IMG/VR virus record: IMGVR_UViG_3300045988_089330
Length of the DNA stretch: 33,342 nt
Reading direction: 5' to 3' (one strand)
Origin: a virus
Shown here piece by piece: positions 1-33,342 of this stretch. How positions within the stretch are numbered: the stretch's first letter is position 1; each line of letters starts with the position of its first letter. The notes under the pieces are model-generated. The model searched no databases and was not told the DNA's origin. It was given only the letters and a program-made list of their open reading frames with translations. Made by a program: the position numbers and the translations under genes.

Positions 1-175
1 TCTTCACGTTCGTGTAGGCGTTCTGGAACATTGTCAAGAACCACGTCGCCACCGTTGAAAGCGCCGTTTTTATGTCCGTCCAACGATCGGAAAACCATTG
101 ACCGATCCCGGAAAAAATACCGGTCACGGCTGTATATGCTTCATTGAACCGATCGGAAAACCACTGACCGACGCC
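1..175 (-). repeat. Continuation of the 120-bp in-frame tandem repeats of the tape measure gene. 1..54 duplicates 33289..33342; the rest is a degenerate copy.
   Basis: 1..54 is identical to 33289..33342. The following ~120 nt keep the GQWFSDRWTDIK / GQWFSDRFNEAY repeat at the protein level. Confidence 0.8.
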
Positions 176-1975
176 GATAAAAATTTCAACTATGCTATCC
201 CACAACCCCGCGAAAAACTCCACGGCCGCGCCAATCGCTCCCGGAAGCGTCACCGTGAAAAATTCTTTGATTGCGTCAAAGGCTGCGAAAAATGCCGTCT
301 TTATCGCTGAAAAAATTTTGTCCACAGCTTCCCGGAACCAATCACATTTATTATATAGAGTGACAAGGATCGCAATCAGCCCCGTAATGGCTGTCACAAT
401 CAAAATGATCGGGTTTGCTGCCAGTACCGCATGAAACGCGGTAAACGCTGCCTTTGCTGCTTTTATAACCTGTCCGATCTTTGTCGCCACGGAAATAATT
501 TTTGAAATTCCCGTAGCCACTTTTCCGAATATAATCAAGGCCGGTCCGATTGCCGCAACTACCGCCGCAACCTTTATGATCGTTTCCTGCTGCTTGTCAT
601 TCAGGTTTTTAAACCATGTTGTGAATGTCTTTACCTTCTCCACGACACGTTCCAAAACCGGCGCAAGTGAAGACATTAACGTGTTTCCAAGTTCTGCGCC
701 TGCTACTTTTAAATTGTTCAGCGCTACTTTTGCTTGATCCGGCGGATCCAGTGTTGCGTTGAATGTGTCTTCGACAACATTTCCGTAATCTTCCAACGAA
801 CCGGCCAGATCATCCACAGACAAACGGCCTTCTCGGATCGCCTGCGTCATTTCCGCGGCGCCTTTTTTTCCGAAAAGTTCCGTTGCTATCTGCAGGGCTT
901 CTGTTTCGCTCCCTGCGTTCTTTATGCTCTCTATGGTTTCGCCCAATGCTTCTTCAAGGGTTTTCCCCTCTGCCGTCGCGTTCTGCTGTGCTTTTTTCAA
1001 TCCGGCAAGCGCTGTTGTTGCGTCAACGCCGTTTGCTTCAAACTGTGCAAGTAAATTCACGGAAGAAGTCAGATCAAGGCCCATTTCCTTTAGTGTGGCG
1101 CCGTTCGTCTGGAGGGAATTTTGAAGCGTGTCCATAGAAATTCCCGTGTCCTGTCCCGCCTTCGTCAGAAGGCCAAGAACATTTCCCGTCTGTGAAGCGT
1201 CAACGCCGAATTTCGTCATAATGGCGTCCACGCTGTCGATCGCTCCGTTTAAATCTGTCCCGTTGATATTCGCAAACTGAATAAACTTTGTTGACAGATC
1301 TTCTAATGTTTTTCCCGTCTCTCCGAAACGTGTATTGACTTCACCGATCGCGATCCCTGCTTCTTCCGCTTCGATCGGAAGGGAAGAAAACACGTTGTCC
1401 ATGCTTTCTTGTAAGCCTTCCAGTGCTTCCCCGGAAGCGCCGGTTTTGGTGATGATCGTATCATATCCGGTATCAAGTTCATTAAATGCTGCAATACTGG
1501 CGGCGCCTAACCCGGTAATAGCCCCCGTCACCGGAAGAAGTTTCTTTCCAAGCGCCGTTGACTTTTCCCCGATCTTGCCGTTGATCTCCCCTACCTTTTC
1601 AAGTGTGGAGTTTCCCTTCTCTGCCGCTTCTTTTAAGTTTTTCAGTTCTGCTTCGGTTTTGACAATTTCCCGCTGCAATGCTCGGTATTGTTCTTCTGAA
1701 ATTTCGCCGTTCTTAAACTGCTTTTGTACCTGTGCTTCTGCTTCTTTTAAAACGTCCAGTTTTTGCGACGTAGCTTCCACCGCTTCTTTCAGAAGTGTCT
1801 GCTTCTGCGCCAGTAATTCCGTATTTTTCGGATCCAATTTCAGGGCCTTTTCGACTTCCTTTAATTCTTTCTGGATGTCGCGGGCCTCTTTGTTTACACC
1901 GGTCAGCGCCTTGTCTAATTTCGTCGTATCGCCGCCGATCTCAATCGTGATCCCTTTGATTGTGCTTGCTGCCAC
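1..1975 (-). CDS. Tail tape measure protein, N-terminal part (open at the left window edge; continues in 32288..33342 if the contig is circular)
   Basis: Hand translation of the minus strand from GTG at 1975 gives MAASTIKGITIEIGGDTTKLDKALTGVNKEARDIQKELKEVEKALKLDP.... It has a coiled-coil N-terminus, a TP901-like core (GISMDTLQNSLQTNGATLKEMGLDL), hydrophobic segments and then W/F-rich repeats. There is no stop down to position 1. It is absent from the ORF track because it is open-ended. It lies directly downstream of the G/GT chaperone pair. Confidence 0.85.
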   Translation of the reverse strand, partial: MAASTIKGITIEIGGDTTKLDKALTGVNKEARDIQKELKEVEKALKLDPKNTELLAQKQTLLKEAVEATSQKLDVLKEAEAQVQKQFKNGEISEEQYRALQREIVKTEAELKNLKEAAEKGNSTLEKVGEINGKIGEKSTALGKKLLPVTGAITGLGAASIAAFNELDTGYDTIITKTGASGEALEGLQESMDNVFSSLPIEAEEAGIAIGEVNTRFGETGKTLEDLSTKFIQFANINGTDLNGAIDSVDAIMTKFGVDASQTGNVLGLLTKAGQDTGISMDTLQNSLQTNGATLKEMGLDLTSSVNLLAQFEANGVDATTALAGLKKAQQNATAEGKTLEEALGETIESIKNAGSETEALQIATELFGKKGAAEMTQAIREGRLSVDDLAGSLEDYGNVVEDTFNATLDPPDQAKVALNNLKVAGAELGNTLMSSLAPVLERVVEKVKTFTTWFKNLNDKQQETIIKVAAVVAAIGPALIIFGKVATGISKIISVATKIGQVIKAAKAAFTAFHAVLAANPIILIVTAITGLIAILVTLYNKCDWFREAVDKIFSAIKTAFFAAFDAIKEFFTVTLPGAIGAAVEFFAGLWDSIVEIFIGVGQWFSDRFNEAYTAVTGIFSGIGQWFSDRWTDIKTALSTVATWFLTMFQNAYTNVK

Positions 1976-1978
1976 CCG

Positions 1979-2586
1979 CTATTCACCGCCCCTTCGTTTA
2001 AACTTCTCGCGAATGGCCTTTCGGTCCGGTTCTGTTTGTGAAATGCGCCAACAATTTTCAAGGTATTCTCTCCCCTGCTCCGTCTGGTTCATTTCGTGTA
2101 TAAACGCTTCGCGCATGAAGAAAAGGTATAGATCAAGGTCCAGTTCCTGCACTTCCCACAAGTTCAAGCCGGTGTAATCAATCACCAGTTTTTCCCCGCG
2201 GGTTTGGGTTTTATAATAAACCCCTTCACTATCCTGCCCCGGATAGAAGGGGACCTTTAGTTTGGGTTCTTCTGTACGCCGCCCGCAAATTCCATATAGG
2301 CGTCGATCAATGCTTCCATTTCTTCTGTGTCGTAGTTGTCCGTGATTTCCTGCGCCGTTACTCGCTCCCCACTCATGTTATGTGAAAGAATTTCCGCGCA
2401 AAGGCCGCCCAACGTGTCCATAGCGTCGTCAACGCTCATGTTGTCCACATCCACTTCCTGCAGCGCCGACATTTTTTCAAAGGTTTTCTTCATAGGCATT
2501 TTAACAACCAATTTCCGACCGTCCTTTAACGTCGCCGTCATAAAGGACCGTTTCACCTTGTTAAAATCAAACGCCATATTTGCCAT
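1979..2586 (-). CDS. Tail assembly chaperone GT-type fusion product, predicted to need a -1 frameshift at 2260..2266
   Basis: The -1 frame relative to ORF 2257..2586 is open from inside the end of that ORF through to the 68-aa ORF 1979..2185 (...PKLKVPFYPGQDSEGVYYKTQTRGEKLVIDYTGL...). This is the canonical position between the major tail and tape measure genes. Confidence 0.55.
2257..2586 (-). CDS. Tail assembly chaperone (G-like, zero-frame product)
   Basis: 109-aa acidic protein between the major tail and tape measure genes. It ends in a slippery heptamer immediately before its stop. Confidence 0.7.
   Translation of the reverse strand: MANMAFDFNKVKRSFMTATLKDGRKLVVKMPMKKTFEKMSALQEVDVDNMSVDDAMDTLGGLCAEILSHNMSGERVTAQEITDNYDTEEMEALIDAYMEFAGGVQKNPN
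2260..2266 (-). other. Candidate -1 programmed ribosomal frameshift heptamer C CCA AAC (X XXY YYZ in the G frame), directly 5' of the TAA stop
   Basis: The minus strand reads ...cag aag aaC CCA AAC taa. A shift to -1 gives ccc aaa cta aag gtc ..., which stays open into the downstream ORF. Confidence 0.5.
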
Positions 2587-2610
2587 AGTTTAAATTCTCC
2601 TTTCTGCGAA

Positions 2611-2639
2611 ACAACGGCAAAGCGCCGCCCTGCCGTTGT
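2611..2639 (-). terminator. 9-bp stem-loop after the major tail gene (attenuator or mRNA-stabilising hairpin; no clear U-run)
   Basis: acaacggca (2611..2619) pairs with tgccgttgt (2631..2639). Confidence 0.3.
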
Positions 2640-2650
2640 AATTCCTGATG

Positions 2651-3217
2651 TTATGCGGTGCCGTTGCTTGCCGCCGCTTCTTCGTCTGTCATTTCTTCTT
2701 CATACAGTAAAAGTGTTCCTTCGTCGTCCATAGGAAGCGCTGTAATTTCTTCATCAATTACGGTTTCTTTGTCCTTCTCAAAGGAAATAGAGAAGCCCGC
2801 CTGATTATTTCCTACGATCATTGTCCAAATATCGCCGTCCACCGGATCTTTGTGGTGAAGACAAATAACATAGCGGCTTCCCTTCCGGTTATTCAGGCCG
2901 CCGATCTTCACTATCCGGCGCTTCTTCGCCTTGTCTTCCGTCACGCGGGCGGTGTCGCAAAGATAATCGAATTTTTTTCCGTCGAAGGTCATGATCCCCG
3001 TTTTCAGGGTTACTTCTTCTTCGGTAATGATTGTCTTTCTCTTGTTTCCGGTATCATCCTTTGCCGTGTAGAAAGACGGCTTGTATTCTACGGACGCGCC
3101 GCCGGAAATGTAGGCCATTAAGTTGTCTTTAACGCAAATATCCGACGTCGCGGGAACCGTCTTTCCGTCGAACGCCTGAATATAAACGTCAGCACTTCCA
3201 AGGATAATTCTTTCCAT
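2651..3217 (-). CDS. Major tail protein
   Basis: Position upstream of the G/GT pair. Sequence is beta-rich with an acidic C-terminus. The start is moved to MERIILG (ATG at 3217), which is preceded by AAAGGAGATCAGAGC. Confidence 0.75.
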   Translation of the reverse strand: MERIILGSADVYIQAFDGKTVPATSDICVKDNLMAYISGGASVEYKPSFYTAKDDTGNKRKTIITEEEVTLKTGIMTFDGKKFDYLCDTARVTEDKAKKRRIVKIGGLNNRKGSRYVICLHHKDPVDGDIWTMIVGNNQAGFSISFEKDKETVIDEEITALPMDDEGTLLLYEEEMTDEEAAASNGTA

Positions 3218-3231
3218 GCTCTGATCTCCTT

Positions 3232-3570
3232 TCATTTTTTCTGTGTGATTGTAAAGTCATACGCCGTTTGTATCGTGTCTTCGTTTGGGATCTGCGCCTG
3301 AAATTTGCGAAACTCCACGTCGAACAACACTTCGTCTTCGATCCGCTTTTCAAGGGCCGGATCCGCCCGTTTTTCTGTATACAGTTCTAACGATCCGTCA
3401 ATCTGCCGGATCCGGTTTCTGCTATCGTCGCCGCGCTGCTGTTCATCTGCCAACCAGACAAGAAACGGCGGATCTGGTACCGGATTTTTATTCGTCGGAA
3501 TAAATTGCATGTGTGCAAAAGGAAGCCCCAAGCCTGCCGCCCGCTCCAAAATCTGTTCAAACGTCGTCAC
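3232..3570 (-). CDS. Tail completion / tail terminator-like protein
   Basis: 112 aa, between the HK97 gp10-like and major tail genes. GTGA overlap with the upstream stop. Confidence 0.5.
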   Translation of the reverse strand: MTTFEQILERAAGLGLPFAHMQFIPTNKNPVPDPPFLVWLADEQQRGDDSRNRIRQIDGSLELYTEKRADPALEKRIEDEVLFDVEFRKFQAQIPNEDTIQTAYDFTITQKK

Positions 3571-3941
3571 CCTTCGATCGCCCCCTTTACCCTTTCTTCA
3601 AAATCTGCCACCACTTTTTCTTCTACCGGCTGAATATGTACCCGCGCCGCCACTCTGCCGCCGTTCCTGCTTGCGTGTCCTTTTTCCAGAAGGTGCGTCA
3701 ACTGATAATCGGTTTTGTTATAAACTGTGTTTCGTTTGGATCTTCGGTCTTCATAGGCGTTCTTTTTTGTCCACCCTTTCGCATAAGATCCTGTTTGAGC
3801 CGGGCTTGTGTTTTTTAATTCCCTAACGGCCGCGCTTGCCGCTTCATCGGCTGCCTTCTTTATTTCGTCGGCTATGCTCTGTGAATATTCACTAAGCCCC
3901 TGCGCCAGTTCTGCCGCCAGTTTATCAACACTCAATCCCAT
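3567..3941 (-). CDS. HK97 gp10-family head-tail joining protein
   Basis: The TGSYAKGWTKK....YNKTDYQLTHLLEKGH motif is typical of the HK97 gp10 family. TAATG overlap with the upstream gene. Confidence 0.75.
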   Translation of the reverse strand: MGLSVDKLAAELAQGLSEYSQSIADEIKKAADEAASAAVRELKNTSPAQTGSYAKGWTKKNAYEDRRSKRNTVYNKTDYQLTHLLEKGHASRNGGRVAARVHIQPVEEKVVADFEERVKGAIEG

Positions 3942-4171
3942 TATCGGTTCCCCACTCTCTGTGCGGCGTATACTTCGATCTTGTCGTCGTCCTTCGGTCC
4001 ATAAGTCCGGTAAACGGTCAGGCGTTCTTCTCCGAAGATCACCACGCTTTGATCGCTGTATTCGTTCGCGTACACTTCAAACATATAGCGGGCTTTCATG
4101 CCTTTTTCTCCCGCTGTCGCGTATTCATCCCGGCCGATCGGGTTCACTTTTGCAAAAACCGGCGTTTCCAC
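3941..4171 (-). CDS. Head closure / head-tail adaptor protein (SPP1 gp16-like); start uncertain (GTG)
   Basis: Position, plus the RDEYATAGEKGMKARYMFEVY....VYRTYGP.....IEVYA pattern typical of head-closure proteins. Confidence 0.55.
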   Translation of the reverse strand: METPVFAKVNPIGRDEYATAGEKGMKARYMFEVYANEYSDQSVVIFGEERLTVYRTYGPKDDDKIEVYAAQRVGNR

Positions 4172-4209
4172 GTCTTCTTCCCGTGTTTCCCCCGGATCAA
4201 TCAGCTTTA

Positions 4210-4500
4210 CTACTGCTTCGATTTGTAGTCACCGCCTTTTATCTTCGTCAAGATCATGTTATAGTTGTTCATCAACCGTTCGTGATTGCTGTCCATGCTG
4301 TAATTTGCCTTGACGTAGGTTAAGACGGCTTCAACAATCAAAGGATCTTTGGGGCTTGTCAGGTATTCTTCCGCTACCCCTATTCGCCTTAAATCCGCGA
4401 TCGCAAAATCCATATAGCGGAAAACGTCTTCGTCCAATGCGTCCGTTGACATTTTCCGCGCCCGGATTTTTGCGGCGGCCTTCAATTCATCAATCGTCAT
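4210..4500 (-). CDS. Head-tail connector protein (gp6-like / DNA-packaging family)
   Basis: 96 aa immediately after the capsid gene, containing the pattern DEDVFRYMDFAIADLRRIGV....DPLIVEAVLTYVKANY. Confidence 0.7.
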   Translation of the reverse strand: MTIDELKAAAKIRARKMSTDALDEDVFRYMDFAIADLRRIGVAEEYLTSPKDPLIVEAVLTYVKANYSMDSNHERLMNNYNMILTKIKGGDYKSKQ

Positions 4501-4525
4501 GTGAAGCCGTCCTTTCTGCTGCTAC

Positions 4526-5731
4526 TTACGCGGAAGCCTTCTTCGCCCGAATGAAGCCGTTGTATGCTGCTACGGCTCCACCCGCGAAAATGTCCGCACG
4601 GTATGCGATCTGTCCCTGCTTAAACTTGTAGTCTGTGGATTTTCTGGCGTCAATGTCGGAAAAAATCGCCATTTCGTAATTTTCCAACGGACCGTATGCC
4701 ATAATGTAGGCCCCCGCCGCCGTTGCCGTGTCAGAAATTGCCTTGCACGCGCTGTTGATAACGAACGGTACGCCGTCGATCGTGCCGGTGTTTCCGTGGT
4801 TCACAATGGTGTAAACCTTGCGATCCTGCTTGTCCCGAAGCGTCGCGAAGGCTTTCAGGTCCTTTTTGTTCAGGATCAAAACGGCCATGTCTTCCACGTC
4901 TTCTTCGCCGCCGTAGGAATAAATGATTTCATCCAGTGTCTTGTTGTCGATCGCTGTCAATTCAATATCCGTTGCCGGATCGATCACCTGATCTTCGGCT
5001 TTGGTGGGATTGTGGAAAATACCTTTAAATTTCCCCGTTGCTCCGTCACCGATCAGGATCTGGCGGCCCATGTAGCGGCGGATCGCTTTAGAAACCGATC
5101 CTTCCACAACTCCGTCATAGTCAGCATTTGGAAGTTTCACCATTTCTTCGGGTTCCTCTGTGTAGGCGGTGATCTTCTCTTTCTCGATCGTCACATACCC
5201 GAAAACCGGTTCCGTCGGGTTGTAGTCTGCGCCTTCTTCCGTCGCTCCCGCGCCGTCCCCATAAGATTTTACATACCCTCTCTGGTATGTTTCGCCACCT
5301 GCAAGCGGAACCACCTTCACGCGGTCCACAAGGGAAGAAACATCATTGAAGGTTTCTCTTACATCTGCGGCGCTGTGCTGCGGCGTGACGGTCTGCGTAA
5401 CGGAAAGCGCGTTCTTTGCGCCGATCGCCGTCTTTGCGGAAAATTTGACGGTCTTCCCGTTCTTTAAATTCTGGCCGCGTTCCTCTCTTACCTTGTCTTT
5501 GGGTTCCTCCTGCACTTCGCCGCCGTCCGGCTCCTTCCCGGAAGCTGCCGCCGCCGCGTCTGCCAGTTTCTCGCGCTTTTTGATGTCGTCCAAAATGCCG
5601 TCGATCTCCTTCGCTTCATCCAGAAGCGCGTCTAAGGCTTCGCCCTTCGCGGTCTGCGCCTGCTTGTTTAAGTCTTTCAGGCGGTCTTTCAGTTCGACAA
5701 CGCCCATTTTTACCAGATCTTCATACTTCAT
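4526..5731 (-). CDS. Major capsid protein, HK97 fold, with N-terminal coiled-coil delta (scaffold) domain
   Basis: 401 aa following a prohead protease. Charged coiled-coil N-terminus, then an HK97-like core. Strong AAAGGAGA RBS. Confidence 0.9.
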   Translation of the reverse strand: MKYEDLVKMGVVELKDRLKDLNKQAQTAKGEALDALLDEAKEIDGILDDIKKREKLADAAAAASGKEPDGGEVQEEPKDKVREERGQNLKNGKTVKFSAKTAIGAKNALSVTQTVTPQHSAADVRETFNDVSSLVDRVKVVPLAGGETYQRGYVKSYGDGAGATEEGADYNPTEPVFGYVTIEKEKITAYTEEPEEMVKLPNADYDGVVEGSVSKAIRRYMGRQILIGDGATGKFKGIFHNPTKAEDQVIDPATDIELTAIDNKTLDEIIYSYGGEEDVEDMAVLILNKKDLKAFATLRDKQDRKVYTIVNHGNTGTIDGVPFVINSACKAISDTATAAGAYIMAYGPLENYEMAIFSDIDARKSTDYKFKQGQIAYRADIFAGGAVAAYNGFIRAKKASA

Positions 5732-5735
5732 GTTT

Positions 5736-6482
5736 TCATTCTCCTTTCATAAATGCGTTGATTGTGAGTTTTTTTATCTCGTTTCGCTTCTCTGCCGCCG
5801 CCCGGTCCTCTGCCTGCTGCCCTGCTGCCGGTGCTGGTTTTGCCTTTTTTAAGGCGTCCGGGATCTTACAGCGGGCCTTTTCCAGATAGTCCCCAACTGC
5901 TGCCGCGTACTCCTTCGCTTCTGTGGTCTGAACGTTGAAATACTGCGCGGCCTGCTCCCCGTTGATCCATGTTTCCGCGTCCATAAGGGCGCCGATCTGT
6001 TCAAGCGTCACGCCCTCTTTTAAATGTTCGCCGTATATGTTCAAAATGCCGCTTCTGATCTGGTCCAGATCGTCGGCCATTTTCCGAAGGTCTGTTGAAT
6101 TTCCTTCACATACCGCCCACGGATTATGGATCATCAAAAAGGCGTTGGAAGGAATTTCGGGCGGCTCACTTCCTGCGAAGGCCAAGACAGAAGCGATCGA
6201 ACCGGCCAAGCCGTCCACATACACTTTGACTGTGTTCTTTGCGGCGTGTCTGCGGATCATGTTGTAAATAGCGATCCCGGCAAAAACGGATCCCCCTCCC
6301 GAATTGATATAAATATTCAGGTCTTTTCCTTCCGCTTCGGAAAGAAAATTCTTGATCGCGTCCGGGTACTGGTCTTCGTTCTGCCATGCTCCCCACCAGT
6401 CGGAAACAATATCACCGTAGAAATACAGATCTGCGCTTGTCGCCGTCTGGTTTTTGATTGTAAATCCTTTGATTATCTCCAT
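5736..6482 (-). CDS. Prohead (head maturation) serine protease, ClpP family
   Basis: YINSGGGSVFAGIAIYNMI, GLAGSIASVL and MIHNPW motifs are characteristic of ClpP-like proteases. It lies between portal and capsid. Confidence 0.9.
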   Translation of the reverse strand: MEIIKGFTIKNQTATSADLYFYGDIVSDWWGAWQNEDQYPDAIKNFLSEAEGKDLNIYINSGGGSVFAGIAIYNMIRRHAAKNTVKVYVDGLAGSIASVLAFAGSEPPEIPSNAFLMIHNPWAVCEGNSTDLRKMADDLDQIRSGILNIYGEHLKEGVTLEQIGALMDAETWINGEQAAQYFNVQTTEAKEYAAAVGDYLEKARCKIPDALKKAKPAPAAGQQAEDRAAAEKRNEIKKLTINAFMKGE

Positions 6483-7774
6483 TCCTGCTTCTCACCACCT
6501 TTCAAAGTTGCCGGGATAAACATTTTCATGATCTGGATCGCGGCGGCCTGCTGCCCCTCCGCGTCTCCCTGCGGCGGTCCCGCTCCGCTGCCTTCGCTCT
6601 GCTGCCCTGTCTGGTATAGGCTCTGATCGTCTGCTTTTACATAGTTCAAGCTTACCATTCTTACGTCGCCGTCTTCGATCGGTTCATAGTACAATAATTC
6701 GCGGTATTCATTGATTGTAATGATCCCGCGGTCATACAGAACGGATCCGATTGACGCCCGTGTTTGCAGCGTCGCATATTGAAGTCGGTTTGATGTGAAG
6801 ATGATTTTATTCCCGAAGCCCCTTTCCCTTTCGGATAGCACTTTGAAGGTAAATTCAAGCGACAACTGCAGGGCGATCGGTTCAATTACGCTTTCGTAAA
6901 AGGCGTTCCACTCGCCTTCTGTGAATTTTGACATCAGGATCGCTTCATTTACTCCGTAATACCGATAAAGGTTATCGCGTAAATACTGGCTTTGAAGCGT
7001 TGGTATGTTCGGCGTCCGCTGATTGATTTCGTGAAACTCCATTGAATTGTCGATCCCCGCCATGCCGCCGTCATTCTCCGCGCTCATGTAGGCCGCCTGA
7101 AACTCCTTCACCTTCTCTTTCAGTTCATCTTCATCAATGAAGTTGTTGTATTTCAGATAGCCTTTCAAATTTGCCGAGTTTTTCACGGTATTTTTAAGGG
7201 CCTGCCCCGTTGCGTCCAGTAATTCAAGTGTTGTCTTCACAGTCTGATCCGGCGGCGTTCCGATAAACCTTTTTTTGTTAAACCGTGCCTTGATGTGGAT
7301 CACATTCTGATACGGCAGCGTGTACGCCTTCCCGTCATAGTCCCAAGTAAAGCGAAACAAAATGTTTCCCGCGTCGTCCTCATAGATCCGATAGTCCCGA
7401 ACCGTCAACGGAACGATCGCTTTTATCCGCGAAAAATCGTCGGTATAGAGGATCGCTGAAAAGGAATTTGACTTTCTAATCAGCGTCGCCGCGATTTTAT
7501 AAAGTGCGTCATACGCGGAAAGTTCCGGCGTCCACCGCAAGGAAAGAAGGCGGGCCAGATAATCGTCTTTGATCGTCATGCCGCGGCTGTCTTTTCTGAC
7601 GATCTGCGGCGTCAGCTTCGCCACGTTTACGGAAATACAATTTTCAATGGAGCCTATGATGTCGCTGTCGTCCATGCCGCTGCCCGCTGAATACTCGCCA
7701 CGGATTGCAAAAACGGGGCTGTATTTAATACGCCTGAAATTCAGAAAATCTTTGATAATTCCCGTCGCTCTCAC
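6473..7774 (-). CDS. Portal protein (HK97 family)
   Basis: 433 aa between terL and the protease. GTG start after GGAAAGGGG. Confidence 0.85.
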   Translation of the reverse strand: MRATGIIKDFLNFRRIKYSPVFAIRGEYSAGSGMDDSDIIGSIENCISVNVAKLTPQIVRKDSRGMTIKDDYLARLLSLRWTPELSAYDALYKIAATLIRKSNSFSAILYTDDFSRIKAIVPLTVRDYRIYEDDAGNILFRFTWDYDGKAYTLPYQNVIHIKARFNKKRFIGTPPDQTVKTTLELLDATGQALKNTVKNSANLKGYLKYNNFIDEDELKEKVKEFQAAYMSAENDGGMAGIDNSMEFHEINQRTPNIPTLQSQYLRDNLYRYYGVNEAILMSKFTEGEWNAFYESVIEPIALQLSLEFTFKVLSERERGFGNKIIFTSNRLQYATLQTRASIGSVLYDRGIITINEYRELLYYEPIEDGDVRMVSLNYVKADDQSLYQTGQQSEGSGAGPPQGDAEGQQAAAIQIMKMFIPATLKGGEKQEWR

Positions 7775-7865
7775 CCCCTTTCCTTCTGCGTATGGTAGCC
7801 GGTCAAATTTCCATGCTTCAATCGTACAAAAAAAGTACGTTAAATTCTGACCTACTTTTTGAACG

Positions 7866-7888
7866 CAAAAAAGAAGGCCGAAGCCCTC
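7866..7888 (-). terminator. Intrinsic terminator-like hairpin (UUCG loop plus U6) between terL and portal
   Basis: The minus strand reads gagggc-ttcg-gccttc followed by tttttt. Confidence 0.4.
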
Positions 7889-7891
7889 TTT

Positions 7892-9568
7892 TTAGGCTGC
7901 TTTGTTCTGTAATTGCCGGCCGATCTCTTTGTGGTATTTCATCTTGACGGCCAGCGCGTCGAAGATTGAAACGGCGCCGTCTATATGCGCCCGTCTTTCT
8001 AGTTTTACCGGCTTCATACGGCTATCATTGATATTTATATCAACGGCCACATTCAGAAGGTGGGATCGAAGCAAATTGTTTTCGCCTAAACAATAGTTAC
8101 CGTCTTTCAGATCCCCTTCAAATGTATGTAATACCGGCGTCAGGTTTGTTCCCTGATATACGTCGTCCATGTGGAAGCCCGCTTCCTTCATTTCCTGAAC
8201 CAAATACCCGGCGCAATATCTGTCATATCCTACTTTTAGCGGCTTGATCTTGTATTTCTTCACAAGGTCTATGAACCATTTGTAAACGTCTTTGTAGTCC
8301 ACCTGATGATCCCCGGATAACGTCAAGAAGCCTTGCTGTTCAAAAATATTGTAGGGTACGTTTTCTTCATTGATTGCCACTTTGAAACGTTCCCGCGGCA
8401 TGAAAAATTGTGTGATAACATAATTTTTTCCGTCACGCTCAATAATCAGCGTCGCCGCCGTTAGGTCTGTTGTGCGGGAAAGATCGATCCCCGCTACGCA
8501 ATAACAACCCCGGAAGTCTTCAAGGGTGTATTTCTGGCCTGCTGCCCTCTCAACGTCGATATAGTCAAGCCATGCGATCGAAGAATTTTGTTTGATATTA
8601 CAAAACTTTGTGAGAAACTCCGCTTTTGCCGCAAGTGACTTTCTGGCAACCACGATCTTTTCTTCGTAATATTCCCACGAAACGGAAACGCCTAAGTTCG
8701 GGTTTGACTTCTCCAATTCTTCGCGGGTGTCCCACTTCTCCACGTCGTCAATGATGTAAAGGAACGGCAACAACCGCTTTTCGGTCTGCTCTGTCCCCCT
8801 GCCCTTCAAAAACGCCGTTGAACGTTTCATAAGTTCGTCAAAAATTCCGTCGTTCTCATAACCGGCCGTGGATGTAGATAATATAAGCGGCTGTTTTCTT
8901 GCTCCAATCGCGGAAGTCATAACTTCGTACTGCTTCAAGCCCTGATCTCCCGGCCATGCTTCCATTTCATCATTTAAGACAAAATGTGGGTTAAATCCGT
9001 CTGACTTTTTGGAATTGAAGGCGATCTTTTTCACCGTCGTGTTAAAGTCTTTGATATAAATATCTGACCGGCGTTTTTTGCTTATTTCTGCCAGTTCATC
9101 ATCTGATTGCACAATCTGATAAAAAGCGTCGTAGGCAAGATCGGCTTGCTCTAGCTTCGGCGCCAGACAATACAGCTTCGCGCCATATTCACCGTCAATA
9201 TATGCCATGTACGCCATGATCGCGGCTGCGAAAAGCGTCTTGCCGTTCTTCCTTGCTACAATCAGAAATACTTCCCTGAATTGCCGGTACCCGGTTTTCT
9301 TGTCCAGTATGCCGAAGATCGCGGAAACAATCGCTTTCTGCCACAATTCCAGTTTTAGAAGATCGTTCCGTCCTTCTGAATGGTGACAGAAGTTTTCTAT
9401 AAACTTGATCGCCTTGTTTGCCTTTTTCCAATCAAAGAGCCATTCCCCGCCGTTTATCCCCTCTACCAGAATTTTATATATCAGTTTGATCCACTTGCCC
9501 GCCCGGATCCGACCTGATGTTATGGCGTCGTAGTATTGAAAAATATAATTTGTTATCGCGTTATTCAT
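7892..9568 (-). CDS. terL: Terminase large subunit
   Basis: 558 aa with a Walker A-like VARKNGKT, DEMEAW (Walker B region) and a C-terminal RNaseH-like nuclease part. ATGAATAA overlap with terS. Confidence 0.92.
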   Translation of the reverse strand: MNNAITNYIFQYYDAITSGRIRAGKWIKLIYKILVEGINGGEWLFDWKKANKAIKFIENFCHHSEGRNDLLKLELWQKAIVSAIFGILDKKTGYRQFREVFLIVARKNGKTLFAAAIMAYMAYIDGEYGAKLYCLAPKLEQADLAYDAFYQIVQSDDELAEISKKRRSDIYIKDFNTTVKKIAFNSKKSDGFNPHFVLNDEMEAWPGDQGLKQYEVMTSAIGARKQPLILSTSTAGYENDGIFDELMKRSTAFLKGRGTEQTEKRLLPFLYIIDDVEKWDTREELEKSNPNLGVSVSWEYYEEKIVVARKSLAAKAEFLTKFCNIKQNSSIAWLDYIDVERAAGQKYTLEDFRGCYCVAGIDLSRTTDLTAATLIIERDGKNYVITQFFMPRERFKVAINEENVPYNIFEQQGFLTLSGDHQVDYKDVYKWFIDLVKKYKIKPLKVGYDRYCAGYLVQEMKEAGFHMDDVYQGTNLTPVLHTFEGDLKDGNYCLGENNLLRSHLLNVAVDININDSRMKPVKLERRAHIDGAVSIFDALAVKMKYHKEIGRQLQNKAA

Positions 9569-9926
9569 CCCGAAGCGCCGCTAATTTTGATACTTCTTTT
9601 TTCTCTTTCGGCGGTAAATATTCGATCAACTGATTTATAATTTGCGTATATTGCCGCGCATATTTTTCATAAATTGCCGTTGAAGGGTGGGCTTTTATGA
9701 ACCGCTGCGAAGCGTTTTTCGTTTCCGCGGTCAGACCTTCCGATTTCAGTTCTTCTTTCGCCTGCGTCAGCGCCACTTTCAAAAATGCTGCTTCTTCGAT
9801 CACTGAATTTACAAGGGTTTTCCGGTCTTCGTCCTCTATCCCTTTGAATAATTTTTTTAATTTTGTAATCTCTTTCTTTACGTTCTTATCGTTCAAAACT
9901 TCCGGTCTATCTTTTTCTTTCTCCAC
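9561..9926 (-). CDS. terS: Terminase small subunit (P27-like)
   Basis: 121-aa helical protein immediately upstream of, and overlapping, terL, and downstream of HNH. GTG start after AGGGGG. Confidence 0.7.
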   Translation of the reverse strand: MEKEKDRPEVLNDKNVKKEITKLKKLFKGIEDEDRKTLVNSVIEEAAFLKVALTQAKEELKSEGLTAETKNASQRFIKAHPSTAIYEKYARQYTQIINQLIEYLPPKEKKEVSKLAALRDE

Positions 9927-10067
9927 GGATTTTAACCCCCTTTCTATGTGCGCGCGACTTGCAGAGTTTTTTTGTACTCACTCCCTCGGTTCTCTTTGGA
10001 AGGCCCAAAATTCCAGACCGGGGGGAGTGGGTACGCGGGAAATAAATATTTTTTTGTGCGAAAAAAA
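9927..10067 (-). other. Non-coding HNH-terS spacer; candidate cos / packaging initiation region
   Basis: 141 nt without an ORF. It contains a G-rich block (ccagaccggggggagtgggtacgcggg) and an A7/T7 hairpin. HNH-dependent HK97-like phages place cos here. Confidence 0.3.
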
Positions 10068-10400
10068 TTATTTATAGCTTTTATTCTCAATAATGTTTCC
10101 GGCTGCGTCGAAGGAATAACGCTTCGGCTTTGCCTTGTGCTGCTTGTTGTGGTGATCCTCGCATAGCAATTCTAAATTGTCGAAGGATAACGCCACGCGT
10201 GGATCGTTTATATTCTCCGGCGTCAGTTCCTTCTTGTGATGAACAATGATCCCCGGCTGTACATCTTCTAGCCTTCTTGCGCCTGCCAGACATTCAGCCA
10301 TACAGCGTTCACACTGGCCGCGCCGTAAAGAATAATAGGCGTCGCGTGTCCGGCGCCATGCCTGCGACAAATAGAAACCGTTTGTCCATTCCTTCGCCAT
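10068..10400 (-). CDS. HNH endonuclease (terminase-associated)
   Basis: CERC....HHKKELTPENINDP....NLELLCEDHHNKQH matches the HNH/CxxC pattern. Located next to the terminase genes. Confidence 0.88.
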   Translation of the reverse strand: MAKEWTNGFYLSQAWRRTRDAYYSLRRGQCERCMAECLAGARRLEDVQPGIIVHHKKELTPENINDPRVALSFDNLELLCEDHHNKQHKAKPKRYSFDAAGNIIENKSYK

Positions 10401-10447
10401 GCTCTAACCTTCTTTCATTCTATCCAATATCACCGCCGGTTTCTGAC

Positions 10448-10840
10448 CTACTTTCCGGCCTGCTGCCTGCTACCCGTTTTCTTCTGCCCCCCCCCGCTGT
10501 CCTCTGCCTGCTTCTCAATGATCCCCATGTGTACGGCAATCAAATAACAAAATTCCATACGGTATTCATAAAATAGGCGGCGGCAACAATATGTGTCCCC
10601 CAACATTTCCCACGGCGTATTATATAATAAACTCTGATAAATCCGGTCTATGATGTGGGCGCGCGCTGTCTGGTCCATACCTTCAAGCGGAAGTTCCCGC
10701 TTTGCGGCCTTGATCGCTTCTTCTGCCCGCCGGTCAAAGTCCGTGTGCTTTCCCTTCCTTTTCCGGCTCTGCCGCTTCTTGTCGCCGTGAACAATCGCTT
10801 TGACAATCTTCTTTGTATCGTCGTCTATGGTATGCGCCAC
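10448..10840 (-). CDS. Putative late-gene transcriptional regulator (sigma region-4 / RinA-ArpU-like HTH)
   Basis: Position upstream of HNH and terminase. YCCRRLFYEYRMEFCYLIAVHMGII resembles the s.rTFYr.r.efi..iA..lGi HTH of phage late activators. Contains a G9 tract near the 3' end. Confidence 0.35.
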   Translation of the reverse strand: MAHTIDDDTKKIVKAIVHGDKKRQSRKRKGKHTDFDRRAEEAIKAAKRELPLEGMDQTARAHIIDRIYQSLLYNTPWEMLGDTYCCRRLFYEYRMEFCYLIAVHMGIIEKQAEDSGGGQKKTGSRQQAGK

Positions 10841-10865
10841 GGCGCCCGCCCCCTTTCTGTGTGTC

Positions 10866-11351
10866 TTAAATGATTTCCGTTCCCTCTAAAAACTTCCAGA
10901 ACGCCGCTTCTTCGTCGCCTTGTCCCGTGGTTCGCACTCCTGCCATAAGATAGCAAGTATTGTTTCCCCAGTACATGAACGGCGCCGTTGCGTCCGCTGC
11001 CACCGGTCCGAATGGTTCATATTCGCCGCCGTCGTAATTGATCGCGCCCGGATCTATCAGGTCCATAAAGATTTCCGAAACTGCGGTGACGTGGTTCCCG
11101 CCGTTTTCTTCTTGTAGAAAACGGATCGTTTTGTCCCCCTGCTGCCCTAATAATTTCGTTATTCGGAACGTAGTCTTGCACCCTTTGAAGGCCGCCGGAA
11201 GGTTGAAGATCTCCCGCTGTTCGATTTCATACTGGTTTCCCATATCCTTGATCGCTTTGAATACTTCCCCTTTATCGGGAAGATCGCCGCATATCTCAAT
11301 GATCGCCGCCTTCGCTTCCTTCGGGATTTTGTCATATACGAACCAGATCAC
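10866..11351 (-). CDS. Hypothetical protein. The annotated GTG start is weak. It probably belongs to one gene with 11348..11488 across a G9 tract.
   Basis: 161-aa ORF. Its frame is open upstream through the G9 run at 11387..11395. Confidence 0.6.
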   Translation of the reverse strand: MIWFVYDKIPKEAKAAIIEICGDLPDKGEVFKAIKDMGNQYEIEQREIFNLPAAFKGCKTTFRITKLLGQQGDKTIRFLQEENGGNHVTAVSEIFMDLIDPGAINYDGGEYEPFGPVAADATAPFMYWGNNTCYLMAGVRTTGQGDEEAAFWKFLEGTEII

Positions 11352-11488
11352 CCACCACCCGGAAGAAATATAAAGGCCTTCCGGCTCCCCCCCCCGTCTT
11401 CGCCTGCGGCGCTGTGTCCTACGGTCAGGCCTGCGCCCTTGTAAGCTGCTTTTAACATCCGCTTCAAAACTGTTGCTTTGAAAAACAT
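11348..11488 (-). CDS. 46-codon ORF with a good RBS and ATG. It would be the 5' part of 10866..11351 if the G9 tract were G10 or were read with a -1 slip.
   Basis: AAGGGAG is followed 7 nt later by the ATG at 11488: MFFKATVLKRMLKAAYKGAGLTVGHSAAGEDGGGSRKAFIFLPGGG*. The TGA overlaps the GTG at 11351. Confidence 0.4.
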   Translation of the reverse strand: MFFKATVLKRMLKAAYKGAGLTVGHSAAGEDGGGSRKAFIFLPGGG

Positions 11489-11491
11489 GGT

Positions 11492-11995
11492 TTATTCTCC
11501 CTTCTTCTGCTGATTTTCTTCGAAAAATTCACAAGCGGCACACGGCGCCCATGACACGGACACGCCTTCACAATATCCGAAGATCTTTACTGCTTCTTCA
11601 CAATTCACCAGATCGAAACCTTTTCCGCGGGCAAGATAATGCCGGATGATTTCGCGGGCCTGCTCCGCGCTATAAGCGACGGCTGTTTTATAACCCTGCT
11701 CCCGAAGCATGGACATAAATTCTTCTTGTTTCTTCGTGGTTTTTCCGTCTTCAAACTTCATTTCGATGTAAAGCCCGTGAAAACCCCCGCGGGCAACCGG
11801 AAGGCAAAGATCCGGGACGCCGGGTTTTAAGCCTGCCGCCTTCATCACTGGCCCGTTGCTCCGCTTCCCTTCGTTTGGCACATGATGAAGCAATTTTAAT
11901 TCCGGTATAAATGTTTCGTTTGCTCTGGCCCAATTAAAAAGTGCTATTTGTTCCATGGTTTCGGAACGCTTCCTGTTTGCAAGGTTCATCTTCAA
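11492..11995 (-). CDS. VRR-NUC domain nuclease with a Cys-rich C-terminal extension
   Basis: HVPNEGKRS......GVPDLCL......GLYIEMK.....T..Q matches the VRR-NUC (PD-(D/E)xK) pattern. The start may be the ATG at 11989. Confidence 0.8.
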   Translation of the reverse strand: MKMNLANRKRSETMEQIALFNWARANETFIPELKLLHHVPNEGKRSNGPVMKAAGLKPGVPDLCLPVARGGFHGLYIEMKFEDGKTTKKQEEFMSMLREQGYKTAVAYSAEQAREIIRHYLARGKGFDLVNCEEAVKIFGYCEGVSVSWAPCAACEFFEENQQKKGE

Positions 11996-11998
11996 TAC

Positions 11999-12280
11999 CT
12001 ACCCTTCTTCTAATTCTCCGTAAAGTTCCATAAAGCGATCAGGATCCAGTTTTTCGATCACATTCTTTACTTCTTCTTCCTTAACCACTTTCAGATCTTC
12101 CCGGCGCTCATAGTAAAATAAAAACGTTCCCTTCTGCGTTTTCAAATATTGTGCGGGTACATATTCAACGTGTACAAGGCCCTTCCGCCACATAATCGGA
12201 TCCGTATATTTCCGGCGAAAAGAAAAAATCACTTCCGCTTTTTCCGTGTCGTATATTTTCCCGTCTATGATTTTCTTCAT
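11999..12280 (-). CDS. Hypothetical protein
   Basis: ORF 11999..12298. The ATG at 12280 (MKKIIDG) is preferred because it follows GAAAGGAAGTGAG and lies after the Rep stop. Confidence 0.6.
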   Translation of the reverse strand: MKKIIDGKIYDTEKAEVIFSFRRKYTDPIMWRKGLVHVEYVPAQYLKTQKGTFLFYYERREDLKVVKEEEVKNVIEKLDPDRFMELYGELEEG

Positions 12281-12294
12281 GTTCTCACTTCCTT

Positions 12295-13155
12295 TCAATC
12301 GCGCACCATACGCGCATATATATAAAAGCCGTCATTTATGTTATTGATCCTCACTTCCGCGTCAATGAATTTATGATCCGGGTATTTCGCTTTTAGCTGC
12401 CTTTCCAAAAAATCGCGATCCACGGCCATTTTCTCAACGGTCCGTTTTCCGAATTTTGAATAACTCCGGCTGACTTCCGGTTTTTTCAATCCCTTTGACG
12501 CGCTCCAACGCTTCTTCCCCTTCGGATCCTTTGTTATGTATGTGACAAGCCCCGTCAAATGCGTGTCGCTGTCTGGATCAAGCCGCTTTGTCTGCGGGCG
12601 GGTTCCATGTTTCCACATTTTTTCTATTTCGTCCCGGTCACAATCCCCGGAAAAAATAATGTGGTGGTGACAACGGATCTTCCGCTTCGGATCGTCGCTG
12701 TATTCCGTGACATAGATATATTTCAGATTTTCTTTTCCCTCTTTCTTGCGCTTCCGATTTATCCTGCGAATAAAATTCGTGAAGATCCTTTGTGCGTCCT
12801 CTATGTCTGCCGGTAAATGCTCATCATCATAACCGAATGTCCCCCATAAATCCCCGGATCCAAAATTCGCGGCCGTTAATTGATTTAGGTATCTGCGCGC
12901 CCGCCGATCGTTCAAGTTCTTTTGTGAAGGTTTGCTTTCCCGCTTTCGTTTGGTTCGCGGCACGTCTGCCTTCTTCCCAAATGAAGGGTATATGTCGATC
13001 TCAACCTGATTTCCTGCTTTCGTGGTGGTGGTTCGGTAAAGGCTGTTCACCTTCTTTTCCTTCAATAGCCGTTCCAACTCCCATTCTTCCAGTGTGTCGA
13101 TCTGCTTCTGATACGCTTCTTCGTAATCGTAATTGTCATACGTCTTTTTCTTCAT
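12295..13155 (-). CDS. Putative HUH-superfamily rolling-circle replication initiator (Rep)
   Basis: Motif 1-like LWGTFGYDDEHLP (compare TLTYDDEHLP of Microviridae VP4-type Reps), HUH motif YIYVTEY...IRCHHHIIF, and Tyr motif LVTYITKD. Confidence 0.55.
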   Translation of the reverse strand: MKKKTYDNYDYEEAYQKQIDTLEEWELERLLKEKKVNSLYRTTTTKAGNQVEIDIYPSFGKKADVPRTKRKRESKPSQKNLNDRRARRYLNQLTAANFGSGDLWGTFGYDDEHLPADIEDAQRIFTNFIRRINRKRKKEGKENLKYIYVTEYSDDPKRKIRCHHHIIFSGDCDRDEIEKMWKHGTRPQTKRLDPDSDTHLTGLVTYITKDPKGKKRWSASKGLKKPEVSRSYSKFGKRTVEKMAVDRDFLERQLKAKYPDHKFIDAEVRINNINDGFYIYARMVRD

Positions 13156-13326
13156 GCTGTCCCCTCCTTCCTTCTCCCGGTCCTGATCTACATCCTGAAA
13201 AATAGAAAAATTTAGAGATCGTCGGTTTGTTAATACCCATTACGCGGCCGGAAAATGGTTTTGTTTATATATAGAAGAAAGTCCGCAACGGCCCGATCGC
13301 GCTTTTTGCACAATCGGGCTTCCGGT

Positions 13327-13527
13327 TTAATCTAAAAATTCTCCGTCAGGATTGCGGCGCCGGTTTCCCGGTCCGCCCCAAGTCTTCGGGCAATATTCTG
13401 TATTATGTAAACTACTTCCGCAATAGGAACAATGAAGCCGGTTCCGGTTCGCTTGTCCGTTCCATGTTTTCGGACAAAGTTTCGTCGGATGATCTGTGCT
13501 TCCACAAAAAGAACAATACCGGCTCAT
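13327..13527 (-). CDS. Small protein with two tandem CCHC zinc knuckles (C-X2-C-X4-H-X4-C)
   Basis: MSRYCSFCGSTDHPTKLCPKTWNG....HCSYCGSSLHNTEYCPKTWGG. ATGA start/stop overlap with the upstream gene at 13524..13527. Confidence 0.7.
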   Translation of the reverse strand: MSRYCSFCGSTDHPTKLCPKTWNGQANRNRLHCSYCGSSLHNTEYCPKTWGGPGNRRRNPDGEFLD

Positions 13528-13751
13528 TTCTTCCCCTTCCTTTCTTCGTGCTGAACCGTCAGGCCGGTTTCTCCGTCGCTTACATGGACCGCCTGCGGCA
13601 TTAAAACAATCTGCTTTGACTGCTGCGACGTGATGATCTCGAAACAAGGCGCCGTGGCTGTCCCTTCCGGTGTGAAAGACGCTTCGATCCTGATCTCAAA
13701 ATCTCCGGGAAGATGTTCTGTAATTTTCCGAAACTGTTCTAAAGTATACAT
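13524..13751 (-). CDS. Hypothetical protein
   Basis: ORF 13524..13778. The ATG at 13751 (MYTLEQF) is preferred, following GAAAGGGG and just after the upstream stop. Confidence 0.55.
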   Translation of the reverse strand: MYTLEQFRKITEHLPGDFEIRIEASFTPEGTATAPCFEIITSQQSKQIVLMPQAVHVSDGETGLTVQHEERKGKK

Positions 13752-13752
13752 T

Positions 13753-14202
13753 TTATTTATAGCCCCTTTCCGCTTCATCTTTATAAAGGCGCTCTATTTC
13801 CGGCGGCAAGCTGCCGAAGATCCGTTCACACTCCACAAGTGCGCCATAGAACGCCGTGTTTTCTTCTTCTTTCTGTCTGGCGTCTTCTCTGGCCTTGTCC
13901 CGTTCGTCTCGCGCCTGCGCCAACATTTCTTCCAGTGCGGCGATCTTTGCTTCCGCTTCGTCCATTTCCTCTTTGTGGCTTGCGATTTCGTCCTGCAGGC
14001 ATTTCTGCGCTTCGAGTGCCCGCCCCTCTGCCGTTTCCCGGTCATAATCTGCCGGATCCACGGTTTCGCAAAGAAAACACGCCATTCCTGAACCATTGGT
14101 ATACAGTTTTTCTTCTGCAATCTGAACCACGATCCGGCTTGTTTTCACAATCTGATTTCCGTTCATTACTTCAAAACGGCTCTTTTCGTGAGTTTTCAAC
14201 AT
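13753..14202 (-). CDS. Hypothetical coiled-coil protein
   Basis: 149-aa ORF with a charged heptad-like central region (EEMDEAEAKIAALEEMLAQARDERDKAREDARQKEE). Confidence 0.6.
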   Translation of the reverse strand: MLKTHEKSRFEVMNGNQIVKTSRIVVQIAEEKLYTNGSGMACFLCETVDPADYDRETAEGRALEAQKCLQDEIASHKEEMDEAEAKIAALEEMLAQARDERDKAREDARQKEEENTAFYGALVECERIFGSLPPEIERLYKDEAERGYK

Positions 14203-14229
14203 TGACTTTTCCCGCCTTTCTGCTATAAT
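14202..14229 (+). promoter_or_regulatory. Near-consensus sigma70/sigmaA-type promoter on the plus strand (TTGACT-16 nt-TATAAT)
   Basis: TTGACT at 14202..14207 and TATAAT at 14224..14229. It points into the hairpin at 14253..14296. Confidence 0.4.
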
Positions 14230-14252
14230 AATTCTAGGTTAGATTTCCAATG

Positions 14253-14296
14253 AACCGGATTGAAGAAGGTCCCCGCCTTTTCAATCCGGTTTTTTT
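14253..14296 (+). terminator. Strong intrinsic terminator oriented on the plus strand (12-bp stem plus T-run)
   Basis: aaccggattgaa (14253..14264) pairs with ttcaatccggtt (14280..14291), followed by ttttt. Confidence 0.55.
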
Positions 14297-14301
14297 ACTG
14301 T

Positions 14302-14598
14302 TCAGGATCCCACTTTATAAGGCGGTAATTCTCCGAAATATTCTTCTTCCCCGTCTTCCGCTTCCAGTTCTCCCCGTCGTTCTTCCTGCTTTGCTTCGAT
14401 CATTTCCAATAACGCTTCCCGCTGTGAACGCGTCAGCCTTCCGGCGGCGGCCCTCTCCACCACTACGCCGAAAAGATAACCGGCCGTCATGTCTACTTCC
14501 TGCATGGTTCCTTGTGTGCTGATTTTTCGGATCTGGCCGAATACCCTTCTAAATTCCTTGTAATTCTCCGTTGTGGCTCTCCTTTTAAATATGCTCAT
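14302..14598 (-). CDS. Hypothetical protein
   Basis: ORF 14302..14619. The ATG at 14598 (MSIFKRR) is preferred, following GAAGGAGATCGAACC. Confidence 0.55.
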   Translation of the reverse strand: MSIFKRRATTENYKEFRRVFGQIRKISTQGTMQEVDMTAGYLFGVVVERAAAGRLTRSQREALLEMIEAKQEERRGELEAEDGEEEYFGELPPYKVGS

Positions 14599-15004
14599 GG
14601 TTCGATCTCCTTCTTTCAAATCCTGCTTTGTCTACCGGGTTTTCGTATGGATTGAAATTCACGATCCCGGCGGCCTGCCGGTATGGTATCGGGTTTACTG
14701 CTTTATCATCAATATAAATGTCGGCGTTGATCTTCCGGCAATCGTTATGATAAAGCGCGATCATTTCCGGCAAATTCGCGTTTATGGTGTCGAAGGTCAG
14801 CCCGTACTCTTTGCACCACTCCACCGCCGCTTCCAGTAAATCCCCTTCCCGGTTTGTCCACAAAATCAGGCGGGCGCCTTCTGCCTGCCTTTCTTTCAGG
14901 TGGCAAATCAGGCGTTCGTTTGCTTCTCCGATTTCCGGCCACGCCTGCTTGCACAATGTCCCGTCAAAATCGACGGCTATTATCTGATTTCCCTTTAAAT
15001 CCAT
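14585..15004 (-). CDS. HAD-superfamily phosphatase / nucleotidase-like protein
   Basis: N-terminal DxDxT motif (IAVDFDGTL), then LILWTNR and YIDDK. Confidence 0.65.
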   Translation of the reverse strand: MDLKGNQIIAVDFDGTLCKQAWPEIGEANERLICHLKERQAEGARLILWTNREGDLLEAAVEWCKEYGLTFDTINANLPEMIALYHNDCRKINADIYIDDKAVNPIPYRQAAGIVNFNPYENPVDKAGFERRRSNHEHI

Positions 15005-15015
15005 GCTTCCTTCTC

Positions 15016-15384
15016 CTATGGTCCGTAAATCTCCGGCGCCGCCGGTTCTCCGTGTGGATAGCCTGCTTCCATGTAGCCGTCAAGCGTCATTATGATTTCG
15101 TTTCCGTCCTTCCCGTCATTCTCAATATCAAAGGAACCGTAAAACGAATAAACGCCGCCGTTTGCATATATGACAATGCTTCCGGTATCGCATGGATCCG
15201 GGTTTTCTATTGTCAGCTTCTCCGGTGTGGCGTCTGTTTCCTGCTGCGTCTGGAGGGCGGCGTCCTGCTGCCAACTCTCCACGAATACAAGGATCATAAG
15301 GATCGTTACAAGAACGGCACCAAATACGGCCAGTAATAACGCCGCTTTATATTCTCTTTGCCTGTCCATGTCGCGCCGCGTCAC
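15016..15384 (-). CDS. Membrane-anchored hypothetical protein (one N-terminal TM helix)
   Basis: AALLLAVFGAVLVTILMILVFV hydrophobic segment. Confidence 0.55.
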   Translation of the reverse strand: MTRRDMDRQREYKAALLLAVFGAVLVTILMILVFVESWQQDAALQTQQETDATPEKLTIENPDPCDTGSIVIYANGGVYSFYGSFDIENDGKDGNEIIMTLDGYMEAGYPHGEPAAPEIYGP

Positions 15385-15749
15385 TGTAAAACTCCCCTTT
15401 CTTCATCTGTTAAACACTGATCTATTGACAGAAGTTCAATACTGCTTAAAATCCCCTTGCGGGCCATAGCTGCCGTTTGTATCGCTTCCACGGCTAAATC
15501 AATGCTTGTCTTGTAAATTGCCGTCAATTCTTCGTGAAGGGCTTCCGGTTCGTGGTTCTCTTTTACTCCGGTCCAGAAGTTCCCCAAAACAGCTTCTAAA
15601 TTTTCCATTTCTTCGCGGGTTTCCTCTGCTTCTTCCAGAATAACGGCGAAGGCTTCATGGCTCCCGGCGAAAAGTGGAAATTTTTTATTCGCCGCGTCCA
15701 GTTCCTTGTCGATCAGCCCGTATACATCCCGTTTTATAACGCTGCTCAT
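15381..15749 (-). CDS. Hypothetical acidic helical protein
   Basis: 122-aa ORF with a 4-nt overlap with the downstream gene. A faint resemblance to all-alpha NTP-pyrophosphohydrolases is not supportable by eye. Confidence 0.5.
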   Translation of the reverse strand: MSSVIKRDVYGLIDKELDAANKKFPLFAGSHEAFAVILEEAEETREEMENLEAVLGNFWTGVKENHEPEALHEELTAIYKTSIDLAVEAIQTAAMARKGILSSIELLSIDQCLTDEERGVLQ

Positions 15750-15764
15750 GCTCCGTTCTCCTTC

Positions 15765-16049
15765 CTACACAATGCCGTGTAAATGATGTTCCAGACATAA
15801 AATTTTAAAATCGTCCAGAAGTTCGTCGCGGTACCGGCTCACTTCTGCTACCTGATAACCGGCGTCGTAAAGGCTGTTTTTGATTGCGGACCACTTCGCA
15901 CCGATATAATTTAACAGATAGTCACTAAAATAAACCGTGTTCGGTTCAAATACTGTCAGCCCGGTTTTCGGATCAATCTTCCTTCGTCGTGGCTTCGGTT
16001 TCTGCGGCTCCTGGTGCCGCGTGTTCTCCTGCTGCCTGCTTGTCTTCAT
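15765..16049 (-). CDS. Hypothetical basic protein. It overlaps the 3' end of the methylase gene by 77 nt in another frame.
   Basis: The ATG at 16049 is preceded by AAAGGAAAC. The ORF track's longer version starts at 16073. Confidence 0.5.
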   Translation of the reverse strand: MKTSRQQENTRHQEPQKPKPRRRKIDPKTGLTVFEPNTVYFSDYLLNYIGAKWSAIKNSLYDAGYQVAEVSRYRDELLDDFKILCLEHHLHGIV

Positions 16050-16491
16050 TCTCTGTTTCCTTTCTGAATACAACCACCATAGAAGGGAACGGCGCGGCGT
16101 CTTTGCACCCGCCGAAGTGAAGCCGCCCTTTTACGAAGCGAATTTCCGCTTTATGGTATATGTATTCGTGAAAAAATCTTGTGTCAGTACGCGCGGGAAT
16201 GAGCGCAACAACCACCGTTCCCGGCTTCTGTGCTTCTTCGTAACACTTTTTGATCCATTCGCCCGTTGACGTGCGGCCGTATGGTGGATTGCAAAAGACC
16301 GAACGCCCCCCCCAATCCTTCAAAAGTCCGTTTTGCTCCTTCGTGTAATACTCCGCACACTTCGCGTTCGTATCATCCGCACACGGATCTAAATTGAAGT
16401 GAAATTCCTGATCCAGTGCGTCGAAGAAGTCCTGTGGCGTTTCCCAATCTTCCTTAGCGCTGCTGAACAATGCTTTGTTTAACTGTGCCAT
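15973..16491 (-). CDS. Phage-type DNA N6-adenine methyltransferase
   Basis: WETPQDFF....FNLDPCA....FCNPPYG....ALIPARTDTRFFH matches the phage Dam_N6A family pattern with the NPPY catalytic motif. Contains a G8 tract. Confidence 0.85.
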   Translation of the reverse strand: MAQLNKALFSSAKEDWETPQDFFDALDQEFHFNLDPCADDTNAKCAEYYTKEQNGLLKDWGGRSVFCNPPYGRTSTGEWIKKCYEEAQKPGTVVVALIPARTDTRFFHEYIYHKAEIRFVKGRLHFGGCKDAAPFPSMVVVFRKETENEDKQAAGEHAAPGAAETEATTKED

Positions 16492-16536
16492 TGGTTAGAT
16501 CTCCTTTCATATACTGATTTCAAATTTTAATTTCAT

Positions 16537-16947
16537 TTACGCCGGATAAAGTTCCACTTCCGGCCGTCGCACCCCCGTCCAACGCTTCCCATCAGCTTCT
16601 CCGACACATTTCCACCCTGCCGCTTTTAAACTTGTCCCCTTTTCGGTATCAAGGATATATGTAATTAGCTTTTTATATCCCATATTTCGAGTGGCCCGCC
16701 ACGCTGCCGCATAAAGAAAACTGCAGGCGTTTCGCGTTCCGTCTGTGCATAAGCGATTGACTTCTAACGTCCAACCATCATCAAGATAGCGGCTGACCGG
16801 CCGCCCTACAATAGCAACTCCCACAATTTCTCCGTTTTCTGCTGCTGCAACTGAAAATTTGTGTCCGGTGACCGGTTTATGATGTCTGTGGTATCTTTCC
16901 ACAAAAGCATTTGCTTCTTTTAGGCTTATTGGTACTAATTCCAACAT
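16537..16947 (-). CDS. Small GNAT-fold-like protein of the phage family often labelled XF1762-like / acetyltransferase; possible nucleic-acid-modifying role
   Basis: ANAFVERYHRHHKPV.GHKFSV......VGVAIVGRPVSR.LDDG.TLEVNRLCTDG..NACSFLY is a pattern I recall from many phage genomes. Adjacent to a methylase. Confidence 0.45.
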   Translation of the reverse strand: MLELVPISLKEANAFVERYHRHHKPVTGHKFSVAAAENGEIVGVAIVGRPVSRYLDDGWTLEVNRLCTDGTRNACSFLYAAAWRATRNMGYKKLITYILDTEKGTSLKAAGWKCVGEADGKRWTGVRRPEVELYPA

Positions 16948-16959
16948 TTTTTTACCGTC

Positions 16960-17238
16960 CTAAATACAGATTTTGTAATACAGCTTCATTTCCAGATCTG
17001 AAAACTTGAAATCCGGCGTCTGGTCCGGCTCCAATGGTGGCATAAGGCCGCGCTTTTTCCATTCTCTGTGTCTGATCTCTGGTTCTGACCGAAACAATTT
17101 CATTTCAGCGTCCAGACACTCCGGCGGAATCTCTTTTCCGTCTGCGCGGTACCCGACAAATAATATTTCTTTGTCTTTTACGATCTTTATTCGATCCGGC
17201 CCGGTCAGCGTCTTCAAAAATTCTCTTACCGTAATCAT
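16960..17238 (-). CDS. Hypothetical protein
   Basis: 92-aa ORF in the co-directional gene string. Confidence 0.5.
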   Translation of the reverse strand: MITVREFLKTLTGPDRIKIVKDKEILFVGYRADGKEIPPECLDAEMKLFRSEPEIRHREWKKRGLMPPLEPDQTPDFKFSDLEMKLYYKICI

Positions 17239-17247
17239 GGCGCCGTC

Positions 17248-17484
17248 CTAATAAATCCAGATCTTGAAAATCGGTTCAAACGGTTTTTTCCCCTGTTCGT
17301 ATCGCCTTTTTGTTCCTGTCTGAATATGCTTTACCTCGCGCGTCAGCAATTCTTCATGGTCCCGGATCTTCGCTGCCTTTCCGGTGAATACCGGTTCCGT
17401 GTCGTCTTCTTCGATAATCTCCAACGCCTGCGCCGGTCCGACTAATGTTAAAAACTGCTGCAACGGCAAATTCATTTTTTCCAT
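17248..17484 (-). CDS. Hypothetical protein
   Basis: 78-aa ORF with RBS GAAGGGAGATC. Confidence 0.5.
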   Translation of the reverse strand: MEKMNLPLQQFLTLVGPAQALEIIEEDDTEPVFTGKAAKIRDHEELLTREVKHIQTGTKRRYEQGKKPFEPIFKIWIY

Positions 17485-17501
17485 GTTCTGATCTCCCTTC
17501 T

Positions 17502-17915
17502 TTATATTCTGGATGTCATGATCGCTAATTCTGTGATCTCTCGGAAATGTTTTTCAATCTCTGTCCGGTCCCCGGTATCATCCACCGCTTTTTCAATCAT
17601 CACGGACATAGCGAAACTTAACATTTTACTAAGTGCGCCAAATTCTCCCGTTATCTGAATGATCGGCGGCTTGTCCGTGTCCAAGCTGATAATATGGATC
17701 CCGGCCTTTTCTTTCAGTTTGAACGTTTTTCCTTCCCGGATCCTCTGTGAAAATTCTTCCGGGTTTCCGGCCGTCTTCAATAATTCGTCAATGAATACCG
17801 CTTCCGGTTCTTTTCCGTCCTTTCCGTTCATGCTCTGCCCTTCCCCCCCCCGCGGGCCTGCTGCCTGCTGTGACAACGCTTCAAGTAATGCCATTACAAA
17901 GTCTTCTTTTCTCAT
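17502..17915 (-). CDS. Hypothetical protein (contains an in-frame G9 tract)
   Basis: 137-aa ORF with RBS AAAAGGAGATC. The G9 tract at 17843..17851 encodes part of PRGGEG. Confidence 0.55.
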   Translation of the reverse strand: MRKEDFVMALLEALSQQAAGPRGGEGQSMNGKDGKEPEAVFIDELLKTAGNPEEFSQRIREGKTFKLKEKAGIHIISLDTDKPPIIQITGEFGALSKMLSFAMSVMIEKAVDDTGDRTEIEKHFREITELAIMTSRI

Positions 17916-17930
17916 GGTCGATCTCCTTTT

Positions 17931-18728
17931 TTAAAATAATGTCAACTGTGTTTCCGGCGCTTGCCGGTTATACCATATAAATTCATGGCGTCTGTGCGCG
18001 TTCTGCGCGTAATTGATCCGTTCTTCCCGCTGCCAATCCTTCAACATATCGTTGTATAAATCCGAAGCATAGCCGGAAATAACCACCGGGCCTTTGTGCT
18101 TCAAAAGTGTTTCCAATAACTCGGCGTGATCCGTGTCGCTCATTTCGTGCCGGTACTGCTTCCCGCGGCGTGTAGAAAGAACATAAGGCGGATCGCAATA
18201 AATCAGCACATTTTCATAATTGAACCGTTTTATTACTTCCACGGCCGGCCGGTTCTCTATCTGTACGCCGCGCAACCGTTCCGCGGCTTCCATGATCTTT
18301 TCCGGTATCTTGCACCACTCCGCGGCGCTGTATGCTTTTTCGCGCCCCTGAATGTCTGCTTTCCACCCGACCTTCTCGCCCGTAGTTCTGAACCCGTGGC
18401 CCATATTCAGACGCACATAGAACAAAACCGCCTTTTCCAAGCTGTCTTCCGGCTCTTTCTGGTAGGCTGCTTCGTATACTTCCCGCGAATACGGTGTGAA
18501 ATAGATTTCATGCGCCAACTTTTCAGGATCGTTCTTTATCCACCGGAAAAGGTTCACCACGTCACCGTCAAGATCGTTTATGGTTTCAATATCCGATCGC
18601 GGTTTGTTGAAGAACACGCCGCCGGAACCGAAGAACGGTTCAACATAGCTATGATGTTTCGGGAAATGTGAAATGATCCATTCAGCCGTTCCCCACTTTG
18701 AACCGGGATATTTCATGATCGCTTTCAT
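17931..18728 (-). CDS. dam: DNA adenine methyltransferase, D12 class (Dam-like)
   Basis: MKYPGSKW....EPFFGSGGVFFN....YCDPPY motifs. The start is set at the ATG at 18728 (ATGA overlap with the upstream stop) rather than the Arg/Gly-rich extension starting at 18860. Confidence 0.88.
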   Translation of the reverse strand: MKAIMKYPGSKWGTAEWIISHFPKHHSYVEPFFGSGGVFFNKPRSDIETINDLDGDVVNLFRWIKNDPEKLAHEIYFTPYSREVYEAAYQKEPEDSLEKAVLFYVRLNMGHGFRTTGEKVGWKADIQGREKAYSAAEWCKIPEKIMEAAERLRGVQIENRPAVEVIKRFNYENVLIYCDPPYVLSTRRGKQYRHEMSDTDHAELLETLLKHKGPVVISGYASDLYNDMLKDWQREERINYAQNAHRRHEFIWYNRQAPETQLTLF

Positions 18729-19198
18729 GCTTCCTTTTCTTCCGTCAAAAGAATGTGTGGCTTGCCTGCGCCTGCTGCCGGTTCTTCCTCTGCTGCCTGC
18801 CGTTCTTCCTCTGCGTCCTTTTCCTCCAGACGCTCCGCGTTCTTTAAAATGATTTCGCAAATCCGGGCTTTCATCAGTTCATCCACGATCCCGACAATGC
18901 GGCTTGCAATCTCCGAAACGCTTTCTTCGTTGTCCCACTCTTTCAGAAGGCGCCGTATTGCTTCCGTAATTACCGTGTATTCGTCCGTTTCGATCTCGAT
19001 CGCGGCTTCCAGTGCTTCTACTTCCTGCGGTTCCTCTTTCTGCCCCGTCACCATTTCCCGTATGTACTCATACGGCACGTTGCAATTAACGCCATTCATC
19101 AGGTTTTCTTTCTGCGCCGCCTGCTTTACAATGTTGAAGAAGTCCGAAAAAGTGACTTCCACCCGATCTTCTCTTGAAAATACGTCTGCCAAACCCAT
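18725..19198 (-). CDS. Hypothetical acidic protein
   Basis: The ATG at 19198 (MGLADVF) is preceded by AAAGGAGATCTGAGAAT. The longer ORF-track version runs into the repeat-rich non-coding region. Confidence 0.55.
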   Translation of the reverse strand: MGLADVFSREDRVEVTFSDFFNIVKQAAQKENLMNGVNCNVPYEYIREMVTGQKEEPQEVEALEAAIEIETDEYTVITEAIRRLLKEWDNEESVSEIASRIVGIVDELMKARICEIILKNAERLEEKDAEEERQAAEEEPAAGAGKPHILLTEEKEA

Positions 19199-19243
19199 AT
19201 TCTCAGATCTCCTTTCTTTGTCCTGCTGCCTACTGCCAAATAT

Positions 19244-19499
19244 GATCGGCCATTTTATAAGGGCTGTATTTTTCGGGCGTGTTTTTGTCAACCGGCTTTC
19301 ACGCGGTCCGGCGGGCGTCTTTTTGTCGGGAACGTCCAAACCTTATCTATTTTCACCTTAAAAATAAAAAACTTGTTGTCCAACATGGAGCCTTTTAAAG
19401 CGTTCGTGCTCTCCACCGCTGCCCCGCTTTCACCTTAAAAACCGGGCCGAAAACCTGTTGACCTACTCCGAAAATACAACCTTTATAAAATGGCCGATC
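19244..19499. repeat. Repeat-rich non-coding block: 17-bp perfect inverted repeats (extendable to ~50 bp imperfect) flanking two copies of TTTCACCTTAAAAA
   Basis: gatcggccattttataa at 19244..19260 versus its reverse complement at 19483..19499. tttcaccttaaaaa at 19351..19364 and 19428..19441. GTCAAC/GTTGAC motifs lie in both arms. Confidence 0.7.
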
Positions 19500-19511
19500 T
19501 GTCAGCCGGTG

Positions 19512-19709
19512 TTATCTTAAAATTTCACATTGAGCCTTTAACGCGCTGTACCCGTCTTCTGTCTGGCCGCGCTTTAATTCTCTGTAAATAGTTGCCACAT
19601 GAACGCCCGTCGCTTCTGCGATCCGCTGCGGCGGCTGCTTTTCTTTCGTCATGCTCTCTATGATCCGTCGCTTGTCAAACGTCAAACTTGTATACGGCTT
19701 TTTGCTCAT
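19512..19709 (-). CDS. Stand-alone IS30-type N-terminal HTH protein (regulator or transposase remnant)
   Basis: KEKQPPQRIAEATGVHVATIYRELKRG aligns with KEKHTPEEIANNIGCHISTIYRELKRG of the neighbouring transposase. Strong RBS GAAGGGAGAGTGAG. Confidence 0.7.
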   Translation of the reverse strand: MSKKPYTSLTFDKRRIIESMTKEKQPPQRIAEATGVHVATIYRELKRGQTEDGYSALKAQCEILR

Positions 19710-19736
19710 GTTCTCACTCTCCCTTCTCCGTATGTG

Positions 19737-19776
19737 GCAAAAAATAATGCGGAAGGGTTGATTTACCCCGCCGCAT
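19737..19776 (-). terminator. Intrinsic terminator (minus strand)
   Basis: atgcgg (19747..19752) pairs with ccgcat (19771..19776), followed by a U-run (plus-strand A-run 19737..19746). Confidence 0.5.
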
Positions 19777-19798
19777 CGTCAGAAATTCCTATATTTTT

Positions 19799-19845
19799 AC
19801 AAAAAAATAAATGCGGCAAGGGTTTTTCAACCTCTTTTCGCATTT
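19799..19845 (-). terminator. Intrinsic terminator, possibly bidirectional. It is a sequence-related direct repeat of 19737..19776.
   Basis: aaatgcg (19809..19815) pairs with cgcattt (19839..19845), with inner ggtt/aacc pairing. A-run on one side and T-rich sequence on the other. Confidence 0.5.
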
Positions 19846-19869
19846 ATTTTATTACTTCACGTTAAAAAA

Positions 19870-21036
19870 GTCAAGCGTTAAATGCAAAAAATTTTCGAGG
19901 TTTCCGGCTTCTCCCTTTTTCACAATTTCTATTCAATTTTTTGTGCATATTTCACAATCTGTCATTTATGCCAGTGCTGCCAGTTCTTCGTTGAAGCGTT
20001 CTTCCGCTGTGCCGTAGTCAAACATGGGGCGCGGGTAATTGTTGATCCAGATCTCTATACTTTCCACCGTTCCTTCTGGTAGTGTGTCGAAATCCGTTCC
20101 CTTCGGGACCTGCCGCCGGATCATTCTGTTTTGGTTCTCGTTGGATCCTCTTTCATAACTGCTGTACGGATGGCAATAATATAGTTTTAATCGGCTTCCC
20201 TTCCTACGCGCTGCCTTCTCCAATCCTTCAAAGTCTGCAAACTCCGATCCATTGTCAACGGTGATCGTCTGGAACACTTTATAAAACAGTTTCCCCCACT
20301 TCCTTTCAAGTCTGTTCAGGGCCTTCACCACTTCGGCGGCCGTATGTTTCTTTAACTCCATGATGATTTCTTTCCTTGTCTTCCGTTCTGTCAGTACAAG
20401 AAGTGATTTCTTTGTTTTCCCGCGAAGGCCTAGAACGGTGTCCATTTCCCAATGTCCAAAGGTTTCCCGCGTGTTTATTTCTTCCGGCCGCTTCTCTATG
20501 CTGTCGCCCTTCTGCGCCCGCGCACGACGCACTTTATTATATTTCTTCTTTTCGTCCTTTTTGACCGGCAAATCTTTATTTGTCAGATGAAGAAAGATCC
20601 CTTTGTCAATGTAGTTATAAAGCGTGGGTTTGCTTATCGTGACAGAAAAAGCGATCCCTTTTCTTTTAATCTCGCCCAACACGGCCCCCGGCGAATATTT
20701 TTCATTGATGATCTTGTCTTCAATATATTCTGCCAGTGCAAGGTCATTTCCGATTTTCAGCCCCGGCCCCTTCGCGGCCAAATTCTCCCGATATTTTTCA
20801 TCTGCTATATCCGGGCTATACCGTTCTTCTGTCGTCCAATCTGAATTACGGTGTTCATATCGGCCGCGCTTTAATTCCCGGTATATGGTAGAAATGTGAC
20901 AGCCGATATTATTCGCTATTTCTTCCGGCGTGTGTTTCTCCTTCAAAAGTGCTTCAATCTTTATTCTGTCGTCATGTGTCAGGTGGTGAAAATGTCTCAT
21001 GGTTTGGCTCCTTTCAAAAAAATAACGCCGTGAGCC
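19870..21036 (-). mobile_element. IS30-family element (boundaries tentative)
   Basis: Contains the transposase ORF. The only candidate ends I could find are weak imperfect inverted repeats: tcaagcgttaaat (19871..19883) versus the reverse complement of 21021..21033 (tcacggcgttatt). No clear target-site duplication. Confidence 0.35.
19966..21000 (-). CDS. IS30-family DDE transposase
   Basis: N-terminal HTH (TIYRELKRG) and a DDE core with HWEMDTV, ITVDNGSEFADF and CHPYSSYERGSNENQNRMIRR. Confidence 0.9.
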   Translation of the reverse strand: MRHFHHLTHDDRIKIEALLKEKHTPEEIANNIGCHISTIYRELKRGRYEHRNSDWTTEERYSPDIADEKYRENLAAKGPGLKIGNDLALAEYIEDKIINEKYSPGAVLGEIKRKGIAFSVTISKPTLYNYIDKGIFLHLTNKDLPVKKDEKKKYNKVRRARAQKGDSIEKRPEEINTRETFGHWEMDTVLGLRGKTKKSLLVLTERKTRKEIIMELKKHTAAEVVKALNRLERKWGKLFYKVFQTITVDNGSEFADFEGLEKAARRKGSRLKLYYCHPYSSYERGSNENQNRMIRRQVPKGTDFDTLPEGTVESIEIWINNYPRPMFDYGTAEERFNEELAALA

Positions 21037-21055
21037 ATTATAGCCCCGGCGTTAT
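21016..21055 (-). terminator. Intrinsic terminator of the XRE gene (the stop codon lies in the loop). Its U-run abuts the transposase RBS.
   Basis: ataacgccg (21022..21030) pairs with cggcgttat (21047..21055); A7 on the plus strand at 21016..21022. Confidence 0.5.
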
Positions 21056-21301
21056 CCTTCGTTTTCTTCCAATAACCATTCCAACATTCACGCGCAAAAC
21101 TCTAGCAAAAATTTTTAGTTCGTAATCTGTCACAAAGCGGGTTCCGATCTCAATCCTGCTTATGCTGTCCCTTTCCAGTGTCACACCTTCAATTTGTATC
21201 TTTGCCGCTAAATCAGATTGTGAAAGTCTCTGTTTCAGTCTGGCTTCCCGGATCTTGTCGCCGCAAAGATTTTTCTTTCCCCTATATGAATATATTTTCA
21301 T
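21038..21301 (-). CDS. XRE-family HTH transcriptional regulator
   Basis: GDKIREARLKQRLSQSDLAAKIQIEGVTLERDSISRIEIGTRFVTDYELKIFARVLRV is a classic HTH_3 domain. The ATG at 21301 (MKIY) follows GAAGGAG. Confidence 0.85.
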   Translation of the reverse strand: MKIYSYRGKKNLCGDKIREARLKQRLSQSDLAAKIQIEGVTLERDSISRIEIGTRFVTDYELKIFARVLRVNVGMVIGRKRRITPGL

Positions 21302-21317
21302 TGTCCGCGGCTCCTTC

Positions 21318-21378
21318 ATGTGTTAATGTTCAGAAACTTTCTTGACTTTAACACATGAAGCCCCTAGAATTGTGTTAA
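21318..21378 (+). promoter_or_regulatory. Promoter for the exonuclease gene (TTGACT-17 nt-TAGAAT) interleaved with three TGTGTTAA operator half-sites
   Basis: -35 at 21342..21347 and -10 at 21365..21370. Half-sites at 21320..21327 (+), 21348..21355 (reverse) and 21371..21378 (+). 10-bp perfect inverted repeat CATGTGTTAA (21318..21327) / TTAACACATG (21348..21357). Confidence 0.55.
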
Positions 21379-21444
21379 AGGTCAGCAACGAAAAACTTTT
21401 CGCCTGCTGCCCTCAAAAAATCTAACCGCAAGGGGGAACAAAAT

Positions 21445-22434
21445 ATGTTTATTTCTATTGGTATTGACGAAAACGGGCGCCCGTATGTCACCACTTCCGA
21501 CGGATCCGGCGAAAAAATCACGCGGGAAGGCAAAGGAAAAAGCGTTATAGACTTTCCGACTTCCTATACAGTGATCGACATTGAGACAACCGGCCTTGAT
21601 CCGCGGTATTGTGATATTATTGAGATCGCGGCCGTCAAATATTCTTCCGGTCAGAAGGTGGGCGCCTTCTCGACGCTTGTAAAACCGGATGAACCGATCG
21701 ACGAATACATAACCGCACTTACTGGCATAACAAACGATATGTTGAAAAATGCCCCGGATATATCCGAAGGCATACAAAAATTTTATGAGTTTGTCGGTGA
21801 TGATCTTTTAGTCGGCTATAATGTCAATTTTGATATTAACTTTTTGTTTGATAACCTTAAAAGGTGTCATTCGCTTACTTTGTCAAATTCCTTTGTTGAC
21901 GTTATGCGGATCGCCCGGAAGGTCCTTCCGGATCTGAAAAACCATAAGCAAGCCACCGTTGCGGATCATTACGGCGTTTCTGCTTCCGGCGCTCATAGGG
22001 CGGCCGCTGATTGTGAAATATGCCACGCCATTTTTGAGAAGCTGCAGGCGGATATTCTGGCGGCCGGTCAAAGTCTGGATGATTTCAAGGCAGCCACCGG
22101 AAGAAGCGCTCTTCATGCGAAGGATATTTCAACGGAAAAGACTTCGTTTAATACTTCCCACCCGCTTTTCGGTAAAGTGTGCGTATTCACCGGAACCCTT
22201 GAAAAAATGGCCCGCAAAGACGCCATGCAATTAGTCGTTGATTTGGGCGGCTCCGTCGGCGATAACGTCACAAAGAAAACCAACTATTTAATTTTAGGTA
22301 ATAATGATTTTTGCCAATCCATAAAGGACGGCAAAAGCAACAAGCAGAAGAAGGCCGAAGCCCTAATTCTAAAGGGCCATGATATAGAAATACTTTCCGA
22401 AAATGTATTCTATGATCTGGTACTTGAAGCGTAA
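21445..22434 (+). CDS. DEDDh 3'-5' exonuclease (DnaQ/epsilon-like) fused to a C-terminal BRCT domain. This is the only convincing plus-strand gene.
   Basis: VIDIETTGL (Exo I), GYNVNFD (Exo II), HRAAADC (Exo III). C-terminal FGKVCVFTGTL....A..LV..LGGSV...VTKKTNYLILG is BRCT-like, as in LigA. RBS AAGGGGGA. Confidence 0.8.
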   Translation: MFISIGIDENGRPYVTTSDGSGEKITREGKGKSVIDFPTSYTVIDIETTGLDPRYCDIIEIAAVKYSSGQKVGAFSTLVKPDEPIDEYITALTGITNDMLKNAPDISEGIQKFYEFVGDDLLVGYNVNFDINFLFDNLKRCHSLTLSNSFVDVMRIARKVLPDLKNHKQATVADHYGVSASGAHRAAADCEICHAIFEKLQADILAAGQSLDDFKAATGRSALHAKDISTEKTSFNTSHPLFGKVCVFTGTLEKMARKDAMQLVVDLGGSVGDNVTKKTNYLILGNNDFCQSIKDGKSNKQKKAEALILKGHDIEILSENVFYDLVLEA

Positions 22435-22455
22435 CATTTCAGCGGAAAGCGTATC

Positions 22456-22492
22456 AAAACCGGTTTTTTCGAAACGAAAAGGCCGGTTTTTG
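22456..22492. terminator. Bidirectional terminator between the convergent exonuclease and RHH genes
   Basis: The long hairpin accggttttttcg-aaa-cgaaaaggccggt is flanked by an A-run and a T-run. Confidence 0.55.
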
Positions 22493-22525
22493 TTATTGCA
22501 TGGCTCATTTTCGGAACGTTTTGCG

Positions 22526-22738
22526 CTATTCCTGCGCTTCTCCCGCCGCCTGCTCCCCGGCCTGACGCTCCATTTTTTCGTCAATCGCGGCGTTGATATA
22601 TTCCCCGATCTTCATCCCCAACACGGCGGCGGCGGCTTCTATCTTCTCTTTTTTCCCTTTCTGCATATTCAAATTAAGTCGGTCATATTTCTTTTTGTTA
22701 TAGTCATTTTGATACTGAAATTGATTAAATTCTTTCAT
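22526..22738 (-). CDS. Ribbon-helix-helix (Arc/CopG-like) DNA-binding protein
   Basis: YDRLNLNMQKGKKEKIEAAAAVLGMKIGEYINAAIDEKM shows the beta-strand plus two-helix RHH pattern. The ATG at 22738 (MKEF) follows AAAAGGAGA. The track's earlier ATG lies inside the -10 region. Confidence 0.65.
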   Translation of the reverse strand: MKEFNQFQYQNDYNKKKYDRLNLNMQKGKKEKIEAAAAVLGMKIGEYINAAIDEKMERQAGEQAAGEAQE

Positions 22739-22767
22739 TTTCCAGTTCTCCTTTTCTCTTTCTGTCA

Positions 22768-22796
22768 TAATAACACATATTGCGTAATATTGTAAA
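22768..22796 (-). promoter_or_regulatory. Promoter of the RHH gene (TTTACA-17 nt-TTATTA) with one degenerate operator, ATATTGCGTAATAT, in the spacer
   Basis: Operator at 22777..22790 (13/14 match to the palindrome). -35 at 22791..22796 and -10 at 22768..22773, read on the minus strand. Confidence 0.5.
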
Positions 22797-22807
22797 GAAG
22801 CGAACGG

Positions 22808-22833
22808 CCGGGACGGTTCCCCGCCCGTCCCGG
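22808..22833 (-). terminator. GC-rich 9-bp hairpin after ORF 22844..23149
   Basis: ccgggacgg (22808..22816) pairs with ccgtcccgg (22825..22833). Confidence 0.4.
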
Positions 22834-22843
22834 TGTCGTGTGG

Positions 22844-23149
22844 TTATGCTGCTATATCGTCCGCGTGAAACACCGGACACATAGAATATTGACCGTATGG
22901 GAAAATAACTTCCTTCCCGTCAATCATGTGGATTTTACAACGTGTAGTTTCGCCCCTTTTGTCTACGGTGACAAATTTCTCTGTCCGCTTTGTAATGGTG
23001 ATTTTAAAAATACAATCATGGTTACAAATGCTTCTTGTCTGGTAGGTCTTTCCGACCTCAAAACGAAGGTTTTTCGCTTCCTCTATTGCCTGCGCTTCCT
23101 GATGTGCTTTTGTGATTGCTTCTTTTACTAATTCTTCGTATGTTCTCAT
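22844..23149 (-). CDS. Hypothetical small protein (operator-controlled)
   Basis: 101-aa ORF. RBS AAAAGGAGATCTAACC. Driven by the promoter/operator module at 23199..23246. Confidence 0.6.
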   Translation of the reverse strand: MRTYEELVKEAITKAHQEAQAIEEAKNLRFEVGKTYQTRSICNHDCIFKITITKRTEKFVTVDKRGETTRCKIHMIDGKEVIFPYGQYSMCPVFHADDIAA

Positions 23150-23198
23150 GGTTAGATCTCCTTTTCTTTGAATAGTTGTTTTCCCTTTCTGTAATTAT

Positions 23199-23246
23199 AA
23201 TATAACACATATTGCGCAATATGTCAATAGAATATTGCGCAATATT
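23199..23246 (-). promoter_or_regulatory. Promoter (TTGACA-17 nt-TATATT) with two perfect palindromic operators, ATATTGCGCAATAT
   Basis: Operators at 23209..23222 (in the spacer) and 23233..23246 (upstream of -35). -35 at 23222..23227 and -10 at 23199..23204, on the minus strand. Confidence 0.65.
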
Positions 23247-23371
23247 TTAAAAATTTTTCAAAAAAGAAAAGCCGCCTGCATATTGCAAACCGCCCCGAAT
23301 ATGATGTATAATCTTTTTAACAGATCGGGCGGTTTTGGCAAGTCCGCCGCCCTTTCTGGTTCCCTTATCAG

Positions 23372-23524
23372 TTACGCTTCAATGTCTTTCTGCGTATCTT
23401 CTTTTAATTCCTGAACAAGTTCTTTCGCTTTTTCAATCTCGTTATCGTCCAGTGCTTTTTCCAACTTGTTAAGTGTTCTTAAAAGTTTTCTACAATATGC
23501 AACAAATTCTTTCACGTCTTCCAT
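23372..23524 (-). CDS. 50-aa helical small protein (below the ORF-track length cut-off)
   Basis: Hand translation: MEDVKEFVAYCRKLLRTLNKLEKALDDNEIEKAKELVQELKEDTQKDIEA*. RBS GGAGAAAGGAGAG. Lies downstream of promoter module 23584..23630. Confidence 0.5.
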   Translation of the reverse strand: MEDVKEFVAYCRKLLRTLNKLEKALDDNEIEKAKELVQELKEDTQKDIEA

Positions 23525-23583
23525 ATGCTCTCCTTTCTCCGCTTGCCCGGTATTCGTTAAAGGTCTTCCCCTTAACTGATTAT

Positions 23584-23630
23584 ATTATAACTCATATTGC
23601 GCAATATGTCAATAGGATATTGCGCAATAT
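23584..23630 (-). promoter_or_regulatory. Consensus promoter (TTGACA-17 nt-TATAAT) with two perfect palindromic operators, ATATTGCGCAATAT
   Basis: Operators at 23595..23608 and 23617..23630. -35 at 23607..23612 and -10 at 23584..23589, on the minus strand. Same architecture as 23199..23246. Confidence 0.65.
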
Positions 23631-23694
23631 TTAAACTTTTTTCAAAAATATCTATTCTGAACATACCACGCGCCCGCCAGAAAATCAACGCTCG

Positions 23695-23733
23695 AAAATA
23701 TAAAAATTTCCCGCGCCTTTTATTGACGCGGGA
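23695..23733 (-). terminator. Intrinsic terminator after the endolysin gene
   Basis: tcccgcg (23709..23715) pairs with cgcggga (23727..23733), followed on the minus strand by aaatttttatatttt. Confidence 0.5.
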
Positions 23734-23777
23734 TCGTGATATATTTTCCTTTTCCGTCTGGAGGTGTGTCTTTTGTT

Positions 23778-25262
23778 TTATGCGATCTTCGTCGCGTAGT
23801 CAAGGGAAATCCACCCGGCGCCACTCTTTAAGCGGCCCCACTTCGTCGCCCCCTGCCCGTCTGCTTCTTCCGTGATTGTGAATACCCCTTCGCCGGTATA
23901 TCCTGCGGAACCATAGTTGGTTCCCGGTCCTTTGCGGATCCGAAGATCGGAAATATCCACTTTCACTTTATACGGCACACCGGCGGGCGCCTGCTGCCCC
24001 GCTGCCGTATTCGTATATACGGCTTCGCCCTTGCTGTTATAAACCGTGTACCCCTCTTTGCAAGCCTTCTTTGCGTTCTCTAAAACATGATACGCGCCGA
24101 TCTGACTTTTCGCGTCGCTCCAACTTTTCCGCACCCGGTAAAGTTCCGCACCTGCGGCCGGTGCGGATGTGCCGCCGGATCCGTTCATAGCCGCTTTCAC
24201 GTCCTTTCTGAACTGATCCATTGTCAGACCGAATTTTCGCCAGATGTGTTCAACGTCTCCGTGGTTCGACGCGATCCCGCGGGAATGGCCTTCGCTGTGG
24301 GAAATAATAACGCCGTCTGCTGTCGGGTTCAATCCGTACTTTTTGCACAGATACGCGAATAACTCTACAGCCGTTTTATATGTTGCCAGAACGTGCGCCC
24401 GCGTGTTGTTCCCGTCTCCGGTTTCCTGCCAGCTTGCCCCGCCGGTATATTTGATTGTTGCCGGTTCCGTCATTTCTACGCCGATATGCGTATTATTGCC
24501 GGATCCCTTTGTCCCGCTTCCGCAATGCCACCCGCGGCGGTTCCACGGTAAAAGCTGATACACCCGCCCTTCCGCGTCAATGACTGCATGAACGCAAGCG
24601 GACGCGCCGGGTTTATTCCAGTTATCAACGAACACTGACGCTTTCGGCTGCGGACAACCTACCGAATGAAGCATAAGCCCTTTTACGGTGATTGTCCGTC
24701 CTGTCTTGTAGCAATCCGAATTTGTTACAATGCTTTCAATGATATTCATTTCTGCTTCGCTCCTTTCTGCGGTGTCGTACTGTGTCAGGTCCCACCGCTG
24801 AATAATATTACAGATTTTTTCTATATACTTCGTGTCTGTGGCATAGCCGCCGTTTTTGATAATCGCGATCGCGGTCTTGTAGTCCGTTTCTCCGATCAAT
24901 CCGGCGTACCGAAACGCGGAACCGTTCTTCGCACCTGCCAGATAATCCGAATGATCTTTGATACTTGCGGCATGACTGGCGTATTTGCGAAAAGCGGCCG
25001 TCACGGTGTATTCTCTGCCGCTTGCGTCCTGCTCCTTCGTTTCCTTTGTGTAGGTCTGGCCGTCCCATTCAGACGGCCAGTTATTCCCGGAAAGTGTCGC
25101 CTTCATGCCGAAAAGGTTATTTGCTACTACCGCAAGATCCGTTGATCCATATCCGCTTTCAAGAATGGCCTGCGCCACTGTCACTGACGCAAGGATCCCC
25201 GTTTTTTTCATATCGGCCGCCGCAAGTGGGCCGATGTAGGAAACAAATTCTTTTTCCGTCAT
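23778..25262 (-). CDS. Multidomain endolysin: N-terminal glucosaminidase, central N-acetylmuramoyl-L-alanine amidase, C-terminal SH3b-type wall-binding domains
   Basis: AQAILESGYGS....NNLFGMK is glucosaminidase-like. MLHSVGCPQP.....HAVID....WHCGSG...NNTHIGVEM is Amidase_2-like. The C-terminus YKVKVDISDLRIRKGPGTNY....WGRLKSGAGWISLDY is SH3-like. Confidence 0.88.
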   Translation of the reverse strand: MTEKEFVSYIGPLAAADMKKTGILASVTVAQAILESGYGSTDLAVVANNLFGMKATLSGNNWPSEWDGQTYTKETKEQDASGREYTVTAAFRKYASHAASIKDHSDYLAGAKNGSAFRYAGLIGETDYKTAIAIIKNGGYATDTKYIEKICNIIQRWDLTQYDTAERSEAEMNIIESIVTNSDCYKTGRTITVKGLMLHSVGCPQPKASVFVDNWNKPGASACVHAVIDAEGRVYQLLPWNRRGWHCGSGTKGSGNNTHIGVEMTEPATIKYTGGASWQETGDGNNTRAHVLATYKTAVELFAYLCKKYGLNPTADGVIISHSEGHSRGIASNHGDVEHIWRKFGLTMDQFRKDVKAAMNGSGGTSAPAAGAELYRVRKSWSDAKSQIGAYHVLENAKKACKEGYTVYNSKGEAVYTNTAAGQQAPAGVPYKVKVDISDLRIRKGPGTNYGSAGYTGEGVFTITEEADGQGATKWGRLKSGAGWISLDYATKIA

Positions 25263-25266
25263 TTTC

Positions 25267-25515
25267 TCACACTCCCCGCTGTGCTTTCATCTTGTCCAGT
25301 GCTTCGTCAGCTTCGATCGCTGCCTGCGTAAAGCTGTTATTCTTCCACCACGTCACAAGTGACGCGGCCGTGGTAAAGGCGAAAGAAATTACTTCCGTTA
25401 CGGTCTGATCGTCAAACGGAAGCGGGCTTTTTCCTGCGATTGCAAGCGCATTGTTTACAATCGCTAGAAGTAAAACGGCCGTCCTGATGATCGTTTCTTT
25501 CTTAACTTTCTTCAC
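25267..25515 (-). CDS. Holin (SPP1 / phiLC3-like family)
   Basis: 82 aa with two hydrophobic segments and the WWKNNSFT motif typical of this holin family. Immediately upstream of the endolysin. Confidence 0.75.
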   Translation of the reverse strand: MKKVKKETIIRTAVLLLAIVNNALAIAGKSPLPFDDQTVTEVISFAFTTAASLVTWWKNNSFTQAAIEADEALDKMKAQRGV

Positions 25516-25771
25516 TGTGTTTCCCTCTTTCTAAAATAGAAATTCTGTTTTCGTGTTTCTGCAGGATCTTGTCCTGTTCGTCGTTGTGGTCCCATAATCT
25601 TTTATGGCTTTCCCGGTTATGGCCTTTAAAATCTGAAAACTGCTGATCTAACTGTTTGCACGTTGAAGTTAATTCCGTGATCGCCTTTGTCAAGTTTAAG
25701 ATAGGCCGCACAATGACCGCCGCGCCGCCAAGCAACGTGATAAGCATTGTTATAACCTGCCATTCTGACAT
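25502..25771 (-). CDS. BhlA/UviB-like holin-family protein (N-terminal TM plus coiled coil)
   Basis: The hydrophobic segment VITMLITLLGGAAVIV is followed by a charged helical tail. Located in the lysis cassette. Confidence 0.55.
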   Translation of the reverse strand: MSEWQVITMLITLLGGAAVIVRPILNLTKAITELTSTCKQLDQQFSDFKGHNRESHKRLWDHNDEQDKILQKHENRISILERGKHSEES

Positions 25772-25834
25772 TTTTCCTCACCGCCTTTCAAAACCATAAT
25801 AAAAGGAAAGTCCGGCAATTTCTGACCTTCTTTT

Positions 25835-26866
25835 TCAGGTTGCCTTTCTTTCCTTCAATTCCTTTATGGTTTCCCGCGTGTCCCTGATTAACCGGAACGT
25901 GTCGGCGTGTCCCATGTGTCCGAACCGGCTTTCTATGGAACGATCGAAGTATTCCAATTCTACTTCCCCGGTTTCAAACGCCCGCAATAGTTTCTTTAAG
26001 CGCCGCATGGCCGCTTTGCGGATCTTTTTGTGATCTGCGTAGTGAATATAGCCTACGAAGTTTATTCCGTTCTTTGCGGCTAATATCGTTGTTTTCGGGT
26101 TCAGTTCCAAGCGTAATTCCCGGCGCAAGAAATCTTCTATTTCTGCCAGTATGCGGCGAAGGTGCGCGGGATCCTCCGATAAAATAATAAAATCGTCCAT
26201 ATAACGGACGTAATATTTCAACTTCAATTCATGTTTCACAAACTGATCCAATTTATTTAAATAAACATTTGCGAAAAGCTGTGAAGTCAGATTCCCAACC
26301 GGTATTCCCACGCCCACCGGAAAGATCCCGTTATGGTCTATGATCCGATCAAGGATTTTCAATAATGCTTTGTCGGATATGTAGCGCCGGATCTCCTGCT
26401 TCAATATGTCATGTGAAACGCTCTGGAAATAATGGTGTATATCGCCCTTTATGGCGTATATCTTCTTCCCCTTCACTATTTCCAGATTATAAAGCCACCG
26501 GGAAAGTGTTTCGCTTGCTTCGTGGGCGCCCTTCTTCTGCCTGCAGGCGTAGGAATGGAAAATAAAACGCTTTTCAAAAATCAGTTCAATCAGGTTTACG
26601 ATCATGTGCTGTATCACCCGATCGAAGAACGGAAGCGCCATTATGATCCGTTCCTTTGGCTCCCACACTTTGAAAACGCGGTATTTTCCCGGCTGATAGG
26701 TCCCGTCTTTTAAAGCCTTCACTGCACGAAGTAAATTCGTTTCGCGGTCTGCTTCAAACTCTAAGACTTCCGGCCGGTACCGCTTGCACTTTCTGGCCTT
26801 GTGATATGCTTTCAAGGCGTTTGTGAAAGTGCAGATCTTTTCTATCAAATTTTTAGCTGTCTTCAT
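25835..26866 (-). CDS. Diversity-generating retroelement reverse transcriptase
   Basis: YVRYMDDFIIL (YxDD catalytic motif) and GIPVGNLTSQLFANVYLN (the GxxxSQ signature of DGR RTs). ~340 aa with no maturase or endonuclease domains. Lies next to the TR and avd. Confidence 0.9.
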   Translation of the reverse strand: MKTAKNLIEKICTFTNALKAYHKARKCKRYRPEVLEFEADRETNLLRAVKALKDGTYQPGKYRVFKVWEPKERIIMALPFFDRVIQHMIVNLIELIFEKRFIFHSYACRQKKGAHEASETLSRWLYNLEIVKGKKIYAIKGDIHHYFQSVSHDILKQEIRRYISDKALLKILDRIIDHNGIFPVGVGIPVGNLTSQLFANVYLNKLDQFVKHELKLKYYVRYMDDFIILSEDPAHLRRILAEIEDFLRRELRLELNPKTTILAAKNGINFVGYIHYADHKKIRKAAMRRLKKLLRAFETGEVELEYFDRSIESRFGHMGHADTFRLIRDTRETIKELKERKAT

Positions 26867-27060
26867 GTTCTAAACTTGCCCTACCTCATTTCGCCCCTTC
26901 CGGGTTACTTTCAGGCGGTGCTATTTTACGTTTGTCCGGTATGCCGCCGGAACGGGAACGGCTTTCGCCGTCTTTGCAACCGTCTGACTATATATTGAGA
27001 TTATCCATATATAACCCTTGCCGTGGATCCGGGGATCACGCGGTCTAAAATGCTTTATAA
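26867..27060 (-). ncRNA. DGR spacer region between the TR and the RT gene (expected part of the TR-containing template RNA)
   Basis: Non-coding 194 nt between the TR 3' end and the RT start. Contains local hairpins, for example around ccgtggatccggggatcacgcgg. The role is inferred from the BPP-1 paradigm. Confidence 0.4.
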
Positions 27061-27184
27061 GTCACAGACGCACCAGACGCCAATGTTCGTGTTGACGTTC
27101 CACGGGTAATTGTTGCAATTCACCGCGCGGGAACCGTCGTGAACGCCGTTGTTCCAATTCCCGCCGCCAATCAGCGCGTGAAGG
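27061..27184 (-). repeat. DGR template repeat (TR)
   Basis: 124 bp, 110/124 identical to 27691..27814. All 14 differences are at T on the plus strand, which is A on the transcribed sense. Confidence 0.92.
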
Positions 27185-27212
27185 TGCGAATTAACAGTTG
27201 CCCCAAAATTCT

Positions 27213-27629
27213 TTATTTCTTCTTCGCCTGCTGTACTTCTTTTATCAGGCCGCCGATCATAGCGCCTATTATGCCGGTCTGCTTCGCACAGTATAAATAA
27301 GGCCCGTCGCTTATAGCCGAATAACCTAAATCATGTGCAAGGCGAAGTTTCCGCACAAGCCGCCGTTTCATCCGGTCCGCGGTGTAAAGGTGGCTTGCAA
27401 CCTTCGTGATCTCGTACATTTCGACTTCATCCAAAAGCGCGTCTATGCTCTCCCGTATGTCCTTTTGAAGCGTGAATTTCTCATAATGCGGAAATTTCTT
27501 CAATTTTTCGTGAAGATAAATTGAAAAATCATAGGCTATTTGGTGCGCGTCCGTATGCGTATAATCCATTTCTGCCGTCGCCTGCGCGCTGCCCGTGGCA
27601 CTTTTGCTTCTGCTTTGATAATTTCCCAT
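27213..27629 (-). CDS. avd: DGR accessory variability determinant (Avd, four-helix-bundle family)
   Basis: 138-aa basic helical protein (AHQIAYDFSIYLHEKLKKFP..EKFTLQKDIRESIDALLDEV....A) between the target gene and the TR. Confidence 0.8.
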   Translation of the reverse strand: MGNYQSRSKSATGSAQATAEMDYTHTDAHQIAYDFSIYLHEKLKKFPHYEKFTLQKDIRESIDALLDEVEMYEITKVASHLYTADRMKRRLVRKLRLAHDLGYSAISDGPYLYCAKQTGIIGAMIGGLIKEVQQAKKK

Positions 27630-27652
27630 GTGTCATTCTCCCGGAAGGTTTA

Positions 27653-27675
27653 GGGGCTGCCCTTTCGGGCGCCCC
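27653..27675 (-). promoter_or_regulatory. GC-rich hairpin with a GAAA tetraloop 15 nt 3' of the VR (candidate DGR target-recognition cruciform)
   Basis: The minus strand reads ggggc-gccc-gaaa-gggc-a-gcccc. Confidence 0.6.
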
Positions 27676-27681
27676 TTCTGC

Positions 27682-28794
27682 TTACAGCGCGTCACAGACG
27701 CACCAGACGCCAATGTACGTGTAGACGTTCCACGGGTAACCGTCGCAAGCCACCGCGCGGGAACCGTCGCGAACGCCGCCGCCCCAACGCCCGCCGCCAA
27801 TCAGCGCGTGAAGGGCTGTCGCCGAAGGCATATAAGCGTCACCATACCCGGTTCCAAGTACATCCTGCCACGCCCACGTTGTCGCTGTGGGATCCAAACA
27901 AAATTCGTCAAGCCATTTCCAGACGTTACCCACAAGATCGCGGATATTCAACGCGGAAATAGCGTTCTGAACATATCCCGTTTTCTGCCGTCCGGTGTTT
28001 CCCGTCGCGCTCCATGCGTAGGTATTGTTCCCGTCCTGCCCCTCCGGGCTACCTGCTGCCGCCTGACAAAATTCCGCGTAGGTGGGAAGGCGTTTTCCGA
28101 CGCGTCGGGCCTTCTCGTTTGCGATATACCAGTTAAGGCCCTCCGTTCCGGTGATCGGCGTCGCGTTATATTTGCTCTGCAGGCCGTTGCTTCCATTGTC
28201 GGATGATAAATAAATATCGCCCCACAATCCATTCCCCAAGTAAACCATACCGGAAGGATCGTCGCACTTCGGACGGTGCTTTGTTGTCCATACGCTGTTC
28301 GGCACAATTCCCGTATACACATTTCCTTCCCAACCGCTGCCGTTTTCCGTCCCGCTGCTGCTGATCGGGTTTCCGCTTGCGTTTACGCGCCTTACGATCC
28401 CGTAATGGAAGCCGCCCACTTTGCGGCTGTTCTCTGCTGTGTACCCGGAAGGATAGGTGGAATTTTTAGAAATCACAAAAATTTCATCCTGATCCAATGT
28501 TTCGGAACCGTTGGAAGGATCACAACAATAAATATAATAATCGCTGCCCTTCTCAAATCCGCTTCCAGTGTCAAGGTTCGCGGCGGTCAAGTTGGTTAAG
28601 GTGGTTTCAAAAATTGACGGCCCGACGGCGATTATCACGCCTGCGGCGATCGTTACCTGATCGGGCGACGCGGAACCGGCGGCGGTGATATACTGCGCCT
28701 TCTGCGCCACAATGTCGCCCATAGCTGACAACTTCGCCGTGGTGATCTTTGCCTTCGTGTTCATCATGGTTTCGTCATAAAGAAAAAATTTCAT
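27682..28794 (-). CDS. DGR target protein: putative receptor-binding (tail fibre tip) protein with a C-terminal C-type lectin / FGE-sulfatase-fold variable domain
   Basis: LNWYIANEKARRVGKRLPTYAEF......RDLVGNVWKWLDEF is FGE/CLec-like. The VR encodes the last ~40 aa (...GGGRWGGGVRDGSRAVACDGYPWNVYTYIGVWCVCDAL). Confidence 0.85.
   Translation of the reverse strand: MKFFLYDETMMNTKAKITTAKLSAMGDIVAQKAQYITAAGSASPDQVTIAAGVIIAVGPSIFETTLTNLTAANLDTGSGFEKGSDYYIYCCDPSNGSETLDQDEIFVISKNSTYPSGYTAENSRKVGGFHYGIVRRVNASGNPISSSGTENGSGWEGNVYTGIVPNSVWTTKHRPKCDDPSGMVYLGNGLWGDIYLSSDNGSNGLQSKYNATPITGTEGLNWYIANEKARRVGKRLPTYAEFCQAAAGSPEGQDGNNTYAWSATGNTGRQKTGYVQNAISALNIRDLVGNVWKWLDEFCLDPTATTWAWQDVLGTGYGDAYMPSATALHALIGGGRWGGGVRDGSRAVACDGYPWNVYTYIGVWCVCDAL
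27691..27814 (-). repeat. DGR variable repeat (VR) at the 3' end of the target gene
   Basis: See TR. Substitutions at 27717, 27723, 27740, 27741, 27744, 27749, 27750, 27770, 27779, 27780, 27782, 27783, 27788 and 27789. Confidence 0.92.
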
Positions 28795-28834
28795 GGTCTG
28801 TTCTCCCTTCTGCTTTGTAAATCCTGATTTTGTC

Positions 28835-29284
28835 TTACACTACGCGGCCTGCTGCCAGTTCTTCTTTGATCTGGTTCATTTCGTCTTCGGTAATGTCTAA
28901 GGCTTCATAAACCGACGGCGTATTGTGGATTTTCAGCGACGCGGAACCGGCAGCGATCGCTCTGGATAACGTGATCGCGGTCTTCTCTTTCTCCACCTTG
29001 CCTTCTTCGTCCGGCTCCCCGTTCAAATGCTCCACGGTCTGAATAGTGGCCGTCACGCCGCCCGCCGTCACTTTCCCTTCTGCTGCCGCTTCGCTGCAAT
29101 ACATAACCGTTACCGTCTTTCTGTCCTCTGACAGATCCACAACCGGGCAAGTGATGAAATTCTGATTTTCGATCCCGCTGATCGCTTCCAGAAGATCCGC
29201 GGCTTCCAGTTCCCCGGCCGCTACCAATGTGCGACAATTCTTCACGTCCTGCGCTGTTTTTAATACTTTCGGAAATCCTTTCAT
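28835..29284 (-). CDS. Hypothetical tail-fibre-region protein
   Basis: 149-aa ORF with a strong RBS AAAAGGAGAAG, between the fibre gene and the DGR target. Confidence 0.5.
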   Translation of the reverse strand: MKGFPKVLKTAQDVKNCRTLVAAGELEAADLLEAISGIENQNFITCPVVDLSEDRKTVTVMYCSEAAAEGKVTAGGVTATIQTVEHLNGEPDEEGKVEKEKTAITLSRAIAAGSASLKIHNTPSVYEALDITEDEMNQIKEELAAGRVV

Positions 29285-29302
29285 GCTGTCTTCTCCTTTT
29301 CT

Positions 29303-30370
29303 TTAATTTTGTGATGATACATAGGCGCCCACATAGCCGCCCACGGCTGCGAAAGCGTTCTTGTCGTAAATACTGAATGTAACCGTTTCCGTTGTCTTCG
29401 TATGGTCCAGAACGAAGGTTTTCGGGATAATGTTCAAGGTGTCGCTTTGTGCTTCCACCGTGTATTCTCCCGGCTCCGTCAGATAGGTTTTTCCCTCTGC
29501 CGAATATGTAACCGTCGTTTTGTTCCCGCTGTCCTTGTTTATAATGTCGATCAGGATCACGCCGGTTTCCTTTGACAGATTTTCAAACATTACTTTCGTT
29601 GCAAGATTTTTTATGTGGGCCGTCAAATCGTTCACGGCGTTCTGCAAGGCTCCGGCGGCGTCTTCGGATAACTGATCCTTTATCCCTTCAAACCACGCGG
29701 TAAAGACCGCCTGCTGCTGCTGTGAATAGCTTTCAAACTGGCTTTCCATATCCCGAAGGGCGGCGGCGCCTTTATCCTCTAAATTGACGATCTGCGCCAT
29801 GTAGGAATTAAATTCCTGCGTTATACTGGCCTGATAGCGTGTGAAGTACGCCTGAAACTGCGCCGTGACCTGCGAAAAGTCAATTTCCTTTACCGTCGCC
29901 ATAACCCAACCGCAAACGTCGCTGTTCATGCGCGTGTCGGTGATGTTCTCCTGCGTGATCTTAATCGCGCCCACATCCACATATATTTCGGCCAATTTCA
30001 GATCGTGGACCGCTTCGCTTCTCACAATCTCCGGCGCCGTGGGATTTTTGGAAAAGCCGCCGGTTTCAATGAAAATATAAAAATCCCTTTCGGTATCATC
30101 CCGACGCAAGATCACGTTGTCGATCCGGGCCAGTGTTCCTGACGCCTTTTCAAGCGTGAAGATCTGCGCCTGTTCAAAATGCTTTGTCTTCCCGTTGATA
30201 TTTACATATCCCCCTGCGACGGTTACGGTCATATCGTCGTTTGCTGTGATCGCAAAACAATTATTGAAAACGCCCGTTGTGAAGAATGGTAAAAGCCATT
30301 CGCTCATGCTGTCCGCATTATAAACGCGGTCCCCATTTCTGGAATTATAGAAGTTTGCATACTGTCCCAT
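29303..30370 (-). CDS. Putative tail fibre / baseplate-attached structural protein
   Basis: The N-terminal pattern NGDRVYNADSMSEWLLPFFTTGVF....V..G...ING........RID.VILR.D...R......ITDTR....CGWV is common at the N-termini of Gram-positive siphophage fibre or upper-baseplate proteins. Follows Tal. Confidence 0.55.
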   Translation of the reverse strand: MGQYANFYNSRNGDRVYNADSMSEWLLPFFTTGVFNNCFAITANDDMTVTVAGGYVNINGKTKHFEQAQIFTLEKASGTLARIDNVILRRDDTERDFYIFIETGGFSKNPTAPEIVRSEAVHDLKLAEIYVDVGAIKITQENITDTRMNSDVCGWVMATVKEIDFSQVTAQFQAYFTRYQASITQEFNSYMAQIVNLEDKGAAALRDMESQFESYSQQQQAVFTAWFEGIKDQLSEDAAGALQNAVNDLTAHIKNLATKVMFENLSKETGVILIDIINKDSGNKTTVTYSAEGKTYLTEPGEYTVEAQSDTLNIIPKTFVLDHTKTTETVTFSIYDKNAFAAVGGYVGAYVSSQN

Positions 30371-31414
30371 TTATTTATCACTCCAATCTATTTTTTCCGG
30401 TAATGCGTCGCCCATTGTCGGTACTACATACATTCCCCCGTATTCATAAACTTCTTGTAGTTCTGTTATTCTCTGATTTAAAGTTATCCCCCATTTCTTC
30501 TTTTTTACCGTCACAATATCCCCAAGATCATAGTGTGTTTTGTACTTAAAGTTTATATCTGCTTCCGTTTCGCACTCCACGCTTTCGGCTATGATATTAC
30601 TTGCAAGGGCTTCTTTCCCCCTCTGTGACAAGGCTGCTTTGTATGCTGCCGTTGTCATGCCTTCGCTTTGAATGTCCTTTGCGTCCACAAATATTTCCCG
30701 AAGATCTAAGCCGGTACCGCCGCCAACCTCTACATATACGCGAGCGGCTCCTTCACCTTCCCCGCCCACAATGGCTTTTGTGCGGTACTGCTGATCGTTG
30801 TAACGGTAAATCACATTGTTTAGGTTGTTATAACTTTCCGAAAAGATAACACGGGAATTGATCCCCTGCGCCGTCGTCCGGTCTGTTCCTTTGTATGTTT
30901 CAAACAAAATCTTCTTTTGCCGGAAGTCCGGCCGGAACCGATAACCGATCGCGGCCGACTTCGCTAATTTTGTTTCGTAGGACATTAGATTTTTCATGGT
31001 AGCCTGAAACTCCACCGTTTCGGTGAAACCGTTTAGGGTTCCAAGTTCCACAAGCGGGATCGCCGTGGCCCCGGTCAAAAGCTGCCGCATGGCAACTTCT
31101 ACTTTCCCGGAAAAATTGACCGTTGATTTTATCAGGCGCCGATCCATGTAGGAAGAAAGAAAACGACCCTTCGCGGTAATCTCGTTTTTAATGTCGCTTT
31201 CTTCGTTCTCTATATCCTCAATCACTCCAGCTTCTTCGCTACCCCGCTTTGAAATGATGTTCCCCTTTGCCAGTAATGCCAGATTGCGATCCGTGATCGG
31301 CGCGTGAATTTCAAAGTTCCCCGGCTCATAATACTTTCTATCCCATATTAAGGACGTATGATTTTCTATAATGCCTTTAAAATTTAAATTTCTGTCATAA
31401 ATCCGCGCTTCCAT
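30371..31414 (-). CDS. Tail-associated (Tal / Gp37-like) baseplate hub protein
   Basis: N-terminus MEARIYDRNLNFKGIIENHTSLIWDRKYYEPGNFEIHAP is typical of the siphovirus Gp37-like family. Position after Dit. Confidence 0.65.
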   Translation of the reverse strand: MEARIYDRNLNFKGIIENHTSLIWDRKYYEPGNFEIHAPITDRNLALLAKGNIISKRGSEEAGVIEDIENEESDIKNEITAKGRFLSSYMDRRLIKSTVNFSGKVEVAMRQLLTGATAIPLVELGTLNGFTETVEFQATMKNLMSYETKLAKSAAIGYRFRPDFRQKKILFETYKGTDRTTAQGINSRVIFSESYNNLNNVIYRYNDQQYRTKAIVGGEGEGAARVYVEVGGGTGLDLREIFVDAKDIQSEGMTTAAYKAALSQRGKEALASNIIAESVECETEADINFKYKTHYDLGDIVTVKKKKWGITLNQRITELQEVYEYGGMYVVPTMGDALPEKIDWSDK

Positions 31415-31415
31415 A

Positions 31416-32285
31416 TCACACCCCCAAATAACGGAACCGATAGGAAATTGTAACGTTCATGTAGTCTTCCCCGGCGTCTGCTGCGTAACGGATCGTGTTC
31501 GTTCCATGCTGCAACTGTATAAAATCGCTGTCTTCGTCCAGATATTCGTTGACTTCTGTTTTTACGCCGTCGCGCACCAGATACACGGCTTTGTTGTTGG
31601 TTTCCGTTGTAATAATTACCACGTCACCGGCATTTACAGAAAACGGCCGTTCTTCGGTCCCGATTTTGATAAACTCCCCGCTTTCCGCGTGATATACGGC
31701 CGGATTTATCACCGGTCCTTCCGCTTCCAGTGTTACGGTAATACCGATATTGTCCGCGGCGCTGTCGTTCTCAATCTCCTTTAACACTTCCGCAGTACGC
31801 TCTGCAAACGGCTCCTTTTCCTCTAAAAACTCATGCGGCCACTCAAAAAGCCCCGTCCAACTTGCCATTGATACGGATAGATCTTCCAAGTCCCGGAAGA
31901 ATGGATCCGGGCAAAGAAGGGAAATTGTAAAATTCCTTACGATCCCTTTTTCGTCAATGTCTATGTCTTCCACCTTATAGTCAATCACCCGTACTTCTTC
32001 ATTTTCCATATAGGTAAAAAGTCCTGTCGACTTCGGCTTGAAACACTTATAAAGCAAGTCCCTATTTTTTTGATAATCACTTTCCATTTGCGCCGTAATT
32101 ACAATGTTCCGCTGCTTCGTGGTGCTTCCCTGATAGGTGGAACCGTCAACCATTGTATTTTCCGACGTGACAACATTATTTGAAACGGTATAGATCCCGT
32201 CCACCGACACAAGGAAGAAGGGTTCAAAGTTATAGTTAAATTCTACTTGTACCCCGTCTTCGTTTCTGCATATAATTCTTTTCAT
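31416..32285 (-). CDS. Distal tail protein (Dit)
   Basis: 289 aa immediately downstream of the tape measure gene. Typical size and position. Confidence 0.65.
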   Translation of the reverse strand: MKRIICRNEDGVQVEFNYNFEPFFLVSVDGIYTVSNNVVTSENTMVDGSTYQGSTTKQRNIVITAQMESDYQKNRDLLYKCFKPKSTGLFTYMENEEVRVIDYKVEDIDIDEKGIVRNFTISLLCPDPFFRDLEDLSVSMASWTGLFEWPHEFLEEKEPFAERTAEVLKEIENDSAADNIGITVTLEAEGPVINPAVYHAESGEFIKIGTEERPFSVNAGDVVIITTETNNKAVYLVRDGVKTEVNEYLDEDSDFIQLQHGTNTIRYAADAGEDYMNVTISYRFRYLGV

Positions 32286-32287
32286 GC

Positions 32288-33342
32288 TTAAACGCCCCCT
32301 TGTATCTGTAATACTATTTGCCGCGTCGCGTTTCTGGTCTGTCTGGCCGTCTCATACGGGGAAAGTTCCTTCGGGCTTGTAATGTTCACGTTCTGGACAA
32401 AACTTCGCGCCTGCTGCCCCGTGGCCGCGTCAAGCGCGGTATTTTTCGCGCTTCTGGTTAATGGCGTCACAATCGCTTCACCGTTCACCATTTGGATCAA
32501 CTCCGGCCCCGCTTCTGCCATGATCGCTTGACCGTTCTTCAAAATACCGCCTTTTGCCAGACGTGGAAGTGATACGGTTCCCACATGGCCCACGCTTACG
32601 CCCGGAAGTTTATTGATAACGTCAATCGCGCCGTTTATAAGTCCGATCGCGCCGTTTATTGCGTTCTCTACTGTTGCGATCGCGCTGTTTATCGCAGTTT
32701 TGAAGGCGCCGCCGATCGCGTTTCCTATATTAGTTCCTACATTCGTAAATACGCCCTTTATACTCGACCATATTCCAGAAAAAAATGTACCTATATTTGA
32801 AAACACGTTCTTTATGTTTGTGTACGCTTCATTGAATTTCGTTTGGAACCATGTTCCCACTGCCGAAAATACGTTTTTTATATCCGTCCAACGTGCCGAA
32901 AACCACTGACCGATCGCCGCAAAAACATTCTTCACGTTTGTGTAGGCGTTCTGGAACATTGTCAAGAACCACGTCGCCACCGTCGCAAGTGCCGTTTTTA
33001 TGTCCGTCCAACGGGCGCCGAACCACTGGCCGATCGCCGAAAAGACGTTCTTCACGTTCGTGTAGGCGTTCTGGAACATTGTCAAGAACCACGTCGCCAC
33101 CGTCGCAAGTGCCGTTTTTATGTCCGTCCAACGGGCGCCGAACCACTGGCCGATCGCCGAAAAGACGTTCTTCACGTTCGTGTAGGCGTTCTGGAACATT
33201 GTCAAGAACCACGTCGCCACTGTTGAAAGCGCCGTTTTTATGTCCGTCCAACGGGCGCCGAACCACTGGCCAATCGCCGCAAAAACATTCTTCACGTTCG
33301 TGTAGGCGTTCTGGAACATTGTCAAGAACCACGTCGCCACCG
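32288..33342 (-). CDS. Tail tape measure protein, C-terminal part (open at the right window edge)
   Basis: Repeats ATWFLTMFQNAYTNVKNVF.AIGQWFGARWTDIKTAL.TV, then a Gly/Ala-rich region and the C-terminus. It is in frame with 1..1975 when the 54-nt terminal overlap is merged. The combined length is about 990 aa. Confidence 0.88.
   Translation of the reverse strand, partial: VATWFLTMFQNAYTNVKNVFAAIGQWFGARWTDIKTALSTVATWFLTMFQNAYTNVKNVFSAIGQWFGARWTDIKTALATVATWFLTMFQNAYTNVKNVFSAIGQWFGARWTDIKTALATVATWFLTMFQNAYTNVKNVFAAIGQWFSARWTDIKNVFSAVGTWFQTKFNEAYTNIKNVFSNIGTFFSGIWSSIKGVFTNVGTNIGNAIGGAFKTAINSAIATVENAINGAIGLINGAIDVINKLPGVSVGHVGTVSLPRLAKGGILKNGQAIMAEAGPELIQMVNGEAIVTPLTRSAKNTALDAATGQQARSFVQNVNITSPKELSPYETARQTRNATRQIVLQIQGGV
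32821..33342 (-). repeat. 120-bp (40-codon) in-frame tandem repeats in the tape measure gene; two copies are identical
   Basis: 32941..33060 is identical to 33061..33180. 33181..33300 differs at about 10 positions. 32821..32940 is more diverged. The array continues across the window junction. Confidence 0.9.

Follow-up and report, generated by a model that had tools for sequence, protein, structure and literature searches.

A very probably complete and active diversity-generating retroelement of the BPP-1 (Mtd) type in a siphovirus-like phage of the human gut

It has been known since the work on BPP-1 that phages can diversify receptor-binding proteins of the Mtd/C-type-lectin (CLec) kind by a diversity-generating retroelement (DGR). 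In BPP-1 (NC_005357), a Rauchvirus of Bordetella, the local order is tail fibre, mtd, avd, template repeat (TR), brt, small ORFs and endolysin, with a TR of 134 nt and a spacer (Sp) of 144 nt. The BPP-1 stretch Sp47-70 reads TAGGTGGTCA-GC-CGGTTCTGTCCT, and within it priming occurs at A56 (Handa et al. bioRxiv 10.1101/2023.10.23.563531). A target hairpin is required, with a GC-rich stem of 7-10 bp and a 4-nt GRNA loop, located 4-34 bp from the variable repeat (VR) (PMC3240598). Phage DGRs are enriched in gut phages (PMC8144416, PMC8008677), and a DGR with a GRNA hairpin has been reported in a prophage of Eubacterium rectale (PMC3240598, Fig. 5). This prophage, Faecalibacterium phage Lagaffe and Clostridium phage Saumur resemble the phage studied here in having phage-borne DGRs in gut Firmicutes hosts, a target in the tail module and reverse transcriptases (RTs) of the DGR clade, the RT identity being 37-41% (tblastn). 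Among all deposited phages the best RT identity is 43.6%, to Bacillus phage BalMu-1. Unlike in these systems, no deposited phage genome matches the present cassette at the nucleotide level (megablast), and the nearest relatives, with RT identity of 82-83%, are prophages that lie unannotated in genomes and MAGs of Lachnospiraceae.

The DNA analysed here (the window, 33,342 nt) belongs to a human-gut phage that is siphovirus-like, has a circular genome of about 33.3 kb and probably infects a bacterium of the Lachnospiraceae or of a related Clostridia lineage. We are highly confident that the phage carries a complete and currently active DGR of the BPP-1 (Mtd) type. A sequence-only reading had placed here an apparently intact phage-borne element made of the four canonical parts in the BPP-1 order mtd-avd-TR-brt, namely a 370-aa protein with a C-terminal CLec/FGE-like domain, a 138-aa basic helical Avd-like protein, a 124-bp TR and a 343-aa RT with YMDD and GNLTSQ. 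Its coordinates are all correct, every part lies on the minus strand, arranged as target (with VR), avd, TR and RT, the same local order is found in BPP-1, and the repeats, the RT, the Avd, the target and the population evidence described below all agree with that description. The cassette is preceded by genes for Dit, a Sipho_Gp37-type (Tal-like) minor tail protein and two structural proteins, and is followed by an SPP1-type holin and a glucosaminidase/amidase endolysin. The earlier placement between tail fibre genes and lysis cassette agrees with the Dit, Tal-like, holin and endolysin genes, all of which were matched. The label 'fibre' is unconfirmed, as PDB searches with both the 355-aa (30370..29303) and the 347-aa upstream proteins gave no match; the 355-aa protein also has no Pfam match, and PHROGs label it 'head protein' or 'virion structural protein'. 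By contrast to BPP-1, the present phage is of a siphovirus-like kind that has a long tape-measure gene, and its host is probably among Gram-positive gut Clostridia.

The RT (25835..26866, minus strand) has YMDD at residues 222-225 and VGNLTSQ at residues 190-196, and matches Pfam RVT_1 at 5.2e-23 and PHROG 1423 at 5e-127. It has 36% identity to BPP-1 Brt (4e-64), and its best relative in the PDB is the BPP-1 bRT (8ub7_A, 1.5e-56, 195 bits), compared with about 1e-17 and at most 68 bits for group II and retron RTs. Judged by these match scores it sides with the DGR RTs, which is the opposite of the grouping with retron, group II or Abi RTs that the sequence-only reading had named as speaking against a DGR. 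The catalytic residues D142, D224 and D225 are all kept, as are the equivalents of bRT K29, F66, R74, I76, G182 and Q187, with I181 replaced by V190, where the equivalences were read off the alignments to 8ub7 and Brt and the bRT residues are named as in bioRxiv 10.1101/2023.10.23.563531.

The avd gene (accessory variability determinant; 27213..27629, minus strand) codes for 138 aa with pI 9.06. Neither phmmer of the single sequence against the PDB nor pairwise BLASTP against BPP-1 Avd gave any match, so that, unlike the other proteins of the cassette, it lies beyond pairwise detection from BPP-1, and it took a family profile and a predicted structure to place it. The product matches the PHROG 'Avd protein of DGR' at 7.2e-16 and Pfam bAvd at 1.8e-09 (38.5 bits, below the cut-off of 40), and its best NCBIfam match is DivGenRetAVD, under its cut-off. 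With the family profile, the best matches in the PDB are Avd 4dwl (1.9e-4) and 8ub7_B. The AF2 model has four helices, the top 21 Foldseek matches all belong to the Avd/2gsc/2rld family with TM (target) of 0.78-0.92, and the model superposes on Avd structures at rmsd of 1.7-2.1 A. On the profiles, the predicted structure and the gene position, the protein is thus taken to be a basic Avd-type four-helix bundle like that of BPP-1, though divergent.

The target gene (27682..28794, minus strand) codes for 370 aa, with an Mtd second (beta-sandwich) domain at aa 41-156 followed by the C-terminal CLec/FGE-like domain. Pfam gives mtd_2nd (PF21916) at 3.6e-32 (111.5 bits against a cut-off of 24.6) and FGE-sulfatase at 5.2e-07; phmmer aligns aa 37-369 with Mtd 1yu0 at 7.6e-17, and BLASTP gives 30% identity to BPP-1 Mtd (5e-29). 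In the structure prediction that had been suggested for comparing the C-terminus with Mtd and TvpA, the AF2 model (pLDDT 93.6) has Mtd as its top Foldseek match, with TM of 0.70 and E of 3e-23 over 385 columns, followed by TaqVP, TvpA and FGE. TvpA (2y3c) and TaqVP (5vf4) have a VR-bearing C-terminal domain of the same CLec/FGE-like fold (E of 1.8e-06 to 5e-05); however, they have that domain alone in common with the present protein (TM 0.30-0.36), being bacterial surface proteins without the Mtd second domain. Sequence and predicted structure together identify the target as a full-length Mtd homologue.

The window contains one direct repeat of 124 nt with 89% identity, its two copies being the TR (27061..27184) and the VR (27691..27814), both on the minus strand, and no second VR within the window. 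The VR encodes aa 328-368; as in BPP-1 it occupies the extreme 3' end of the target gene, with 6 nt left between it and the stop codon. The two copies differ at 14 positions, all 14 of which are adenines in the RT-adjoining copy, where 26 of the 124 nt are A (hypergeometric P = 8.9e-12). These mismatches alter nine codons, eight AAY and one CAC. The TR is AAY-rich like that of BPP-1, having nine AAY codons that mutation cannot turn into stops, and its theoretical protein diversity is about 10^15.4 variants. At the 3' ends the last 23 nt of the copies are identical, and the copies part right after ...GTGAC, with GCGCTG in the VR and TTATAA in the TR. Unlike in BPP-1, no distinct IMH/IMH* pair is visible on comparing these 3' ends, and the direction of the TR-to-VR transfer could be set by the flanks together with the hairpin described below.

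The window by itself holds only one TR/VR pair, which would also fit a relic, an element with intact sequence that has ceased to mobilise and whose VR diverged while it was still active. The relatives, which were gathered by exact-protein look-up and degenerate peptide scans, bear on this directly. (The exact TR pattern gave no matches in IMG/VR viral contigs or in JGI metagenome contigs.) Seven human-gut metagenome contigs have identical RT and identical TR and yet have six distinct VRs, in which 24 of the 26 TR-A positions vary and none of the 98 non-A positions does; their flanking DNA, about 7.5 kb, has only 11 variable sites. One contig (L004) matches the window exactly; each of the others departs from it at 12-20 sites over 7.3-9.0 kb (the count for L006 leaving out its diverged last ~50 nt), with 11-16 of these sites falling in the 124-nt VR and 1-7 in the flanks per 7-9 kb. 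The VR turnover is therefore much faster than the background divergence. This is the A-restricted VR polymorphism that the sequence-only reading had proposed to look for, seen here between samples, a comparison that records diversification over the history of the population. Moreover, the target belongs to a 90% identity cluster of 192 distinct proteins, and in the 15 members read, the AAY-derived residues 336, 338, 339, 349, 351, 352, 358 and 360 take 6-8 amino acids each. In the sister lineages, sets of 18, 11 and 8 contigs have a common TR and a different VR in each contig, 618 of the 629 TR-to-VR mismatches being at A. With VR variation solely at TR adenines and near-constant flanks across the seven contigs, and with the catalytic and template-contacting RT residues all kept, we give the relic reading a very small chance, and take the element to be active.

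Diversifying selection is common on receptor-binding tips, and the best NCBIfam match of the RT is a group II intron RT/maturase (139 bits, below the cut-off of 300). It could thus be supposed that the target varies by ordinary selection or recombination and that the RT belongs to an unrelated retroelement, such as a group II intron, a retron or an Abi/DRT system. If so, it would be hard to see why all 24 variable columns are A in an invariant second copy located 630 nt away; in addition, no NCBIfam family of group II, retron, DRT or Abi RTs reaches its cut-off, the bRT score far exceeds those of group II and retron RTs, and the VGxxxSQ motif is present. Neither intron RNA, msr/msd nor a maturase/endonuclease domain was seen, the Rfam scan of the whole window gave no family (Rfam appears to be without any matching DGR RNA model), and the VR-avd-TR-RT layout is present in 19 of the 20 closest GTDB relatives examined (L008-L027). 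We regard this supposition as scarcely credible. It is also conceivable that the DGR is active and that the diversified protein is something other than a host-receptor adhesin, binding another ligand (mucus glycans or another surface) or serving in the lysogen, as gut phages with DGR targets outside the structural modules are known (PMC8008677). Against this, the target is a full-length homologue of Mtd, the receptor-binding protein of BPP-1, and its gene ends the tail/baseplate module, after the Dit, Tal-like and structural genes and before lysis, in a BPP-1-like local order. This makes a non-adhesin role quite improbable, and by Mtd homology and gene position the target is expected to be the receptor-binding protein, through which the phage may switch tropism.

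It is noted that an active DGR of the BPP-1 type brings no new principle, and that its value is practical. It provides a tractable case of a small (33.3 kb), complete and gut-prevalent phage, the RT of which is listed in 328 blocks of a public assembly collection, with a DGR of clear natural activity. With it, tropism switching could be studied experimentally in Gram-positive gut anaerobes, and it could also provide a compact DGR chassis. Moreover, the five non-identical contigs that were read come from five different samples and have five distinct VRs, so that the phage could serve to mark personal phage-host co-evolution.

The target site has a hairpin, or cruciform, at 27652..27676 (minus strand), AGGGGCGCCC-GAAA-GGGC(A)GCCCCT, starting 15 nt after the VR. 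The stem is GC-rich and of 9-10 bp with a GAAA loop, as in the hairpin after the VR of BPP-1, and its DNA fold has z = -2.9, with none of 200 shuffles equally stable. At the same site in the relatives the stem sequences differ, the two arms covarying, and the loop is always GAAA or GGAA. As judged from its sequence, the hairpin matches the requirement for a target hairpin described in PMC3240598. Unlike in BPP-1, an A bulges out of the stem four base pairs away from the loop, as it does in several lineages. An intrinsic terminator was also considered; since no T-tract follows the hairpin, this is unsupported, and a terminator scan makes no call.

The spacer of the DGR RNA (26867..27060, minus strand as are the elements below) has 194 nt between TR and RT, compared with 144 nt in BPP-1. 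Immediately 3' of the TR there is an Avd-binding-like stem-loop (27043..27021), two pairs of which show double-sided changes, in six sequences each. It is followed by an AT-rich hairpin, an extra element relative to BPP-1, and then by the primer motif AGTCA (26989..26985), the counterpart of GTCA in BPP-1. Next is the duplex strand CGGTTGC...CCC (26982..26976 and 26956..26954), which, unlike that of BPP-1, is split by an inserted GAAA-capped hairpin (26975..26957) confined to the window and its closest relatives. Further on come a short stem-loop (26951..26935) and then an A-rich run (26934..26922). These motifs are kept across relatives with RT identity of 50-83%. The window counterpart of BPP-1 Sp47-70 is TATAGTCA-GA-CGGTTGC..CCC, and the motif GTCA-NN-CGGTT is common to the window and BPP-1 Sp53-63. 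The duplex strand pairs with an upstream strand, GGGGCAACTGT (27194..27204), so that the TR is enclosed; here the upstream strand lies in the 28-nt gap between avd and TR, whereas in BPP-1 it is inside avd. With the strands hand-extracted to fit the model and insertions and bulges removed, 99 of 99 cells are paired over eight lineages and BPP-1, with compensatory changes in 7 of the 11 pairs; none of 500 shuffles reaches the observed pairing, and slid strands are at most 50% paired. We thus consider this long-range duplex as the likely equivalent of the avd:Sp 'cPRT Stop' of BPP-1. A local GACGG/CCGTT hairpin in the spacer, obtained with RNAalifold on the MAFFT alignment, was rejected: it has no covariation, whereas the long-range duplex covaries and matches BPP-1. 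Note also that RNAduplex on long segments was noisy and served as a lead only.

The adenosine at 26985 is the predicted equivalent of BPP-1 Sp A56, on the grounds of motif identity and complementarity. By analogy with BPP-1, AGTCA would pair with TGAC|T, the 3'-terminal bases of the TR, the first templated base then being G at 27065. TR A123 (27062) is invariant in the seven DNA and 15 protein variants, which is consistent with priming at 26985. Another candidate primer duplex, with spacer GCACCGCC pairing to TR GGCG..GGTGC, fails in three relatives (L011, L012 and L025), and the comparison with BPP-1 favours AGTCA. That the BPP-1 priming motif and Stop duplex appear to be kept despite the phylogenetic distance supports the generality of the cis-priming mechanism.

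Based on these elements, we propose the following pathway, in which the priming site and the cDNA end points are inferred. The transcript would span the avd-TR intergenic region, the TR and the 194-nt spacer, and would fold by pairing of upstream GGGGCAACTGT with spacer CGGTTGC..CCC, with the TR enclosed. With the spacer AGTCA paired to the final bases TGAC|T of the TR, the RT-Avd complex would prime cDNA in cis from the terminal A of the motif (26985). The RT would then copy the TR toward its 5' end, misincorporating opposite adenines, and halt at the upstream:spacer duplex. The mutagenised cDNA would then replace the VR in the 3'-terminal part of the mtd-like gene, with targeting through the TR/VR homology and the GC-rich GAAA-capped hairpin. 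In this way 17 codons for the ligand-binding face of a receptor-binding protein with the C-type-lectin fold would be diversified into as many as about 10^15 variants, and the altered tip would let the phage track receptor changes.

Because of the extra AT-rich hairpin, the GAAA hairpin within the 'Stop' duplex strand and the bulged A in the target hairpin, it may also be considered that this lineage of Lachnospiraceae phages has, in its DGR RNA and target site, a structural variant of the BPP-1 paradigm, beyond a simple copy of it; we consider this unlikely. If the extra hairpins and the bulge are functional, the positioning of the RNP or the recognition of the target could change. Finally, we note that the target-site hairpin, the TR-enclosing duplex and the GTCA priming motif are three canonical elements beyond those that the sequence-only reading had listed.

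The complete diversity-generating retroelement (DGR) that the sequence-only reading had proposed at 25835-28794, with target, avd, template repeat (TR) and reverse transcriptase (RT) in that order on one strand, is borne out by the coordinates of the reading frames and repeats, all of which lie on the minus strand: a 370-aa target ORF (28794..27682), a 138-aa ORF resembling the accessory variability determinant, Avd (27629..27213), the TR (27061-27184) and, adjoining it, a 343-aa RT ORF (26866..25835). The 124-nt TR and the variable repeat (VR) of equal length at the end of the target ORF (27691-27814) form the sole long direct repeat of the region. In the minus-strand reading they differ at 14 positions, all 14 of them TR adenines, with adenine making up 26 of the 124 nt (hypergeometric P = 8.9e-12); the claim of a 124-bp template repeat stands as well. 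The mismatches alter nine codons, eight of which are AAY. Nine codons of the TR are AAY and eight more contain a single A; a stop codon can be reached from none of them, and the theoretical protein repertoire is about 10^15.4. A search across the window for a second VR found none. Every defining feature of a DGR looked for here is present, apart from a recognisable IMH/IMH* difference, of which none was seen. Based on these and the following results, we hold with high confidence that the element is a complete DGR of the type of Bordetella phage BPP-1 and is active in nature; both the observation and the interpretation of the sequence-only reading are thus supported.

The activity is read from natural populations. 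An RT protein with exactly the window sequence occurs in 328 blocks of a public assembly collection (ENA/Logan/JGI protein-position index), and those of its records that name a source, like the related contigs, are human gut metagenomes; samples with this phage include ERZ914168/ERR1293855. Among seven such metagenome contigs that were read, L004 (33,294 nt) matches the window without a difference across 9 kb, while the other six differ from it at 12-20 sites in the 7.3-9.0 kb compared, 11-16 of which fall inside the 124-nt VR (the count for contig L006 omits the outright divergent stretch of ~50 nt at its end). The TR is identical in 7/7 contigs. Across all the sequences, in a comparison between samples, 24/26 VR columns facing a TR adenine are variable as against 0/98 of the others, which is the A-restricted variation that had been anticipated; outside the VR there are 11 variable sites in total in ~7.5 kb. 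At the protein level, the 90% identity cluster of the target comprises 192 distinct sequences, and among 15 members that were read, 6-8 different amino acids occur at each of the AAY-encoded residues 336, 338, 339, 349, 351, 352, 358 and 360, with scattered two- or three-state differences only elsewhere in the protein. The same pattern is seen in sister lineages: three sets of metagenome contigs (18, 11 and 8) each have a TR in common, and within each set the VRs are all different, 618 of the 629 TR-to-VR mismatches being at A. Note also that an exact 35-nt TR pattern gave 0 matches in IMG/VR viral contigs and JGI metagenome contigs; since the identical RT is nevertheless present in 328 index blocks, where a contig of the window's length (33342 nt) is also entered under JGI, the collections evidently overlap incompletely. 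Two members of the target cluster, P0122 and P0129, have Cys at residue 343. The GAC codon of the window TR yields only A, D, G or V under A-mutagenesis and hence never Cys 343, and the TR probably differs in the strains of these two members.

As to whether the RT belongs with DGR enzymes or with those of retrons, group II introns or Abi systems, the similarity scores and the NCBIfam cut-offs side with the DGR class. The RT matches RVT_1 and PHROG 1423 (5e-127), and its best solved-structure match is the BPP-1 DGR RT (bRT or Brt; 8ub7_A, 1.5e-56, 195 bits), whereas group II intron and retron RT structures score at most 68 bits; against the NCBIfam models of group II, retron, DRT and Abi RTs it stays below every cut-off. 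It shares 36% identity with Brt across 325 residues. The alignments show that the catalytic D142, D224 and D225 are kept, as are the equivalents of bRT K29, F66, R74, I76, G182 and Q187, which in the cryo-EM structure touch template and dNTP (bioRxiv 10.1101/2023.10.23.563531); the equivalent of bRT I181 is V190.

The identity of the 138-aa protein is less immediate. Against Pfam bAvd, its best Pfam match, it scores 38.5 bits, just below the cut-off of 40; its best NCBIfam match, DivGenRetAVD, lies well below the cut-off, and a pairwise search against BPP-1 Avd detected no similarity. The four-helix-bundle homology at issue is missed by these curated cut-offs but found by the family profile and the predicted structure. 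The protein matches the PHROG 'Avd protein of DGR' (7e-16), most of its listed homologues have a bAvd domain, the best PDB matches of the family profile are Avd (4dwl, 8ub7_B), and the protein is predicted to fold as a four-helix bundle, for which the top 21 Foldseek matches are all of the Avd/2gsc/2rld family (rmsd 1.1-2.4 A). These four lines support the protein being a divergent Avd, the last of them through a model.

The target is a member of the family of Mtd, the BPP-1 receptor-binding protein, which agrees with the C-terminal C-type-lectin/FGE-like domain noticed earlier. Pfam finds in it the 'Mtd second domain' (3.6e-32) together with an FGE-sulfatase/CLec domain, and it aligns with Mtd across residues 37-369 (7.6e-17, 30% identity). 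The AlphaFold model is confident (pLDDT 93.6), and its structure matches are headed by five Mtd crystal structures (TM 0.70, E about 1e-22), followed by TaqVP and TvpA, which are DGR variable proteins, and by FGE-like enzymes.

Beginning 15 nt past the VR, the minus strand carries the hairpin GGGGCGCCC-GAAA-GGGC(A)GCCCC (27675..27653, within 27652-27676), which is more stable than 200/200 shuffles and after which no T-tract was found. The stem differs in sequence among relatives, with its pairing and a GAAA/GGAA loop retained. According to Guo et al. (PMC3240598), a hairpin/cruciform is required for BPP-1 retrohoming, and phage DGRs share GC-rich stems of 7-10 bp with 4-nt GRNA loops, 4-34 bp from the VR. 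Unlike in BPP-1, the 3' arm has a bulged A (27657, minus strand), four base pairs from the loop; it recurs in the relatives L010, L011, L012, L017, L018 and L019 despite their differing stem sequences and is missing in L013, L016 and L025.

The 194-nt TR-RT spacer is conserved block-wise across relatives with RTs only 50-83% identical. In BPP-1 the spacer (Sp) reads ...TAGGTGGTCA(56)-GC-CGGTTCTGTCCT..., where cDNA synthesis is primed from A56, and the 'cPRT Stop' is a duplex of Sp59-70 with avd 369-379 (bioRxiv 10.1101/2023.10.23.563531). The window spacer reads ...TATAGTCA-GA-CGGTTGC[inserted hairpin]CCC..., of which AGTCA is complementary to the final bases of the TR (TGAC|T) and CGGTTGC..CCC to GGGGCAACTGT (27204..27194), 10-20 nt upstream of the TR. 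Over eight lineages and BPP-1, 99/99 cells of this upstream:spacer duplex are paired, with compensatory changes in 7/11 pairs, in an alignment that leans towards the model because the strands were picked by hand and insertions and bulges were taken out, the relatives L104 and L115 being excluded from the count. None of 500 shuffles attains the observed pairing, and sliding the registers by 1-3 columns gives at most 50% pairing. Moreover, a strongly covarying stem-loop lies directly 3' of the TR, at the place of the BPP-1 Avd-binding stem-loop, and downstream of the duplex strand there are, as in BPP-1, a short stem-loop and then an A-rich run. From the comparison with the BPP-1 spacer and ribonucleoprotein, we predict A at 26985 as the priming nucleotide and G at 27065 as the first templated base. 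In keeping with this prediction, no variation is seen at the TR adenine 27062, which lies within the predicted primer duplex. The window spacer is longer than that of BPP-1, with two extra hairpins, and its upstream duplex strand lies in an intergenic gap rather than inside avd.

It is noted that a GAAA-capped hairpin, AAAGACGGC-GAAA-GCCGTT (26957-26975, minus strand), interrupts the spacer strand of the Stop duplex midway. The window shares it with its 82-87% relatives, a longer insert is found there in L010 and L114, and in the remaining lineages the strand is continuous. In L104 the spacer strand (ACGGGGCGCCC) is unpaired with its upstream strand, and in L115 the upstream GGGG is one G short; either departure could reflect degeneration of the element or an error of assembly.

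The window ends share a 54-bp direct overlap (1-54 and 33289-33342), and a 1010-aa tape-measure-like ORF on the minus strand spans the junction, the 350-aa 'ORF' at 32288..33340 being merely its C-terminal part; this makes the window a circular assembly of a complete genome of ~33.3 kb, more closely about 33.29 kb. Among the gene products are TerL, portal, an HK97-type capsid protein, Dit and a Sipho_Gp37-type tail protein. The DGR is placed after the tail/baseplate genes and ahead of an SPP1-type holin and a glucosaminidase/amidase endolysin, between tail genes and lysis cassette as first described and in the same local gene order as in BPP-1. The closest genomic relatives are prophages in Lachnospiraceae and Clostridiales genomes (RT identity 82-83%), one of them, at 83%, in Lachnospiraceae MGYG-HGUT-00092 (CABIZF01), and 19 of the 20 closest relatives examined have the VR-avd-TR-RT layout with A-only mismatches. 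These prophages, together with the Gram-positive-type lysis genes, suggest that the host is probably one of the Lachnospiraceae or of a related Clostridia lineage. The phage would thus differ from BPP-1 in host, and it differs in virion type and in its very divergent Avd.

The cassette has no nucleotide-level match among deposited phages, where the top RT identity is 44%. Phage DGRs are common in the gut and well documented (PMC8144416; PMC8008677), as early as 2011 a DGR of a Lachnospiraceae prophage (E. rectale) with this type of hairpin had been listed (PMC3240598), and DGR RNA elements are reported to be conserved across phyla, Bacillota included (bioRxiv 10.1101/2023.10.23.563531). A specialist would find the element unsurprising, its kind being already known; as an example it is clean, compact and prevalent, and it might serve as an experimental model.

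Several other genes deserve mention. A 344-aa protein (19966-21000, minus) has the HTH_38 plus rve integrase core architecture of IS30-like transposases and could be an IS element inserted there or else the integrase of the phage; the 10 larger ORFs scanned include no tyrosine or serine integrase. Contigs of 102-128 kb carry the same phage, which in some samples is therefore probably integrated. Just beyond the lysis genes, on the opposite strand, a 329-aa protein joins an RNase_T (DnaQ-like) exonuclease to a BRCT domain at its C-terminus (21445-22434, plus). The genome also encodes a D12-class N6-adenine DNA methyltransferase (17931-18860, minus) and a REP_ORF2-G2P-type replication-associated protein (12295-13155, minus); BPP-1 likewise encodes an adenine methylase, no link to the DGR being implied. 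Finally, an 89-aa protein of unknown function (phrog_1009; 25502-25771, minus) lies between the RT and the holin, overlapping the holin start, where BPP-1 has two small ORFs between brt and the endolysin.

Follow-up and report, generated by a model that had tools for sequence, protein, structure and literature searches.

A BPP-1-type DGR, very probably active in the recent past, in a Lachnospiraceae phage of the human gut

We report here that two direct repeats in the genome of a gut phage are almost certainly the template repeat (TR) and the variable region (VR) of an intact and recently active diversity-generating retroelement (DGR) of the BPP-1 type. The DNA analyzed, 33,342 nucleotides of IMG/VR virus record IMGVR_UViG_3300045988_089330, is called the window throughout. 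The carrier of the DGR is a temperate siphovirus of about 33 kb from human-gut Lachnospiraceae. All the DGR parts around the repeat pair are present and intact in the window. They lie on the minus strand in the following order: an mtd-like tail gene with the VR at its 3' end, a GC-rich hairpin with a GAAA loop, avd, the TR, a spacer of about 194 nt and the gene for the reverse transcriptase (RT).

The TR (27061..27184, minus strand), a non-coding element, has 26 adenines among its 124 nt. It begins 28 nt past the avd stop codon and is located between avd and the RT gene, outside any long minus-strand ORF. The VR (27691..27814, minus strand) has the same length and ends 6 nt ahead of the stop codon of the target gene. 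The first-pass annotation had aligned both repeats without gaps, with 110 identities over 124 positions. This alignment was reproduced, with homology breaking off abruptly at each end, and our list of 14 mismatch coordinates is exactly the one given earlier. As had been claimed, all 14 mismatches are T on the plus strand, i.e. A on the coding (minus) strand. In sense orientation the VR carries G at ten of these sites, C at two and T at two. With 26 adenines in 124 nt, the probability that 14 random mismatches would all hit adenines is 8.9e-12. This figure has to be set against a rival explanation in which the tail gene had its 3' end duplicated in the ordinary way and the copies diverged by point mutation, drift or selection, with no retroelement involved. 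Two direct repeats that are 630 nt apart and share 89% identity could in principle be such diverged copies, but in all 14 cases the differing position is an adenine of the same copy, the TR. A repeat search of the window reported TR and VR as the sole pair. Likewise, a pattern search allowing N at each adenine found two copies only within the window, the TR and the VR, versus 0 expected by chance. A second VR elsewhere in the window was rejected on the result of this pattern search.

Read in frame, the two repeats gave the translations and codon changes already listed in the first-pass annotation: AAT to CGT, AAC to GGC (twice), CAC to CGC, AAT to GCT, AAC to GAC, AAT to GGT and AAC to TAC (twice). 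The codon table bears out that eight of the nine changed codons are AAY, and that one AAC codon (in W-N-V) is still unchanged. In total the TR has nine AAY codons and eight codons with a single adenine. None of the 26 adenines occupies a third codon position, all being at positions 1 and 2, and no adenine-containing codon can be turned into a stop codon by adenine substitution. Because of this placement of the 26 adenines and of the nine AAY codons, mutagenesis could vary 16–17 residues of the putative lectin-like ligand-binding surface at the C-terminus and introduce no stop codon, which corresponds to up to about 1e14–1e15 protein variants.

Further copies of the phage were looked up by protein identity, and ten further human-gut metagenome samples (11 in one count) were found to encode an identical Avd or RT protein. 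When IMG/VR and the metagenome collection were scanned for the exact TR, only a sister phage (L001 type) came back, the lineage of the window being recovered by the protein look-up. Outside the VR, the cassette differs from that of the window by 0–5 of 2,836 bases in nine of ten samples, most of them being identical or different at 1–2 bases. In the tenth sample, L166, the RT gene apparently contains an indel, and its RT is apparently truncated (297 aa). The first-pass annotation had suggested that related copies should share the TR and carry different VRs. This check was run in ten further samples: the TR was identical in nine of the ten (and in 10 of 11 when 11 samples are counted), with a 3-nt TR change in sample L172 that was not copied into the L172 VR. 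The VRs, each of which may be a consensus of several haplotypes when assembled from a metagenome, differ from the window VR and among themselves in nine of ten samples, at 13–18 sites versus the window and each time at a TR adenine. Counting the window and 11 samples, 11 distinct VRs are present in 12 copies of the phage. Compared with the window TR, no difference was found in any sample at the other 98 positions, and 24 of the 26 adenine sites were seen varying among samples. The only VR identical to that of the window comes from sample L178, which is probably the source contig of the window; L178 derives from ERR1293855 of PRJEB12449. Since the cassettes are near-identical while their VRs differ at 13–18 adenine sites, diversification has occurred within a time of almost no change elsewhere in the cassette. 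The earlier claim of adenine-specific mutagenic retrohoming by an element that has been active is thus supported, both by the intact parts and by sample VRs that differ at TR adenines only. We rejected the opposite flow of information, from the coding copy, since across samples the invariant copy is the non-coding one.

In 58 loci of the wider family, 692 of 716 TR/VR mismatches (97%) are at TR adenines, and there are 20 distinct TRs versus 56 distinct VRs. Six loci of a sister lineage have essentially one TR (that of L003 is one base off) and six different VRs. One criterion of the first-pass annotation proved invalid, namely that covariation of TR and VR between related genomes would speak for the ordinary divergence of a duplication. 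Sublineages do share non-adenine substitutions in TR and VR, as would be predicted for a VR that TR-derived cDNA overwrites again and again, and this is no argument against a DGR. Such lineage-specific substitutions could be read in favour of duplication, but they are a prediction of repeated TR-to-VR copying. What validly separates the two explanations is the fate of the adenine positions, kept in the TR and scrambled in the VR, and this is the pattern seen here. Phage genomes that are nearly the same keep the non-coding copy unchanged, and their coding copies differ in almost every sample, at adenine sites only. This comparison, the 97% of mismatches at TR adenines in the wider family, and the presence of an intact RT and Avd of a DGR, next to the copies and between them, all stand against a duplication. 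The cross-sample TR/VR comparison effectively refutes it, and we give this explanation a negligible chance of being right.

Another possibility is that the DGR is genuine but inactive in the window genome, the 14 differences being a frozen record of past homing. Current activity cannot be shown by one sequence. In addition, the apparently truncated RT of L166, the TR change of L172 that is absent from its VR and the closest sister lineage (L001 type), where three separate records (L001, L163 and L165) carry the same VR, fit with a loss of activity. From these three cases it follows that inactive or quiescent copies probably exist. The shared VR also indicates that VR turnover is not so fast that each record differs, unless the three records, from OIPU01000340, OIJJ01000552 and IMG/VR 3300045988_046801, share an origin. 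However, the RT, Avd, TR, spacer, hairpin and target ORF of the window are all intact, and they are identical to, or 1–2 of 2,836 bases different from, those of most samples, whose VRs differ at 13–18 adenine sites. An inactive DGR in the window is therefore very unlikely, and recent activity is the reading that we retain.

The RT (343 aa; 25835..26866, minus strand) is matched by Pfam RVT_1 with an E-value of 5e-23. It shares 36% identity with BPP-1 Brt over 325 aa (E 4e-64). Its best match in the PDB is the BPP-1 enzyme bRT (8ub7_A, E 1.5e-56), and group II intron RTs come far behind, at about 1e-17. RTs of the DGR clade are recognized by [I/V/L]GxxxSQ, a motif of RT domain 4, together with a catalytic YxDD box (PMC3521204). 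The window RT has both signatures, VGNLTSQ at residues 190–196 (window 26279–26299, minus strand) and YMDD at residues 222–225 (window 26192–26203, minus strand), and belongs to this clade by that definition. Its R73 and V190 align with R74 and I181 of bRT, two residues shown to promote adenine mutagenesis. The avd gene (accessory variability determinant; 138 aa; 27213..27629, minus strand) was assigned by profile comparison. As a single sequence, Avd scores below the curated cut-offs of Pfam bAvd (E 1.8e-9, 38.5 versus 40 bits) and NCBIfam DivGenRetAVD (E 5.6e-11, 42.7 versus 80 bits), has no match in PDB sequences and shows no BLASTP or phmmer similarity to BPP-1 Avd (Bbp7). A profile of the 25-member Avd family matches the BPP-1 Avd structures 4dwl (E 2e-12) and 8ub7_B (E 2e-11), and hhalign against Bbp7 gives a probability of 97.7%. 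These profile matches confirm that the protein is the Avd of the DGR. As a family, Avd proteins are four-helix-bundle pentamers that bind the RT and are found in most DGRs, although not in all.

The target gene (27682..28794, minus strand) encodes a Mtd-like phage tail protein of 370 aa, putatively receptor-binding, with the VR at its C-terminus. It matches Pfam mtd_2nd above the curated cut-off (E 3.6e-32), the FGE-sulfatase/CLec-type domain of Pfam (E 5e-7, 30 bits versus a cut-off of 23.3) and a PHROG family annotated as tail protein (E 2e-71). Compared with BPP-1 Mtd it is 30% identical over nearly the full length (E 5e-29). The match with PDB 1yu0 has an E-value of 7.6e-17, and the alignment with the sequences of the Mtd crystal structures runs from end to end, VR segment included. 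The variable residues are thus probably displayed on a CLec/FGE-sulfatase-like fold. The gene is the last of the tail module, directly downstream of siphovirus tail genes (Dit, Gp37-like), and homology and gene neighbourhood together suggest that the protein is a receptor-binding protein. VR diversification would most likely re-tune receptor binding and host range. An active DGR could also have a target that is not a host-range determinant, and that binds mucus, glycans or other environmental ligands, or serves to evade antibodies or bacterial surface decoys. DGR targets of gut phages in surveys indeed include head-decoration and other non-fibre proteins (bioRxiv 10.64898/2026.01.26.701711). 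Against this, the protein is homologous over its full length to Mtd, which determines the tropism of BPP-1, it has the tail protein match in PHROG, its gene comes after those for Dit and the Gp37-like protein, and the AAY positions line up, as read by eye, with those of the BPP-1 TR. We consider such a role unlikely and favour a host-range determinant. The phage then offers a clean natural demonstration of a BPP-1-type DGR that, in many people, diversifies what is probably the tail receptor-binding protein of a widespread Lachnospiraceae phage. That the putative receptor-binding tip is almost unique per sample, with the rest of the cassette nearly constant, bears on how gut phages track the variation of host surfaces.

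A GC-rich hairpin or cruciform, GGGGCGCCC-GAAA-GGGC(A)GCCCC (27653..27675, minus strand), was found by DNA folding 14–15 nt 3' of the VR and is the predicted target-recognition element. It has a stem of 9–10 bp with one bulged A in the 3' arm, and a GAAA loop. Its position is kept in 19 distinct relatives, in which the stem sequences differ and the loops are all of the GRNA type. All 76 of 76 loop-proximal pair cells are Watson-Crick, with 2–3 pair types per position, that is, with compensatory changes. The published element consists of a GC-rich stem of 7–10 bp with a 4-nt GRNA loop, is located 4–34 bp downstream of the VR and is needed for target recognition (PMC3240598). The hairpin of the window fits this consensus, and a role in targeting is predicted for it. 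The idea that it is a mere terminator of the tail gene was dropped, as no T-tract follows it and the terminator scan did not call it; in the region 25700–29400, the promoter/terminator scan gave nothing above shuffled expectation. At their 3' ends, TR and VR share a GC-rich stretch of 23 identical nt, after which the gapless homology ceases and only a degenerate, gapped resemblance is left (CTGTAA-GCA for the VR versus TTATAAAGCA for the TR). The repeats are identical up to this end of homology, 4 nt after the predicted cDNA start, and a clear BPP-1-style IMH/IMH* pair is absent. Presumably, the TR-to-VR directionality is set by the hairpin, which flanks the VR only.

The spacer (Sp; 26867..27060, minus strand) is a conserved structured RNA of 194 nt between the TR and the RT start. 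Across 17 family members it shows conserved blocks, such as the invariant AGTCAGAC, and covarying hairpins, with compensatory changes in 7 of 11 predicted pairs. One block, CTCAATA..GTCAG, is common to the window and BPP-1; in BPP-1 the adenosine of its GTCAG part, Sp A56, provides the 2'-OH that serves as primer. The GUCA of the spacer is complementary to UGAC, the last 4 nt of the TR. We infer that Sp76 (window 26985) may be the priming adenosine. The first templated nucleotide would be TR G120 (window 27065), by homology with TR G117 of BPP-1 in the shared GCGTCTGTG block. A scan of the whole window at the Rfam gathering threshold found no family, and no curated model covers the DGR spacer RNA. 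The minimum-free-energy fold of TR and spacer as one RNA was no different from shuffles (z -0.59). Following BPP-1, the RT-Avd complex would bind an RNA that spans the avd 3' end, the TR and the spacer. The predicted adenosine Sp76 would fold back on the TR 3' end through UGAC:GUCA pairing and prime cDNA synthesis from about TR G120. The RT would copy U, C and G faithfully and insert any nucleotide opposite A, and the adenine-mutagenised cDNA would then replace the VR, targeted by the GC-rich 3' end that both repeats have in common and by the flanking hairpin or cruciform. The RNA intermediate, priming site, cDNA start and hairpin requirement of this scheme are all predictions by homology. As a compact Gram-positive DGR that is easily aligned with that of BPP-1, the cassette provides predicted priming and initiation nucleotides for comparative mechanistic work.

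The phage has SPP1-type holin and tail genes, and its host is a Gram-positive gut Lachnospiraceae. The nearest catalogued relative of the RT is 87% identical, 435 related RT loci were detected in bacterial and archaeal genome assemblies, and the relatives with at least 56% identity are all from Clostridia (17 of 17), mostly Lachnospiraceae. In the assembly collection, 348 blocks index the exact Avd protein of the window. The phage is common and widespread in the human gut, and its DGR is, as a kind of system, already well known. Megablast of the 3-kb cassette against 50,697 GenBank phage records gave no match, and no paper describing this phage was found in the literature. What is new here is the sequence of this particular phage DGR, and neither its kind nor its mechanism. 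No sequence feature contradicting the DGR model was encountered. The phage carries an IS30-family transposase, and no integrase was found among the phage ORFs scanned; for these two reasons it may belong to the class of IS30-mobilised ('IScream') phages, reportedly a recent proposal. A joint reading can be offered tentatively, although we regard it as doubtful: a highly prevalent gut phage, possibly of the IS30-mobilised class, would have kept the exact BPP-1 priming and initiation blocks across the Gram-negative/Gram-positive divide, without a mismatched IMH*, and would have added a conserved bulged adenine to the target hairpin. If targeting and priming depended on nothing more than the bulged hairpin and the minimal 4-nt overlap of TR 3' end and spacer, the cassette would be a compact natural variant that could help to define a minimal DGR.

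Among known systems, the founding member of the DGRs, that of Bordetella phage BPP-1 (mtd - avd/bbp7 - TR - brt), has the same gene order and orientation as the cassette of the window. The likeness includes the RT (36% identical, with the same [I/V/L]GxxxSQ and YMDD motifs), the target (30% identical to Mtd), the Avd (related at the profile level), the GC hairpin with a GAAA loop after the VR, the GCGTCTGTG block at the cDNA start and the CTCAATA..GTCAG at the priming adenosine. The TRs are similar in length (124 versus 134 nt) and have a common scaffold, G-G-N-W-N-N...G-S-R-A...N-x-N-N...N-x-N-x-N-I-G, and in the in-frame translations, read by eye, their Asn-coding AAY codons are at matching positions. 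In contrast to BPP-1, the window represents a siphovirus virion and a Gram-positive gut Lachnospiraceae host. Its TR lies 28 nt from avd and contains nine AAY and eight single-adenine codons, and its spacer is longer (194 versus 144 nt). The hairpin has the bulged A in its 3' arm, and the Avd is extended at its N-terminus and shows no pairwise similarity to Bbp7. There is also no 35-bp IMH/IMH* region with scattered mismatches, the homology stopping 4 nt after the predicted cDNA start. The host group and habitat of the window phage are shared by DGRs of gut Firmicutes prophages, such as those of Eubacterium rectale DSM 17629 (Guo et al. 2011), Clostridium clostridioforme LM41 phi3, Faecalibacterium prophages and the 'GuFi' phages. 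These have the same components, i.e. a FGE-sulfatase/CLec target, Avd and RT (PMC11318856), and a hairpin with a GRNA loop was previously recorded for an E. rectale prophage (PMC3240598). DGRs have been reported as common and active in prevalent Lachnospiraceae phages. From the DGRs of gut Firmicutes prophages, that of the window phage differs in sequence and not in kind. The DGR of the Bacteroides Hankyphage and the chromosomal DGRs of Legionella (LdtA) and Treponema (TvpA) also use an RT of the same clade for adenine-specific TR-to-VR mutagenesis of a C-terminal domain with the CLec fold, but they differ in host, in cassette order and in the scaffold of the target. The DGR of the window, which has a true Mtd homologue as target, is much closer to that of BPP-1 than to these three.

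Direct comparison of the extracted intervals 27061-27184 and 27691-27814 gave a gapless alignment with 110 of 124 positions identical, as claimed in the first-pass annotation, and identity is lost at once beyond either end. The first copy is a non-coding template repeat (TR; 27184-27061, minus strand), while the second is the variable region (VR; 27814-27691, minus strand, 124 nt), which ends six nt before the stop codon of the target gene. At all 14 mismatches the TR carries a T on the plus strand, i.e. an A on the minus (coding) strand. The 14 coordinates agree exactly with those listed earlier, as do the in-frame translations, the nine codon changes (eight of them in AAY codons) and the one AAC left unchanged (W-N-V). 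The TR contains, in sense orientation, 26 A, 38 G, 34 C and 26 T, and the hypergeometric probability that 14 of 14 mismatches fall on adenines is 8.9e-12. In the VR these adenines are replaced by G (ten times), C (twice) or T (twice). No TR adenine (0 of 26) occupies a third codon position, and a stop codon is unreachable by any substitution at these sites. Searching the window with N at all adenine positions returned these two copies only, with none expected by chance. The observation of the TR/VR pair is confirmed in full, and we are close to certain that it belongs to an active diversity-generating retroelement (DGR).

The same phage was located in other samples by exact-protein look-up of the window's accessory variability determinant (Avd) and reverse transcriptase (RT) in an assembly collection, where the exact Avd occurs on contigs in 348 blocks and the exact RT in 328 blocks. 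The retrieved set comprised 15 loci from 11 different samples, compared over the 2,960-nt cassette. One of them, L178, has the cassette of the window and is probably its source contig; hence, ten further samples were counted. Outside the VR, nine of the ten show 0-5 differences from the window per 2,836 positions, the tenth (L166) having an apparent indel in the RT gene. Nine of the ten have the TR of the window unaltered, and nine of the ten have a VR that departs from the window's at 13-18 sites, each time at a TR adenine. Relatives sharing the TR and carrying different VRs are what the first-pass annotation had anticipated. A mismatch at a non-adenine template position, which it held to speak against mutagenic homing, was found neither in the window nor in any same-phage VR compared with the window TR. 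The 12 same-phage copies (window and L178 included) carry 11 distinct VRs; a VR read from a metagenome assembly may blend several haplotypes into one consensus. Because the VRs differ at so many adenines and the rest of the cassette is nearly unchanged, diversification has been repeated, within the time in which the remaining cassette barely changed. The earlier view that the element has been active, by adenine-specific mutagenic retrohoming, is thereby supported. In at least one sample, 24 of the 26 TR adenines are mutated. The remaining two, A48 (window 27137) in the Asp codon of the conserved V-H-D-G-S-R segment and A123 (window 27062) located 3' of the predicted cDNA start, are constant in all samples.

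Two copies deserve separate mention. In L172 (L172:3446-3569, sample ERZ28579858), a 3-nt TR change at positions 47-49, GAC to TGT (window 27136-27138), is absent from its own VR and falls in the Asp codon whose adenine varies in no sample. Either this copy has not undergone homing since the TR change, or homed products were lost through selection. In L166 (L166:3764-4657, sample ERZ653721), the RT is called as 297 instead of 343 aa, with the apparent indel about 2.7 kb into the cassette, and the VR is unique despite the apparently truncated RT. Recent inactivation or a mistake in assembly may explain this copy. Not every copy of the phage need be active.

A protein-guided scan of IMG/VR with the window RT yielded 80 loci, and a scan of GTDB genomes at least 80 more. 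In the GTDB scan, the 17 genome relatives with an RT identity of at least 56% all belong to Clostridia, most of them being MAGs or isolates of Lachnospiraceae. When each locus was searched blindly for its best imperfect direct repeat, most loci gave the VR-avd-TR-RT arrangement. Among 58 close-family loci, window included, TR adenines account for 692 of the 716 TR/VR mismatches, 40 loci have adenine mismatches only, and 20 distinct TRs stand against 56 distinct VRs. For example, six loci (L002, L003, L004, L006, L008 and L009) have essentially one TR, with L003 one base off, and six different VRs. The copy that stays constant is the non-coding one and the copy that changes is the coding one, which gives the direction of information flow, from TR to VR. 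Non-adenine TR changes between sublineages, such as GGTTCCCGC versus GGTTCGCGC versus GGCGACCGC, are repeated in the cognate VR. The first-pass annotation would have taken such covariation as ordinary divergence of a duplication. This was mis-specified, because covariation is expected when TR sequence is copied over the VR again and again; the shared changes are concerted evolution. The nearest IMG/VR relative has an RT 87% identical to that of the window. This sister lineage, of the L001 type, has one identical VR (L001:4056-4179) in three records, L001 (IMG/VR 3300045988_046801), L163 (OIPU01000340) and L165 (OIJJ01000552), in contrast to nearly one VR per sample in the window's lineage. These records may share a donor, study or origin, or the VR may be frozen and the element quiescent.

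All relevant cassette genes are on the minus strand, in the 5' to 3' order target (VR), hairpin, avd, TR, spacer and RT. The target (28794-27682, 370 aa) matches the Pfam 'Mtd second domain' (E 3.6e-32), an FGE-sulfatase/C-type-lectin-like domain (Pfam) and the PHROG 'tail protein', and is 30% identical across nearly its entire length to Mtd, the major tropism determinant of BPP-1, the Bordetella phage of the founding DGR. The cassette closes a siphovirus tail module, which encodes a tape-measure protein (40-aa repeats), Dit, a Gp37-like protein, two unknown proteins and the Mtd-like target; an SPP1-type holin and a glucosaminidase/amidase endolysin follow. From its homology to Mtd and its position in the tail module, the target probably functions in receptor binding, and hence in host range. 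Nine AAY codons (15 aa each) and eight single-adenine codons (4 each) give a theoretical repertoire of about 2.5e15 proteins, or arithmetically about 1.6e14 without the two invariant adenine sites. As a single sequence, Avd (27629-27213) is under the curated cut-offs of Pfam and NCBIfam and has no pairwise match to BPP-1 Avd and no PDB match. A profile of 25 orthologues from related loci matches the BPP-1 Avd structures 4dwl and 8ub7_B (E about 2e-12), with an hhalign probability of 97.7% to Bbp7, the BPP-1 Avd. The RT (26866-25835, 343 aa) is 36% identical to BPP-1 Brt, and its best solved-structure match, the bRT chain of the bRT-Avd-RNA structures (8ub7), beats group II intron RTs by 40 orders of magnitude. 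It carries YMDD and VGNLTSQ, the DGR signature being [I/V/L]GxxxSQ (PMC3521204). R73 and V190 align with bRT R74 and I181, which promote adenine mutagenesis (PMC7826257).

Target recognition in BPP-1 depends on a hairpin/cruciform immediately 3' of the VR that is rich in GC and has a GRNA loop of 4 nt; its stem structure and loop sequence matter and its stem sequence does not (PMC3240598). The hairpin at 27675-27653 (minus strand, GGGGCGCCC-GAAA-GGGC(A)GCCCC), 15 nt after the VR, fits this description. The loop is GRNA in 19 of 19 distinct relatives, and every one of the 76 loop-proximal pair cells is a Watson-Crick pair, each position showing two or three different pair types. No T-tract follows the window hairpin, which rules out an intrinsic terminator. 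A single unpaired A lies in the 3' arm, after the fourth or fifth base, in the window (27653-27675) and in L010, L012, L046, L055, L084, L091 and L092, sublineages with differing stem sequences. The bulge is a G in L048, and the equivalent A is paired with a T in the L051 group. We found no mention of a bulged A in the consulted parts of the hairpin study (PMC3240598).

In BPP-1, the 2'-OH of spacer (Sp) A56 serves as primer for the cDNA, which starts at TR G117, with TR U118 pairing with Sp A56 (PMC6182149); by counting in the BPP-1 record, A56 lies within GGTCAG and G117 within GCGTCTGTG. The latter is likewise present at the 3' end of the window TR. In the 194-nt window spacer, between TR and RT on the minus strand, the block TCTCAATATATAGTCAG aligns with BPP-1 CCTCAATAGGTGGTCAG. 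Within the family AGTCAGAC is invariant across 17 members and flanked by hairpins with compensatory changes in 7 of 11 predicted pairs. Homology with these BPP-1 blocks points to Sp76 (window 26985) as the priming adenosine and TR G120 (window 27065) as the first templated base. The TR ends in UGAC, which is the complement of GUCA in the spacer. RT-Avd would bind an RNA made of the avd 3' end, TR and spacer, Sp76 would prime cDNA from TR G120, and the target would be recognized through the GC-rich GRNA-loop hairpin; these steps at the RNA and cDNA level, like the priming nucleotide and the need for the hairpin, are predicted. About half of TR adenines are substituted in BPP-1, in vitro and in vivo, and 14 of 26 in the window VR.

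Elsewhere the window encodes terminase, portal, Clp-type protease and major head genes. The tape-measure gene, with 120-nt (40-aa) tandem repeats of families D1-D3, spans both window ends (1-1978 and 32290-33342, minus strand). As the joined ends read through in a single uninterrupted 1,010-codon frame and other samples hold the phage as contigs of 32.1-33.4 kb, the window probably represents the whole genome, circular or circularly permuted, opened at the repeat. An IS30-family transposase-like gene (19966-21000, minus strand, 344 aa) has HTH_38 and an rve integrase core (PHROG 'transposase', E 4e-141), and among the scanned window ORFs neither a tyrosine nor a serine integrase was seen. The phage also sits within contigs up to 128 kb, and together these features are consistent with 'IScream', a class of phages that a 2025 preprint proposed to be mobilised by IS30 (PMC12247996). 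Four copies of the perfect 14-bp palindrome ATATTGCGCAATAT are present, as two tandem pairs inside an 86-nt repeat, and a fifth copy has one mismatch (22777-22790, 23209-23245 and 23594-23630); none is expected by chance. Lying in short intergenic stretches between small ORFs adjoining the lysis module, they look like operator sites of a repressor or regulator. Two N6-adenine DNA methyltransferases (Dam family, D12 class) and a weak Mom-like protein (15973-16491, 16537-16947 and 17931-18860, minus strand) indicate several DNA-modification functions, presumably directed against host restriction. A rolling-circle Rep-type replication initiator (12295-13155, minus strand; Pfam REP_ORF2-G2P, PHROG replication initiation protein, E 3e-79) is found within this tailed-phage genome.

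The element is a BPP-1-type DGR in every defining feature testable here, and the annotated BPP-1 record has the same order and orientation of mtd (VR1), bbp7/avd, TR and brt. The differences are details. The phage has a siphovirus virion and a Gram-positive host, the spacer is longer, Avd is divergent, and the hairpin 3' arm has a bulged adenine common to several sublineages. There is also no obvious mismatched IMH*, the 3'-end TR element that with IMH of the VR sets directionality in BPP-1, since TR/VR homology ends 4 nt past the predicted cDNA start. Nothing in the GenBank phage collection matched the window phage. DGRs with an FGE-sulfatase/CLec target, Avd and RT are already described in gut Firmicutes prophages such as that of Eubacterium rectale (PMC3240598); others are in Clostridium clostridioforme LM41 phi3 (PMC11318856), in Faecalibacterium prophages (PMC11792537) and, in active form, in the prevalent Lachnospiraceae 'GuFi' phages. 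Thus, with the nearest IMG/VR RT at its distance, the phage is new and the class already known, and the finding is real and neatly demonstrable, yet unsurprising to a specialist.
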